Positions 1-64,000 of a stretch of DNA of 64,000 nt are shown in pieces. The translations under genes and the position numbers were made by a program. The first letter of the stretch is position 1. Each line of letters begins with the position of its first letter. Origin of the DNA: a virus. The stretch spans positions 12,407-76,406 of IMG/VR virus record IMGVR_UViG_3300044811_000054. The stretch is one strand, 5' to 3'. Under the pieces are notes generated by a model. It saw only the letters and a list, made by a program, of their open reading frames with translations, was not told the DNA's origin and searched no databases.

Positions 1-909
1 GACGCCGAGCAGGGCACTCGAAGTCATCTGCTCGTCCAGCCAGCGCAGAAACTCCTGCGTCGGCGGCAGTGACCCGGTGATACCCAGGATCTTCATGGAG
101 AAGCCCGGCGGTGTTGCGGCGCCTGCGGCGATGCCAGCCCGGGACGCCGACGCCAGCTGCTGCGCCTCGGACATCTGGGTGGGTGTCGGGTTCGTGCCGG
201 GCAGGGCCTCCATGACCGGGACTCCGGCGCTCCACCGCACGTTGGCGATGGCGTAGGCCCGGCGCACCTCCTCCTTGATCAGCCAGGAAGCGTACGAGGA
301 ACGCAGCAGCGAATGACCAGCCCAGTTGGAGCCCTCACGTTCCCGCACGTAGAACGCCATGTTCTTTGCCAGGATCTGCGGTGACTTGTCGTTCCAGGCG
401 CCGTCCTGGGTGACCCCGACCAGCGTGCCCGTCTTGCCGTCGACGTGCAGGTGGTTGATGGTCCACTGCGGGCGTTCCCACAGCCCGGACAACTGGGCTG
501 TCTTGCCGTCGGAGGTGTCCGCCTGGAGTTCGAACGCCGAGAAGCCGAACGGCACTGCCCGCAGCGCTGCGGCCAGATGGTCGCCCCAGGACACGCCACG
601 CAGCCGGGTCGGCCCCGGCTTGTCCTTGCCCTGTACGGCGAGACCCATACCGTCGGCGACGAGTTTGACCACCGACGGTCGGCAGCCGGACGGGTCTAAC
701 TGCCATTGGGCGCGGCGCAGGTTCAACGTCCACGATTGGATGACCGCGGCCAGCTTCGGGTCGCGGCGCATGCGGGCGTAGACCGGGATCGACAGCGGGA
801 ACGTCAGGTCCGGGACGTGCTCGAGGATGTCCAGGTACAGCGACGCGTACTGGCTACTGCCCAGCATGTGCGGGTCGACGTAGCCCTTGGTGGTCGTGGG
901 GGCAGTCAC
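1..909 (-). CDS. Phage portal protein (DUF935/Mu gp29-like), 3' end outside window
   Basis: Manually translated open frame from GTG 909 (MTAPTTTKGYVDPH...YARMRRDPKLAAVIQS...PFGFSAFE...GSNWAGHSLLRSSYASWLIK); directly downstream of TerL. Confidence 0.8.
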   Translation of the reverse strand, partial: MTAPTTTKGYVDPHMLGSSQYASLYLDILEHVPDLTFPLSIPVYARMRRDPKLAAVIQSWTLNLRRAQWQLDPSGCRPSVVKLVADGMGLAVQGKDKPGPTRLRGVSWGDHLAAALRAVPFGFSAFELQADTSDGKTAQLSGLWERPQWTINHLHVDGKTGTLVGVTQDGAWNDKSPQILAKNMAFYVREREGSNWAGHSLLRSSYASWLIKEEVRRAYAIANVRWSAGVPVMEALPGTNPTPTQMSEAQQLASASRAGIAAGAATPPGFSMKILGITGSLPPTQEFLRWLDEQMTSSALLGV

Positions 910-928
910 GGCTGACCCCCGCTCACGG

Positions 929-2241
929 CTACATGGCGGCGCTGGCCAAGTCCAGATCGGTGGAGCCGGAGCCGTACGGCACCTGGACACCCATCGGGCG
1001 GCGCCACGTGCCCTCGGTGGTCTTGATGCCGTAGCGAACCGCGTCCAAACCGTGGTCGTCGACCTTGATCGGGGCGTCCACGCCGCGCATAGCCTTCTTC
1101 TCGTCCCACGAGTAGCCGGGGAACTCGTCGATCAGGTGCTTGCAGGACCGGTGAACCTTGAGCTTCCCGGCGCCGAGAACGCTGGACACCAGACGGATAC
1201 CGTCGGCCACCGCGTTGTCGGCAGGCGTCGGTGTCATCCGGTCGCGCCACAACTGCTCGATGAACGAGGCCGCCGACGGGTCGACGACGATCGCCTCCGG
1301 CGTGACCCCAGCGACGTGGTGTCCCGGCTGCCGGTACTCGGCCAGCCACCGCTTCAGCTCCGCGGAGTACTCGGCGTCCGTCATCGACCGGCGGGTGTCG
1401 CGCGCGCTGTGCCGCCACTCCGACGCGACGTAGATCGTCTGCGAGGCGTCGATTCCGAGCAGAAGGGCGTGGAGCGGGTTAGACGTTCCATAATCTACCG
1501 ACGCGCAGATCCACCGCCAGATCGGCGGGAGCAGGTCGATGACGTGGCGGTCCGGGTCCCACATGTCGTAGACGGCGCCCTCGGCCGAAACCCACAGGCC
1601 AAGGACCATGCGCTTGAACCACATGCCGGTGAACTCGGCCTTGATGGCGGCCAGGTACTCGGGAGCGAGTGACGGGTTGTCGTCTAGCGTGAAGTGGAAG
1701 TGCGCCAGGTCAAGCTCGCCGGCACGCTGAATGAACTCCTTGCGAAGCCAGTGCGCAGGCCCATCGGGGTTGGTTGTCAAAAGAAGGCGTGCACCGGGAA
1801 CGGAGAGTCGCGCCAGGAACTGCGTGAAGAACGCTTTCGGGACAAGAGTGGCCTCATCGATCATCCCTAGACAGGCGGTCAAGCCTCGAAGGCGACCCTC
1901 GCTGCGGGCATCGTTGGCGCCGATGAGGTGCACCGTGCGACCGAGGATGGTCGCAACGTTCGATCCCCGCGTGTGCTGCACCGTGTCGGCAACGGCGCCG
2001 AACAGGGCCAAGTCCTGAAGTGGATCGAGCAGGTTACGTTCGATCGTCTGAAGCGTCCTGCCCGCAACGATAATGAGCCCCGAACGGGGCGCCTCCCTGA
2101 GGGCCAGAACAAAGGCAATCAGGGAGGCGATTGTTTTCCCGAGCGGACAGCTCCACTCCAAAGCGAAATTCGGCTATGCCGCGACTGGACGATCGAAGCG
2201 ATCTGCTTCGCTGAGAGCGCGAGCGAGGGGGTCGGGTTCAT
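929..2241 (-). CDS. terL: Terminase large subunit (PBSX-like), joined by a -1 frame transition at 2140-2134; about 437 aa; start codon uncertain
   Basis: 0-frame from ATG 2241 gives LSAKQIASI...WSGAVRSGK; -1 frame continues GKTIAS..., Walker B MIDEAT, motif TTNP, nuclease motifs VDYG, VDPSA, DDHGLDAVRY. Confidence 0.9.
2090..2154 (-). promoter_or_regulatory. Putative programmed -1 frameshift cassette
   Basis: mRNA sense: GGAG (2154-2151), 10 nt, G GGA AAA (2140-2134) in the correct phase, 4 nt, then perfect 11-bp stem CGCCUCCCUGA/UCAGGGAGGCG (2129-2119 with 2100-2090). Confidence 0.6.
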
Positions 2242-2914
2242 ACGGCCATGCATCCGACTTGCTGCGGTTGCAGGTGCTGCACGATGGCCGCAAATTCGCA
2301 GGCCAGTTCGAGCCGCCTCCAGCGAGCGGCTTGACGTGATCCGTGTCGGTTGCCGGGGCTCCGCACATCCAACACCGCCCGCCGTAGTAGTCCCACCGGG
2401 CCGCGCCCTGGACGGCGGTCGACTTTCCCGGCGCGTTCTTGATCCGGGCGTAACGAGCAGCGTTCTGGGCGCGGATCTGGTGCCGCAAGCGCTCAGGGTT
2501 GTTCTTCCGCCACGCACGCTTGATCTCGTTCGCGCGCTCCTTGTCTATGGAACGGTAGTAGCGGCGCTTGTTGGCTTTGATCCGGTCTCGCACGCCTGGC
2601 TGGTCGATCCACGCTTTCCGCGCGACCGCGCGGGCAACCCTGCTCTCGGTCCGCCGCCGAATCGTGCAGGCTATGCAAACACCGTCGAAGCCAGTCTTTG
2701 TTGCCCGATTGCGGTAGAAGCCGTCGGGCTCCTTGTAGGTCTCGCAGCGGGAGCACCAGAGCTGACCATCTTCGCGACGGTCGTCCCGGCACGGGTGGTC
2801 AGGCTGAACATCTCCGTGGCGCCGCCGTCGCATGTCGTGCATGCCGCAAAGCTCGCGGCTCTTGACCTTGACGGGTCGCGTGCATTCCTGCACACAGCAG
2901 GTATCGTCGGGCAT
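2174..2914 (-). CDS. HNH homing endonuclease with N-terminal zinc fingers
   Basis: C-terminal CWMCG...DHVKPLAGGGSNWPANLRPSCSTCNRSK; lies between terS and terL and overlaps the terL 5' end. Confidence 0.9.
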   Translation of the reverse strand: MPDDTCCVQECTRPVKVKSRELCGMHDMRRRRHGDVQPDHPCRDDRREDGQLWCSRCETYKEPDGFYRNRATKTGFDGVCIACTIRRRTESRVARAVARKAWIDQPGVRDRIKANKRRYYRSIDKERANEIKRAWRKNNPERLRHQIRAQNAARYARIKNAPGKSTAVQGAARWDYYGGRCWMCGAPATDTDHVKPLAGGGSNWPANLRPSCSTCNRSKSDAWPYEPDPLARALSEADRFDRPVAA

Positions 2915-2990
2915 GTCGGACCCCTCGCATGGGTTCGGCCATAGCCCGGGGCGAGGTGCAACTCGTCGCCGGGCCCTTACATTTCTATTC
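2914..2990 (+). ncRNA. Putative two-hairpin antisense RNA over the HNH ribosome-binding site
   Basis: -10-like TATCGT at 2902-2907; hairpin over the RBS; second hairpin GCCCGG-GGCGAG-GTGCAA-CTCGTC-CCGGGC; T-rich tail. Confidence 0.35.
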
Positions 2991-3516
2991 TATCGGAATC
3001 GGCGCTTTTATCCGATGCGCCACCGAGTGATTCGTAGGCAGTCTGCAGGCCGTTTGCGACTGCATCGAGTAGAGACGAAGCCGCGTCGCTGCTCGCTGAG
3101 TCATGTCGCTCGAGTACCAAGTGCTTGTCGATCGCGGTCGCCGCCGACACCATCAGATTCTTCAAGTCGCCGGTCGGTGGCTTCTTGAGCAGATGTTCCT
3201 CGTAGGTGTTGTCCTTGCCGCCGAAGTTGAATACCAAGTGCGGCTCGTCCATCTGATCAAGAAGTTCGTTGGTCTTGTCGAGGAACCGGCGAGCGGTCGA
3301 CACGCGAAGGGCTTTGCTGTCGATGGCTGCCGCGCGCGTAGCGTTTTCGGTCTGTAGCCGACTAAACGCGTCGACGACGCCTGCCCGCTTGGCGATGTTT
3401 CCGACAGTCTGCGGGTTGACCCCATGATCACGAGCTATCTGCGCGCGACCCTTGGTCCCGGCTTTGATGTCGGCGAGGATCGCCGCGCGCTTGTCGTCGG
3501 GGAGGCGGGGCGGCAC
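2977..3516 (-). CDS. terS: Terminase small subunit (N-terminal HTH)
   Basis: HTH GRAQIARDHGVNPQTVGNIAK; position upstream of TerL. Confidence 0.75.
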   Translation of the reverse strand: MPPRLPDDKRAAILADIKAGTKGRAQIARDHGVNPQTVGNIAKRAGVVDAFSRLQTENATRAAAIDSKALRVSTARRFLDKTNELLDQMDEPHLVFNFGGKDNTYEEHLLKKPPTGDLKNLMVSAATAIDKHLVLERHDSASSDAASSLLDAVANGLQTAYESLGGASDKSADSDRIEM

Positions 3517-3652
3517 ACGCTCTCACCCCGATCCTCACTCTAGGTCATGATTGTTGCTGTAGACCCGGGTTGAAGATCACTAACGCTTACTCTCCGTAGA
3601 CGGCGCGGGCCGCGGCGTTCGCAGCAGCACGGCCCGTACGCCATCCACGGAG

Positions 3653-4069
3653 TTACGCGGTCGGCTCGTCGCCCACCGGGGCCGTCTCGACCGGAGTCGT
3701 CGGCTCGACGGGTGCTGCGACTGGCTCGAAACCGTCGTCGGCGGTGTCCGCCGCGGTCTTCATGTCGTCGAGCGACGTGGAGATCTGGTCTGCGAGTGCC
3801 TGCATCTCCGGGGTGACGGTGCCGCTGTTGGCGAGGGCGTCGGCCAACTGCTGCTGCAGGTCAGCGATCTGCCCGTCGAGGCGGTTGATGCCGTTGTGCA
3901 GGTTCAGGAAGGACGCCTGCTGGGCGGCGGACGCCTCGGAGGTCTGGGTGACGAGGCCGTTGAGGACGGTGAGCCAGTCGGACATGGTCGACTCCAATCG
4001 GGGCAGGGCGTCCGTGCCGAGGTAGCTGCGGACGCCGGTTCGGATGTGCTCGCGGAGCTGGTCGAACAT
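3653..4069 (-). CDS. Coiled-coil hypothetical protein
   Basis: GC3-rich ORF with heptad-like helix and acidic Pro-rich tail. Confidence 0.7.
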   Translation of the reverse strand: MFDQLREHIRTGVRSYLGTDALPRLESTMSDWLTVLNGLVTQTSEASAAQQASFLNLHNGINRLDGQIADLQQQLADALANSGTVTPEMQALADQISTSLDDMKTAADTADDGFEPVAAPVEPTTPVETAPVGDEPTA

Positions 4070-4333
4070 GCGACTGGCCTTCCGCTCAGGGATTCGTTCG
4101 GGTGCCGCAGCGCTCGACGAGGCGGCATGTGAGCGCCTTCAAGTCGGCGGTGAGCGCTTCGGGGGCGTAGTGACTGTTCCCGGCCACGACAAGGTGCCCG
4201 AGGCTGCAGACGGTGAGCGGGCGTTCAGCCGTACCTGCACCGACCAGGAGGCCGAGGCTGAAGGCGAGGGTCGGGTTGAGGATCTCCACGCTGCCTCGCC
4301 TTCGCGCTTCACGGGGACTGCCCCCGGAAATGC

Positions 4334-4365
4334 AAAAGGCCCGCCGAGCGGCAGCTCAGGCGGGC
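4334..4365 (-). terminator. Intrinsic terminator in the putative late-operon leader
   Basis: GCCCGCC...GGCGGGC stem followed by CTTTT on the minus strand, upstream of the packaging genes. Confidence 0.6.
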
Positions 4366-4411
4366 GATCAAGACAGCGGTACTAGCGCGAAACATATGCG
4401 CAAAACACAGT

Positions 4412-4837
4412 TCACCGCAAGTCTCGAGCCCGGGTGTGTTGCGCGCGCCGCACGATCGCCGCAGCCTCCAAGACTCGTCCGGCGAGGTAGGTGCGTTCCC
4501 GTCCGCGCTTCTTGAACCGAGGCAGCAGCGGCTTGTCCCGGTCGGTGGGGTGCTTCGCGCACGCCCATTTGCGGATGGTGTCCGGGTGGACCCGGACAAG
4601 TTCGGCGGCCTCAGCGGTGGTGAGTTCCCGGTCCGGGTCGACGATGTCGGGTTTCTCCAGCATCCAGTCCTCGCCGAAGCTGACCGCGGTGTCGTCGAGG
4701 ATGTCGCAGGCGCCGACGTCGAGCGCCCTGAGCCGGGCCCGGTACATCCCGGCGACCTTCCGGGCCCGGTCCAGGGCGGTGTCCAGCGGGTACGGCCAGA
4801 GCGATCTGCGGTCTTGTCTGTCGAGGTCAGGGTTCAT
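4412..4837 (-). CDS. HTH_17/MerR-like DNA-binding protein, possible late regulator
   Basis: ELTTAEAAELVRVHPDTIRKW motif; last early gene. Confidence 0.7.
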   Translation of the reverse strand: MNPDLDRQDRRSLWPYPLDTALDRARKVAGMYRARLRALDVGACDILDDTAVSFGEDWMLEKPDIVDPDRELTTAEAAELVRVHPDTIRKWACAKHPTDRDKPLLPRFKKRGRERTYLAGRVLEAAAIVRRAQHTRARDLR

Positions 4838-5631
4838 GCGGCGATCCGGACGAGGGTGTCGGGCCAGAGCAGGCCGGTCATGTAGATCTCGTAGTCCGGG
4901 TATGGGCGGGTGGCGTGGCAGCGGTCGCAGCCGACCTGCATCGGGTCTTCAAACCGGAGCGGTTCACTGCGAAGCAGGGGCCCGTCGACGCCCTGGACAG
5001 GCTTGGCCTTGCACGCCCAGCACTCACCGGGAATCCAGAACGTGCGTCGGGTGCGCCCCAGGGTGGACTTCGCCCGGCCGTGCAGGCCGGCGATCTGCAG
5101 GACCGCCTCCCAGCCGGCTACGTCGACCGGGTCGTCCTCGACGCCGGTGGGGCAGACGGCGGTGGCGGGTATCAGCGACAGTGCCCGTAGGTGTGGGCCG
5201 AGGATGCCAACCGCGCGTTGCAGTTGGGCGCCGCCGCGCATCTTCGCCGGGGGCGGGGGCCTGCTGAGGGTGGTGTGCCAGTCGGCGATCGGGGCGAGCA
5301 CTGACGGGTCGGACAGATGTGCGGCGACCCGGACCTCGTACTCCCAGGTGGTGGCGACGTGCACCATTTCGGCTTGGAGGGCTTCGACGTGGGCGACCAG
5401 CAGCATCTGCTTCTCTTTGCTGCCGGCGGTCTTCTCGGTGATGGCCTGCGACATGGCCGCTTCGTGGAGTTGGGCGAGGTCGAGGTAGTCGTAGACCAGG
5501 GAGCGGGTGTCGCGTCCGGCGTCGTCGAGGCAGGCCGGGCAGAGCGGCTCGGTGGTCGGGCGGGCGTGTTTGCCGACCGGGTCGTACGCCTTGCAGCGGG
5601 TTTCGCTGAGACAGGTCCGCGTGTCGTCCAT
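4834..5631 (-). CDS. Zinc-ribbon protein, possible late transcription regulator
   Basis: CxxC pairs (LCPAC, ECWAC, GCDRC); position typical of actinophage late regulators. Confidence 0.55.
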   Translation of the reverse strand: MDDTRTCLSETRCKAYDPVGKHARPTTEPLCPACLDDAGRDTRSLVYDYLDLAQLHEAAMSQAITEKTAGSKEKQMLLVAHVEALQAEMVHVATTWEYEVRVAAHLSDPSVLAPIADWHTTLSRPPPPAKMRGGAQLQRAVGILGPHLRALSLIPATAVCPTGVEDDPVDVAGWEAVLQIAGLHGRAKSTLGRTRRTFWIPGECWACKAKPVQGVDGPLLRSEPLRFEDPMQVGCDRCHATRPYPDYEIYMTGLLWPDTLVRIAA

Positions 5632-5710
5632 TGGTGCACCCCATTCGCGCAGCTAGCGGCTATCCTCGCTGGTGCGCGACAGGTGGCAGGTTCTAGCAAG
5701 GGTGCTAGTG

Positions 5711-5742
5711 GACGGCGTCGGGATGCGAGTTCCGACGCCGTC
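5711..5742. terminator. Intergenic hairpin or terminator
   Basis: GACGGCGTCGG/CCGACGCCGTC inverted repeat. Confidence 0.5.
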
Positions 5743-5745
5743 TCG

Positions 5746-6834
5746 CTATCTGCGGCGGGGGTTGATCTGCCGGGGTGCCCGCTGGCGCTGTTCAGGTCCG
5801 GTGTTGCGGTTCCGGCGGGCTTCGATCGCGGCGAGCATCGGCGTGTCGGGTTCGGGATGCGGTTGGGGGAAGCGGCGAGCGGCGTCCCGATTGAACGCTT
5901 CGAAGGCGGGCCGCATGGTGCGGCCGAGTTCCTCCAAAGCGTCGCCGATCCGCTCGCCGAGGCGACTGAAGGCCAAACCCGGACTCTGCTCGGCGAGGAG
6001 TCGGGCACGCTCCCGTAACGCCGCCCCCGACTGGGCGACGACGAGCGCATCCAGGAGTGGCACGCCCTCGGGTGCATCAAGTTCGATCTCGTAGTGGGTG
6101 ATCAGCCCGCCGTCGGCGCGGGAGAGACGGAACGCGCCATAGCGGTTGTCCGGTGTCATCGTGACCGGGCCGCGGTCGGCTTCGGGCGAGGCGACGAACA
6201 CTGAGCCGGATAGCCGCGGGTCCACTCCTCCCGAGCGGGCCAGCCTCTCGGCGTAGTAGTGCGCTGTGGCGTTGTCCACGGCTCCGGAGAGCCAGGACGG
6301 GAACGACGGGTTGCTTACCAACAGCATCTCCGCGTCGGTCAGCCGCCAGTCCTCGTCGTCGCCGAGCGCGTCCGCCCACGGGTCGACTTCGACGTGCCGG
6401 CTGTTGCCGAGTTCCCGTTCGAGGCGCTCCCAGGTGCCTGACACCTGCCGCTGCACTTCGTCCGGGCTTCCCGCCGGGTCGATGTCGGCGCCGACGAAGC
6501 GGTGCCCGTCGTCGAGGCGTAGGTGCCAACGGCTGGTTCCTGCGCGCCGAAAAAGGGTGACGTTGTGAACGCCGTCGTAGCCGAAGTTCTCCATGCCTGC
6601 GGGTGGCTCGACCGGATCGAGGCCGGTGTCGTCGACCCCGGTGACGAGGTCGGGCCGCCAGCGCATCGGGGTGGCGTATTCGCCGAACTCCCGCTGGTCG
6701 GTGTGGACGGAGACGTGGTTGGGTTCGCAGTCGTAGGAGCAGTACGCGGAGCCGTCGCGGGGTTCGGCGCCACACGGGCACAGCCCATCAACGAGCCGGT
6801 CGATTTGGTCGAGCAGTTCCACGTTCACCCCCAT
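5746..6834 (-). CDS. Hypothetical protein with N-terminal Cys cluster
   Basis: Long GC3-rich ORF; CPCG...YCSYDC. Confidence 0.7.
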   Translation of the reverse strand: MGVNVELLDQIDRLVDGLCPCGAEPRDGSAYCSYDCEPNHVSVHTDQREFGEYATPMRWRPDLVTGVDDTGLDPVEPPAGMENFGYDGVHNVTLFRRAGTSRWHLRLDDGHRFVGADIDPAGSPDEVQRQVSGTWERLERELGNSRHVEVDPWADALGDDEDWRLTDAEMLLVSNPSFPSWLSGAVDNATAHYYAERLARSGGVDPRLSGSVFVASPEADRGPVTMTPDNRYGAFRLSRADGGLITHYEIELDAPEGVPLLDALVVAQSGAALRERARLLAEQSPGLAFSRLGERIGDALEELGRTMRPAFEAFNRDAARRFPQPHPEPDTPMLAAIEARRNRNTGPEQRQRAPRQINPRRR

Positions 6835-6885
6835 CCGATCAGTATATCCGCAGGTCAGGCTACATGCGAGCCTGCCACTTCCGGG

Positions 6886-7080
6886 TCAGGCCGGGTCGAA
6901 TTCCCCGGCTCGCACACCGTTGACGAACTCGGCCCATTCGTTGCGGTCGAAGGTCAGGAAGTTTCCGCCTTCGCCACCCTTGGAGTCGCGGACGAGGAAC
7001 TGGCCGTCGGCCTGGGCGACTTCGACGCAGGCGCCGTTGCCGCAAAAACTGGACTTGTACCAGTCGGTGGGGGGTTTCAC
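6886..7080 (-). CDS. DUF397 (BldB-like) protein
   Basis: WYKSSFCGNGACVEVA...VRDSK...LTF...W..FV.GVRAGEF signature. Confidence 0.9.
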   Translation of the reverse strand: MKPPTDWYKSSFCGNGACVEVAQADGQFLVRDSKGGEGGNFLTFDRNEWAEFVNGVRAGEFDPA

Positions 7081-7434
7081 GGGCTCAGCCTGCCATATAG
7101 CTGATCGGCTACCGATCCATCGGGCGCATGACCCGCCGAACCAGCTGAGAGCGCCTGTGGCGGGTCAGACGTACCGGTGTGCCCGTCGGGCCCTTCTGGA
7201 AGCTCCACGTAGCACTGGAGGCCGCGCGCGGTGGGTTGGGCGCTGTCCTCGGCGAGCGCGTGGCAGCCGGGGTGCTGGCAACGGCAGTGGGCGCCGCAAA
7301 ATTTGCACTGAGCCGGGATCTTGGTGCCCGCTGCCCCCGTGTACGCCTTGCAGTAGTCGTGCAGCCCGTGCAGGCAGGCCGTGGACAGGTAGCCGTCCGG
7401 GTGCGCGTCCGGGCTGCGCCTCGGAGCTTCATGG

Positions 7435-7650
7435 TCAGCAGTGGTCCCAGCCATCACAATGATCCTCCGGTTCGTCGTTCAGCAGGTCGAGCAGGTCGGG
7501 CCCGTCCTGGCTGGTGTCGTGCGTGCGGCCCGTCAAGCCGAGCAGTTCCGCACAGCTGCGCCCATGGCCTCTGATCACTCGGTCGATGCGGGTCGGTGTG
7601 TGACACCGCTCGCAGGGCCTCGTCGGTGGCGCGGCCGGGCGGGGGAACAC
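7435..7650 (-). CDS. Small Cys protein, DUF6011-like
   Basis: CERC...RGHGRSCA pattern. Confidence 0.45.
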   Translation of the reverse strand: MFPRPAAPPTRPCERCHTPTRIDRVIRGHGRSCAELLGLTGRTHDTSQDGPDLLDLLNDEPEDHCDGWDHC

Positions 7651-8169
7651 TCAGGCGGCCTTGCGCTCGGGTCGCCGCAGCGTCGTGGTCCGCGCCTCAG
7701 GGTTGATGTGGATGATCGGCATGCCCTGCGCCGTCGCCTTCCGCACGGCCGAGGCGGTCCCGCCGTCGGTCTTGCCCGGCAGGAGAACCGCAATCGCGGC
7801 AGCGCTGACCCGGATCATCCCGTCGTTGCGGGCGTGCAGCAGCTTCACGCCGAAGTCAGGGCCGTAGGTGGTCGTCTTCACGGCGAGCCCGAGCAGCCGC
7901 TGCCACTCCGCCCGGTCCTCGGCACGCCAGCGGTCGGGTTGCTGCGGGAACGGCACGTGTGCCCAGAGCGGGATGCCGTTGGTGATGAGTGCGTCCGCCC
8001 ACCACAGGTCAGCGCCGATCGCCATCCCGGAGACCCCGCAGGCCATGCCGTGCTCGGTCTTGAGCTTCACGGCGAGGCGGGCGAGCTCCGAGCGGACCCA
8101 GCCGTGGACGTCCGGGGCGAGATGCTGCGGGCGGTGGCCGGTCACCATCACCGTAGGCCAAACGGTCAC
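7651..8169 (-). CDS. SLOG superfamily protein (YspA/DUF1273-like)
   Basis: VTGHRP, SGMAIGAD, ARND.M, GGTA..VRKA motifs. Confidence 0.85.
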   Translation of the reverse strand: MTVWPTVMVTGHRPQHLAPDVHGWVRSELARLAVKLKTEHGMACGVSGMAIGADLWWADALITNGIPLWAHVPFPQQPDRWRAEDRAEWQRLLGLAVKTTTYGPDFGVKLLHARNDGMIRVSAAAIAVLLPGKTDGGTASAVRKATAQGMPIIHINPEARTTTLRRPERKAA

Positions 8170-8384
8170 GGCCGCACCTCCACCGTGAACAGCGACCCGT
8201 CCGGCCGGTCCAGGACGATGAGTTGGCGCTTCTCGACCGACAGCAGGGCTGCGTACACCTCCAGCGCCCGGTTCACCGCGTCAGTCCGGCCGACGCCCAG
8301 CTCGGCTGCGATCAGGTCGAGCGCGGACATTGCCTGCGGGTGAGCGAAGAGGGTCAACCGGGTCGGGGTGCCGTCGGTAGTCAT
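8166..8384 (-). CDS. Ribbon-helix-helix protein
   Basis: RLTL...ALDLIAAELGVGRTDAVNRAL. Confidence 0.6.
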   Translation of the reverse strand: MTTDGTPTRLTLFAHPQAMSALDLIAAELGVGRTDAVNRALEVYAALLSVEKRQLIVLDRPDGSLFTVEVRP

Positions 8385-8665
8385 CCGCGCACCAGCGACA
8401 TGACGACGTGCTCACCGAGTTCCAGTCCGAACAGGGTGCCGGCGGCAACGAAGCCGACCTTGCGGAACGCTTCCCGGCCGGTGTATCGCTTCGTCGAACA
8501 GTGGTCGTCAGCGCACTCGTCGTGGTCGCCGGTCGGGTCGTACTCGCGCAGTTGCAGGACGTCACCCGTCTGGAAGCCGCGGTCGTTGCGGCGGATCTCG
8601 AACGTCTTCGTGCCGTCCTCGATGCGCTCGAAGTAGCCGGGCCAGGTCTTCAGCTCGTGCAGCAT
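8381..8665 (-). CDS. DUF3850/ASCH-PUA domain protein
   Basis: HELKTWPGYF...GTKTFEIRRNDRGFQTGDVL.LREY. Confidence 0.85.
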   Translation of the reverse strand: MLHELKTWPGYFERIEDGTKTFEIRRNDRGFQTGDVLQLREYDPTGDHDECADDHCSTKRYTGREAFRKVGFVAAGTLFGLELGEHVVMSLVRG

Positions 8666-8772
8666 GGTCACTCCTTGATCGATTGGCTTGGGTTCGGACG
8701 GGCGGTGCGGTAGAACCAGGGGCGCGGGGACCTGAGTGCTGGAATCATTAAGGTCCCCGCCCCTCAGGTGGA

Positions 8773-9150
8773 TCAGACCGTCATGCGCTCGGCGACCGAG
8801 GCGACGACCATCGACCAGTTCGACGCCGAAAGCCACGTCTTCGAAGACAGGTGCTCCGTCCACCGGTCCAGGTCGGCCACCGTCCGCACCTGCCACAGGC
8901 CGATGTCGTACGAGCCGTCGCACGTGCCGGCGCACCGGTCGCACTCGACCTTCCACAGAGCCGGTGGCGGAGCCATCAGTTCGTCGGAGTCGTGCGACAG
9001 CGTGAACTGCGTCCCGGCGAGACGGTCCCGGCGTTCCCACGCCTTCTCCGCCTCCGAGATCGCCCGGATCGACGCAAAGGGGATGTGGATCGCCCCCTTG
9101 CCGTGGGTGTCGACCCCACAGGTTTCGCAGGTCCACTCAATGAGAGTCAT
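8773..9150 (-). CDS. Hypothetical protein with Cys pairs
   Basis: GC3-rich ORF in the operon. Confidence 0.6.
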   Translation of the reverse strand: MTLIEWTCETCGVDTHGKGAIHIPFASIRAISEAEKAWERRDRLAGTQFTLSHDSDELMAPPPALWKVECDRCAGTCDGSYDIGLWQVRTVADLDRWTEHLSSKTWLSASNWSMVVASVAERMTV

Positions 9151-9164
9151 CGACTTCCTTTCGG

Positions 9165-10499
9165 TTATGCGTTCGCCATGGAGACGAACCGCGAGTAGTG
9201 CAGCTGGGCTGCGACGGTGAGAGTGGTCTCCGCACCGAATCGGTTCTTGTCGATGATCAAATCGGCCTCGCCCACGCGTTGGGTCTTCCGGTCGGCCTTC
9301 TCCGGCCGGTACACGAGAATCACTGCGGCGGCGTCGTGACCAATCTGCGCCGACTCCCGCAAATCGTGTAGGGCGGGGCTTTTGTCGGCGGGGGCGTGGT
9401 GGTTGGGTTTCATCGGCCCAACCACCACCACCGCGACCTGAAGTTCCTTCGACAGGGCGTGCAGCCTGCGGGAGATGTCCGCGACCTGCTGCTCACGGGG
9501 TGCCGAGTTCAACGCCGGCGCCGCAAGACCGATCAGGTCCACCACGATGACCTTCAGTCCGCGTTCACGCTTGATCCTCAGAGCGCGGACGCGCATGTCC
9601 GCGACGCTCAACCGGCCCGACTCGTCGATGAACAGCGGCGCATCGCGGGTCTTCCCGCAAACCTTGCCGATGGCCGTCCAGTCGTCGAGATCCAGCGTCC
9701 CCTCGACCAGACGATCGTGCAGCACCCCCGCCTGGGCGCAGACCAGCTTGTTGAACATCTCCACGCGGCTCATCTCCAGCGCGAAGTACAGGGTCGGCTC
9801 GTCGTTGGCGAACGCCGAAGACCTGACGAGGTCGCCCGCCAAGGTGGACTTCCCGGAGCCGGACTCGCCTGCGATCACGTAAACCTGGCCGGGCTGCAGC
9901 CCGTGGATGACCCGGTCGAGGTCGGGCAGGCCCGTCGGAATTCCCCCCACTTCCCCGGCGTCGCGGCGGGCTTCCCTGGCGTTGGCTGCGTCCAAACCCT
10001 CTTCGGTGATGTCATTCCAGATGACTGGGCCGTCGGTCGACGCGGCTCGGCCCGCGAGGTCGGCGACCAGAACGCGGGCCTCCTCAACCAGGTCGGCGGG
10101 AGAGTCGGTGCGGGAGTGGATCTTCTGGCGGATCCTCACGCATACCGCGTCGAGGTTTCGCAGAGTTGCGTAGTCGGCGACGATCCGGGCGTAGTGGGTG
10201 GCATTGCTGACCGTCGGCACCGCCTCAATCAGCGTGTGCAGGTAGGGCGCACCACCGACGCGCAGGAGATCACCGGAGTCGGCAAGAGCCTTGCTGACCA
10301 TCAGCGCGTCGATCGGCTCGCCCTTGCCGTGCAGCTCGGCGATCACCGCGAACAGGATGCGGTGCGCGGGATCGCCGAAATCCTGCGCGTTCACGACCTC
10401 CATGACGTCAGAGACGACCGTGCGGGACAGCAGCATCGCGCCGACGGTGGCCTGCTCGGCGGCCAGATCCTGCAGCGGATTTCCGTACCCGTCGGTCAC
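9165..10499 (-). CDS. dnaB: Replicative DNA helicase, DnaB family
   Basis: N-terminal AEQATVGAML domain; Walker A GESGSGKS; ALEMS; DLRES; KNRFG; GTGA overlap with upstream gene. Confidence 0.92.
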   Translation of the reverse strand: MTDGYGNPLQDLAAEQATVGAMLLSRTVVSDVMEVVNAQDFGDPAHRILFAVIAELHGKGEPIDALMVSKALADSGDLLRVGGAPYLHTLIEAVPTVSNATHYARIVADYATLRNLDAVCVRIRQKIHSRTDSPADLVEEARVLVADLAGRAASTDGPVIWNDITEEGLDAANAREARRDAGEVGGIPTGLPDLDRVIHGLQPGQVYVIAGESGSGKSTLAGDLVRSSAFANDEPTLYFALEMSRVEMFNKLVCAQAGVLHDRLVEGTLDLDDWTAIGKVCGKTRDAPLFIDESGRLSVADMRVRALRIKRERGLKVIVVDLIGLAAPALNSAPREQQVADISRRLHALSKELQVAVVVVGPMKPNHHAPADKSPALHDLRESAQIGHDAAAVILVYRPEKADRKTQRVGEADLIIDKNRFGAETTLTVAAQLHYSRFVSMANA

Positions 10500-11149
10500 C
10501 GCCGGCCCCCGGTGAAGCGGCGGTCGCGGCCCTTCAGCCGGACAACCCGGCCCGAGGCAAGGCGGGAAACCACGCGCGGGTCGATCTTCTGCTCCAACTG
10601 CTCCGGCGTGAAGTTCGAGGTGACGATCGTTGCCCGGTGCCGCGCCCACCGCTCATCGACGAGGCGGTACAGAGTGTCAGCGGTCCAGTCTGTGCTAATG
10701 CCGGCGCCGAGGTCGTCCAGGACCAGCAACTCCACCCGCTCGGCGTTCGCGAACGCGGTCAGGTGACCGTCGTCCGAGGTGGGACGCATTGCGGCGTTGA
10801 ACTTGGCGTAGCTGGTCAAATGCCAGGTCAGCGTCTGCCGTTGCCGGGCGCGGCCGAACAGGCACTCCCGGACCGCGGCGTAGCAGTGCGATGACTTGCC
10901 GGTGCCGAGCCCGCCGAGCATCAGCAGAGGCGGCACCGACGCGCCGGCCAGGAACCGCCCGATCCAGTCGTCGACCTCCGGGTTTTCGATGCAGGAGTCG
11001 ACAAACTCTTCGGGGACGAACGCGTTATAGGCGGCGGTGGCGTTCTCCAGCAGGATCGCGGTGACGTCGACGGGCGGGGCGTCGCCAAGCTGGTCGATGT
11101 CCACGCCGTGTTGAGCGAGAATCCCGCGGGCCTTGTCGGTGATGTTCAT
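10496..11149 (-). CDS. DnaC/IstB-like helicase loader ATPase
   Basis: GGLGTGKS, LLVLDDLG, TIVTSN, RVVSRL, GRDRR. Confidence 0.9.
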   Translation of the reverse strand: MNITDKARGILAQHGVDIDQLGDAPPVDVTAILLENATAAYNAFVPEEFVDSCIENPEVDDWIGRFLAGASVPPLLMLGGLGTGKSSHCYAAVRECLFGRARQRQTLTWHLTSYAKFNAAMRPTSDDGHLTAFANAERVELLVLDDLGAGISTDWTADTLYRLVDERWARHRATIVTSNFTPEQLEQKIDPRVVSRLASGRVVRLKGRDRRFTGGRR

Positions 11150-12135
11150 TGAGTCGCTCCAGAGAAAGGCTTGTCGTAGTCGGCCTGGTCGGAGGGCGGC
11201 TGCCACGGCTGTCCACGGCTGCCGCTGCGGGGCTGCTCGTTCTGGACCGCCTGCTTGCGCTTGAAGTCCCGAACGGCGTCGAGGCGAATCTCGTCGTACT
11301 TGGCGCGCAGTTTCGGCATTGCGAGGACTCTTGGCTTCCACCAGTCATTGCTCTGGATCCAGTCGATGAGGGCTTTGACCTTTTCGGTGGTTGCCTGCGG
11401 ATCTCGTTTTTCGTCGAGAAGCAGCCGCGCTTCGGTGAACCATTTCTTGCCGATCGGCGGCCTTTTCGATCCGCCGGCCGCTACCGCATTCGCGAGGTAC
11501 TCGCAGATCTCGACGACGTCAGCCCGGTCCTCGTCGGCGACCTTCGTCTTGCGACGTGGACGCTTCTTGGGTTCGTCGTCGGTGGGTGGCGGTTCGACGT
11601 CCACGTCGAACAACACCTCCGAAGGAGGTGTATTGGAACGCTTGGTACGAAGGTCCGGTACTTCGAGTCCCGCTGTGGGACTAGTCCGGTCTCCCTCTGG
11701 GACTAGTCCTAGTCCCGCTCTGGGACTAGTCCCGCTCCGGGACTGGTCATTTGACTGGTCTCCCTGTGGGACTAGTCCCGCTCTGGGACTAGTCGGTTCA
11801 CCCTCCTCGTCGTCATCGGCACCCTCATCGCGCGCAACCTGAGCCGGGATCAGAAGAAGGTATGAGTTCTTTTCCTTGTCCTTCCACGCCGCCGCCAAGG
11901 AAGGGGCGGTGCGCTTAATCCACCCGGCCTCCTCGATGAAAGGGAGGCGCCGGCCAACAGTCGAACGACCGAGCCCTGTGAAACGGGCAAGGTCCGAAAA
12001 GCTCGGCTGGAATCGTTCGGGAATGATGCCCGAGTCGGGGTCAGCGAGCGAGATTAGCGTCATGAGGATGTGCCTGTCCGTAGAGGGCAGGCAGGACCCG
12101 CGCACTGCTCGCATGAGCTGCAAGATGGTGGGCAC
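11146..12135 (-). CDS. Phage replication initiator (lambda O-like, winged HTH)
   Basis: PSFSDLARFTGLGRSTV HTH; C-terminal WIQSNDWW...KLRAKYD; internal iterons; AGAGGAG RBS before GTG 12135. Confidence 0.85.
   Translation of the reverse strand: MPTILQLMRAVRGSCLPSTDRHILMTLISLADPDSGIIPERFQPSFSDLARFTGLGRSTVGRRLPFIEEAGWIKRTAPSLAAAWKDKEKNSYLLLIPAQVARDEGADDDEEGEPTSPRAGLVPQGDQSNDQSRSGTSPRAGLGLVPEGDRTSPTAGLEVPDLRTKRSNTPPSEVLFDVDVEPPPTDDEPKKRPRRKTKVADEDRADVVEICEYLANAVAAGGSKRPPIGKKWFTEARLLLDEKRDPQATTEKVKALIDWIQSNDWWKPRVLAMPKLRAKYDEIRLDAVRDFKRKQAVQNEQPRSGSRGQPWQPPSDQADYDKPFSGATQ
11666..11795. repeat. Iteron cluster, probable origin of replication 1
   Basis: Five GGGACTAGTC copies (11677, 11699, 11722, 11768, 11785) plus a GGGACTGGTC variant (11739); full palindrome GGGACTAGTCCC. 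Confidence 0.85.
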
Positions 12136-12170
12136 GCGGACTCCTCTCGACGGTGAACGGTGGGGGCTGG

Positions 12171-12380
12171 TCAGGCGACATCGGCGGCGAACTGAGCCCA
12201 CTCGTCGACCGGCTGCTCGTGCTTCTGCCGCTCGATGTCGGCGACAACCAGTGGGAGCTGGTGCTTCAGCGCCTCGGCGACTATCTGGCTGACACTGACG
12301 TCCGCCCTGTCTGCGACACGCTGAGCGGCAGACCAGAGTGATTCGTCCGCAGCGCGGATGTAAAGCGTCTTGTGTGCCAC
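12171..12380 (-). CDS. Small RHH-like DNA-binding protein
   Basis: KTLYIR...LWSAAQRVA...SVSQIVAEAL. Confidence 0.6.
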   Translation of the reverse strand: MAHKTLYIRAADESLWSAAQRVADRADVSVSQIVAEALKHQLPLVVADIERQKHEQPVDEWAQFAADVA

Positions 12381-12418
12381 TCGGCATCTCCTCTCCTAGC
12401 TGGGTCAATGCTCAATCC

Positions 12419-12500
12419 GTGTACGTACTTAGCCTATCCGGTCGTGTACGTACACTCAAGTCAAAGGGAGGCGTGTCGTGTACCGACACGCCGCTACCTT
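12419..12500. promoter_or_regulatory. Divergent promoters with GTGTACGTAC(AC) operators
   Basis: Repeats at 12419, 12444 and variant 12478; minus-strand TTGAGT-N17-TAGGCT; plus-strand -10 TACCTT 6 nt before ATG 12507. Confidence 0.65.
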
Positions 12501-12506
12501 TAGGTC

Positions 12507-12698
12507 ATGGCCGAGCCGAACCCGAACAAGCGGCGGAAGACGACGCGCAGGCAGATCGCGCTCTCCGATCCGCTGTGGGATCGCCTCGGCCTGCTCGTCG
12601 GCGATCGCGGTCGCTCCGAGGTCATCCGCTCCCTGGTCGCCTGGTACCTACGCGAGCCCGGCGCCAAGCTCCCCGAGCGCCCGCCACGACAGAACTGA
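12507..12698 (+). CDS. Small RHH-like repressor, probably leaderless
   Basis: RQIALSDPLWDRLGLLVGDRGRSEVIRSLVAWY; divergent orientation. Confidence 0.7.
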   Translation: MAEPNPNKRRKTTRRQIALSDPLWDRLGLLVGDRGRSEVIRSLVAWYLREPGAKLPERPPRQN

Positions 12699-12752
12699 CC
12701 CCTCACGACGCGCCCCCGGGGTACTCGACCACGAAGGTCGCCATCGGGTCGG

Positions 12753-15700
12753 TCATCGAGACACCCGCACGGTTGCCTTCGGGTGCGCCCGGAAGTCTTT
12801 CTCCAGCTGGGTCAAGTACTCGATCGCGGACTCGACCGTCCCCCATTCGCCGCCGCCGCGGACCAGGTGGTCGAAGGCCCGAGGTGCCGCGTCCAGTTGC
12901 CGAAGCCCCTCAACAAGGGCCGGGAGACAGTCGCCGGCCAACTTGCCGTGGAACTCGGCCACGTCGGCGCCTACATGTCGCCAGACGGGACCGACGTTCG
13001 AGGTCATGTTGCCGCAGTCGGCGACACAGCCCGGCTCATCGCCTCCAGTGTCGATCGTCAACCACACGTCGTAGCTCATCGCTTCTCCTTGGCGCCGTTT
13101 CGGATGGTGGACCGCGTTCCGGTCGCCAGCCACTTCGCGATATCAGAGAGCGCCCAACTGATGCAGAACACCGCTGCCCCTTCGCCGACCGGCCGCGCGA
13201 AGCGGAACAGGACGAACAGCACGGCCGAGAGCCCCAGGAAGATGGCGACCTGGGCGATTCTGGGTGGGTTCATCGCGTCTCCTTGGTCATGTCGTGCTCG
13301 TCTTCAGGGCATCCGTGCAGGCACGCCCCGCAGTCCAGGCAGCTGTCGCCTGTCTCATCGCTCTCACAAAGCGCCTGGTCGCACGTGCAGTCCGGACAGC
13401 CGCCCACCAGATGTGCGAGGGCGGCGTGACGGGTGTCGAAACGGCGGGCCGTCTCACCCCGGCGGCGGCCGAACCAGGAACCGGCCGCCTCATGAACGAC
13501 GCTCGGGAACGCTGCACCCACGAACTCGTGCCCGCGGTACGCCTTCAGCCCGCCGAGGCCGTCGTCGTACAGGTCGACACCGTGTGTGGTCCAGGGCTCG
13601 GCGGCGGTCATGAGGGGCCACCCTTCGCCCGGTTTATGGCAGCCTTGGCCTCGGCGATCTCGCGGAACATCCGGGAGCGCCGTGCGGCCTGTTCTGCCGT
13701 GAATAGTGACCCGATCGGCCGCCAGTCGGAACGCAGCCAGTCCGCGGCGTCGCTCAGGGCTCGGTAGGCGTTGTCCAGCTCGCGTTCGGCGGCGGCGAGC
13801 ATCTCGCCGGGGGTGGGTAGGGAGTTAGGCACAGCCGCCGCTCCTCCCTTTCTCGATGCCGGCCGCATGCGCCCGCGAGATCAGTCCGATGACGACCTGG
13901 ACGGTGGCCGCCTCGTACCCGGCGAGCCAGTGGAGGATCCGCACGTCGAAGGCGCCGAGTTCCACACCCACGTCCTGGCAGGCGGCGGTCAGGTGCTCCC
14001 GGTTGATGCGGGTGAAGACGCCACCGCCGGGAATGGCCAAGAATGTTTCGACCATCAGGGGTGCGGCGTAGGTGGATTCTGCGGTGTCGTACGGGCCGGC
14101 GGTCATGCCGCTTCACCGTCAACCGGCAGCCAAACCTGGGTGCCGAGGCGCCGCTTGATCACCTCGTGGCCGTACTGGCAGCAGTTACGGGCGGCCCGCT
14201 CGTTGACGTACAACGTGATGCGCTGGTCGCTGTCGATCCTGCGGGTGGCCCAGTCCCAGCACTGCGCCTCCGAGACCTCACGCAGCGCGAACACCTTGAG
14301 CTTGGGGTCGGTGGCGTCGTCGATCTGATCGCGGGCGTTGAGGGCGTCGCCGAGGTGGCGGAAGAGGCTGACCTGCCGGTCGTCGATGTCGCCCTCGGGA
14401 TACTGGGCGAAGATGGCGTAGCGGGTCATCGCGCGGACACCTCTTCAACGTCCTCATCGCGCCACTCCGCCAGCGTGCTGACACTGTCGCCCGCGCGGTG
14501 GGTATCGGTGTGGCCTTCCAGTTGGGTGCAGACCCAACGGCCGAACGGATCGTCGTCGTCCGTGGACCCCACCCACCCGGACTTGCAGCAGATCTCGTCG
14601 TGCCGCTCAGGCGCGGGCGGGAGCCCGTCGAGCGACCCAGCGTTGGCGCTGTTGACATCCCACGGGACGTCGTGGAACCCGGTTTCGGCGCTCATCGGGC
14701 CACCGCCTCAACCTGCATCGCCGACGCCTCGTCGGCGATTCGATCGGCGAATACCTCGAACAGGTCGATCTGGCCCTCCATGACAGGCGGCGGACCCGGG
14801 TCGGGTTCCGGCTCGTCGTCACCGTCTCCGCCGCCGTCCGGGCGACGGTCGTACTCGGTGCAGGTGTAGTTGCCGTGGATGTGGTCCTCGTCGGTCCCGG
14901 TGGTCCACTCCTGCGGGATGCCACCACCGGTCACCGCGACGGACAGGATTGGGCAGAACTTCTCCGGCCCCGGCCGGTCCATGCTGTCGTTCCGGCAGGA
15001 ATAGCAACCACGTGGACCGCCGGCCCAGTACTCGAACTGTGAGTTGTTGGAAAATGCGGAGCCGGGTTGGGCGTCGGCCGCGATCTCGGAGAAGCTGCGC
15101 ATCAGGCCACCGCCTCAGCGTCGGTCCACTCGACGTCGTTGCACCACGGGCACTGACGGTGCGCGGCGATGTCAGCCTCGGCGGCGTACGACTTCCAGTG
15201 GTGCTCGCAGGTCTCGTTCAGATAGAACCGCAGGTCGGCGCCCATCTGATGCTGGGTCTCGTTGGTTCCATAGACGGCCAGGAACGATTCCAGCCGCCAC
15301 AGCCAGCGACGGTCGACGCTGGTGGGGTCGGGATTTCCGTTGGAGTCCATGCCCTCGTCGTGGATGGACTGCGGCAGGCGGGATCGGTAGTCGGCGCCGG
15401 GGTGGGTCCAGGTGTCGGTCATCAGGCCACCGCCTCGACGTGGGACAGGGCGATGCAGGAGGCGACGCCCTCAACGCAGACGACCGCAGTGTGTCCGTCG
15501 AGCAGGTCTGCGACGGTGCGCGTAACGCTGGTCTTGCCATCACCCTCTCGGTCGCCGGTCCAGTAGCGGACGGGCGTGCCGACGGGATGGGCGTCGTTCC
15601 AGCGAGCGACGTGCTCACGTTGGGTGCTGGCGTAACTCTCGGGGTCGAGGGACGGGTACCACCCGGCCGCCGCGATGCGCGCGGCCTGCGCTCTACGTGC

Positions 15701-15763
15701 TAGTTCCGTCGAGTCAGGTGCGGGGGCGATCGTGGCCGGGACATCGTCGTCTGCGTGCTTCAT
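12753..15763 (-). other. Run of about 10 translationally coupled small hypothetical genes
   Basis: ORFs ending at 12753, 13076, 13270, 13608, 13825, 14103, 14426, 14692, 15102, 15422 with overlapping stops and starts. Confidence 0.75.
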
Positions 15764-15830
15764 GGATTCCTCCGGTGGTTTGATCGCAGCTAGGCGGCCT
15801 TGCGGGGGGCATCTGTTCCCTGAAGTCGAC

Positions 15831-15877
15831 GTTACCACGTCTGAGACCACGTCTGTTACCACAGTTCGCGCTAGGAT
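15831..15877. promoter_or_regulatory. Direct-repeat operator plus -10 element
   Basis: ACCAC(GTCTG) x3 at 12-nt period; TAGGAT 7 nt before ATG 15885. Confidence 0.55.
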
Positions 15878-15884
15878 GGTTGGC

Positions 15885-16178
15885 ATGACCTTGACTCGAC
15901 ACCCCACACCAGGCCCACGGTCGTTGCCACAGATGAAGCAGGCCGAATACCCTGACCGCGTGCCAGGAGAAAACGCTGACGTGCGCCGATTCCGCCTCGA
16001 CCTCGAGACGTGGAAGGCGTACGGCGACATCGTTGGCGACGGCGGCAGATCCGCCGACCTGAAGGCGTACATCGACTGGCGGATCGACAACCCGACAACC
16101 CCACTGCCGGGGAAGCGGCGAGGGCCCCTCAAGCGAGTCCGCGAGAAGAGGACCTCGCCGCCTGCTGCACCCGAGTAG
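15885..16178 (+). CDS. Small RHH-like repressor, paralog of 12507..12698
   Basis: RRFRLDLETWKAYGDIVGDGGRSADLKAYIDW aligns by eye with the 12507 protein. Confidence 0.65.
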   Translation: MTLTRHPTPGPRSLPQMKQAEYPDRVPGENADVRRFRLDLETWKAYGDIVGDGGRSADLKAYIDWRIDNPTTPLPGKRRGPLKRVREKRTSPPAAPE

Positions 16179-16479
16179 CCGGCAGCCCTCCGCAACCGCC
16201 GCCCTCACTCCTGCACCTCCGGCCCGAGCCTCAGCTTCGTCAGGTGGAAGTGCTCACCGCACGGGTACACCGACTGCCGTAGCGCGCCCACCTGCGCCAA
16301 CTCCTCCTCGGCCCGCAACGCTGCCCGCCTGGTCGGGAAGATGACCTTCGCCTTGCGCGCCGGACTGGACTGGCAGCGCGACAAGCCCCCACCCGGGCCG
16401 AGCAGGGCGTAGCGGTGCAGGATCGCATTGCGTAGAGCCGACGTCTGCGCCCCGAGCGGGATGAAGCCCTGGTCGTCTC

Positions 16480-17013
16480 TCACGACTTCGCCTCGGGCAG
16501 CTCCACGAAAAGCCGCGCACCGAGCGCCGCGGCCAGCCGCCGAACACTGTCCAGAGTCGGCGCGACCTTGCCCGTCTCCCACTCTGAGACCTGATTCCGG
16601 CGCGACCCGGCAAGGTCGGCGAGGCCCCGCTGACTCAGGCCGCGGCGTTTCCGCTCGTCCCTCAGCACCCGCATGATCGGGTCGACGGCGGCTGGCGCGA
16701 CACCCAGACCCACGCACCCGTCCCCATGCGCCTGAATGAGGTCGCCGAACACCGGGGCCTGCTCATCGCACGCCGGGCACGTCCCGTACTCGACCCGAGC
16801 GGACGGCCGATCAGCCGGGAGGTGTGTGGCCGGGCCGAACAGCACATCGCGGCACTCACCGCACAGATTGACCGGCACGTCCTCCTGCAGCAGCGACACC
16901 GACCCGACCCGACGCCCGCACAACATGACCGTCTTCACCGTCACCCGCTTGGCGCACATGATCGTGTCCTCGCCCCGCGAGTAGCCATACTCGAATCCGT
17001 CGAAAAAGGTCAC
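16480..17013 (-). CDS. Xre-family HTH protein with N-terminal zinc ribbons
   Basis: LRDERKRRGLSQRGLADLAG...VSEWETGKVAPTLDSV. Confidence 0.8.
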   Translation of the reverse strand: MTFFDGFEYGYSRGEDTIMCAKRVTVKTVMLCGRRVGSVSLLQEDVPVNLCGECRDVLFGPATHLPADRPSARVEYGTCPACDEQAPVFGDLIQAHGDGCVGLGVAPAAVDPIMRVLRDERKRRGLSQRGLADLAGSRRNQVSEWETGKVAPTLDSVRRLAAALGARLFVELPEAKS

Positions 17014-17199
17014 GTCAACCGACCTCCGCCCATGCCGAACCGGGCACCCGGCACAGCAGCACCGAGCAGACGTCCTTGCTCCGCCAGCCCCGCCACACAC
17101 TCAGCCGCGCCCTGGCCACCCGCTCGTCAGGGCAGGTCAGCAGGTGCGCCTTGCGGTAGGTGCCGAAGTCGCCGTGCAGGAAGATCGCCCACTCGAACC

Positions 17200-17652
17200 T
17201 CATGCCGCACCGTCCAGTCGGACCGGTTCGTCGCCGTCCAGGTCGAACCGGACGATCCGCGCGTACTGCCTGACCATCAGCATCGGGAACGGCAGGTGGC
17301 CCGACTCGCGGATGCCCAGCCAGCGGGCGCTGCAGCCGAGCCGGTCCGCCATCGCCCGCTGGGTGATACCCGTCCACTCCCGGGCCAGCACCAGCGCACC
17401 CAGCGGCACACCTGCGGCCAGGGTGCACGGCAGCACCAGCGGCGGGCCCGGGTCGAGGACACCCATCTGGTAGCCGATCGCCACCGCATGCGCCCGGTTG
17501 TTCGCGCCCAGATGCAGGAACAGGCTGCGCAGCCGGCTCCTGACCGTGTCGGAGCTCAGGTGCAGCCGGTCGGCGATCTGACCGGCGTCCAAACCGTCGG
17601 CAAGGCCCTGCAGGGTTTCCAGCAGGCCCGGCTGCAACGTCGGGCGGATCAC
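17200..17652 (-). CDS. LuxR-HTH plus Xre-HTH hybrid regulator
   Basis: LADGLDAGQIADRLHLSSDTVRSRL...LGANNRAHAVA, then AREWTGITQRAMADRLG...IRESG. Confidence 0.75.
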   Translation of the reverse strand: MIRPTLQPGLLETLQGLADGLDAGQIADRLHLSSDTVRSRLRSLFLHLGANNRAHAVAIGYQMGVLDPGPPLVLPCTLAAGVPLGALVLAREWTGITQRAMADRLGCSARWLGIRESGHLPFPMLMVRQYARIVRFDLDGDEPVRLDGAA

Positions 17653-17897
17653 GGCACACTTCCGTCGGCCGGATTGAGCACGACCAGGGCACGGGGGAGT
17701 CCGGGATGCCTGCGGACCCAGCCCATCCGCTGCAACTCGCCGAGCTGGTACAGGACGGTCGACGGGGAGCCGAGACCGACCCCGACGGCGATCTCCCGCA
17801 GCGTCGGCGCGAACCCGTTGGCGCCGTAGAACTCGCGGATGAACTCCAGGATGCGGCGCTGGCGGACCGACAGCAGCGGCACGACGGGGGCCGTCAT
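17649..17897 (-). CDS. LexA DNA-binding domain only (no peptidase domain)
   Basis: LSVRQRRILEFI...GFAPTLREIA..VGL.SPSTV.YQL..L...G..RR....PRAL; 82 aa. Confidence 0.85.
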   Translation of the reverse strand: MTAPVVPLLSVRQRRILEFIREFYGANGFAPTLREIAVGVGLGSPSTVLYQLGELQRMGWVRRHPGLPRALVVLNPADGSVP

Positions 17898-18078
17898 CGC
17901 AGCGCCTCCCGTGCAGCGACCGCGATGTGCTGGACGGTCAGCGCCTGCCGGACGTGCTCGTCGAACGGTTCCGGGTCGGGCCGGTCAAGGCGGGCGCACC
18001 ACTCGACGAAGGACCGCAGACGGTCATAGCCGTCCCTGACCTCACGCAGTTGAGCCGAGGTGGGCCGGCCATCCGGCG

Positions 18079-18351
18079 TCACGACTCCACCTGCTCATAG
18101 GTCCTCGCGAAGATGTCCGCATCGCACGCGTAGAACTCGCCGGCGGCGCCCCGGATCACCCAGTCGCCGGGCTTGCCCGCATGGAGGTCCAAGCCGTCAC
18201 CGGACTCCAGGGTGCCGATGCCGAGGCGTCCGTCGTCGAACACCTGGAAGCGCGCCCCGCCGTTCGCCAGCCAGGTGAAAACCTCATGTGGGCTATCCGG
18301 GTTCCACCGCCGGGCTTCGACGGTCGCGGTCTTGCGGTACAGCGGGGCCAT
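18079..18351 (-). CDS. Phage protein, PGD(W/Y)-type family
   Basis: YRK..TVEARRW...TLE...PGDWVIRG..GEFY.C..DIF..TYE. Confidence 0.7.
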   Translation of the reverse strand: MAPLYRKTATVEARRWNPDSPHEVFTWLANGGARFQVFDDGRLGIGTLESGDGLDLHAGKPGDWVIRGAAGEFYACDADIFARTYEQVES

Positions 18352-18414
18352 GATTGGGCTCCTTCTTGAGGGTGTGTGGGCGCGGCCTCGGGAGAAGCCG
18401 CGCCCACAGCACGG

Positions 18415-18942
18415 CTACTTCTTGTTCAGCAGAGGGACGTCGATCGGCAGAGGCTGATCGGCGTCCCTGCGTCGGCAGATGATCGAAACCATGCCTTGGT
18501 GTATGCCGAACTCGGCACCCAATGCCGCCTGCGTGATCCCGCCAGCCGCATATCTGAGGCGAATCTCGCTGTGGATCTCACTGGACAGTTTGTGGAACAC
18601 CACCTTGGCTGGATTCGCTCGGATGTCTGCGATGGCATGCTCGAAACGAGCGCTTCTCCGCGCTCCGAGCCACGGTCCAATCAGTTCGCACAACTCGGCG
18701 ATCTCGCGGTTCCTGGTTGTCATCCAACGCCAGATGGGCTTGGCCTTCTGATTGGTGGGCTGGTAGGGGCCATAGAACTTCCCCATGCCGACCGTCGCGG
18801 CGAACCGTTCCAGTACATCTTTATCTGTCATGATTACGGCCGCTTGATACCGATGGGCCATTCCTTTGCCACGCTTGGCGGCAATGGTGCCTTCGCCCTC
18901 GAAGAGTCCAGCGGCCCAGGCGATTTCTGCCTCCGACGTCAT
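18415..18942 (-). CDS. LAGLIDADG homing endonuclease with C-terminal HTH
   Basis: IAWAAGLFEGEG motif; TQAALGAEFGIHQGMVSII HTH; lower GC than neighbours. Confidence 0.85.
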   Translation of the reverse strand: MTSEAEIAWAAGLFEGEGTIAAKRGKGMAHRYQAAVIMTDKDVLERFAATVGMGKFYGPYQPTNQKAKPIWRWMTTRNREIAELCELIGPWLGARRSARFEHAIADIRANPAKVVFHKLSSEIHSEIRLRYAAGGITQAALGAEFGIHQGMVSIICRRRDADQPLPIDVPLLNKK

Positions 18943-18986
18943 GGCTTGGCATTGAGTAGCGGGACGTCGATCGGAAGTGGCTGGTC
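18415..18986 (-). repeat. Recoded duplication of a gene 3' end flanking the LAGLIDADG gene
   Basis: DQPLPIDVPLLN encoded at both 18986-18939 and 18459-18415 with synonymous differences; identical 14-nt core GGGACGTCGATCGG. Confidence 0.9.
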
Positions 18987-19463
18987 CGACCAGATGTAGT
19001 CAAGATTGGTGGTCACCATCGCGCCGTCAGTGCAGAAGAAGAAGATCCCCGACTCGTTGGCGCCGTACGAGCCGTCGTCCCCGGGCGCGTTCACGACGGA
19101 CTGGCCGTAGGAGCCGTGGTCCAACTCGAACTGATCCGTGGTCATCTGGGATTGGGTGGAGGACACCTTTCCCTTGGCCGTGTAATAGCCGATGATCTTC
19201 CCGAAGGACATGACGTACACGTAGCCGATGGCGTTCGGTTTGTTGGTTCGCAGCAGCCGCTCACGGACGTTGCGCCGCTCCAGCGAGTCCCGGAGCTGGT
19301 CGGCCGGGTACGGCACCGCGGCGGCCTGCTGGGCGTACGCCTGCTCGGTCTGCTTCTGCCCGCTGGACTGTGCGTTCGACTTGTCGTCGTTGCAGCCACT
19401 CAAACCTGCGACGACTAGCGCGGCGGTGACGGCGAGCGCGATGGTGCGGTTGTGGGTAATCAC
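18939..19463 (-). CDS. Lipoprotein
   Basis: Signal peptide and lipobox LSGC. Confidence 0.8.
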   Translation of the reverse strand: MITHNRTIALAVTAALVVAGLSGCNDDKSNAQSSGQKQTEQAYAQQAAAVPYPADQLRDSLERRNVRERLLRTNKPNAIGYVYVMSFGKIIGYYTAKGKVSSTQSQMTTDQFELDHGSYGQSVVNAPGDDGSYGANESGIFFFCTDGAMVTTNLDYIWSDQPLPIDVPLLNAKP

Positions 19464-19948
19464 TTGATGGTCTCCTTGCAGTTGGTTGCCGGGTCGAGCA
19501 CGTCGACCTGGTACGGCAGGTTCGGGTCGCGCCATTTCGCCTGCGTCGCCTTGTTGGCGTCGGCGTTGTACTGGTTGCGGGCGTCGAGGCACTGCTTGAC
19601 CAGGCCGGAATAGTTGGTGGCGAAGAACCGGTCGCCGGGGTTGTCTTTCTTATCCGCAGCGGCCTGGTCAAGTTGCTGGTCGTAGGCCTTGACCTGGTTG
19701 AACAAGGTTTCGAAATGTTCTTGCGCGGCAATCCGATTGTTCCCGGAATTGACCTGCCTGGTCTGGTCACCGGCACCCTTGACGCCCGAGGTGGCAACCT
19801 TCACGCCCCAGATGACGCCTGCGATCAGAGCGACAACTGCGACGACGATGAGGATCCAGGCCAGTACCGATGGTCCGGCACGACGCCCGGCATAGTTGAC
19901 GTCGCGGATGTCCTGCCGCAGCCGGTCGCGGTCTAGGTTATTGGGCAC
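19460..19948 (-). CDS. Membrane-anchored protein
   Basis: Single hydrophobic helix followed by helical domain; coupled to the lipoprotein gene. Confidence 0.75.
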   Translation of the reverse strand: MPNNLDRDRLRQDIRDVNYAGRRAGPSVLAWILIVVAVVALIAGVIWGVKVATSGVKGAGDQTRQVNSGNNRIAAQEHFETLFNQVKAYDQQLDQAAADKKDNPGDRFFATNYSGLVKQCLDARNQYNADANKATQAKWRDPNLPYQVDVLDPATNCKETIK

Positions 19949-19974
19949 TTGTGCTCCTTCGGTTGGTGCGCCGA

Positions 19975-20790
19975 TCAGGACGCGAGTTGTTCTTGCCGCT
20001 TGGCGATGCGGCGACGGGCACGGGTGACGGTCTGGTGATGCACGCCCACCAAGGCGGCGATGGTGGAGTCGTTGTGGACATGGCCGGCGCGGGCGAGTTC
20101 GGCTTCCACCCGCAGCTGCTGACTCCGGCGGGGCGTCAACTCGCCGGCGAGCATCTGCCGGGCGCCCGCATAGTTGATGCCGAGCCGGTTCGAAACCACC
20201 GACAGCGGCTCACCCTGATGCACGCCCAGACGCAGCGCCTCGACCTCCTCCGCCTCGGTCAGGCGAAGCCTTTCGCCCTTGACCGCGCGGGCGACCGCGA
20301 CCTCGTCGACGGCGTCGTCCAGGGCCGCGCCGAGGTCCGGTCCTGCGCCCGGATTATCAATCGTCTCGTCGTCCCAGGCCGCGAGTGGCGCCCATCCGTG
20401 GCGGAGCGCGTTACGTCGCGCACAGGTGGCAGCGAAGCCCTGCGGCGGGACGTCCAGGCGTACCCGGGTGACGGCCTTACGTAGCCTCTCGTCGCGGCTG
20501 AGCAGGACCGTCCGCTTGCGTCCCGACTGCAACTCACGGACCAGGCGTTCCCCGATCCCGGACATCTCCACGATCTGCTCGGCGGTGTAGCCGTGGCGGG
20601 CGAGCCCTTGGCAGATCCTGGTCGCGGCGGTCGCCTCGACGACCCGGCGCACACCCTGATGCTTGGCCCGCCGGTAGGCGGAGTAGTCGACTCTGGTGTC
20701 GAAGCAGGTGCAGCCGTAGTTGACCGCCATCCAGTACTTGCCGTGCTTGGATGCAGGGCAGGCCGAGCGGTCGATCGCGGGGGCGCTCAT
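19975..20790 (-). CDS. Multi-HTH hypothetical protein
   Basis: GCTC motif, several HTH-like segments, GWAPLAAWDDETID motif. Confidence 0.6.
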   Translation of the reverse strand: MSAPAIDRSACPASKHGKYWMAVNYGCTCFDTRVDYSAYRRAKHQGVRRVVEATAATRICQGLARHGYTAEQIVEMSGIGERLVRELQSGRKRTVLLSRDERLRKAVTRVRLDVPPQGFAATCARRNALRHGWAPLAAWDDETIDNPGAGPDLGAALDDAVDEVAVARAVKGERLRLTEAEEVEALRLGVHQGEPLSVVSNRLGINYAGARQMLAGELTPRRSQQLRVEAELARAGHVHNDSTIAALVGVHHQTVTRARRRIAKRQEQLAS

Positions 20791-20947
20791 GACGCCTCCC
20801 GCCGGTTCGCAGGACGATGCTGCGGACACCTTGGGCCGCATGGGAACGGGCGGGTGTCGGTCCTGCCGCACGGCGGGCTGAAACCGCCCGGGACGGTGCC
20901 CGAATTGCAGGGGCCGGCGGACTTGCGCAGGGGGATGACGGCGGCGG

Positions 20948-21436
20948 TCACGACGGTTCCTCGATCCGGTAGATCCGGATCACGGCGCCCGGCGCATCCA
21001 GCGCATCCCGATCCTCGCCAGGAAAGACCTTCGCCAGTCGCCCGTACTCGACCACCCGCGCGTCGTCCCTCCAGATGCCCGCGTCAGTCAGCGCATCCTC
21101 GGTCGAGCGGCACAACTTCGACAGGTCGGGCATCCGCATCGGCCACGTCCGGCGCCGCTTCGGTGCCGCCACAGGCTTCGGCACGGTGAACACCATGTCG
21201 ACGACCAGGGGTTCGTCCAGTGGAGCCCAGCGCCCGTTCGCCGACGTCCAGGCATTGCGGGCCAGCAGCGCATCGGCCCGGACCGCATCGCGCCACGGCT
21301 TCACGTGCTTCGAAGACTCGGCGAGGATCGCCTTGCCGCCGCGGATGCCCTTGAACGACTTCGAACCCTGGGGGGCGGGGCTGCCGGCAACAGTGATCCC
21401 GATGACGATCGTGCGGGTCTCGGTCATGGTGGTCAC
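20948..21436 (-). CDS. rusA: RusA-like Holliday junction resolvase
   Basis: GSPAPQGSK, PDLSKLCRSTEDALT, WRDDARVV. Confidence 0.9.
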   Translation of the reverse strand: MTTMTETRTIVIGITVAGSPAPQGSKSFKGIRGGKAILAESSKHVKPWRDAVRADALLARNAWTSANGRWAPLDEPLVVDMVFTVPKPVAAPKRRRTWPMRMPDLSKLCRSTEDALTDAGIWRDDARVVEYGRLAKVFPGEDRDALDAPGAVIRIYRIEEPS

Positions 21437-21891
21437 GTCCGCACCCCGGCAAGCTGCGCCCGAACCTGCTCTTCGACCTCAGCCGGCACCGTCCAGCCGA
21501 TCGGCAGCGAGCCACGGCACGGCACCGGGATGTCCAGTGCCCGGATGTTCGCGAGGACGAGGTGGAAGGCGGGACCGTTGTTGTGGTGTTTCTCGCCCCA
21601 CGGCTGGCAGCACGTCGGGTCGAGTAGCCCGGCCGGTTGTTCTGCCGGGTGGCAGTCGACCAGGTCGGCGACCGCAATGACCGCGCCGGTGGGCAGGTCC
21701 AGGGCGGGCAGGTTCGGGCCGAGCGCCTCCCGGACCCGGGAGTCCCCGTACGCCCACACGTCCACGGCCAGCCCGGCGTGGATGGCGAGCTCGCCGCGGT
21801 AGGCGACCGCCCGACCTCGGTTCTCGGTCGGCTTCGCGCCGACTGCAACGCAACTCGACCAGGGCGCTCGGGTCGTGATTGCGCGCATCAT
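21433..21891 (-). CDS. ASCH domain protein
   Basis: RAIT..PW...GAKPTENR...YRGELAIHAG...GAVIAVADLVDC. Confidence 0.85.
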   Translation of the reverse strand: MMRAITTRAPWSSCVAVGAKPTENRGRAVAYRGELAIHAGLAVDVWAYGDSRVREALGPNLPALDLPTGAVIAVADLVDCHPAEQPAGLLDPTCCQPWGEKHHNNGPAFHLVLANIRALDIPVPCRGSLPIGWTVPAEVEEQVRAQLAGVRT

Positions 21892-22114
21892 GACGCCACC
21901 TCGACGTCCCAGCCGATCGGCCGCTTATCCTCCGGCAGTGCATCGACAGCGCGGACCAGTTCGCGGGCAGCAAGGGCCAGTTGCTCTCCGGCGTACTCGG
22001 CCTCCGCGTCGGCGTGCGGGTCCTCGTCGCGGAAGTAGTGGTTCGCCGCGATCGACCGCAGGGCTACGGACTCGACCTGGCGTTGGGCTTGGTCAACGTC
22101 GTGAACGGACATGG

Positions 22115-22615
22115 TCACGCCTCCTTGATCATCGGATCGGTGGTCAGAACTTGCCCGTCATCGGTCAGAAAGCGGCGCGCACCTCGGTACAGGCAGGGCT
22201 CGGAAGTAGGGATCTGGTGCTCGCGAAGCATCCAGCCGGCGGCGTACGCCTCAGCCGGTCGCGCGTGACACAGGCGGTGATGGCAGTTCCAACACGCCGC
22301 GAGGGCGTTGGACAGCACGTCATGGGCAACCTTGGCCGCGCCCTTGCGCCCGCCGGCACCCGTCTTCTTGCGATGTGCGAACTCCACCGCGAGGCCCTGA
22401 CAGCCCGGCTGGAAGATCTCGCACAGGCCACCCGAGCGGGCCGCCAGTGCGCGACGGACCTTCGTGGGGACAGTGGGCCGACGTCGGTACGCCTTGGACA
22501 CCTGGCGGCGGATCGCCTGCTCACTGTGCAGAGACGACCTCGCCAGCGGGCTGGCGGCGAGCGCCGTCGTGCGCTTCAGTGGAGCCTTGCGATCCGGCAT
22601 CGGTGAGCGGCGCAT
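22115..22615 (-). CDS. HNH-like nuclease
   Basis: RSGGLCE...HRK...SNALAACWNCH. Confidence 0.7.
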   Translation of the reverse strand: MRRSPMPDRKAPLKRTTALAASPLARSSLHSEQAIRRQVSKAYRRRPTVPTKVRRALAARSGGLCEIFQPGCQGLAVEFAHRKKTGAGGRKGAAKVAHDVLSNALAACWNCHHRLCHARPAEAYAAGWMLREHQIPTSEPCLYRGARRFLTDDGQVLTTDPMIKEA

Positions 22616-23013
22616 CAGCGAACCCCGACCACGGAGTAAGTCTGCTGCACGTTCTTCGCCAGGGCGCTGAGTACGACGCTCTGCGAGTTCAGAGTCCGCA
22701 GGTGATCCTGGGCGGCCTCCTTCGTCGCAGCGACCAACTCGTAGTCCTGTCGCTCCTGCGCCGTCGCCTTCTCGATGAACGCGTCCCGGTCCGCGACGGT
22801 GAACCCGCCACGGGACGGCTTCGGGCAGTCGTCGTGGAAGAACGCCCGGCGCTTCGCGTCCTCATAGCAGTGCTTGCAGGCGACCTCGGCGTCGCGGGCC
22901 TGGGCCAGTTCGCGCTGGGCGTCGAGCATCGCCCGTAGTACCCAGCGCAGCGCCTTCTCCGCGTCGACCGGAGTCCACGGCTCGAAGTCGAGCCCACTCC
23001 ACGGGTCGTTCAC
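22615..23013 (-). CDS. Coiled-coil phage protein in the recombination module
   Basis: Helical ORF coupled to the upstream gene. Confidence 0.55.
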   Translation of the reverse strand: MNDPWSGLDFEPWTPVDAEKALRWVLRAMLDAQRELAQARDAEVACKHCYEDAKRRAFFHDDCPKPSRGGFTVADRDAFIEKATAQERQDYELVAATKEAAQDHLRTLNSQSVVLSALAKNVQQTYSVVGVR

Positions 23014-24191
23014 GCCGCCACTCCACTCTTGACGGCCTCGAGGAACCGGGTCAGTTCGAAACCGTCCGCCTCGTCCGACGACTTGTTGAGGAAGCTCTGC
23101 ACCCGCTTCTCCAGGGCGTCGGCGGACCACTTCTTGCCGCCGGCCTCAACCTGGATCAGTGCCCATACCTGATCGGCATTCGGTGCGACCTCGGCGTCGA
23201 CCACGTCATCGACAGGCGCGGTCGGTGTGAGGGCCGGCTGCGTGGCCGGAGTCTGCTCGGCGGTCTTCGCCTTGGCCCGGATTTCGGCGGTGCGCCCGGT
23301 CAAGGCGGCCTTCACCTCGTCAGTGAGGGCTCCGTCCTTCTTGGCGTCGGTCCACAACCCGCGGGTGTCGTCGATCCCCTCGGCGGACGCGGCGAGTTCG
23401 AGGTACTCCTCAGCCGTGAACTTGCGCCGGGAAGACTCAACCTTGGCCGCTTCGATCGCCGCGCGTTGCTGCTCGGCGGCCCCCAGAGCAGCCAGGGCGG
23501 CAGCGCCGATCTGGCCACCGAACGCGCGCGCCGGGGTCAGCCAGTCGAAGTGCAGAACAGGGACCATGAACACGCTTGAGGCGACCTGCTCGCCGTCATC
23601 CTTCGACGGGTCGAACGTCTTCTTCTCGCGCTTCTGCACCTCGAGCCGGGCCGGGATCGGCTGCGGCGCCGACTCGATCGACGCGGCCAGCGTGGGCAGC
23701 TCCGCGGCGGCGTTCCAGCCGTGCGACTCGAGCTTGAAGGTGCCCATCGACGGCACGTCAGCCAGCATCAGCGACATGCGAGTGGTGGGCTTGCACAGGT
23801 CGGTCGCTTTGAACCGTGCACCCGCCAACTTCATCGCTTCGCACAGGCACGGCTTGTCGCGGATGGTCTCCGTCTCGCCGTCGCACATCCGGTCACGGAA
23901 GCCGTTGCCCCAATGCTCGAGGTTCGGGTCGATGCGCTGCGGCGGCACCAGCACCGGGATCTCCTTGACGCCGGAGATGACCTCCCACTGCGGGCCGGTC
24001 GGAGAGGTCCACGGCTTGACCGAGCCGCCGTACAGGCCGGCGACGGCCTCGATCAGCGGCTTCGACGCCGACGTGAAGCGCAGGGTTTCCAGCTTGGCGG
24101 GATAGTTCTTGCCGTTCTTGCTGACGAGTTGCTGGCCGAGCCGGATGACGCCGACCTGGGTGAGCCTCTTCTGCAAGTCCTTGATGGCCAT
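23010..24191 (-). CDS. Gp3-like (recombination directionality factor-like) protein, possible annealase
   Basis: IRLG...PAKLETLRFTS, CDG, CKPTTR, GTFKLESHGWNAA.EL; adjacent to an exonuclease. Confidence 0.7.
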   Translation of the reverse strand: MAIKDLQKRLTQVGVIRLGQQLVSKNGKNYPAKLETLRFTSASKPLIEAVAGLYGGSVKPWTSPTGPQWEVISGVKEIPVLVPPQRIDPNLEHWGNGFRDRMCDGETETIRDKPCLCEAMKLAGARFKATDLCKPTTRMSLMLADVPSMGTFKLESHGWNAAAELPTLAASIESAPQPIPARLEVQKREKKTFDPSKDDGEQVASSVFMVPVLHFDWLTPARAFGGQIGAAALAALGAAEQQRAAIEAAKVESSRRKFTAEEYLELAASAEGIDDTRGLWTDAKKDGALTDEVKAALTGRTAEIRAKAKTAEQTPATQPALTPTAPVDDVVDAEVAPNADQVWALIQVEAGGKKWSADALEKRVQSFLNKSSDEADGFELTRFLEAVKSGVAA

Positions 24192-24201
24192 GGGTCGCTC
24201 C

Positions 24202-25275
24202 TCAGGCTGCGGGTGTTGTGGTGGGGGACTGCTCGGCGGCGGTTTTCTCCTTCGCGGCCTTGCGGGCGCGGTTGGCCACCGTCTCGGGCAGCACGAAGGT
24301 GTGGCTGGAGACTGCGGCGGAACCGGACTCGGTCAGCCACCGGTACAGGCCCAGCGCGTGCAGGAAGCCGTTGCGGTAGGTGGGCTCGTCGCAGACGACC
24401 AGGCGCGGTGTGACACCGTCCGGGCGCAGTTGGACGATCAGCCCGCCGTCGGTGGCCTGCACCGGTTCTTCGTGGTCGGTGTTCTTGACGCGTACGACGG
24501 GGAAGTGCCGGTAGCCGGCGAGTTGGAGCGCGTACTCGGGGTAAAACTGCGGGTCGTCGCCCTCGCGCGTCTTCCAATCCACCATCAGGTCGGCGGTCAG
24601 TTTGGACTTCTGCGCGCGCTTCCACGTGACCGGCTTGCCCTGCCAGGTCAGCAGTCGAGAGATCAGCTTCGAAGCGGCATCCGAACGCTCAGCGTGGAAC
24701 CGGATGATCCCGTCGGTGGTGCCCGCCGCGCCGATCTCGCGGTGGATCAGCAGCGCCTCGGCCAGCAGGACATCGCCGGGGGTGACCGCATACTCCTCGG
24801 CGAACACCTGGAACGCCTTCACGTACGGGACGATGTCCTCGTCGTGAGGCTTGAACTCGCCGTGGAACGACCACCACTCGATGACGTCGTGAACCCGGGT
24901 GCCCTCGTCGGCGCGGCGGGCGGTCTCCCGTTCGTGACGACGGGCGATCCAGTACTGGATGCAGGCTTGGCAATCTCGGCAGGGGCAGCGGTCACACGAC
25001 TCGGCACCCTCGTGGCGGCAACGGCTGTAGGTGTTCTCGCACGGCTTCTTGCGGGATGCCACCACCAGTGTCGGCAGCTCCAGAAACGCCAACTCGGCGG
25101 CGAGGTTGCCGGCCCAGATGACCAGGCCCCGCTTGCCGAGCGCGTTCAGCGCAGTCGTCACGGACATGAGCCGTTGGCCGTCGATGATGTACCAGCGGCC
25201 ATCGTCGGATTCCTCGACGGAGTGGAACGGGAACTCGCGGCGGATCATGTCCTCGGCGCCCTCGACGATCGGCAT
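24202..25275 (-). CDS. PD-(D/E)XK (Cas4/RecB-like) exonuclease
   Basis: SVTT, GT.VH, AGTTD, VDWKT, LQLAGY. Confidence 0.85.
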   Translation of the reverse strand: MPIVEGAEDMIRREFPFHSVEESDDGRWYIIDGQRLMSVTTALNALGKRGLVIWAGNLAAELAFLELPTLVVASRKKPCENTYSRCRHEGAESCDRCPCRDCQACIQYWIARRHERETARRADEGTRVHDVIEWWSFHGEFKPHDEDIVPYVKAFQVFAEEYAVTPGDVLLAEALLIHREIGAAGTTDGIIRFHAERSDAASKLISRLLTWQGKPVTWKRAQKSKLTADLMVDWKTREGDDPQFYPEYALQLAGYRHFPVVRVKNTDHEEPVQATDGGLIVQLRPDGVTPRLVVCDEPTYRNGFLHALGLYRWLTESGSAAVSSHTFVLPETVANRARKAAKEKTAAEQSPTTTPAA

Positions 25276-25435
25276 CAGGCGTCCACCAGCCGCTTCCACA
25301 ACGTCTCCTCGGCCACGGAGCACGGCACACACTCGGGAAGTTCCGACTTGGTGCCACAGATCAGGCAGCGCGGGATGGCGTGCGGCCGGTCGTCGAGGCG
25401 GGCCGGGGCGTCCTGGGCGGTGGTCGTGGGGGCGG

Positions 25436-27444
25436 TCATTCGGCATCATCCGTGTCCGGCGCCACGACGCCGATCACCGGGATGTTCGGGTAGTTCATCG
25501 CCAACTCCTCGAGCGGGTCGATGACCGTGTGATCGCCATCGGCCAATGCGGCGACCTCGCGGTACTCACCGAACCGGGCGACCTGCTCCGCCAGCCAGTC
25601 GGCGATGGCGATCTCCAGCTGCTCGCGCGGCCCGTCGCCGAAGTCCGGGACCTCGATGCCGGCCAAATCCGGATGCTGGGCGAGCAGGTGCGGCTGGCAC
25701 TCGTCCATGGCCCGGGGCAACTGGTGGGTCATCAGGTTGTCGCCGGTCATCCAGTTGAGGACGTCGTACACGGCTTCCATGTGCCGCAGGGAGACGAGAC
25801 GACCAGTGGTGATGGTGAGGACGTCGCCGAGGTGGAATCGCTTGGTGGTCATGGCTTCTCCCATTTCTCGCAGTGGACGATCGGGCCGGGCTTGATCTCG
25901 GCGCCGTCACCGCCGCATTCCGGACACTCGGTGACGCCCAGGCCGGGAGTTGTGCCCCAGCCCTTGCAGGCCGCGCACTGGGGGCGTCCGGTGAGGTCGA
26001 CGCCGACGGCGCAGCCTTCACCGCCCATCAGCCCGACGTCGGGCTCGCCGGGGTCCTGCTCGAAGTGCTTGCACGTCTTGCAGCCGCGCACCTCGGGGTT
26101 GAACCAGCAGCGGGCCATGTGCTCGCGGGCACGGACAGGTCGGGCGGCGGTCCGGGGGCAGAAGGGGCACTTGTGGCGGGTCACCGTCACCGCGATGGGC
26201 TGGGCGGTCATGATGTACCGCCCGAGTAGTCGACGTCCCGGACTGCCGGCTCCGTCCGGTGCTGCCGGGCGACCACAACCTCGGGACTGCACCAGCAGGA
26301 GGTGTCATCGCCGACCTCGTGCGGGCGGCAGTCCCCGAAACCACCGTCGTGGATGACGAGGGTCCGCTGCTCGTCGGTGATCTCGCGCCAGTAGGCGAGG
26401 ACTTGATCGCGCGGATTGTCGCTGTCGGCGTGCATCGGAACCGTCGAGGCCGGTTCGCCACTTCGAGGGCAGGGCGCGTAGTGGGTGTGGACGGTGCAGG
26501 CTGGCTCGTCGCCGTTGACGACGGAGATGACGCAGTGCGCGCCGGGCTGCACGACGCTCATGCCGCCGCCGCCGGCTCAACGCTCAGCGCGGCGTCCAGC
26601 GCCTCAACCGACACGAAGGTTTCGATCGACACCGTGCCCCGGTCGCACGCCGGGTCGTCCAGCCAGTTCAGCTCACCCCACGAGTACGGGTAGGTGGAGC
26701 CGTCGCCGACCTTCCACCACTCGCCGTCCTCGCGGGGTGCGAGACCGCGAGCGGCCAGCTCCTCGTCGTAGGCATCCGAGCGGACGTACACGCGTTCCGT
26801 CGCGGGGATGTCCTGCCAGCCACCGGAAGTCGTGACGATGGCTAGGGTGCCGTCGGCGGTGGCGCTGCTCCAGTGCTGGCTGGCACCGGAGGCCAGGGCG
26901 CTGACCCGGTCGACGATGGCGCGGAGGAGGGCGTTCTCGGCGAGGAGGGCGGCGATGGCGGGGGTGGTCATGCCGACGCCTCGTTACGGGTCTTCTTGCG
27001 ACTCTTGATCGCCTCTTCGACCGTGATCAGGTCGTCCGGCATGAACACCAACAACTCGGCTGCGGTGTAACGGTCCTTGTCGTACGCCTCGGCAACCTTC
27101 GCCGCGTTCTTGCCTCGGATGCCGAGCCACATCAGCACGTCGGTGCGGTTGGCCCGCCGAGCGGTCACGCGCTGGCCGCCGCCGATCTTCCAGACGGAAT
27201 CCAGGGCTGCGATCTCGCCGGTCAGCAGGTCCATCTGCCGCGAGTCCGCCCGCTTGGTGTGGCGCTTGTCGGCAACCCGGGTCAACTGATTGGCGAACTC
27301 GTCCAGCAACTCCCCGTTGACGGACTCGGACGCCAGTTCGGCGCGGATCTCGTCGCGGACATCGTTGATGTCGAACCGGTCGGGCTGGTCGGCGAAGCGC
27401 CCGTAGACAGCGTCGGCGATCTTGTTGAAGCGGTCGTTGCTCAC
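25436..27444 (-). other. Five small hypothetical genes
   Basis: Coupled ORFs ending at 25436, 25849, 26208, 26558, 26968. Confidence 0.7.
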
Positions 27445-28292
27445 AGGGTGACCCCGTTCTCGTCAAGGTGGTCGGCAAGGGCGTAGAGGTGGTCGCCGAG
27501 TTTGCGGAGGCCCTCAGAGGTGAAGGCGTCACGCACCCGGGGGAGGTCCCGATTGGCGAAGGCGTTAGGTCGCCAGCGATTCGCCACCCACCGGACCGGG
27601 TCCGGGTCGAGCGCGAGGAACAGGGCGGCGAGAGACTCGCCCACCTTCTGCGAGCTACGGATGGCGGCGTCCTCGTCGGCGATCGACGGTTCCGGCGCAC
27701 GGCTCGATTCGAACGGCGGACGCGCCGGGCTTACCGGGATCGGCAGAGTCGACTCGACGTCGTCCTGCTCGTCGTCGCGGCCGTCATCGCAGTCCGGCGT
27801 GAAATCAGGTGCGGGGACAAGCGGTAACGGCTTGGCGGGAGGTTCAACCGGATCGGCGGCCGGCACGGGGGATGACTTCGGCGACGGTACGGTCGGCTTG
27901 GGCTGAGCGGCGGGCCTATCTTTTCCGTCCAGGGTTTTGATCCGCTCGGGCAAGTCCTCTTGAGTCATTTGACTCAAGTGCCGGATGTCCCGGGCGACGG
28001 TCGCCTGGGACAGGTTCACGGCGGCGGCGATGGCCCGGGAAGACATGCCAGCCATGCGAAGCTCGGAGATCGCCTTGTCGCGGTGCTCCGCGGGTACGCG
28101 CAGGCGAGTCTCCGAGAACTCGCCATCCAGATATGTGTCCCAGTCTTCGTAGCCAAGGGTGACCCAGTCCCTGCGATCCCAGGCAGATCGGATGTCCGCC
28201 AGGGTGGCCAGATAGGACACGATGCCCAGCCGGATGCGGGCTGCCCGCTCCTTGGCCTCACGAACGTCGGACTGAGGAAGCAGGTCGGTCAT
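27441..28292 (-). CDS. HTH DNA-binding protein
   Basis: W..LGY.DW..Y, GMSSRAIAAAVNLSQATVARD, LDGK. Confidence 0.75.
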   Translation of the reverse strand: MTDLLPQSDVREAKERAARIRLGIVSYLATLADIRSAWDRRDWVTLGYEDWDTYLDGEFSETRLRVPAEHRDKAISELRMAGMSSRAIAAAVNLSQATVARDIRHLSQMTQEDLPERIKTLDGKDRPAAQPKPTVPSPKSSPVPAADPVEPPAKPLPLVPAPDFTPDCDDGRDDEQDDVESTLPIPVSPARPPFESSRAPEPSIADEDAAIRSSQKVGESLAALFLALDPDPVRWVANRWRPNAFANRDLPRVRDAFTSEGLRKLGDHLYALADHLDENGVTL

Positions 28293-28359
28293 CGCGTGGT
28301 CCCCTGAAGGGAAGTCAACGAGAATATGCGCTTCATTGCTCTCCAGTTCGAGAGTTGAT

Positions 28360-28435
28360 GTTGCAACAGCAGGTTGCAACTCTGGACATCACGCTAGCAG
28401 GGCCGGTGACAGGTTGCAACATCGTGGTGCATACT
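28360..28435. promoter_or_regulatory. GTTGCAAC palindromic operators x3 and -10 element
   Basis: Copies at 28360, 28373, 28413; CATACT 7 nt before ATG 28443. Confidence 0.65.
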
Positions 28436-28442
28436 CATCCGC

Positions 28443-28685
28443 ATGACAGACGACGCCGCCGAAGCGGCCCTTGACCGCCTCAGGAAGGCGTCCGCCCGAG
28501 TCCGAAAGCACGAGGCCGAACGCAAAGAGCTGGCCGAGGCGATCGTCGTTGCACGCCTCGCTGGCATCCGCCCGCGCGACATCGAAGAGATCGCCCCGTA
28601 CGACCGGAACCACATCGGCCGCATCGTCAAAGCCGCCGGCGTCCCGCCACTGAAGGGGCCAAAAGCCCAACGCGGCGATGCCTGA
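28443..28685 (+). CDS. Small HTH repressor, probably leaderless
   Basis: AGIRPRDIEEIAPYDRNHIGRIV; divergent. Confidence 0.7.
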   Translation: MTDDAAEAALDRLRKASARVRKHEAERKELAEAIVVARLAGIRPRDIEEIAPYDRNHIGRIVKAAGVPPLKGPKAQRGDA

Positions 28686-29183
28686 CCCGCTCACCCGCCC
28701 TCGCCCCGCAACCACCGTGCCCGCGCCCGTGCCCGCACCCGCGCAATCGCCGCCTGCCGTCGACGACCGCGCTCCGCAGCGCCTGCCGAGTCCGCCGCGT
28801 CCCGCTCTGCCTGCAACCGGATCGCGGCCTTCATCATCTCGACCAGCGCAGCCCTGCCCTTCTCGGACAGGTCAGGGGAGACGCGGGCGTGGCCCAGGAC
28901 GGTCCCGTCGGAGTCGACGACGGTCTCGCAGCGGTGGTCGTCGAGGCTCACGGCTTCCCCGCCTGCAGTGCGTCCTGCGCAGCCCGTACCGCCACTAGCG
29001 CCGCGCACCGCCGGCACTCAGGTAGCGCCTCAACCGTCTCGTACTCGATCTGCGAACCGGTGCCGCACCAGCCGTCAGGGTCGAACCAGTGCGGGCTGAC
29101 ACCGCACACGGCCGCGTGCCACGTCAGGTCCCGCAGCGCGTGCTTCGCCTTGCCACGAGGCAGATACCGCCACTCGTAGGCGT

Positions 29184-29558
29184 TCACGACCGTCCCGCCT
29201 TGCTGCGCTTGCCCGAATACCAAGGCAGCGCGAGGCCGTCGTCGACAGCTCGAGGAACCAGGTGGACGTGCAGGTGAAAAACGCTCTGCGTGGCGGCCAC
29301 ACCGGCCGAGGTGATGATGTTGAAGTCGCCGGGCATGAGCACGGAGGCCAGCGATGCGGCGGCGTGCATGGTGACTGCGGTGACGTCGGGGTCCTCGGCG
29401 GCGTCCCGTACATGCCTGGTGGGCAGCACCAGCGTGTGGCCCGGCACGACCGGCCCCAGCGGGGTGATCGCCACCGCTTCCGGCCACCTGGCTACGAACG
29501 CCGCGGGGGACTCCCCGCGAATGATCGAGCAGAAGATGCACTCACTCACCGGGATCAC
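29184..29558 (-). CDS. HIT family nucleotide hydrolase
   Basis: CIFC, PGHTLVLP.RH, QSVFHLHVHLVPR triad. Confidence 0.92.
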   Translation of the reverse strand: MIPVSECIFCSIIRGESPAAFVARWPEAVAITPLGPVVPGHTLVLPTRHVRDAAEDPDVTAVTMHAAASLASVLMPGDFNIITSAGVAATQSVFHLHVHLVPRAVDDGLALPWYSGKRSKAGRS

Positions 29559-29765
29559 TCCGCCGTATCAGTCTGATGTGCTGCAGCGCCTCCAGGACCG
29601 GGTCGTAGCCCGGCCCCACCTGACGGCCGGCACCTTCGTCCAGCCAGCGGCCCAACTGCTCCACCCGCCACCGGGTGTGCTCGATCACCGGATCGAGCCG
29701 TTCGTTCGACGGGCGCGAGTCGGGGTCGGCGAAGTGCCGCTGGTAGTGGTTGTTCACGGGGCCTG

Positions 29766-30758
29766 TCACGCGACACCACCCACCGACGCGTCGTCGGTGA
29801 CTAGCGCACCCTGCGCCAGTCGGGTGCGCAGCGCGAGGTCCAGGTACGGCTGGTGCAGCTCGATGCCTGTGAACCGGCGTCCGAGCCGACCCGCCACCAT
29901 TCCGGTCGTGCAGCTGCCGGCGAACGGGTCGAGCACTGTTCCGCCCGGGCGACAGCCGGACAGGATGGCTCGGCGGACCAGCTCGTCGGGCATCACCGCG
30001 AAGTGCGCTCCAGAGAAGCGCGCCGTGGCCACGTCCCAGACGTCGCCGGGGTTCCGGCCGGCCGGGTGCGACTGTGTGTGTCGGCGTCCAGTGGCGACAA
30101 GGTTGGTCTGTCGCGGCTGGCCCCCGACGCCGTCGATGTACTTCGCCCATGGCTCGCCCAGGCCTGCGGGCACCGCTTCAGTACGGATCGGCTCGCGGAT
30201 CGGATCGAGGTCGAACCAGTACCGCGACGACTTCACGAACAGGAACAGCGCTTCGTGGCGCGTCGACAGCCGGTCGGTGACCGACTCGGGCATGGCGTCG
30301 GGCTTGTTCCACACGACCCGGTTGCGGAGAATCCAGCCGCTCTGCACCATCGCCCAAGCGGCCCGCTCCGGGATCATGAGCAGGCTCTTATACGGTGCCT
30401 CCGCAGTCGAGTTCACCCGCGGTGGGATCAGCACTGCCCGGTCGGCGCGGCGCGTCATGCCGACACTGGCGCCGGCATTGGCCTTGCTCGCGTAGGTGTC
30501 GCCGAGGTTCAGCCACAGCGTGCCGTCGTCGGCGAGCACCCGGTGCGCCTCGGCGAGGATGGCGACCAGCCGCGCGATGTACTCGGCGCTGGTCGGCTCT
30601 AGCCCGAGCTGGCCGGCCTCGCCGCCATAGTCGCGGACCGACCAGTACGGCGGCGAGGTGACGATTGAATTGACCGAACTGGTGCGCATCTCGGCGAGGA
30701 CTTCGTATGCCTGCCCGTGGTGGAGTGTCACGGAGTCGTCGGCGAAGTACGGCTTCAT
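29766..30758 (-). CDS. DNA methyltransferase, N4-cytosine/N6 beta class
   Basis: TSPPY catalytic motif before VLDPFAGS SAM-binding motif; no cognate restriction enzyme seen. Confidence 0.92.
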   Translation of the reverse strand: MKPYFADDSVTLHHGQAYEVLAEMRTSSVNSIVTSPPYWSVRDYGGEAGQLGLEPTSAEYIARLVAILAEAHRVLADDGTLWLNLGDTYASKANAGASVGMTRRADRAVLIPPRVNSTAEAPYKSLLMIPERAAWAMVQSGWILRNRVVWNKPDAMPESVTDRLSTRHEALFLFVKSSRYWFDLDPIREPIRTEAVPAGLGEPWAKYIDGVGGQPRQTNLVATGRRHTQSHPAGRNPGDVWDVATARFSGAHFAVMPDELVRRAILSGCRPGGTVLDPFAGSCTTGMVAGRLGRRFTGIELHQPYLDLALRTRLAQGALVTDDASVGGVA

Positions 30759-32297
30759 GCGAGGTCGTCCCCGATGTCACGGGCCGGCTCGGCAGACTCC
30801 GCCAGGTCCCAGGCCCTCGAGTTGACCCGCCACACCCCCGGCGAGGTGTCTCGCTTGGCTTCGGGGACGACCCGGCAAGCGGCGGCGAAACGGGGGCCGA
30901 CGAGGCGACCCATGCCGACCACGACAAGACCGGCACCGACGAGGCCGCCGATCAGGCAGCCGTGCTGCAACGCCTGCAGCTTCTCGACGCTCACGGCCGC
31001 CACGCCCGGCTGCGGACGTTCGACAGGATCCGGCGCAGCTTCACCATGCCCGGGTCGGCAGGCGGGGGATCGGGGACCGGAACCGGCGCCGACACGACGG
31101 GCAGGGACTGGATGCGCTCCCGCAACGAACCGACCTCGATCTGCTCGGTCGGCAGATCCTCCTGCCGGGTCGGTGGTTCCAGGGCTGCGGCGATCTGCTC
31201 GGGGCTGATCCGGCGGGACTCGCGGTGCCGGCCGTCGTACGGCCGCCAGTCCGGGGTGCGGGTCTGGGTATCGATCTCGGACATGTGTGCTACTCCATCG
31301 GACGGAAGGGTGACAAAGAGGCGGGCGGAAGAATCGGTCAGCGGGGGATCGGGGGACGTTCGTTCGTGCACGTGATGTGGCGTTCCACCAGACCCGGACG
31401 GGGCTGCTGCCGGTTCCGCAACGACCAGGCACGGCGGGGCAGACGCAGCCGCAGGTTCGGGTCCTGGGTCCAGCCGTGCTCACGTTCGGTGGCCCGCGAC
31501 CCGGCCCGCATCCAGTGGTGGCGCTTCGGCATCAGGCCCAGCGCGAACACGGCCAGGTGCGACATGGCCAGGGCCGAGACGGTCACCATTCCGAATCCCG
31601 CTGCTGCAGTGCGATGCGCCGGCGGGCCCGATGCCGACGGACCGCCTTCGCCTCCGCCTTCACCCCGTGCAGCAGTGCGAGTTCGGCTTCGGTGAACGGT
31701 TCGGCGTCCCGGAACGCGCGGCGCTCGCTGACCCACTCGGTCAGGGACTGGAACGGCCTGATGTTCATGCGGCTACTTCGCGCCATGAGGTTTCCGACCC
31801 GGCGTCCCCGCGGCGGTGCTCGAAGTAGTCGGGGCAGGTCCCGTCGGACCAGCCACACACGCACGGCGTCGGCGGGCACAGGCCACAGCCGTGCTGCGCT
31901 TTCGGGTGGATCCGGTCGCGATGCCAGACGAGGTTCGGGGTGAAGTCCGTGTCAAGTTCCGGCAAGCCGGTTGGCGTTGATCGACGGGCGGCGATAGTCT
32001 CCAGAGACATGAACCCTCGCTCTAGTCGGCGGGTGATTGAGTAAGCGCGGGTCCCTAGCTGCTTCCGACGGCTAGGGACCGCTTTCTTCAGGTCAGGACG
32101 CGATAGGTCGGCGTGACGGCCAGGACCGTTACCGGCGCAGGGAAACCGAGCGTCGGGAACGGCAACACCTCGTGCGGGATTCCCGAGCGGCGGGCCTTAG
32201 CGACCGCTTCCGACCAGGACGGCAGTACCTCGTGTTCGCCCTGCCAGGACATCCGGGCCTCACCGGTGGACAGCGGCTCGATCGTGGCGGGGGTCAC
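30755..32297 (-). other. Small hypothetical genes, some membrane
   Basis: ORFs ending at 30755, 30991, 31338, 31583, 31765, 32088. Confidence 0.6.
32007..32088 (+). ncRNA. Putative antisense RNA or terminator over the leader of 31765..32010
   Basis: TTGGCG-N18-TAGTCT (31971-32000); hairpin over the RBS; GGTCCCTAGC/GCTAGGGACC stem followed by TTTCTT. Confidence 0.4.
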
Positions 32298-32932
32298 TGG
32301 GACTCCCGTTCGACCGCCAGGGCCGCGGCGTGCTGACTGAACAGGCCCGAGATCGTCTCGTCGGAGACGTCGGCCAAGCGCAGCAGTGACCGGGCCTGCC
32401 CGTAGTCGCCGGACAGCAAGCATTCCGCAGCCTGATCTGCGAAGCTCCGACGCTCGCTGGACTGGGTGAAGACGTTGATGAACACCATGCGGCCGGGGAA
32501 CGGAACATGTCCCTCGCCGCCCCACAGTGCGTCGGTACGGGCCTGCCACCAGTCGAGGCAGGACTTGTGTCGCTGGCGTCTCACCCAGTCGATCGCCTCG
32601 TCCCGGGAGTCGACGAAGTCAGGCATGGCGCGGTGACACATGGTGCACAGCGGAACGATGTTGGCCGGTTCGTTTCCGCCGCCGGTCATGTGGTCGCGCA
32701 GATGCGCCCGTTCGAGCCATCCCGCTGCGTCACTCCACGAACCGGACCGTCCGCTGCCCGGCATGGGGGCCAGCCAGCCGCAGCGAAAGCAGAACGGTTC
32801 CCCCCAGCCAATCAGCCCTGCGAGGAGGTCCGGGAAAGCCTGCTCCCAGTTCTCCCTCCAGTAGGCGGCCAACTTGTCCATGACCGGCATGTTCTTACGG
32901 ACACGAGAGGGGGCGAACTTCGACACGGTCAT
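32294..32932 (-). CDS. HNH endonuclease domain protein
   Basis: CFRCG...ERAHL...GGGNEPANIVPLCTMCH. Confidence 0.8.
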   Translation of the reverse strand: MTVSKFAPSRVRKNMPVMDKLAAYWRENWEQAFPDLLAGLIGWGEPFCFRCGWLAPMPGSGRSGSWSDAAGWLERAHLRDHMTGGGNEPANIVPLCTMCHRAMPDFVDSRDEAIDWVRRQRHKSCLDWWQARTDALWGGEGHVPFPGRMVFINVFTQSSERRSFADQAAECLLSGDYGQARSLLRLADVSDETISGLFSQHAAALAVERESQ

Positions 32933-33144
32933 GCGGCACGCCGTTTCGTCGCGGGCGTGTACCGGGCGGCGACGTAGGCCTGCAGGTCTTCCTCGCGGAT
33001 CCGGATCGCGGCGCGGGCGCCCTTCTTCGCCACGTTCACCCACGGCATCTCGCCGCCGTAGACGAGCCGGTAGACGGTCTGCTTGTGCTGCTTGAGCGCG
33101 TCCGCGACCTCGTCGACGGTGAGTAGGCGCACGGACCCCATCAC
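32929..33144 (-). CDS. Excisionase-like HTH_17 protein
   Basis: LLTVDEVADAL...TVYRLV..GE...IRI.EEDL. Confidence 0.8.
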   Translation of the reverse strand: MMGSVRLLTVDEVADALKQHKQTVYRLVYGGEMPWVNVAKKGARAAIRIREEDLQAYVAARYTPATKRRAA

Positions 33145-33383
33145 GACTTCCCTTCGGGTTTGCGCTGCAGCACCGTTACGGGGCAGCCGAGCGCGCGGGC
33201 CATGCCGGCTAGTAGCTCGGGGTCCGCGTTGCGGGTGCCGTCCTCGATGCGCGAGAGCAGGCTGTGGTCGATGTTCAGTAGGCCGGCCAGTGCCCGTTGG
33301 CTGAGGTGGCGTTCGGTACGCAGCCACGCCACGGCTTCCGGGTCCTGCCGGACCGGGGTCCTGCGTATTGGGTTCGCGGCCAT
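33141..33383 (-). CDS. Cro-like Xre HTH protein
   Basis: LSQRALAGLLNIDHSLLSRIEDGTRN; divergent from the repressor. Confidence 0.85.
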   Translation of the reverse strand: MAANPIRRTPVRQDPEAVAWLRTERHLSQRALAGLLNIDHSLLSRIEDGTRNADPELLAGMARALGCPVTVLQRKPEGKS

Positions 33384-33567
33384 GCGAACAGAGTACGCAC
33401 GGGTACGTCGGGTTGACAACGAGACACGCGGTTTTTCCGCGCACCCAGTACGCATCGCGACCCTTGTCACCCGCTGGTGAATCGGCCACCATCAACGCGC
33501 ACCCAGTACGGCACATCCGGCCGGCGCCCCGATACAATCGCAGCCTGTTGACAACTCGGAGGGGCAC
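33384..33567. promoter_or_regulatory. Immunity switch region
   Basis: CGCGCACCCAGTACG at 33438 and 33496; GTTGACAAC at 33412 and 33547; minus-strand TTGTCA-N18-TACTCT before cro. Confidence 0.7.
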
Positions 33568-34005
33568 ATGACCACCACGGAGCCACCCCTCACGCCGTTG
33601 GGGAAACTCCTCGAAGACGCCCGGAAGGTGCTTGGCCTCAGCAAACGCGAGGCCGCGCGACGCTCCGGCTACAGCGAAGGCCGGTGGCGGCAAGTCGTCA
33701 CCGGCCTTCAGAACACCAAAGATGTCAACACGCCGTCGAACCCGAAATCGTCCACCGTCGCTGCCATGGCCCGCGCCGTCGGTGTCGATGTGGACGAGGC
33801 GCTACGCGTTGCTGGACTCGACGCCACCCCCGGTGCCGGCGCCAGCACCCCCGGCGACCCGATCCGCCGGGTCATGCTCTCGGAGCTGCCCGACGAGCAG
33901 AAACGGCGCATCGTGCAGGTCCTGCTCCAGGAGCAGCGCGAAGCCGAACGGCGTCAGCGGCAACGCGCCGAGGAGCTCATCGAAGCCTTCCGCGAGCAGG
34001 ATTAG
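33568..34005 (+). CDS. CI-like immunity repressor
   Basis: LSKREAARRSGYSEGRWRQV..G HTH; upstream of the integrase. Confidence 0.85.
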   Translation: MTTTEPPLTPLGKLLEDARKVLGLSKREAARRSGYSEGRWRQVVTGLQNTKDVNTPSNPKSSTVAAMARAVGVDVDEALRVAGLDATPGAGASTPGDPIRRVMLSELPDEQKRRIVQVLLQEQREAERRQRQRAEELIEAFREQD

Positions 34006-34015
34006 GAGGGGCACC

Positions 34016-35164
34016 GTGGCGTGGGTCCGCCAACTGCCCTCGAAGAAGTGGGCGGCGACCGTCCGCACCCCCGACGGCCGTAAGACGAAGACGTTCGACC
34101 TCAAAGGTTCCGCCACCGCCTGGGCCGCGGACATTGAACGCGACATCCGCCACCAGGACTTCCTGGACCCCAAGGCCGGCGACGCCCTCGTGCAGGCATG
34201 CTGGGATGAACTCGTCGAGGTCCGCCGCCTGGCGAAGTCGTCTCGGAAACGCGACGCCTCTCACTGGAAGGTGCATGTCGCCCCGCGGTGGGCGGGCACC
34301 CAGGTCAGGGGCGTACTCAAACCGACCGTGCAGGAGTGGGTCGACGACATGGAGGAAGACGGCGTCGGCCCGAACACCGTCGTCGGCGCGCTCAAGGTCC
34401 TCAAGGCGGTGATGGAGCACGCCGTCGACACCAGACGCATCCGCGCCAATCCGGTCCGCGGGGTGAAACCTCCGGTGATCCCCGCCCACGTCGACCGGGT
34501 GTTGGAACCCGACGAGGAGGACCTCCTGCTGGAGCGCCTCGACGAGTTGTTCAAGGGCCGCCCCGACGCCCGACTGTTCGTCGAGACGATGCTGGAAACG
34601 GGAGGTCGCTGGGAGGAAGTCGCCGCGATCCCACCGGAACATGTCAACCGCCGACGCAAACGGATCAAATTGCTGCCCGTGATGGAGCGCGACGGGACGG
34701 TGCGCGCCTATCCGAAGAGCGGCCGTCCGGGCGTGGTCGCCGAGGCCCGCGACGTACCCGTCAGCACTGAACTGATCCGGCGACTGGAGGAGATCCTGGA
34801 CGGAGCCCCGCTGGGGCAGCCGATCTTCCGGACGGCGGGCGGCGGGTACGTCACCTATTCGAACTGGCTGCACAGGATCTGGTATCCGGCGGTGCGGGTG
34901 CCGATCGTGGACGGCGCCGGTAAGCGGACCAAGGGTGACGACGGTAAGGCGCTTTGGGAACCGCTGCTGGACCTGCCGCTGCCGACCCCGCACGACTTGA
35001 GGCACACCTACGGGTCCCGGCTGGCAGACGGCGGGGTGGAGGTGCACGATGTCATGGCGTTGATGGGGCACGAGGACATGCGTTCGGCGCAGCGGTACAT
35101 CCACTCCGGGGAGAAACGGTTCGACCGGGCGCGGGAGGCGCTGCGCAAGGCCCGCCGCGGATAG
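34016..35164 (+). CDS. int: Tyrosine integrase
   Basis: TGGRWEE (catalytic R), YPKS (K), HDLRHT, MGH, RYIH (catalytic Y); AGGAGG RBS before GTG 34016. Confidence 0.95.
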   Translation: MAWVRQLPSKKWAATVRTPDGRKTKTFDLKGSATAWAADIERDIRHQDFLDPKAGDALVQACWDELVEVRRLAKSSRKRDASHWKVHVAPRWAGTQVRGVLKPTVQEWVDDMEEDGVGPNTVVGALKVLKAVMEHAVDTRRIRANPVRGVKPPVIPAHVDRVLEPDEEDLLLERLDELFKGRPDARLFVETMLETGGRWEEVAAIPPEHVNRRRKRIKLLPVMERDGTVRAYPKSGRPGVVAEARDVPVSTELIRRLEEILDGAPLGQPIFRTAGGGYVTYSNWLHRIWYPAVRVPIVDGAGKRTKGDDGKALWEPLLDLPLPTPHDLRHTYGSRLADGGVEVHDVMALMGHEDMRSAQRYIHSGEKRFDRAREALRKARRG

Positions 35165-35211
35165 GCCATCCCCGGACGACAGCCGCAGTCGATCACACCT
35201 AAGGAGATCTT

Positions 35212-35445
35212 GTGTCGTACATCGAGGCTTTCGACCGCAGTTACGACGTTGTCTGGCGGGACGGCGACGGGACCCGCCATCGGCTGACCTTCGAAACCCG
35301 TGCCGAGGCTTCCGTGTTCCGCGTCGCTCTCGACGGGGGTGTCGATGCCGAGGATGCCCTGGGTTTGGTTGCGGCGGCGCGCGAGACTGCCCGGCCCGCG
35401 CAGGAGCCACCCGCTGACGCCACGCAGATGCGATTCAGCGGCTGA
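35212..35445 (+). CDS. Small protein resembling an integrase N-terminal arm-binding domain
   Basis: YDVVWRDGDGTRHRLTFETRAEA; TAAGGAG RBS. Confidence 0.55.
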   Translation: MSYIEAFDRSYDVVWRDGDGTRHRLTFETRAEASVFRVALDGGVDAEDALGLVAAARETARPAQEPPADATQMRFSG

Positions 35446-35474
35446 GCCCCTGATCTGTGGATAGATCTATGGAA

Positions 35475-35514
35475 CACAAGAAACGGCCTCCCGATCGGGA
35501 GGCCGTTTCTTGTG
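35475..35514. terminator. Perfect 40-bp palindrome, bidirectional terminator
   Basis: CACAAGAAACGGCCTCCCGA followed by its exact reverse complement. Confidence 0.85.
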
Positions 35515-35524
35515 CTCGTAGGGT

Positions 35525-35752
35525 CTGACTCATGCCTGACTCATGATCTCTGGCCAAGATCCCATTTCCGGGACGTTCTAGCTGGTGGGCGATACTGGGA
35601 TCGAACCAGTGACCTCTTCCGTGTCAAGGATGGGATAGGGGCCAGCTGACCTGCGACGATGTCGCCCGTACCCCCGTGAGCTGCAAAAACGTTACCTCCG
35701 ATTATATCCGGTTCCCTCCGCATCACAGTGTCCCGACTCACCTGCGACTCAC
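35525..35752. repeat. Integrase arm-type sites on both sides of the core
   Basis: CTGACTCATG at 35525 and 35536; CGACTCAC at 35734 and 35745; both pairs 11 bp apart. Confidence 0.7.
35583..35630 (-). other. att core: 3' half of tRNA-Val(GAC) including CCA
   Basis: Minus strand TCCTTGACACGGAAGAGGTCACTGGTTCGATCCCAGTATCGCCCACCA; no D-arm or 5' acceptor strand. Confidence 0.9.
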
Positions 35753-36162
35753 GCTCCGGAGTCCGGCCAGCGCAGTTGCCACCGGTCCGCCGGGTAGATC
35801 CCGGCACCGTCCGGGGCGATCACCTGGAAGACGGGCACCCCGTCGTCGATGCCGTGCACGGCGCGTTCCTCGGCTGTGGGCATCCTCGCGGTCACGGTCG
35901 TCCCCGGCTCGGGGATCAGATCCTGCACCTCAGCATGTTCTCTCACGAAGACACCATGCCCGCTGTGTACGACAACCAGCCCCTCGGCCCGCAGCACGGC
36001 CACCGCCCGACGCGCGGTCAGCCGCGCGACCCCGTACCGCTGCTGCAGAGTCGCCTCGGAGGGCAGCCGTTGGCCGGGCTGGAGCCGGCCGGCGAGGATG
36101 TCGTCCCGCAACCGGGCCGCGATCTGGGCGTAAACAGCCGGCCCGGGCTGCGGGAAGATCAT
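35749..36162 (-). CDS. GntR family regulator (KorSA-like)
   Basis: YAQIAARLRDDI..G.LQPGQRLPSE..L..RYGVARLTARRAV..LRAEGLV...G.GVFV. Confidence 0.9.
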   Translation of the reverse strand: MIFPQPGPAVYAQIAARLRDDILAGRLQPGQRLPSEATLQQRYGVARLTARRAVAVLRAEGLVVVHSGHGVFVREHAEVQDLIPEPGTTVTARMPTAEERAVHGIDDGVPVFQVIAPDGAGIYPADRWQLRWPDSGA

Positions 36163-36168
36163 CAGCCG

Positions 36169-36224
36169 ACCTTAGGGATACCCGGATACTCGCCCACCGG
36201 GATACCCCGATAGCCGGGTATCCC
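36169..36224. promoter_or_regulatory. GntR promoter with GGGATACCC operators
   Basis: Copies at 36175, 36199 and inverted at 36216; minus-strand TAAGGT 6 nt before ATG. Confidence 0.6.
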
Positions 36225-36707
36225 ACCTCCGCTACAACCTCGACGGTTGCTTTTCGTCTGCGACACGCCACGCCCGCAGGCAGGCGGGTGAACTACCGGC
36301 CGCGACGAGGTAGGCATCGCCTCGGATGGGGTCGGCGAGGATCTTCAGGGCTTCCGCGTCGCGGACGGAGCCGTCGTGATCCAGTGCCCGCTCGACCAGT
36401 GTCTGCATGGCTGCGGCCGGGTCCGGGAGTTGCGGGTAGTGACTGTCACCGTCGATCATCCTGGGCTCCCTCGTTGGCGCTACAGGCCTGGGTCCGGGGC
36501 CAGATGTGGTCTTTCGCACCCCGTGTCGGGCGTATCCTGCTTCGCCCAACGTCGTGACGAGTTGCGCGTTACGGCCCGAAGGTCCCCCGATCAGGTTGGA
36601 TGGTCGGCGCCGATGCGATGAAGTGCGTCTCCGCAGCCGATGCGGATCGTTGATGATCTCTCAATGTGGCTTGACGGACGGCAGTCAAGCGGTCGCTGAA
36701 CGATCTC

Positions 36708-39700
36708 TCAGTCGTCACCGGAGAGCAGCGCGTCGGCGACACTGAACCCGTTGACGGTCACCCTTGGCGCTTCCCTCTCGGCCAGCGCCAGTGCTGTTGC
36801 CTCGTCGAAGCGATGCCCACTCAGCCAGTCGTCGTCACGCCCGGACGGGGACGGCTCGTAATCCCATTCGCCGTCCGTGCCGAGGCAGTAGCCCCTCTTG
36901 AGGACCGCCCACAGCCCGTCGCCACGGTAGGCGACCTTGACGGCGTAGTCCCAGAAGCTGACGTTGTCCTCGGGCAGGGCGCAGATCGTGTACTCGGTGA
37001 TCACTGCTCGCCCTCCCATCGCTTGTCGTACACCTCGGCCGCCTCCACCTTGCTCAGCGGCACGTCGGACAGGACGATCGCGTACTCGTCGGAGCCGGTG
37101 TCGACCTGCGCCAGGTGGACGGTGCCGCCGGACAGGTCGGTGATGATCCGGGCGAGTCTGTCGAGGTTGGGCTGTTCGCGCCAGTCCCACGACAGGACTT
37201 CGGTGTGGGGTCGTGACGCGCTTCCTTTCACCCCATCGTCAGTCACGCTCAACACCCCTTCCGTTCAGTAGCACCCGGGCGCCCATCAGCATGTGCGGCG
37301 GCAACTGGGCGAGCAGCTTGCACGCCCCGCAATGCGCGGCGCAGTCGATGCCGGGCTGCGGGTGGCAGGTGTCGACGCTCGTCTCATGTTCCTGGTCGAC
37401 GAACGCGACCAGTTCCAGCAGGACTGCATGGTCGACGGTGACCTTCATCGCACGACCTCCTCGCTGCCGTCCGGCCAGACGATCCGCGGCCGGACCCTAA
37501 TCGCACGGCCGTCGTGAACCTCGAGCCGCCAGAGGTCACCGGTCTCCTCGCCCTCACAGTCGAACCGGCCAGTCAGCGAGTGTGCCGGGCTGTAGGTGTC
37601 GATGAACCGTTGGACGTGCTCGACGATGTCGTAGCCGCGCATCTCGTCCTCGTACGCCGGGATGAGCGCGACTCCGGACCGGCGGATCACCTGACCCTCA
37701 TCGGTGTCCACGGCCACCTCCTCAACCCGGATCTTCACATCCAGCCGGTTGGTCTCGAACCGATCCGGCGAGAATTCGCTGTCCCGGATCTCGGTCCAGG
37801 TGAGCGGCGGATCGATGACGAGTTCGCCGTCGAAGCGGGTGATGTACCCCATCAGGCGACCCTTCCCAACTCGGCGATCGCGGCAAGGATCACCTTGTCG
37901 GCGTCTCGATATTCGAAGTCGTCGCTGACGTCGTCGTACTCGTCGAGGATGCCTGCGATCAGGCCCGCCCGGATGAGCGGGACGTAGATGTCGTACTGCC
38001 AGCCGGAGTTGCCGAAGGGGAGCTTGCTGTTGAAGCCCGCCTCTTCGCGCCACAGCTCGGACAGCAACTTGATCAGGTAGTCGCGGATGGTCGCCGCGTC
38101 GGCGTCGTTGTCGGCAGGTAGCGGCAGGTCGAGGATCTGACGGGCGGTCTCAGGGTTGATGTCGGTCATCACTTCGCCCAGCCGATCCCGTGGACCACCC
38201 ACGCCGCACCCGACACGGTCGCCCGGTCGCTGTAGTCGACCTCGTCGTCCTCCGGGGCCACGTCGATGGTCGTGGTCGCCGAACCCTGCACGACCGGGGT
38301 GATCCGCCAAACCCCGCTGGCGTCGATGCGGACCCGCAGGATGGTGCCATCGGAGAACGCGATCAGGTCACCGCCGTAGTCGCCGCCCTTGCCGAGGCCG
38401 GCGTAGTAGAACTCTTCGCTGATGTCGCCGTCGACCTCGATCAGGTCGTCGGACGCGCCGTAGACGGTGATGCTCACAGGTTCGGTGTCCCTTCCGTGCG
38501 GACTTCAGCACCGAGCGCCTTGGCCAGGTTGGTGGCGGTGTCGATGACCGCCTGCATCCCGGACCAGCCCTGCTCGTCGTGACTGGCCGACGCGACCTCG
38601 GTGCCGTCGACCTCGATGGACACGACCTCATCGTCCAGCCAGTTGATCGTCACGGTGCTCATGCCGTGGCCACCGTCGACTCCGGAGCCAGCACCAGCAC
38701 CTCGTCGAACGACACGTACGCCGCACCCGTCACCGGGTCGGTCCGCTCGTGGCGCAGCAGTCCGTCGCAGGTGGCCGGCGCGACGATCTTCTCAGCCTCG
38801 GCCCGCAGGTACCGGCCCGCCTCCTCGATGACCTGGGTGTAGCCGGACTTGCCGGGCCGCCACCACATGGCGTGCTGGTTCGACCAGACCAGGAACCTGC
38901 CGTCGCTGCTCATGCTGCCTCCTCGACCTTGTCCGTGCTGCCGATCTTCCACACGAACCCGGAACCTTCGTTGATCGCGTATGCCAGATCGAATGCGGTG
39001 CTTGTCGCGCCGTCCTCGTTGGCTGCAGGGATGGTCATAGTGAAGGTGCGCCGCTGGGTTCCGGCGGACATGGTGAAGGTGACGTTCCAGTCGTGCAGGT
39101 CGTCAAGGGTGGTGGTCATGCGGTCTCCTTCGGTTCGGTGAGCAGTTGAACGAGATCCTGGATGACCTCGTCCGGGAGGTGGTGCCGGATCGTGTTGGCA
39201 ATGGCTTCAGGATCCTGTCCGGTGATCGTGAACCGCGGTGGACGGATCCCGGCCTCGACCGCTGCGGCGTGGGCGGAGATCTCGCCTGCGACGACACGCT
39301 GGTGCAGGTCGGGGCGTTCCTCCCGCAGGCGGCGCACGCCGCAGCGGTTGCTGGTCCCGCGATTGTCGGGCACGGTCAGTTCATGTGGCCGGCGCCGTAG
39401 GACATGCCGCAGCGGGCCTCCCACGATGCGCCGTCAGCCTCGGTCAGCTCCAGGTCGATCATGTTGCCGTTGGACGGGACGGCCTTGAACGTGACGCCCC
39501 CTGTACTTGCCCTCGTGGATCGGCTGCTCGTAGCCGTCGTCGTCCTCGCCGGTCTTGAGCGGGGCGAGGTCCACGTCGACGACTTCGCCGTCGTCGGTCA
39601 GCTCGTAGAGGCTCGCGTAGTTCTTGTAGCCGACCAGCCGGATCGGGCCGTCGCCGAGGACGGCGTGCTGGGAGCTCTCGTGCCACGGCGGGTTGCCGTC

Positions 39701-40191
39701 GGGATACTTCTCGCGGTTCTTGAGGATGTTCAGGTAGATCCGCGACCCGCTCGGGGAGTCCTTCTCGTCGTCGTTGAAGACGGCCACGTCTTCCCGGTCG
39801 GTGCGCCGGACGCCGTCCTTGTGGACGAACGCGCCCCAGTTGCTGTAGGCCATCAGGCACCCTCTCTGGCCGGAGTCGTGTGGTACTCGACCCGGGTGAC
39901 CGTGTGCGGGTAGAGGCGGGTCAGCTGCCGCTCGCGGTCGCCAGGAACGCGATCCCAGGGCAGGTCATCCTCCTGGTTTTCGGTCAAGCCAATCCCGTAC
40001 TCCAGTCCGAACGTCTCACCTTCGGCGTTGCGAGCGACGAGCCAGTAGCGGTCGTGCCAGCGGGACTGCCGCGAGTAGTGGGCGTGCGACTCGATATCGC
40101 CGACGAGGGTCCAACCACCCGCCGTCTCGCCGTCGGCACCTTCGCCGTCTGCGTACAACTCCGCGGCGGTAGCTGCGCTCATGGAAGGCAT
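36708..40191 (-). other. Run of about 12 small hypothetical genes
   Basis: Coupled GC3-rich ORFs (e.g. 37001..37255, 38169..38477, 38474..38662, 38910..39119). Confidence 0.75.
39376..39853 (-). pseudogene. Hypothetical gene with an apparent extra G in a G5 run
   Basis: Removing one base at 39497-39501 restores a GC3-rich continuation GVTFKAVPSNGNMIDLEL...GAGHMN*. Confidence 0.6.
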
Positions 40192-40300
40192 GCAAACTCC
40201 TTTTGTGGGGGGTCCAGTTTCAGCCCAGTCTACCAAGCCGAGGCCCTTGATCGGGTTACCGAACCGGTGAATTGGGGTGCCCAGATGACAGACTGATCAG

Positions 40301-40519
40301 GTGGCCGACATGCACCGAACCGACAAGGCAACGTTCCGGCCACCCGCCGAGGTGAAGGACGCGGCCCGCAAGGTGCTCGACGAGGCCGAGGGATGGACGC
40401 TCAACGACGTGCTCGTGGCCTGTCTCGTCCTGCTGGCCAAGCGGCCGAAGACGTTTCTGAAGCAGTTGGAGCCGTACAAACCGGCGTCCAAACGGGGCCG
40501 GCCGCCCAAGACCGACTGA
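40301..40519 (+). CDS. Small RHH-like regulator with AT-hook-like tail
   Basis: TFRPPAEVK...WTLNDVLVACL...KRGRPPK; CAGACT 6 nt before GTG. Confidence 0.65.
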   Translation: MADMHRTDKATFRPPAEVKDAARKVLDEAEGWTLNDVLVACLVLLAKRPKTFLKQLEPYKPASKRGRPPKTD

Positions 40520-40571
40520 GCAACGATGTGCACGCGTCCGCACACATCCCGGCCGTTGTAGGCGAGCGTGC

Positions 40572-40946
40572 TTATTCGCAGGCCACGCCGTCACCGTCGC
40601 GGTCCAGCTTGCGGGAGTAGCCCGGATCGCCGCGGTGGATCGGGGCGGCACCCGCAGCACGCACCGCCGTGCAGTTGGCGTAGAACGCGGATGCAGGTTC
40701 CGGGCCGGCCGTCCTCGTCGCCCTCGGCTTCGGCTTCGGAGTTGCCTTCGGTTTGGGCTTGGGTGTCGCCGTGGTCGGGGCAGTCGTCGGTGTGGCTGAC
40801 GGGACCGCGGAGGGAAGGTCCACCTGCGACGCCGTGACAACAGGCTGCACGACGGGCTCCTCGTAGTCGGCGGCCCGGTTCGGCTTGGAACAGCCGGCCA
40901 GCAGCACAAGAGCGGCAGCGACGAGGGCGACGCGGTGGAGGGGCAT
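40572..40946 (-). CDS. Excalibur calcium-binding domain lipoprotein
   Basis: Lipobox LAGC; Pro/Thr linker; YANCTAVRAAGAAPI.RGDPGY...LDRDGDGVACE. Confidence 0.9.
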   Translation of the reverse strand: MPLHRVALVAAALVLLAGCSKPNRAADYEEPVVQPVVTASQVDLPSAVPSATPTTAPTTATPKPKPKATPKPKPRATRTAGPEPASAFYANCTAVRAAGAAPIHRGDPGYSRKLDRDGDGVACE

Positions 40947-41226
40947 CCGGTCATTGTCCCGTCGCGCACGGTGGGGCACATCGCTCATTCAGTCGGCGCC
41001 GGCAACACGAAGTCGCTCGAGGGGATCCGTGTCACCCGATACCCGACCGCGGCCAGTCCGTCCAGGAACGAGCCGACCCCATGGTGGCTGGAGAACACGC
41101 CGTGCTGCTCGGCCAGCCACCCGTCGAGCACATCCGCGACGTCGCCCGGCATGTCACCGAGCGAGCCTTCCCGCAGTTCGGAGCGGGGCAGGTCGTCCAG
41201 GTCGGGTTCGAAGTCCTCGGGGTTGA

Positions 41227-41691
41227 TCACCTCGGACGCCAATCCTCCTGGTAGCCGAGCTTGTCGGCGTACGGCAGGGCGAGAAATCGAGCCACGCGGT
41301 GGAGCCGCGCAAGGGCTGGCGAGACATCGGTCGGCCGGTATCCGGAGCGTTCCAGTTGATCGCGCTCCTTGCCCACCTCGTCCAGGATCCGCCGCTTGGC
41401 GTCCACCTCGGCCCGCTCGGTGGCTACCTTGGCCAGCACGCGGGCCGGATCCCAACGGATGATGTGATCGCTTTCGCGCGCCCAGGTGTGCTTGACGATG
41501 GGAATTCCCTTGGTGTCCCAGATCTCGGAAGTGCCCTCCGGCCGGACCCATCGAGGTGCAGGCTCGCCGTTGATGACATCGGCCATAGCGTTGACGCCCA
41601 GCACCAGCCGAGCGACCTCGTAGTCCTCGTCCAGCTCCCGCTCGCGGGCGTCCAGTTGGGCGCGCAGGAAAGCGATCAGGTCATCCATCAT
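41227..41691 (-). CDS. DUF6221 family protein
   Basis: DLIAFLRAQLD...HIIRWDPARVLA...AKRRIL...LALPYAD..GYQEDWRP. Confidence 0.8.
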   Translation of the reverse strand: MMDDLIAFLRAQLDARERELDEDYEVARLVLGVNAMADVINGEPAPRWVRPEGTSEIWDTKGIPIVKHTWARESDHIIRWDPARVLAKVATERAEVDAKRRILDEVGKERDQLERSGYRPTDVSPALARLHRVARFLALPYADKLGYQEDWRPR

Positions 41692-43244
41692 CAGTTGATC
41701 TCTCCCTCATGTCGCGGGCACGGGCACACGACGGCGTAGCAATGGTTGTGCAGTGTGTGGCATTGGCACGGCTGGCTGTCGATGCGGTGCCGGGCGATCG
41801 AATGCGGGTAGTCGCGTCCGTGCCGGATAGGGAAGCGACGGATGAGGCCCAGCGACCGGGCGTCGATCACGTTGCATTCGCCGTCGTCTCGTCGTGTGTG
41901 TCGCAGTAGACATCGCCACAATGAGCAGGGTCGCCGCAGGCCACGCACGAGCTGAGACGCCCTCCGCATTTCCTGCAGGTCCAACGGCCATCCCCGGGCA
42001 CGAGCCCGGCAGTCTCCAACGCCACCCCGTACGCCTCCCTGAGCGCGTCGTAGCGCGGATCGGTGGGGTCGGTGGCCCGGACGAGGCTGGCGAGCGCACC
42101 GGCCACGTCAGCGGCCCGCCCGGCGGACTGGTGCTCCACCTGGGCGGCGACGTGCGCCTGGATCTTACGGACCTGTTCCGCCGGCATCGGGTACAGCTGC
42201 CACGGCTCGGGTAGATCGGTCACCGTTCCACCTCCTGCCAGTCCTCGACCACGATCACGGTCCGGCGGTACACCTTCCCGCCGAAACGCTGCTGGTCCGG
42301 ACATCAGGATCGCGTGCTCCGTCAGCGTTTCAGGATTAGTCATCGGATCTCCTTGGCTAACTCAACGCCAGCGCTCATCGGGCGCTGTCCGGCAGTTGGT
42401 GCTCGTGAATCGTTCCGTACGGGACTTCCGGGTCGGGCTCGGCCGAAACGAGCCTGCCGCCGCGACGGACGACTTTGACGCCGTGCTCGCCGCCCGTGAG
42501 TGCACGCTCCAAGGCCTGCTCGATGACGGCGTACTCCCGGCCGACGACGGCCGCAATGAACCTGTCGATCTCACTCATGCCGGTCACCGTGTTGGCCTCT
42601 CCCGGTTGAGCCGTGCCTCGACGACCGGCGGCGGACCGGTCCGCTCGGTGACGGTGAACGCGGACGGGAACGGTTCGTCGGACGCCTCCCCGTCGATGAC
42701 CGCGCCCAGGCCGCACTTCTCTCGCAGCCGCGCGTAGTCGTCAGCCGACAGCAACGGCTCGTACTTCTCCCGCAGTAGCCGCTCGGTCTGGTTGTCGTCG
42801 AACCAGTCTGGGAGTGGAGTGGTCACCGGGCACCCTCGGGTCTTTCGGTCATGACGTCCTCGGCCGGCCAGTTCACTGGGTGCTCGAGAACGTCCCGGTC
42901 CCAGCCCAGAACGGGCACGGCCAGCCACGGGTGGCGGCCGATGCTGTAGGTCACCGGCCCGGCCGCCGTGGTCTCCCACCATGTGTCGTATGCCGTGCGG
43001 CACCAAACTCGCTGTCCCGCCGTTGTCGCGACTTGCTTGGTGGTCACCAGTCCTCCTCTCCGCCAATCACGTTGAGGTTCAGCCCGGCGACCTCGGACTG
43101 CTCGGCGAGGTCGCGGACAGCCCGGGCGAACTTGTGCCACGCCGTCTCATCCAGCGTGTCCTGCTCGCTGTTATGGTTCGACAGGCTCGCTCGTACTGTC
43201 AGGACCTCTTGCGTCCATCCCATCGGATTCTCCTTCGTGGTGGG

Positions 43245-43565
43245 TCATCGTCCGTACGCACACGGTCGGAAGTGGCAGTCGGCCTCGGTGATCCGCAGCA
43301 TCGGCCGGCCCCGCTTGAAGAACGCGACCAGGTGCCCGGTGGTCTCGGCGATCTTCTCCAACTCGTACGGCTTCGGGACGTTGACGCCGCACTCCCAGTG
43401 GACGACCTGCAGCGGTGTGACACCGATCCGGTGGCCCAGGTCGCCACGGCTCATCCCGGCCAGGTGACGGGCCTGCTCCAGCCGTGCGGGCTCGAAGTCG
43501 GCGCAGACCTCGGCTGTGGACGGGGAGGGCGGCAGCGGGGCTCTCAGAGGGCGTAGGCGGGTCAT
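43245..43565 (-). CDS. Xre-family HTH protein
   Basis: RLEQARHLAGMSRGDLG..IGVT...V..WECG...PK. Confidence 0.8.
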   Translation of the reverse strand: MTRLRPLRAPLPPSPSTAEVCADFEPARLEQARHLAGMSRGDLGHRIGVTPLQVVHWECGVNVPKPYELEKIAETTGHLVAFFKRGRPMLRITEADCHFRPCAYGR

Positions 43566-46335
43566 GACGTCTCCGTGCAGGGGCAGAGACTCTCGCCGTT
43601 CGAGTCACGTGGGCACTCCGAACGCTCGCCGCGGATGCAGCCCAGCCGGGAGCAGCACGAGCAGCAGTCGCATCCCTCGTACTCGTAGCGGTTGTAGTCG
43701 TCGGTCGATGACTGCCGGTCAGTCCCCACCTCGGTCAAGGCGAACACCCGGAAGATGACCGGAACGCCCGCCGACTCGGCGTCTCGGTTGTGCCGCTCGG
43801 CCGACCCGATGGCAGCGCCCTTGTCGTCGAAGAGCTGCGTTGTGGTGCCGTCGAGTCCAGGGTCACTTTCCTCGATCACGGCGAACAGGTCGGTAGTCAC
43901 GGCCGTTCCTCCGCCCAGCACATCGACCAGCCCGACAGCAGGGACTCGTCCGGCGCCACCAGCAGCACCCGTCGGCAGTCGGTCGGGGCTCGGTCGCACG
44001 CCTCCAGGTACGACTCGTCCTCGAACCACGTCATGGCGACGTCGCCCTTCTCGCCATCGAAGCCGAGCAGGCGGAGACGTTCGCGTACCTCGGGGTTGCG
44101 CAGGGCCCGGGCGAAGTCGAACGCGAGGCCGCGGCGGTTGGCCTGGCTGAGGTCGTCGGTCATCGGCCCTGCTCCTCGGTGAGGTCTTCGTGTGTGCCAT
44201 CCGCCATCCGTCGGGTCTCGCACGGCCAGCGGTCGCCGCACTCGATGCAGAAGTCGCCCGCCATGCCGCCCTCGGCGGTCTCACGTGCGTGCCAAGAGGC
44301 GATCCGGTCGAGGCGGTCCGCGAGCTGACCGATCAGGATGACGGCTTGCCAGGTGCGGGCGTCGAGGTCGCTGGCGTACACCCGGTCGTCGAGGCGTTGC
44401 GGAATGCCGGCAAGGTCGAGCAGGTGGTGAGCGGTGCGGGCCTGGGTGAACACCTCGCCGAGCCACGCCGAGGGGGTCTCACGGAGTTGCTTCTCGAAGT
44501 CGGCGGCGATGTTCAGCAGCGGGTGTGGCTTCTCGGCGAGGCGAGTCAGTAGCGCGTAGTTGATCTCAGTCTTAATCTCGGCCATCATCGGATCCCCTCG
44601 GTCATCTCGTCGGTCCTGCGCCACGACGGCAGCCACGCGGTCATCGCCCCACGTCCCCGTCGACCAGCCGGGCCACACCGTCCAGGTCGGATGCCTGCTG
44701 CTCCAGCACCGCACGCTGATCGTCCGGGGCGTTCACGGCGTACTCGCGGCGTCCAGCAGCGGCCTGCTCGAGCAGGGTCGTCAGGTTGTGGCGGTAGGCG
44801 GACAGGACCGCACCCACACCCGCGCCGTGGCCGAGGTCGTGGGAACGCATCCAGGCGGTGAGGGAAGCGTGGTCGGAGGTGGGGAGGGTGGTCACCGCGG
44901 AGCCTCCGCCCGGCGGTACAGCATCTCCATGCACGCCCACAGCCCCTCCTCGCCGTCCTCGGCCAGGGAGTCGCGGCAATCTGCCGCGTAGTCGTAGGCG
45001 ACCACCCAGGGCGGTAGGTCGCCATCGGCGGAGAGTTGCGCGAAGGCCGCCTCGAAGCTGAGCGCGCCGGACGGGCCATCCACGGTGTAGACGGGGCGGC
45101 TCTCGCCCGTCTTGGTGCGGGTCAGCGCGCTCACCGCTCATCCTTCGCGCACGGGCAGCCGCTACCGGACCCCGGGCAGTCTGCCCAGCAGTCGACCTTG
45201 GTGCAGCACTGACAGTCCGGGCAGGGTTCGGGCGGTAGGTCATCCCGGGCCTGCTGCTCGTAGCGGGCTTCACCGTCGTCGTCGCGGTCAATCAGGCTCA
45301 CAGGACCTCCTCCATGGAGTTTCCTTCGATTTCGGCCCGGACGCCCTCCCGGAGAACCTTCGCACCTCGGTACTCGTCGAGCCGTCGTTCGATCCCGTCG
45401 AGTCGCCGCTTGATCTCGTCCAGGTAGGCGTCGGAGTCGTCCGACGACGCGCCCGAGCCGCCGTAGTTGCACTCGATGCCATAGGCATCGATCAGCTCAA
45501 TCAGCGTCATGGTGTGCGGATCAGTAGTCATCGCCGGGTCTCGCTCTCAAGAATCTGCGGCGGGGTCAGCCCGCCCCACTGGTCCAGCTCGTAGCCCTCG
45601 GCGGTCAGCTTCGGGCCGTCCGTCAGGTCGTACTCGGCGGACTCCGACCAGCCGCAGTAGCAGCCCCACGGGCCGTGGACGACGCCGACACCGACGTCGG
45701 CTGAGTCGCGCCAGCAGTCACGGCCGCAGCGTGGGCAGGTCATGTTGTCGGTCATCGCAACCTCTCGCCTTCATCCAGAACGATCGAGCCGATCAGGTCG
45801 GCCAACTCAGACGTGATCTCGGTGAACACGTCGCCAGCGCAGGCCACGAACCGGCCCTGCACGGTGTCGATGGTGCACATACCTTCGCCGTCCGGGTCGC
45901 TTACCGCGGTCACGTCGAGGTACCAGGGTTCTTCACACCACTCGATGGTCATGCCGGGGCGCAGATCGCGATGGATCAGGGTGATGTCGTCGCTCACCGC
46001 ACGGCCCGCGCGATCTCGGGCACCTCGGCGCACAAGGCGTGGGCGATCTGCTCGGCGAGGAATTCGGCCTGCGCGAGACGCCCGTCCGCGGTCGTGTTGT
46101 CCTCGATCTCGCGTTGGATGGTGTCGGCGAGCCGCATGTGCAGGCCCGGATCGGCGGCGGTCAAGGCCACTATTGCGGCCCCAACTTCGTCGTGGCGCCG
46201 GTCCACGGTCTTACGCCACCGCGCTGCTTGCTCGTCGTCGCGGTACAGGGCGGTCTCGTACTTGTGGAGGGTGGCGGTGTCCTCGGCGTAGTGCGCGATC
46301 CACCGCATGAGCGTGTCGATGCTGGGTGTGGTCAT

Positions 46336-47420
46336 GACGTTCCCCTCAAGGTCAGCGGAAAATCCAGGTCATCAGGCCGGTGAGCGCGGCACCCGCCGCC
46401 ACGCCGTAGCAGAGCATCGCCCAGCGACCCATCCTCGCGTCGGTGCGCTCGAACGCGGCGTCCTCGGCGGTGACAGCCCGGCCGGCCGTGTAGCCGATCT
46501 GCAGCAGGTGCCGGACCTGGATGTCGTCGATCGGGTCGGTGCGGTGCCGGGACTGGGCGAGGATCGCGTGGGCGACGTCGCGGTCATGGCCGGGGGTGGT
46601 GAAGTAGTCGACGTCGTCGGTGATGGTCATGGGGGTCTCCTTCAAGGTCAGCGCGGGTTGGTGATCAGGCCGTGACTGCTGTGCCGATGGCGATCAGGCA
46701 GCGGGCCACGGCATCCTCAGGCTTCGCGTCGGCCACCGAGACAACTGCCGAGCTGACGGATGTCCCAGCGACCCACGTTCCGTCCGTAGTTCGGTCAGCG
46801 AGATCGGCAACGGGGCCCTACGCATCAGGTAGCCCAGGTCGTAGGCAGGGATCGAGACCACCTCGACGATGCCTCCGCCGACCGTGTCAGTGGTCTCGGA
46901 CAGTTCGCAGTAGTCCTCGGGTTCGCCGTTGCGGGCGTGGCGTGCGTTGCCGCGGCTGTAGCCGGACACGACGAAAGCCCGGCGGACGCCGATGTTCCAC
47001 TTCAGGTGGGTGCCGTCCCAGCCGGTCGCCTCGTGCAGTTCGCGGCAGACGTCGGGGGTGGCGGTGTGGCAATTGTTCAGGAACGAACCGAACATGTGGG
47101 GCTCCTTCGGGGTCAAGCGGGGTTGGTGATCAGCTGGCAGCGATCGTCTCGGTGAGCTTGGTGAAGTCGCCCCGACCGACGTAGCGGCCCCCCTTCAGCC
47201 CGCCGCCGACGTAGCCATGGAAGTCGTTCCTGCTTGTCTCGACCCGGCCGATCACCTCTCCGGCGCGGAGCACGTAGGCGGTGGGTAGCCCTACAACCTC
47301 AGTAATGAGGAGGGTGCAGCCGGGCGGGGTGGTGTCGTCGACGCCCTGCCAGTGGATGGGCAAGCCGTTCAGGATGGTCGGGATGCTGGTGGTCATCGGT
47401 GGTCCTTTCAAGGTCAGGGC
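46336..47420 (-). repeat. Start-associated repeat before four consecutive genes
   Basis: CTGACCTTGA at 46355-46346, 46651-46642, 47417-47408 and variant near 47116; two copies share TGATCACCAACCC. Confidence 0.75.
46665..47095 (-). pseudogene. Hypothetical gene with apparent 1-nt deletion near 46788
   Basis: Alternative frame DGTWVAG...KPEDAVARCLIAIGTAVTA* ends at the conserved intergenic repeat. Confidence 0.5.
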
Positions 47421-47953
47421 GTATCGAGGTCGCTGCCGTCTGCGATTCGGTTCAGCGCATGGTTCATCTGGTTCCACTCGATCGACTTCGCGGTCAGCCG
47501 GACCCGCAGTTGTGTCACTTCGAAGTCGCGTTGCAGCCACTCGCACACGGCGGCGAGATCGTCGTTGCACGCCCAGGAGGTAGCCATGTCACCGATGCGA
47601 GAGATTGTCCAGATCGGGTCGGCGTTGCAGGCGCGACAGGCGTTGGACAGGCCCGCACCGCCTTGGCGGTCGATGTGGCTCATCGGTGCACCTTCACAAA
47701 GATGGTGCGCCTGCCGAAGCAGAGTCCGATTTCCCACCTTGAGCCGTCGCGCTCGATGTGGACCGGGGTGACATGGATCTGCCAGAAGCGCATCGGGAAT
47801 CCCCGGTGCTTCACGTGGTTGCGAGAGCCGAGCGGCTGGACGTGGCCGGTATAGAGCGCGGCCCAGTGCCAGGGCTTCTCGCCGCGCCACAGGGCGCGTA
47901 GGTGTTTGGTGCTGTCGGCGGTCGTGCTCACGTGGATCTCCTTCTTCCCTACG

Positions 47954-48100
47954 GGGTGTCAGAACTTCTGACACCCGATCTGACATGCGCTCTGGAGACT
48001 GATTTCGAATAGAAGAGTCAGTTAAGTCAGAAAGACTGACTCTGAGTGACTGCGAGCTACATTCCGTCACCGTTTCTGACTGATCTGACATCTGACAGGG
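47954..48100. repeat. CTGAC/GTCAG repeat cluster, probable origin of replication 2
   Basis: About ten CTGAC-type motifs; perfect 11-bp inverted repeat 47954-47976; AGAGTCAGT/ACTGACTCT; AT-richer; right after the AAA helicase gene. Confidence 0.7.
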
Positions 48101-48117
48101 CTGGGCAGGGTGTCGGA

Positions 48118-49686
48118 TCACGACTGCACCGGGCTCAACTTGGCGGACTGGTAGTAGCCCCGCATCGGCTTGGACGCCTCGCCTGCCTTGACCATCCGTT
48201 TCAACGTCTGGTCGATGTTCGCGCGGGTCACGTCCAAGTCTTCGAGCTCGGCCACGATGTCCGCAGCGGAGACGCAGCCCTTCTGGCCGTCGAGGTAGTC
48301 CTTGATGTCCTTGCGCAGCCGGCCGTGGGACTTGTCCGCTGCCGCCTCGGCCAGCACGTCACCGGCCTTACGCTCATCCTCGCCACCCCACACGACCCGC
48401 GACGTGGTGATGAAGGCTTCGTCACCGTCGTCGACCTCACTCGGATCTAGATCAAGGCGCACCGAGGACAGCCGGTAGGTCAGCGAGTTCTGCTTGGGTC
48501 CGACGTTGCACTTCTCGTGGGTGAGCAGGAACTGGCCGTCTTCGCCCGGATCGGCGATGCAGTACAGCACCGAGCGGGGCAGGCTCGTGAACGCCTTCGA
48601 ACCCATCACGCTGTTCAGCGCGTCCGTGGTAGTCGACTTGTTCACGTGGATCAGACCGAGCGCAGCCATCATCGTGCGCTCGCACATCTTGGTCAGCGGC
48701 TCAAGACCTTGCTGCACCTGCTGCTGGACGTGAGTGTCGATCTTCCCGTCAATGACCGCCATGATGGGGTCGATCAGCATGAGCGCCGGCTGTGACTGCT
48801 GGATGGCCTTCTCGATCGCCCGGATGTCACCGGGGGCGGTGATGGCCCGGAAGCCGCCGGTCTCGTCCTGGACCGCGATGTGGAAGACCCGGCTCAGGTC
48901 GGCCCCTACCGCCCTCAACCTCGGGATGATCGTGTGTTCCCACGAGTCCTCGGTGGCGCACAGGATCACGTTCTGGGGCTTGCCGTAGTACCTGCCTTCC
49001 AGGGTGCCCCGAGTGATATGGGCGGCGATGTCGAGGGAGACGGTCGACTTCCCGATGCCCTCGCGACCAGCCAGGATTGTCATCATCCCGGCGGGGATGC
49101 GGCCTTTCTGCAGCCACTTCGTGCCCTTCATGGTGAACGAGTTCGCCGATGTCAACCGGACCGCTGGCCCATTGTCAGTGACGTCTCCAGCACCTGCCGC
49201 GCCCTCTTCGAAGACCCGGCGGACGGTGTCCATGTTCCGTGACTTCAAGGCCTGCTGCGCACGCTCAACCGTCTTGTGGGCGTTCCGCAGTTCGGCCGCT
49301 TCCTTGATCCGGGAGGCGTACCAGCTGTAGTCGCCGACGGCCAGGGCCGCCTTCTGTTGGCAGCTGGTGAGGTAACTGGCGGGGTCCATGACTGCGGTGA
49401 CCTGCCGCACGCCCATGAGGTCGCGGAGCGTGGCGAGCTGATCGATCCGCTTGTCGGCGTGCGCCATCAGGGTGGCGTAGATGTGCTCGTGGGGAACCGT
49501 CAGGAACTCCTCGGGGCGGAGCCGGTCGAGCAGGCTTTCGGCATCGTCCGAGAGCAGTAGTTGGCCCAGAGCGATCCGCTCCCAGCCGATGATCGTGTCG
49601 GGATTGTCGATGCCTTCCGCGTCCAGGACGCCGCCAAGCCGCTGGTCAATGGCCTGCTGGTCGGAAACCGCGCGCTTCGACGCCAT
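48118..49686 (-). CDS. RepA-like AAA_25 helicase with DnaB-like N-terminal domain and C-terminal winged helix
   Basis: ERIALGQLL...PEEF..V.HEHIY; WL.KGRIP.G; GREGIGKST; TEDS; LIDP; H.NK; GSKAF. Confidence 0.85.
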   Translation of the reverse strand: MASKRAVSDQQAIDQRLGGVLDAEGIDNPDTIIGWERIALGQLLLSDDAESLLDRLRPEEFLTVPHEHIYATLMAHADKRIDQLATLRDLMGVRQVTAVMDPASYLTSCQQKAALAVGDYSWYASRIKEAAELRNAHKTVERAQQALKSRNMDTVRRVFEEGAAGAGDVTDNGPAVRLTSANSFTMKGTKWLQKGRIPAGMMTILAGREGIGKSTVSLDIAAHITRGTLEGRYYGKPQNVILCATEDSWEHTIIPRLRAVGADLSRVFHIAVQDETGGFRAITAPGDIRAIEKAIQQSQPALMLIDPIMAVIDGKIDTHVQQQVQQGLEPLTKMCERTMMAALGLIHVNKSTTTDALNSVMGSKAFTSLPRSVLYCIADPGEDGQFLLTHEKCNVGPKQNSLTYRLSSVRLDLDPSEVDDGDEAFITTSRVVWGGEDERKAGDVLAEAAADKSHGRLRKDIKDYLDGQKGCVSAADIVAELEDLDVTRANIDQTLKRMVKAGEASKPMRGYYQSAKLSPVQS

Positions 49687-49757
49687 CAGGCGCTCACCGC
49701 ACGAAACGGCAAGATCGCACTGACGTACGAGGCGAAGATGTAGCTACAGTGCTGCAC
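49686..49757 (-). CDS. Putative 23-aa leader peptide coupled to the RepA-like gene
   Basis: GTG 49757 after GGAGAGG; its TGA overlaps the ATG (TGATG). Confidence 0.45.
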   Translation of the reverse strand: MQHCSYIFASYVSAILPFRAVSA

Positions 49758-49832
49758 GCGGAGGTACCTCTCCGTAGGGGCCGGGTTCAGGCGTTGGCGC
49801 GCCTCCGGCCCCGACTAGTTTCGGGGCGTTTT
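49757..49832 (+). ncRNA. Putative counter-transcribed antisense RNA
   Basis: -10-like TACAGT 49745-49750; hairpins CGGAG/CTCCG and GGGGCCGG/CCGGCCCC; terminator GCCCCGA/TCGGGGC followed by TTTT. Confidence 0.5.
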
Positions 49833-50078
49833 CACCCCCGTTGACTTGGGTCCACGCAGTTGGCGCTTGCGCTCGGCGTCCGCCTTGCGGATCTCCTCGC
49901 GTTGCTCCTCAGTCATGGCGTCGCGGCGGATCATCTCTCGGGTGCGTCCGAGTTCGCGGGCCACGTCGACCTGCTGGACATCGCCGCTGGCCAGGTATTT
50001 CCGCAGGATCTCGCGGTAGTGACGCTCGGCTTCGTCGATGGCGTTCCACGCATCGATGATCTCGTTCAGTTTGCTCAC
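49815..50078 (-). CDS. Small HTH regulator
   Basis: VQQVDVARELGRTREMIRR. Confidence 0.75.
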   Translation of the reverse strand: MSKLNEIIDAWNAIDEAERHYREILRKYLASGDVQQVDVARELGRTREMIRRDAMTEEQREEIRKADAERKRQLRGPKSTGVKTPRN

Positions 50079-50097
50079 CTCCCCATGATCTGAGTTG

Positions 50098-50198
50098 TCC
50101 TAGGCCGAGGCAATAATGCCTCGGATCGTCTGCCTACGATCCTATGCCATGGATCCTTGACATGCAAGGTCGGGAGGACTAGTGTCGTTGGCATAGGA
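50098..50198. promoter_or_regulatory. Divergent promoter with TCCTA(G/T)GCC operators
   Basis: Copies at 50098, 50140, inverted at 50190; TTGACA-N17-TAGTGT (50157-50185). Confidence 0.7.
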
Positions 50199-50258
50199 AA
50201 CGCGGCATCGGGAAGCGCGCCAACGCAGACCGGAGCCCCGATCGGGAGGTACCCCGAC

Positions 50259-51011
50259 TTGAACAACTACGACTTGTCCCAGCCCGACGGCTACATCGAG
50301 GCCACCATCGGCAACGTCACCATCCGCCTGCAACGCACCGTCGAAGGCGGCTTCACCCGCCGCGTCTACGCCGGCAGCCACACCTTCGACAACCTGTCCG
50401 CCGGACACACCGACGAACTGCTGGCCCGCGCCGAGTGCACCGCCATCCGCACCCGGCTGCTCGCCGGGGAACGCGCCGTAAACGTCGAGGACGCCTACCG
50501 CCACCAGGGCAACGCGATGTTCGCCGAGATCGCCCAGATCCTCGACGCGGCGATGGCCGAGATCGACGTGGAGCAGGTCAAGGCGGACCTGAACACCGAC
50601 GGCACCGCCTACCTGGCCGCCGAGACCGAGGTCCACAACCAGGTCGTGCAGCTCCGCGACGAGGTGCTGGCCGAGTCCCCCGAGTCCTACGCCCAGTGGC
50701 GGGCAGGAGTCCGCAATCAGGTCGTGCAGGCCGCCCAGCAGGCCACACCCGCCCGGGAGGGCCGCACCGTCCGCAACACCAAGACCCGGGTGTTCCTCAA
50801 GCCCCTCGACCCCGCACAGATCCGCGCCATCCAGCTGCACCGGGACGTGATCGTGCACGCAGGCAACGGGATCTCCTGGCTGACCCTGCGCGCCATCGCC
50901 GACAAGAACTACGGCACCGCGACGTACGTGCCCGGCCGGCAGATCATCCAGTCGGTCACCCTCAACGCGGCGGGCCTTGAGGTCGCCGCGAGCACGGAGG
51001 CAGCGGCATGA
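50259..51011 (+). CDS. Hypothetical protein, first gene of the rightward operon
   Basis: TTG start after GGGAGG; very GC3-rich. Confidence 0.75.
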   Translation: MNNYDLSQPDGYIEATIGNVTIRLQRTVEGGFTRRVYAGSHTFDNLSAGHTDELLARAECTAIRTRLLAGERAVNVEDAYRHQGNAMFAEIAQILDAAMAEIDVEQVKADLNTDGTAYLAAETEVHNQVVQLRDEVLAESPESYAQWRAGVRNQVVQAAQQATPAREGRTVRNTKTRVFLKPLDPAQIRAIQLHRDVIVHAGNGISWLTLRAIADKNYGTATYVPGRQIIQSVTLNAAGLEVAASTEAAA

Positions 51012-54000
51012 GCCTCGTAACGTTCGTCTACCTACGTGCCGGGCACGTCTTGTACACCGGATTCGACAACACGAGGCGAACCCCGCAGGACTACGCCGAC
51101 CGGCTCGCCGCCCGGACCAACCCTGCCTACGCCGACGAAGTGCACGTCTGGCTCGCCCGATCGGACGAGCCAGACAGTCGCCAGCCAGACGCGATCGCGC
51201 AGATTCCGGCATGAAGATCGAGCCCACCACCAACCTCGCCCAGTTCGCCGGTACTCGAGTCGTCATCAACGGCGTCCGGGCCGTCCAGATCTCCGCGATC
51301 CGGCATGGCGCCGAAGCCACTCACTGTGTCGACGAACTCCGCGACGGCGTGTGGGGCGACTGCTGGTACGAGCGGCACGGCGACGAACGCGGCGGCAACA
51401 GCTCGTTCTGGTGGCCCTACGGCACCGACCTGACTCTCACTCCCTGACCTTTCCCGAGGCCCGCCGCCACCTGAGCGTGCAGCGGCGGCCCAACCCACCA
51501 CACCTGAGGAGACTCAATTGCCCAGCCACGATGACGTTCTGGCCTTCATCAAGCGTCAGGACACCCCGATCCACTCGACCGACGTCGCCGCCGAGTTCGG
51601 CATCGACAACCTCGAGGCCATCGACCTGCTGCTCGAACTGCATAACTTGGAGCGCATCGAGCAGCATCACCGCAACGACGGCCGCGGGGCCATCCTGTGG
51701 GTGACCCGGTGAGCGCCGGCATGACCTTCGTCCTCTTCCGTCAGCCCGGCGCCGACACCCCCGCAGGGTGGGCGCACGCCGACAAGGTGAGCCTCGACTT
51801 CACCCACGCCCCGCTGGAGGCATGCGTCCGCCGCGCACGGCCACTGAATCTGCATACCTGGCGGGTACTGGTCAACAACACGATCATCGACTGCTCGGAG
51901 AAGCCGGCATGACCCGCAGCCTCGGCGGCCCTCGTGAGGGCAACTGCCGCGCCCGGTCCTTCACCGTCGTCTCCGACGAGCTGTTCGAGACCCGCGATCA
52001 GAAAGACCTCGGCGTCATGCCCTGGGACGAGCTGATCTCGATGGTCGAACAGGCCGGTGGCACCCGCCCCACCTTTGACCTGTTCGACCTGCCCGCGAAC
52101 CCGGACGGCACGTTCACCCGGATCAGGGCTGTGCACGAAGGGATGACCCCGTGAGCAGGTTTCAGGTAGGCGAACGGGTCCGGTTCACCGCCGACAGAAC
52201 AGACGGGCCCTCCGGTGTCGTCGAAGTCCTCGAGCTCGGCGATTGCGTCGAGGACGGCGAATGCGGCGGCAACGGTCACGACCGGGAGTTCCTGCGGATC
52301 AACAACGACTGGGTCGGCGGGGACGACTGGATGCACGCCTTCAACTTCGAGCGGGTGACGGCGTGAGCGCCTTCCACGTCGAGACCACCGACTTCACCGC
52401 CCTGCCCGCCGACATCATCCAGGCCGCGACCGGCGAGGACAGCGGCTACTTGCTGCCCGTTCGGGTCGTCCAGAACTTCGACCACTACCGGTACGAACGC
52501 TGCAACCTGTGCGGTCAGCTGATCACCGATCACGTGTGGTTCGCGGCCGACATCAGCGGCGACACGCGGGTGCTGCGGTGCTCCAACACGGAGGGGTCGT
52601 GAGCGCCCTCGACAAGATCCGCCGCCTGTTGGCCGACGCCGACACCCACCTCGACAAGGCCGCCCGAGAAACCGCGAACGGGATCCAGGAGGTCGCCGAC
52701 CAGCACCGCCACGACGCCGTGCTGCTGTGGGAGTTGGCCGACTGGACCGCCTCCAAGGACAAGCCGGCGGTCGTGCACCCCGAGTACGGCGACGGTGTGG
52801 TGTTAGGTGTCGACGTCGAGACGGGGCTGCTGAAGGCCACGTTCGATCGGCGGCCGTTCCTCGAGGACGTGGCGGTCGACGACGTGAGCGAGGCCGAGGA
52901 GTGAACGCCTTCAAGTACCCGGTCGTGCAGGTCCATCCCACCCACACCCTGGTCGTGGCCGAACATGTCACCCTCGGCGATGCCCGCGCAGACGCTGCCC
53001 GGTTGGACTTCGAATCCGAGGACCCGGGCGTGTGGCACCACGCGTGTGAACCTGACGACGACACAGATCACCGACGAGCAAACTGAACGACAACCCGCGA
53101 AGGAGAACCATGGGACGTGAGATCAAGAGGGTGCCGGCCGACTTCGACTGGCCGCTCTACAAAGTTTGGCAGGGCTACCTCATGCCGGACGAGCTGGACG
53201 AAGAACAGTGCCCCGACTGTGACGGCTCCGGCTATTCCGACCACGCCCGGATGCTGCAAGATCTCTGGTACGGGCACCTCCCTTTCGACCCAGCCACCAC
53301 CGGCTCAACGCCGTACACCGTCGACACGCCGGCCATCCGAGCGCGCGCCGAACGCAACATCGCCCACTCGCCCGGCTTCTACGGCACCGGCGAAGCGTCG
53401 GTCGTCCGCGAGGCGGCCCGGCTGGCCGACCTGTTTAACGGACAGTGGGGACATCACCTCAACAAGGACGACGTGGACGCGCTGATCGCTGGCGACCGAC
53501 TATGGGACTTCACCCGCACCTGGACCAAGGGCGACGGGTGGGAGACGATCGAGCCAAGTCCAGCCGTCACCGCGGAGCAGGTCAACCTCTGGTCGCTGGA
53601 CGGCATGGGTCACGACAGCATCAACTGCCATATCGCGATTCGTGCCCGCTGCGAGCGTGAGGGCATGCCGGAGGTGTGCGGGGCGTGCGCTGGGCACGGC
53701 TCATACGAGAAGTACGACGGGCAGCGCGGCGAGGCTGAGGGGTGGGAACGCACCGAACCGCCCACCGGCGACGGCTGGCAGGAGTGGGAGACAACCTCGG
53801 AGGGTTCGCCGATCAGCCCTGTGTTTGCAACCGCCGAGGAGCTCGCCGTGTGGATGAGCGGTCCGGACCGCAGTGACCGGTACGCCAAAGACTGGATGCC
53901 GTATCCGGCGGCGCTGCAGTTCGTCCAGGCCGGCTGGGCGCCAACATTTGTCGGCTCGGCGAGCACCGGAGTTGTGCAGGGCGCCGAGTGGGTCGGCATG

Positions 54001-54797
54001 AGGGATGAAACGGAGGTGGTCGAGTGACCACCATCAAGGCCGCCGACCTGCCCTCGGGCAGCGTCCACGCTGACGGCGTGAAAAGCCCACACCCGCAGGC
54101 ATTCCGTGTGCTCTACGACGCGTTTCGGGCGCTGGAATGCACGGTGGCGCTCGACCCGGCAGACCGGGACGACTGCGCGAGTGTCGCCGACGAGGCCGTT
54201 CGTGACCGTGCCTAAGTTGCAGCGCACGCCCGGCCGGCACGTCACCCGACGTCTCGAAGAGCCCACCGGCAAGTTGATGGGGTCGCTCACCCGCAACGAG
54301 CCGGGTACCGCCGCCCAGGCGCTTGCTGACGCCCACAACGAGGCGGTGCAGGTGTACGGCTCCAACAGTGGCGGCTGGCACGCCTACGATCCGCAGAGCG
54401 CCAGCACGGCAGGCGTGTACGGCGGTGCCCCATTCCCGGACGGGACGGTGGTGTCCGCGCTGGCGTGGGGCCGCATCGACGAGCAGATCGCGCAGCGGCT
54501 ACTCGAATTGGACGGTGCGATGTGACCACCATCGACGAGCCCGAGAACGGTTCCTACGTGGCCGTGAGGCTGCCGCACACCGTGTGGATGTTCCGCCGGG
54601 ACGACCAGTACGCAATCGCCGAGGAGGTCCCCGACCGGCGCTGGATCATGGTGACGTTGGTGAGGAGCGACTTCGAGGACGGCTCAGACCGGACGTGGCG
54701 GGAGCTGACCGAGATGGGAGCGATCGCGTACGTCGGCAGGTTCGTAGACCGCAGCCTGGCCCCGCAGCCGAAGGGGGAGCCGTGGGCCAGCCTCTGA
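51008..54797 (+). other. Rightward operon of small hypothetical genes, including winged-HTH 51518..51712
   Basis: Coupled ORFs with ATGA/GTGA overlaps. Confidence 0.75.
53110..54027 (+). CDS. Phage protein with DnaJ-type CxxCxGxG motifs
   Basis: CPDCDGSG, CGACAGHG, WETTSEGSPISPVF. Confidence 0.75.
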   Translation: MGREIKRVPADFDWPLYKVWQGYLMPDELDEEQCPDCDGSGYSDHARMLQDLWYGHLPFDPATTGSTPYTVDTPAIRARAERNIAHSPGFYGTGEASVVREAARLADLFNGQWGHHLNKDDVDALIAGDRLWDFTRTWTKGDGWETIEPSPAVTAEQVNLWSLDGMGHDSINCHIAIRARCEREGMPEVCGACAGHGSYEKYDGQRGEAEGWERTEPPTGDGWQEWETTSEGSPISPVFATAEELAVWMSGPDRSDRYAKDWMPYPAALQFVQAGWAPTFVGSASTGVVQGAEWVGMRDETEVVE

Positions 54798-54844
54798 CGG
54801 CACTACAATCGCCGCCTGAGCAGGCACGCGAACTGGGGGCGCAC

Positions 54845-55357
54845 GTGGAAACGAAGCAAGTGCTGGACGTAGTGGAGTGGCTGTTCAACGCGGCCGGACA
54901 TCCCGACATTGTCGAGGTCGAACGGTACGGCCGGGACCTCAAACCCGGCGGGCAGTCACCGGCCGGCGTCCGCATCACCTACGGGTCGGGCGCCCAGACG
55001 TACCTGTTCGCGGCGGCGCCGAGCGAACCCGCACCCCAACCGCACCCGCTGCCCGAGCAGATGCCGCCGCTGAAACTCCGGGCACTGCACAGCCTCAAGT
55101 TCCTGATCGAGCTGCTGGACGTGGCTAGGCCGGACGGGTTCACAGCCTGGCGGACCGTGTCGTTCGCCGGTGTCTGGATGAAGCCGGCGGCGCTGGAGAT
55201 CCGCTGTACTGACGGCACCAGCGCGTACCTGAGGGTGACGTGCACATCCGGTCCAGTGGGTGACCCGGAGACTCCGCCGTTCCCCGACTATGTGATCCCG
55301 GAGGCGGTGAAAACATGCCTCCGAGAAGCAAATGCAGCGAGTGCGGCGCCAGAGTAG
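54845..55357 (+). CDS. Hypothetical protein
   Basis: GC3-rich ORF from GTG 54845. Confidence 0.6.
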   Translation: METKQVLDVVEWLFNAAGHPDIVEVERYGRDLKPGGQSPAGVRITYGSGAQTYLFAAAPSEPAPQPHPLPEQMPPLKLRALHSLKFLIELLDVARPDGFTAWRTVSFAGVWMKPAALEIRCTDGTSAYLRVTCTSGPVGDPETPPFPDYVIPEAVKTCLREANAASAAPE

Positions 55358-55452
55358 GAGTCGGACCGGGTGAACCCTGCCCGTCGCATCAGGCGGAAGG
55401 CGACAGGGCCGAATGCTCGGGATCGGGTAAGCCGACGGAAGCCTTGAGCTGA
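55315..55452 (+). CDS. 45-aa zinc-ribbon microprotein
   Basis: MPPRSKCSECG...H...CSGSGKP; GGAGG upstream; below ORF-track cutoff. Confidence 0.5.
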   Translation: MPPRSKCSECGARVGVGPGEPCPSHQAEGDRAECSGSGKPTEALS

Positions 55453-55462
55453 GGCGCAACAG

Positions 55463-55498
55463 AAAGAGGGCTGCACCTATCGGGTGTGGCCCCCTTTT
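55463..55498. terminator. Intrinsic terminator
   Basis: AAAGAGGGCTGCACC/GGTGTGGCCCCCTTTT. Confidence 0.65.
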
Positions 55499-55546
55499 GC
55501 GCTATACGCTGTACAGGCTGCCATTCGATAGCGCACACTCAAATCC

Positions 55547-55741
55547 ATGAGTACCGAGGTCTCAGAGGCTATTGCCTCAATGCTCGCCGAGCGCGCCGTG
55601 TCGCGGACCAGCGCATTCGAGCAGCGCACCAGTGCCCTCGCCGAGATCAGGAAGACGTTCAAGCGGCGCCGGGACGCAGGCCTGAAGAGCAGGCACGCCG
55701 AGAAGTCGGCCCGCAACCGGGCGGCTGGGACAGTCGTTTAG
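55547..55741 (+). CDS. Small basic protein, probably leaderless
   Basis: CACACT 7 nt before ATG; flanked by terminators. Confidence 0.5.
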   Translation: MSTEVSEAIASMLAERAVSRTSAFEQRTSALAEIRKTFKRRRDAGLKSRHAEKSARNRAAGTVV

Positions 55742-55754
55742 GGTGGTCTGCGAT

Positions 55755-55796
55755 CAGGAAAGCGCCTCCGAGGTTACGACCGGAGGCGCTTTCCTG
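55755..55796. terminator. Intrinsic terminator
   Basis: Perfect 16-bp stem CAGGAAAGCGCCTCCG/CGGAGGCGCTTTCCTG. Confidence 0.8.
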
Positions 55797-56042
55797 TGTT
55801 TGAAGGCCCGAGCCAGCGGGGCCGTCCAGACGCGGGCTAGGACTACCAGGAGTCGCACGGATGGCTAACTTTGCCGTAGCTAGCCGATAGTTAGCCATCG
55901 TGGCTACGTGGCTTGTCCGGCGGGATGCCAGATGAGCCAGAGGATCAGCCCAGCGAGCAGGCCGACCTCGACGGCGATCCCGGACCAGAACCAGCGGGCC
56001 GGTCGATCCGGGCGGGACATCGGTCAACAATGACAGGCGCTT

Positions 56043-59000
56043 TCACGCCGCCCCGTCCCCGCTCTCGCCGGAACGCTCCTCAGGCTCGCTACCGACCTCG
56101 ACCAGCTGGGCCATGTCCACGCCCGCCTCCTCGAGGATCCGCTCCACCGCGGCGATGGACAGCCAGTCGATGACGTCGTCGCCGTGCACGATCCGGTACC
56201 AGCGGGTCCGGCCGCGGCGGACGATCTCGACACGCCACTGCCCGTCGGGTGTCTGGAGTGTGCCCTCGACCGTCTCCATTCGGGCGACGGTACCCGCGGA
56301 TCTCGGGGGCATCCGTGCTGGTCAAGGAACTACACGGCTGTTCTTTGGCGGGCACTAGAAAGCCCCGCGCACCGGAGTGGCGGGGCCGTTGGTCGAAGGA
56401 TCATTGCTCGTCGGTGCCACTTTCGGGCGTGCGCCGCTGGACGGCTTCAGCGAGGTCCAGCAGTCGGCGGGCGTCCTCCTCGGCACGCTTCCGTCGCCTC
56501 TTCTCACCGGGCAGCGGGAACGGGCCCATGCCGACGACCTTGACCGGGGTCTCGTCACTCACTGCCCACTCCCGTCGCCGACCCGCAGCACCCGAGCGCC
56601 GTCATCTAACAACTCCTGCACCGCAATGTCGGAGATCCAGTCGACCTGAGGTCCCCACCACGGCCACTCGTCGGTGCCGTCCGGGCGCTTCCACAGGTCA
56701 CCGACGTACGAGGCGTAGACGTGGGTCTTCAGCGGCAGGTCCGCCGCCCGAGGGGCGGTCACGGCGTCGCCTTCAACCACGAGAGCTTCACCGGCCGCGT
56801 GAAGGTGTCCAGCTCCACCACGGGCCAGCCGTCGCCGTCGACATAGGCGAGGCCCGTCGTTGGAACATCCGGCTCCTCCGGGCAGTCCGGCAGCGACACC
56901 GACCGACCGACCGGATTTACCTCGTTCCACGCGGCGGCGAGCTCTTCGGCATCGCGGCGTTCCGCATGACAGGGGCACCCGCACTCGCCCGAGTTGCTGC
57001 GGTCCGAGCACTCGTCGTGGTAGTTGATGGAGCACTGCCGGTTGCGGGAATGGTCGTACGGCCGACGGTTCGTACCGTCCGCGCCGGTCAGGCGATCGGT
57101 GTACTGCTCGGCGGTCTCACCATCGAGGGCTGGGGCGGACTTCGGGTACCAGCGGCCCTTGACGATCTCAGCGGCGGTCACTGCACTCCCTCGTCCTCGC
57201 GGACCCGGTCTGCGACGGCGGTCACCGCGACGATCCAGGCGGCCTGGATGCGCTGGGGCGTGCCCTCGAACTGCGGCAGGCTGTCCCCGTTGAACGCCTT
57301 GCCACCCACGGCCGTGCAGTAGGCGTCATAGGCGAGTTTGGCCAGGTCTTCGGTGTCGGTCATCGTTTCTCCTTGCGCTCGGGTGCCGGTTTGCAGCCGT
57401 GCTCGGCGATCGGATCGAGGTCGGCGGTTTCGACGAGGTCCCCGCAATCCCAGCAGCAGGCCAGGAACAGGCCGTTGGGCATGACGCGGTACTCGCCGCG
57501 GTTGAGTAGCGCCAGGACGGGCTGGGGGCGGTAGCGGGTCACCGGCCGGACTCCTGCTCGGCGCGGGCTTGCATCGCGGCCTGGTCATGGTGCATGCGCT
57601 GACGTTGTGTGCAGCCATGGACCGGCAGTGACGCCAAGGTCTTCGGCCAGACCCGCGCTCCGCAGTCGCCGCACACCACGGAGCCAGTTGCGAGGAAGTC
57701 GGCCTCGGCATCGTAGGTATCGCTCATCGTCATTCCTCATCCGTGGTGCCGTCGCCGACCGAGACAACGGTGGCGAAGTTCTCCCAGCCGCCACCGAGTC
57801 CTTCGTCGTACTGGACTTCGAAACGGGACCCCGCTGGCTGCTGACTCACCCAGAAGTAGGCGTGCTGCTGCGACGGGGAGGAGCGGCAGATGCTGACGTT
57901 GGTGCCGTTGAGGGCGACGGTGCGCCACTTCTTGCGGGCCATTCAGGGCCTCCACATCGTTACAGGGAAGGCGTTCGGATCGTCGCCAGCGTGGTTCCAC
58001 TCGATCCACCAGTCAGCCTCGCCGATCTCACGGCACCGACTGCAGTCAGGTTCGTGGGCCGAGTCGTCGCATTGGACGACGATTACGGCGTGCGTCTCGT
58101 GAATTGCGCCGACCAGATCATCGAGTTCAGCGCCGGGTCTGTCGATCAGGTTGGCGAGACCCCAGAAAGTGCGAGCGTGGCGGTTGAGTGCGGCTACGAC
58201 TCGAAGCGGCTCGTCGGAGTGATGACCCAAGATGATTACGTCGCCGTCCTCACCGATGTCGGAGAGTCGCAGGCCGTAGTAGGTCTCGAAGCCCTTGAGG
58301 TCGGGGGTGCTGGTCATCGGTCAGTCCTCCACAGTGATCGTCGTCGAAATCTCGTCGCGGCTATAGGCGACAGAGCCACCACTTGCGAAGGTGATCCACA
58401 CTTGGCCGAAGTAGCCGATGCCAGCATCGGTGACCAGGCCGGAGTGGTCCGCGCCGCCGAAGCTGGTCGTGACCTTCTTGTCGATCAGGGCGGCGAGTTC
58501 AACGGTGGACTAGGTGCGGGTCTCGGTCGGCTCGTAGGTGGTCACGTCAGACCTCCCGGCAGAGGAAGCCGTACTTGGCCAGGAAATCCCGACCAGCCTC
58601 AGTGAGGGTGGCGTCGTGGTCGAGGTAGCCGTTCCAGCCGGCGAATCCCACCACCCCGGCGTCGAAGTCTGTTCGGTCTTCGGGCCAGCCTGCGTCGGCC
58701 AGGCGTAGCACCCTGACAACGTCGACGAGGTCGACCGCTCCGTTGGCGTCGGTCATGGCTAGACCGCCTCTCGCATCGGCATGATGCGCATGTCGGTCAT
58801 CTCGCGGTACTTCCAGATCGAGCGTCCATGGCGGCAGTCGGAGACGCCTTCCGGACAGTCCGTGCAAGAGACCATCTCCCCGGCCCCCTGCTGCTGCCAG
58901 GCGACGTAAACCTGCAGGGCGATGCCCCTGGAAACGTTGTCGATCCAAATCTGCCTGCAACCGTCGTTCACCTTGAACTCGACGCGCCAGGCCTCATCGC

Positions 59001-60420
59001 CTGGCGTCATCAAGCCCATGTCGATGCGCATCGGTTCCATGGTCAGTTCTCCTCATCCAGGTTGAATTCGTCCACGACCTCGTCGGCCAGATAGCCGGCA
59101 CCCATCGTCTTGTCCGGGTTGATCCGCTCCACGAACCTGACGACCTCCATCTGGTCCAGGGCGAAACCGCCGAGGAACGCTTCGATCTCGACGCCCAGCT
59201 GGTTCGCGGGCAGCTTGTTGTCGCCGTCGACCTTGCGAATGAAATGGCTGAGCTCGATGCGGATGTCCATGGTTACGCCGCCAGCACGGTCGTGGCGGTC
59301 AGGGCGACCAGCCGGGCGCGAGCCGTGGCCAGTTCCTGCTCGAGCTCTACCCGGAACCCCGCCTTCTGCGGATCGGCCAGCAGCCCTTCGAGGCGGGTCA
59401 CCTCGCGGGACTCAGGCGTGGGTACGAAGTCGGGGCGTCGGCGGGGACGGGTTTGGTTCAGGTTGGTGATCGTCATGGCGGAGCTCCTTCGGGAAGGCGG
59501 GGGAGTGGGGTCAGCGAGGGAAGTCGGACAGCGGAGCACCGTGTTGCACAACGTGCAGCGCGGCGAGGACATCGTCTGTGAGCTCCCCAGCCTCGCTGCC
59601 GTAGCGGCCCGTGGACTGCAGCAGGTCAGCGACTTGGCTGGCGTGAATGGGTTCGATACGGCTCTTCGCTGCGTCGACAAGGGCATTGGCTGTCGCTTCG
59701 TCGATCACGGTGGCTCCTCAGTTCGCAGTGGCTTTGAGCATTGCGTCGTACAGGTTCGCCTCGGAGGCGACGACTGTGCCGTCGTCCAGCAGCACGTCCA
59801 GGGCCGACCTGAGCTCTGCTGAGACGGCGGCGACCCCGAAGTGGGAGGCGAGTGCCCAGATGGTGTCTGCGCCGCCCTGGACGGCTTCCAGGATGCTGCC
59901 GGGGGCGATGACGGGGGTGGGCATCAGGCGGGCTCACAGTCGAGGCAGTCGACCGCGGAGGACGTCGGGTGCAGGTGACAGACGACGAGGATCTCCAGCA
60001 GTTCCGGCGCGACACCGATTTCAGCGGCAGCTGCACCGCACAAGGCGGCGATGCCTTCGGGGCTTTGATAGTCGGCGCAGGCCGGGACCGGGTCGATGAC
60101 CCGGCCGTTGTAGCAGACCACCAACGGCATGTGCCCGGACGCGTCCTGCCGCCGGATGCTCTCACTGCTCATCGCTGCGGCTCCCGCAGTTCGGTCATCG
60201 GCACCGTGACTGTCGGTCACGGCAGTAGCCCCGCGATCTGGTCGTCGTCGTAGTACTCGGTGACACCGCATTGGCAGGACCAGCCGATGATCGGCTTGGG
60301 CTCGACCGGATCCGGGTGCTCGAAGATGTACTCCTTGACGTGCCGGTGGTCGTCGCCAGCGGGTCGACCGCCATCACGGACGGCCGGGTTGACGCTGTCT
60401 TCAGTGGTGTGCTCCGACAT
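56043..60420 (-). other. Run of about 18 small hypothetical genes
   Basis: Coupled ORFs (e.g. 56043..56279, 56759..57181, 57943..58317, 59043..59270, 59718..59924). Confidence 0.7.
58321..58545 (-). pseudogene. Small gene with in-frame TAG at 58512-58510
   Basis: GGGAGG RBS, GTG start, and coding-like sequence continuing in frame after the stop. Confidence 0.55.
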
Positions 60421-60457
60421 CTGAGGACTCCCTAGTCGCTCTTGCATGACACTCTCA

Positions 60458-60571
60458 ACGCTACAGTCGTGGTTGACGCGGGTCAACCGGCATAGCCTGA
60501 TCGTGGACGGTTTTCCCCGACCACCCAAACGCTTGACCTTGGTTGACCGCAGGCAACCCGCTCCGTAGCGT
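60458..60571. promoter_or_regulatory. Symmetric divergent promoters
   Basis: TTGACC-N17-TAGCGT on both strands; palindrome GGTTGAC-N4-GTCAACC at 60471-60488. Confidence 0.7.
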
Positions 60572-60577
60572 GGACTC

Positions 60578-60799
60578 GTGCCCAGCCCAACTCCGCGAGA
60601 CCGCCACATCCCCGACGTGATGACTCTGGTCGACGCAGCCGCAGTGTTGGGCGTGTCGCGGCAGGCGCTCCACAAGGCGGCATCGAAGGGGCAGATCCTG
60701 GGTGTACAGCTAGGGCAAGGCGTTTGGATCTTCCGGCGGGCAGTCATCGAACGTGAGGCCCAGAGCCGACTGAAGAAGGAAGCCCCGCCGACCGAATAG
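60578..60799 (+). CDS. HTH_17 DNA-binding protein, probably leaderless
   Basis: MTLVDAAAVLGVSRQALHK...G..W.F. Confidence 0.8.
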   Translation: MPSPTPRDRHIPDVMTLVDAAAVLGVSRQALHKAASKGQILGVQLGQGVWIFRRAVIEREAQSRLKKEAPPTE

Positions 60800-60818
60800 G
60801 CCGAGCGGGGCTTCCTTC
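60775..60818. terminator. Bidirectional terminator
   Basis: GAAGGAAGCCCCGC/GCGGGGCTTCCTTC between convergent genes. Confidence 0.7.
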
Positions 60819-61005
60819 ACTGCACCTGCTGTCTCGCCTCGCCGATCCGTTCGAGCAGCCGTTCCCGCGCCTGATGCACCAGCCAGCGTTTCGGCTCCGA
60901 CCAGTCCGGGTCGTCCACCTCCCGGCGTACGCACACATCGAGGTCGTCGAGTTACTGCGGGTCGGCCTCGGCGAAATGCCGGATGAGGGCGGCAACGGAG
61001 CTCAC
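60817..61005 (-). pseudogene. Small gene with in-frame TAA at 60954-60952
   Basis: GTGA-coupled start; frame continues coding-like to TGA 60817. Confidence 0.45.
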
Positions 61006-64000
61006 GGCTGCGGCTCCTGCGGCCTCGGACTGATCGTCCCGTGTCCGTCGCGCCCGGAGTGGTCCTCGACCTGGCCCTCATGGCCGTCATCGTCCCGCTC
61101 CAGCCGCCAGGTGCCGCGCTGCAACTCGGTTCCGTTCGTCATCAGCCATCCCTCCGGACGGTGTAACGATCCTGCACGGCCGCCTCGTGGTACATGCCGG
61201 CCAGAATCTCGGCCGCCTCCTCGGGGGTGGGCTTCCACTGGCGGCGCCGCTGCTCAGACATTGACCCGCCGCCGATCCCTGCCCGCGGCCTGTGCGGCGC
61301 GGGACTGCGGGTCATGCTGTGTGCCGGGCGTCGGACGGTCCTGGCTGCTGCTCTGCTGCCCGCTCGTGGCGGTATCCTCTGCCATGCGATTCCTTCCTCT
61401 ACGTGGGGATTGCTGAGCGGGGCTCGCGGTCTGGCCGGATGGCAGAGCCCCGCACTCATTCACTTGCCGTGCGCGCCCACTCGATCGCCTTGTCGGGGTC
61501 CTGACGCCAACTGTCCGGATAGCCCAGCGCAGGCTCCCGGCTGGTGTCGCTCGACGAACCGGTGAACACGGCCCATCCCTCGCCGGACGGGCGCTGCAGC
61601 ACTGTGCGGGACGTGTCGTCGGCGCGACGCACCCGCCAGCCTTTGTGGATCGGGACGGTGTCCGCGGCGAGGGTGATGATCGGGGCGGTCATTCGAACGC
61701 CTCCAGCAGTTCGTGGAAGCAGGCAACCCGCGACAGGCGGTCCGGGTCGACGCTGAGGTCGATCGCGTTGTCAGCCGCCGCCATCGGCTTATGGCAGTAC
61801 GAGAAAAGGGCGTCGCCGTGATTGCCGGGCAGCCCCTTCAACTGCTTCCACGCCAACTCGCGCGTCTGCTCCGACGGGAATGGGCCGACCATCCACATTT
61901 CGTTGTGGGTGTCGTTGTCGCCCCAGAACGCTTCGACCTCGATCGTCAGTTCGCTCATTGCGGATCCCCGATCAGCGAACGGATAGCCTCGTCGGCCGTA
62001 TTGAACCCCGGACTGCTGATCTCATCCGGGTGCCGGACCCAGGCCACGAACCCGCCGTACAGGCCAGGGGCGACCCTTCCGGCAAGCTCATCCGCGGGAG
62101 CGCAGGCAACGTCGTAGTGCCCGGCACTGGTCTCATTCACCCGCGGGTCGCGGTCGTAGGCGCTCATCGCAACGCCCATTCGATCGTGTCGTCCGCCGAA
62201 TATGACGAGCTGCCGCCGATCGCATCTTCCAGCGATGCCGTACCAGGCTCGTATCGATCCACGAAACCCGCCCACAGTCCGTTCGGCAGCGGGTAGACCC
62301 GAACCAGCCCGAGTCGAGGGCTCAGCACTGAATAGCCGTAGTCCAACCGTCGGACTCTCTCATCGTCCAGGATGCTCATCGCAGGAACTCCGCTCCGGCG
62401 CCCGGTCCGCCCCACACCTCGGCCAGTGCGGCCTTGTCCTCGGGGCTCGCGTCGGCCTCGACGAGCAGATCCCTGAGGTCCCGGCCGAACGAGTCGGCAG
62501 AAGTGCTGATGCGTCGACCCAGTTCGCGGGCCGACTCGGGCAGGTCGTCGAGGTAGGACAGGTCGCGGGGGTACGTGTAGGCGTAGTTGGTCATGTTCGT
62601 CCTTGTCTCGGTCGTCTCGTCTGACTAACCGCCACGAGGTCCAGCCGCGGGGAAGCAGGCTGGGCCCCAAGGTGGCCGATCAGCCCGACGTCTCCTCGGT
62701 GGCGAACGCGGCCTGTACGGCCTGCCGCGCCCACTGCATCCGCCGGCAGGCGCAGTCGGGGTGCTCGCCGAACTCCTGTGCCACCAGGGCGGTGCACCAG
62801 ACTTCGCCATGCTGGACGACCGTGGCGTGCACGACATCCCACACCTGCCGTGTCGACGGATGCTGCGAGGGCTGCAGGTCGGAGGCGAACAGGGCCTCAG
62901 CACGCAGGTCGAGGACCAGATCCAGGACGGCGGTCACGACAACACCCCCGCAGTCCGCAACGCCTCACGCAATTCGTCGGGCGTCGAGTCGAACAGCGCC
63001 TCAATCTCCACCCGGCCGTTGTCGTCGAACCGGGCGAGCGCCGGCATCCCGCCGGCGGCGATACCGTCCGCCAGTTCGCGCAGGAGGATCGCTGCAGCCT
63101 TCGGGGCGTCCCCGGCGTTCATGAACGGGTATCGCTCACAAAGCGCTGCGGTCAGTGCGTCGAATCCGGCGGTCATGACGCTGCCCTCGACTCGCGCCAG
63201 ACATGCCAGCCGTGACGGACCAGGCCGACGAACGTCGACGGCAGGCGCCGCTCATCCGACCAGCCGCATTTACCGTCGGCCAACGGCAGGCAGGCCAGCG
63301 TTTCCACGGCCTGAACGCCCACATACGGTTCGACGGCGTCGGCCAACGCCTCCAGCAGCCGTGCCCGGTCGGCGACGGCCGGTGTTGCCGCCATCCGGTC
63401 CAGGACCGGGCCTGCGTACGGCTCCAGCCACGTGTCGGTGGTGAACCGGCGGGTCAACTGTCCGCAGGCCACCAACTCCACGTCGGCGACCAGGGTCAAC
63501 AGTAGCGCCGATGAGGCCAGCGCCTCGGCCAGGTCCCGGCCGTCGTCCTCCATCGGGTCCGGGCCGAACACCTCGGTGTGCATGTCGGCCATCGCCTGCT
63601 CGGTCTCGTAGGCGGCGACGAGCAGCCTCGCCCGTTCGTGCCCGTCGGTGGTCTCGGCGAGACGGTCGAAAATGCGTCCGGCGGCAGTGTCGAGGTCGAA
63701 GTATTCGCGTCGGGTGGCCATCGCTCAGCCCTCCTTCAGTGACTTGTCGATCGCGGCCCGCCTGTCCGCGCCACGGGCCCGCCTGTGTTCCAGCGGCGGC
63801 ACATCCGCGTCCGGCTCGGGCAGTACGTCACGCTCGAAGCCGCGGGTGATCGCGGCGAACTCCAGGAAGTCGCCCCAGTCGCCGAAGTCGCCGGGCGGGG
63901 TCAGGGTGGAGGTGGACATCGGATACTCCCGTTCTCTGGTTAGACCGCTTCGCACATCGGCATGATGCGCATGGACTCGACCTGGTCGTTCGCCCAGCCG
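61002..64000 (-). other. Run of small hypothetical genes, continuing beyond the window
   Basis: Coupled ORFs ending at 61456, 61689, 61955, 62164, 62376, 62934, 63173, 63725. Confidence 0.7.
62680..62937 (-). CDS. Small actinomycete-type protein
   Basis: RAEALFASDLQPS...VAQEFGEHP...RMQWAR pattern, recalled from Micromonosporaceae-type genomes. Confidence 0.55.
   Translation of the reverse strand: MTAVLDLVLDLRAEALFASDLQPSQHPSTRQVWDVVHATVVQHGEVWCTALVAQEFGEHPDCACRRMQWARQAVQAAFATEETSG

What the first reader, a model, noticed from the sequence alone, without database searches (positions are those of the whole stretch)
2090..2241. Terminase large subunit apparently made by a programmed -1 ribosomal frameshift inside Walker A
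Seen: the TerL N-terminus (...WSGAVRSGK) and body (GKTIAS...) lie in different frames. They join at G GGA AAA, an X XXY YYZ heptamer in the correct phase, and tandem slippage yields exactly GAVRSGKT. An SD-like GGAG sits 10 nt upstream. A perfect 11-bp stem starts 4 nt downstream, contains the 0-frame stop, and uses a rare AGG codon; a second hairpin (GCCCC/GGGGC) follows. Known: SD + heptamer + stem-loop is the dnaX/IS3-family architecture, and phage frameshifts are best known in tail chaperones. Inference: recoding sets the TerL:TerS ratio; unshifted ribosomes make a 40-aa peptide. Caveats: other indels exist in this window and the 4-nt spacer is slightly short.
Basis: partly seen in the sequence, partly recalled or inferred. 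Interest (0 to 1): 0.9.

Follow-up and report, generated by a model that had tools for sequence, protein, structure and literature searches.

The report
Conserved -1 frameshift inside phage terminase
This soil actinophage can make its essential DNA-packaging motor (large terminase) only if ribosomes slip back one base at a slippery site inside the ATP-binding loop, and the break is kept under strong selection in every known member of its clade, so it looks like programmed recoding and not damage or a sequencing error.

Summary
TerL lies on the minus strand. Codons 1-36 (2241-2134) are in one frame and the remaining 401 codons (2134-929) are in the -1 frame. The two frames meet at G GGA AAA (2140-2134), and only a -1 slip there gives the family's GAVRSGKT P-loop.

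It is not an error or a dead gene:
- A complete 112.6-kb relative (82% nt identity) has the same missing base, with dN/dS of 0.07 in the body and 0.17 in the N-terminal segment.
- Two ENA proteins and a contig from an independent soil study show the same break.
- All 8 protein clusters at 85% identity or more lack the N-terminus. All of about 110 more distant relatives are intact.
- The relative has no second TerL.

The hairpin is real (z -3.7) and shows compensatory changes. However, the closest intact-frame relative (L059) has an even stronger copy, so the hairpin predates the shift. The upstream GGAG is not conserved. The TerL:TerS ratio idea is untested.

Best reading: obligatory -1 programmed ribosomal frameshifting. 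No published case in TerL was found. Earlier agents of this scan reported the same phenomenon on other DNA. No experiment has tested it.

The parts
2134..2241 (-). terL 0-frame segment. It holds 36 codons, from ATG 2241 to AAA 2136-2134, and encodes the conserved N-terminus (LS.KQ...RISLWSGAVRSGK), including the first six residues of Walker A.
   Evidence: It is homologous in this frame to the N-termini of intact relatives. dN/dS against L005 is 0.17.
2134..2140 (-). Slippery heptamer G GGA AAA (X XXY YYZ), in phase with the 0 frame. The proposed -1 tandem slip is Gly GGA->GGG and Lys AAA->AAA.
   Evidence: It is identical in L005. It is inferred in P0009 and P0125 from their ...PLGKT N-termini. 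L059, which is intact, has the non-slippery TCC GGG AAG.
2119..2133 (-). 0-frame tail after the heptamer (CAA TCG CCT CCC TGA). Ribosomes that do not shift terminate here after making a 40-aa peptide.
   Evidence: L005 has its stop at the same position.
929..2134 (-). terL -1-frame body (401 codons, ACA 2134-2132 to stop). It starts with the T of GKT and carries the rest of the ATPase domain and the RNase-H-like nuclease domain.
   Evidence: Pfam Terminase_6N at 32.8 bits, above the cut-off of 22. dN/dS is 0.07 overall and 0.026 in the first 50 codons. The relative P0013 matches the solved TerL 5OE8 at 2e-66.
2090..2129 (-). Downstream RNA hairpin. The 5' arm is 2129-2119, the loop 2118-2101 and the 3' arm 2100-2090. 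It begins 4-5 nt after the heptamer and includes the rare Arg codon AGG (2098-2096).
   Evidence: Fold z is -3.74 in the window, -4.03 in L005 and -5.91 in L059. Two pairs carry compensatory changes and 91.7% of cells are paired, against 35-48% when the 3' partners are slid.
2077..2090 (-). Second small hairpin GCCCC/GGGGC. It is not conserved in relatives.
   Evidence: it is weaker in L005 and absent or different in L059.
2151..2154 (-). SD-like GGAG, 10 nt upstream of the heptamer. It is not conserved and is probably incidental.
   Evidence: L005 has GGGG at this position. The motif falls on the Gly-Ala codons of the P-loop.
2174..2914 (-). HNH endonuclease gene. It overlaps the first 22 codons of terL and lies in the same frame as the terL body.
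   Evidence: Pfam HNH, 8.5e-8. The same layout is present in L005 and in intact L059.
2977..3516 (-). HTH protein in the position of a small terminase. The terS assignment is inferred from position only.
   Evidence: Vondra gene 1 is a comparable HTH gene upstream of its terminase.
1..990 (-). 5' part of the portal gene, directly downstream of terL. It continues beyond the window.
   Evidence: PHROG portal, 7.8e-57, on L122:11786-13396.

Best explanation
The large terminase of this soil actinophage is encoded in two frames, and the full-length enzyme is made by obligatory -1 programmed ribosomal frameshifting.

Proposed mechanism (inferred):
- Ribosomes start at ATG 2241 and read 36 codons.
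- With Gly-tRNA on GGA and Lys-tRNA on the rare AAA codon of G GGA AAA (2140-2134), they slip back one base, probably while stalled against the stable hairpin that begins 4-5 nt downstream.
- They continue with ACA ATC..., giving GAVRSGKTIASL, the family's Walker A.
- Ribosomes that do not slip stop four codons later and release a 40-aa peptide.

The break most likely arose as a 1-nt deletion in TCN GGN of an ancestor that already carried the hairpin. It became tolerable once the Lys codon was AAA, and it has since been fixed in the whole clade.

Shown here: the split, the conservation of the split, purifying selection on both frames, and the conserved hairpin. Inferred: the slip itself, its efficiency, and the hairpin's role as stimulator.
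For: 1. The break is at the P-loop and is exact. Intact relatives read ...W.GAVRSGKTIASL in one frame. The window is one base shorter at TCN GGN.

2. L005/G403 has the identical gap and heptamer. It comes from a different JGI metagenome and is 82% identical in nucleotides.
- Against the window, dN/dS is 0.07 over 401 body codons (161 synonymous against 56 nonsynonymous differences, dS 0.92).
- It is 0.026 in the 50 codons right after the site and 0.17 in the 36 upstream codons.
- Reading the wrong frames gives omega of 2.2 and 5.7.

3. The coding frame switches at the heptamer. In the 13 codons between the HNH stop and the site, the 0 frame shows 5 synonymous changes (including an AGT/TCT serine switch) and 1 replacement. 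The -1 frame differs at 7 of 13 residues.

4. More members share the shift.
- P0009 (ENA, 88%) begins MERRRPLGKT and P0125 begins ...VERGGPLGKT. These are -1-frame readings of WSGAVRSGK and WSGAARSGK.
- A 151-nt contig from an independent 2025 soil study spans 2059-2209 with 4 substitutions and no gap. Logan's own assembly of the probable source run is identical.

5. The phylogenetic pattern is clean.
- All 8 clusters at 85% identity or more are 381-411 aa and lack the N-terminus. All hits at 72% or less are 408-444 aa, and every one whose DNA was checked is intact.
- About 110 relatives with DNA are all intact.
- The shifted and short sequences form one clade with support 98/96.

6. G403 is a complete 112,563-bp genome (123-nt terminal repeat, CheckV 100%). 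It has only this TerL and no PF03354-type terminase.

7. The other shared head and packaging genes show no frame breaks.

8. The heptamer is the lambda G/GT type (own knowledge). The -1-frame Lys codon is the rare AAA (12% of Lys codons), as slippage requires, whereas intact L059 uses AAG.

9. The hairpin is much more stable than shuffled sequence (z -3.7 and -4.0). It has a synonymous C:G to U:A compensatory change.
Against: - There is no experimental evidence: no trans-frame peptide, reporter assay or ribosome profile.
- Only two shifted members could be examined as full DNA. The others are known from protein N-termini or from one low-depth 151-nt contig.
- The hairpin is not specific to shifted genes. 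Intact L059 has a 16-bp version, so its role as stimulator is an inference.
- The covariation statistics on three sequences are weak (106 of 500 shuffles reach the observed score).
- The SD-like element is not conserved.
- The 4-5 nt spacer is at the short end of known bacterial signals.
- Contigs cannot exclude a minor subpopulation of genomes with an intact frame.
- An obligatory frameshift in a sole essential enzyme, with no useful second product known, is unusual for programmed frameshifting.
Confidence: 0.8

Rival explanations
1. Sequencing or assembly error. The true genome has one more G or A in the G3A4 run and the gene is intact.
For: The break sits in a short homopolymer context, where indel errors occur. 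The window comes from a metagenome assembly. Only contigs were available, not raw reads.
Against: - The same gap appears in an independent metagenome at 82% nt identity, in two ENA-derived proteins and in a contig from a different study.
- A second assembler gives the identical sequence at depth of about 11.
- No other frame breaks are seen in the shared module.
- All 8 clusters of the clade lack the N-terminus.
Confidence: 0.01
2. Shared inactivating mutation. terL is a pseudogene in a decaying or satellite-like element that inherited the deletion.
For: A 1-nt deletion in an essential motif is the classic signature of a pseudogene. The window's record is only 68% complete.
Against: - dN/dS is 0.03-0.07 downstream and 0.17 upstream of the break, at dS of about 0.9. 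A pseudogene would approach 1.
- There are no further stops or indels in 437 codons in either genome.
- The relative is a complete genome with terminal repeats and no other TerL.
- The head module is intact.
Confidence: 0.03
3. The same full-length protein is made by a mechanism other than ribosomal slippage. Candidates are RNA polymerase slippage adding a G or A on GGGAAAA, or low-frequency DNA-level slippage (phase variation) that restores the frame in a fraction of genomes.
For: The site is a short homopolymer pair. The protein outcome would be identical, so the comparative data cannot separate these mechanisms. No RNA data were available.
Against: - By established knowledge, productive transcriptional slippage and phase variation need runs of about 7 or more identical bases. 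G3 and A4 are far shorter.
- The site fits the X XXY YYZ rule in the correct phase with a structure at the right distance, which only matters for ribosomes.
- The Lys codon is AAA in shifted members but AAG in the intact L059.
Confidence: 0.07
4. Split or truncated TerL. The body is translated on its own from the internal TTG (2161) or GTG. The 40-aa peptide then either acts in trans or is dispensable.
For: The -1 frame has a start-type codon 8-9 codons before GKT in the window, L005, P0009 and P0125. Gene callers annotate the gene that way.
Against: - Such a product lacks the first Gly of GxxxxGKT, the beta-strand before the P-loop, and the invariant LS.KQ motif 23 residues upstream. That motif is a Q-motif-like adenine contact, as in T4 gp17 (own knowledge).
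- The -1-frame residues before GKT are not conserved: EWSCPL, VWGSPL, ERRRPL and ERGGPL.
- No SD sequence precedes these starts.
- The upstream segment is conserved only in the 0 frame and ends exactly at the P-loop lysine.
Confidence: 0.05

Closest known systems
Phage lambda G/GT and other tail-assembly-chaperone -1 frameshifts (slippery G GGA AAG)
   Same: It has nearly the same heptamer (G GGA AAR), the same -1 direction and a phage late-operon context. It is also recognised by conservation of the two-frame layout across relatives.
   Different: [quoted passage not shown]
- Here the shift is 36 codons into an enzyme gene, inside its catalytic P-loop, and the unshifted 40-aa product has no known role.
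- Lambda needs no downstream structure.
E. coli dnaX -1 frameshift (A AAA AAG, with an SD-like element 10 nt upstream and a hairpin about 6 nt downstream)
   Same: It has a heptamer followed by a stable downstream hairpin. In the window a GGAG also lies 10 nt upstream.
   Different: - The upstream SD-like element is not conserved here (GGGG in L005).
- dnaX frameshifting makes a shorter second product (gamma) from an intact gene. Here frameshifting is the only route to the full enzyme.
- The hairpin also exists in an intact-frame relative.
UUA-triggered translational bypassing proposed for TerL of Streptomyces phage Hau3 and prophage StrepC.1 (PMC10732093; reviewed in PMC5009743)
   Same: It is an actinophage large-terminase gene whose frame is disrupted in the genome and must be restored by recoding. 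A regulatory link to host translation has been proposed for it.
   Different: - Hau3 has 10-nt inserts that start with the rare UUA and are thought to be hopped over.
- That TerL belongs to a different family, and the sites are not in Walker A.
- Here a single base is missing, at a canonical slippery heptamer, and there is no UUA.
[quoted passage not shown] 2016, PMC5009743)
   Same: Frameshifting compensates for an indel in an essential coding sequence. It does not create a second functional product.
   Different: That category mostly collects single-genome cases. Here the indel is fixed in a whole clade and is accompanied by a conserved RNA structure.

Membership tests
Canonical -1 programmed ribosomal frameshift cassette | X XXY YYZ heptamer in phase with the upstream frame, at the point where the frames must join | tested here: met
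   G GGA AAA lies at 2140-2134, and the join gives GAVRSGKT exactly as in intact homologues.
Canonical -1 programmed ribosomal frameshift cassette | The two-frame layout and the slippery site are conserved in diverged relatives under purifying selection | tested here: met
   L005 has the same gap and heptamer, with omega 0.07 and 0.17. P0009, P0125 and the X2 contig agree. The clade has support 98/96.
Canonical -1 programmed ribosomal frameshift cassette | Stimulatory RNA structure 5-9 nt downstream | tested here: inconclusive
   A stable conserved hairpin starts 4-5 nt downstream and shows compensatory changes. The intact relative L059 has it too, so its stimulatory role is not shown.
Canonical -1 programmed ribosomal frameshift cassette | Trans-frame protein detected, with dependence on the heptamer | not testable with these tools
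   This needs a reporter assay, a western blot or mass spectrometry. No RNA runs were listed.
dnaX/IS3-type three-element signal | Conserved SD-like sequence 10-14 nt upstream of the heptamer | tested here: not met
   GGAG is present in the window, but L005 has GGGG. The motif overlaps obligatory Gly-Ala codons.
Large terminase (TerL; PBSX/Terminase_6N type) | ATPase and RNase-H-like nuclease domains that match family profiles | tested here: met
   PF03237 scores 32.8 bits against a cut-off of 22. There are weaker Terminase_3C and Terminase_6C hits. The relative P0013 matches the PDB TerL 5OE8 at 2e-66.
Large terminase (TerL; PBSX/Terminase_6N type) | Intact Walker A GxxxxGK[T/S] in one reading frame | tested here: not met
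   The motif is split between frames and is complete only after a -1 shift.
Pseudogene | Relaxed selection, further disabling mutations, or a functional copy elsewhere | tested here: not met
   Omega is 0.03-0.17. There are no further breaks. The complete relative genome has a single TerL.

The most novel reading that the evidence does not exclude
The frameshift is a regulatory gate and not merely a tolerated scar. Supply of the packaging motor would be set, and perhaps timed, by how often host ribosomes slip on the rare AAA codon in front of a hairpin that existed before the shift. This would tie packaging to the host's translational state, as proposed for UUA bypassing in Hau3. It might also keep TerL levels below what TerL-sensing defences detect. 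It would be the first enzyme whose catalytic P-loop is assembled across a recoding site in a whole phage clade.
Probability: 0.2. Interest if true: 0.85.

Novelty: new variant of a known kind. Interest (0 to 1): 0.7.

Why it matters
Programmed -1 frameshifting in tailed phages is textbook for tail chaperones, where it makes two useful proteins in a fixed ratio. Here the only copy of an essential enzyme depends on the slip, and the slip site lies inside the catalytic P-loop.

If confirmed, three things follow:
- Recoding would be shown to become fixed as the sole route to an essential motor protein.
- The case would offer a natural example of a pre-existing RNA hairpin making a frameshift mutation survivable.
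- Gene callers and phage annotation pipelines would be seen to mis-annotate such terminases as N-terminally truncated. All eight clusters here are called that way.

It also gives a compact, testable frameshift cassette of about 110 nt for high-GC actinobacteria.

Tried and rejected
Those members are known only as proteins.
- A search with the 40-aa 0-frame peptide found no predicted small proteins.
- No RNA holder was listed for the stretch, and only contigs could be laid, not raw reads.
- Scans found no further DNA of the shifted clade. These were the genome-contig scan, 401 Micromonosporaceae genomes, the JGI metagenome scan and an IMG/VR pattern scan.
- GGGAAAA does not occur in the 13.4 kb of head and tail genes, so the site could not be compared with the phage's own tail-chaperone slippery site.
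- No tRNA genes are present in the window's record or in G403, so a phage-encoded shifty or suppressor tRNA is not the explanation.
- I considered the HNH gene as a homing endonuclease that drives a resistant indel allele. The same HNH sits upstream of the intact L059 terL, so HNH presence does not track the shift. The idea is neither supported nor excluded.
- Literature searches found no described -1 frameshift in a terminase gene.

Full report
**What is there**

The finding lies on the minus strand. Reading leftwards, the window holds an HTH gene in the small-terminase position (2977-3516), an HNH endonuclease gene (2174-2914; Pfam HNH 8.5e-8) and the large terminase gene (Pfam Terminase_6N, 32.8 bits against a cut-off of 22). 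The start of the portal gene follows.

- The terminase is in two frames.
- ATG 2241 opens a 40-codon ORF that ends ...LWSGAVRSGKQSPP-stop (TGA 2121-2119).
- The 401-codon body (2134-929) is in the -1 frame and begins TIASLIAF....
- The frames meet at G GGA AAA (2140-2134).
  - GGAG 10 nt upstream;
  - a CAAT spacer;
  - an 11-bp perfect stem, 2129-2119 with 2100-2090, that contains the stop and an AGG codon;
  - a small second hairpin.
- The fold is far more stable than shuffled sequence (-41.4 kcal/mol, z -3.74, 0 of 200 shuffles).

**Where the break is**

Intact relatives read ...W.GAVRSGKTIASL... in a single frame with TCN GGN AAR ACN. These include:
- Streptomyces phages Austintatious, Vondra and Alderaan;
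- Paractinoplanes and Actinoplanes prophages;
- about 100 metagenomic and genomic loci.

The window is exactly one base shorter inside TCN GGN. Only a -1 shift on the heptamer reproduces the family's P-loop.

**Not an error**

- IMG/VR record G403 (locus L005) comes from a different JGI metagenome and is only 82% identical in terL nucleotides. It has the same missing base and the same 16-nt block GTCCGCTCGGGAAAAC.
- Two ENA-derived proteins of the same clade begin MERRRPLGKT and ...VERGGPLGKT. These can only be -1-frame readings of WSGAVRSGK and WSGAARSGK.
- A 151-nt contig from an independent 2025 soil study covers 2059-2209 with four substitutions and no gap. Logan's separate assembly of the probable source run is identical to the window.
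- The head and packaging genes shared by G000 and G403 show no other frame breaks.

**Not a pseudogene**

- Between the window and L005 the body has 161 synonymous against 56 nonsynonymous differences (dS 0.92, omega 0.07).
- The 50 codons right after the site have 27 against 4 (omega 0.026).
- The 36 upstream codons have omega 0.17. Their lower dS is explained by the overlap with the HNH gene.
- Reading the body in the wrong frames gives omega 2.2 and 5.7.
- In the 13 codons between the HNH stop and the heptamer:
  - the 0 frame reads RISLWSGAVRSGK against RIALWSGAVRSGK, with five synonymous codon changes, including an AGT/TCT serine switch;
  - the -1 frame reads PNFALEWSCPLGK against PHCPVVWGSPLGK.
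- Selection therefore acts on frame 0 up to the heptamer and on frame -1 after it.
- G403 is a complete 112,563-bp genome (123-nt terminal repeat, CheckV 100%). It has this one TerL and no PF03354-type terminase.
- The two genomes share only about 14 kb of head and packaging module, at 66-78% nt identity. The shifted allele has therefore persisted through extensive divergence and mosaicism.

**Distribution**

- Among 5.8 billion clustered proteins, all eight clusters at 85% identity or more are 381-411 aa and lack the N-terminus. All hits at 72% or less are 408-444 aa, and every one whose DNA was checked is intact.
- In a tree of the ATPase half, the four proven shifted and four short sequences form one clade (98/96). 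The intact L059 lies beside it, unresolved.
- No clade member was found in 185,000 species genomes or in 401 Micromonosporaceae.
- P0013 and P0014 are recombinants. Their nuclease half is 87-89% identical to the window, but their ATPase half is an intact Actinoplanes type at 57%.

**Mechanism**

- The heptamer fits X XXY YYZ in phase. Gly-tRNA re-pairs GGA to GGG and Lys-tRNA re-pairs AAA to AAA.
- It is almost the lambda G/GT site (own knowledge).
- AAA is rare here (12% of Lys codons). It is required for slippage and is present in the shifted genomes, whereas the closest intact relative has AAG.
- The hairpin is conserved in the window, L005 and L059 with two compensatory pairs: C:G/U:A through synonymous TCC/TCT and AGG/AGA, and C:G/G:C. 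Of all cells, 91.7% are paired, against 35-48% when the 3' partners are slid. With three sequences the shuffle statistic is weak (106 of 500).
- L059 has an intact frame (TCC GGG AAG ACC) and the same terS-HNH-terL layout, yet it carries the strongest hairpin of all (16 bp, z -5.9).
  - The hairpin therefore predates the shift or has another function.
  - I read it as a pre-existing structure that made the 1-nt deletion survivable, but this is inference.
- The upstream GGAG is not conserved (GGGG in L005) and falls on obligatory Gly-Ala codons.
- The second hairpin is not conserved.
- Transcriptional slippage or phase variation on G3A4 is unlikely, because such mechanisms need much longer runs (own knowledge). 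The data cannot exclude them.
- Independent initiation at the internal TTG or GTG would give a protein without:
  - the first P-loop glycine;
  - the preceding strand;
  - the invariant LS.KQ motif 23 residues upstream.

  The -1-frame residues there are also unconserved.
- No tRNA genes are present.

**Comparison with what is known**

- Full-text searches found no described -1 frameshift in a terminase gene.
- The nearest published case is the proposed UUA-triggered bypassing of 10-nt inserts in TerL of Streptomyces phage Hau3 (PMC10732093). The nearest concept is translational correction of 'savior' indels (PMC5009743).
- Earlier agents of this scan reported the same phenomenon on other DNA: e1-3580645, e1-5351503 and e1-5948472. 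Those are unchecked AI notes. My conclusions rest on the tests above.

**Verdict**

- The core interpretation, obligatory -1 programmed frameshifting, is well supported by comparative evidence but has not been tested experimentally.
- The dnaX-like three-part signal and the ratio-setting function are not supported.
- This is a new variant of a known mechanism, in an unusual and functionally critical place.

Noticed in passing
window 2174-2914 (-), overlapping terL 2241-2174: The HNH endonuclease gene overlaps the first 22 codons of terL and lies in the same frame as the terL body, so its stop is the last stop before GKT in that frame. The same terS-HNH-terL layout occurs in L005 and in intact L059. 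It does not occur in the Actinoplanes-type relatives.
   Followed up: partly
L059:1195-1234 (JACCDR010602747.1): The closest intact-frame relative carries a 16-bp hairpin (z -5.9) at the same place in terL, built with a rare AGA codon. Its function in an unshifted gene is unexplained.
   Followed up: partly
window 2057-2059 (-): A second rare Arg codon (AGG here, AGA in L005) sits at body codon 26 in both shifted phages. L059 uses CGT there.
   Followed up: no
proteins P0013, P0014 against window 929-2134: These are recombinant terminases. The nuclease half is 87-89% identical to the window clade, but the ATPase half is an intact Actinoplanes type at 57%. This implies recombination inside terL between shifted and unshifted lineages.
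   Followed up: partly
G000 (whole record) against G403: The two phages that share the shifted terL are alignable only over about 14 kb of head and packaging genes (66-78% nt) plus one stretch of about 0.9 kb. The rest of the genomes, which run up to 112 kb, is unrelated at the DNA level.
   Followed up: partly
L122:5539-7755 (-) and L122:9638-11779 (-), upstream of the window: The head maturation protease ORF (738 aa) also matches RNA-ligase/2H-type PHROGs in its middle. A 713-aa ORF next to the portal matches an ADP-ribosyltransferase toxin PHROG at its C-terminus.
   Followed up: no
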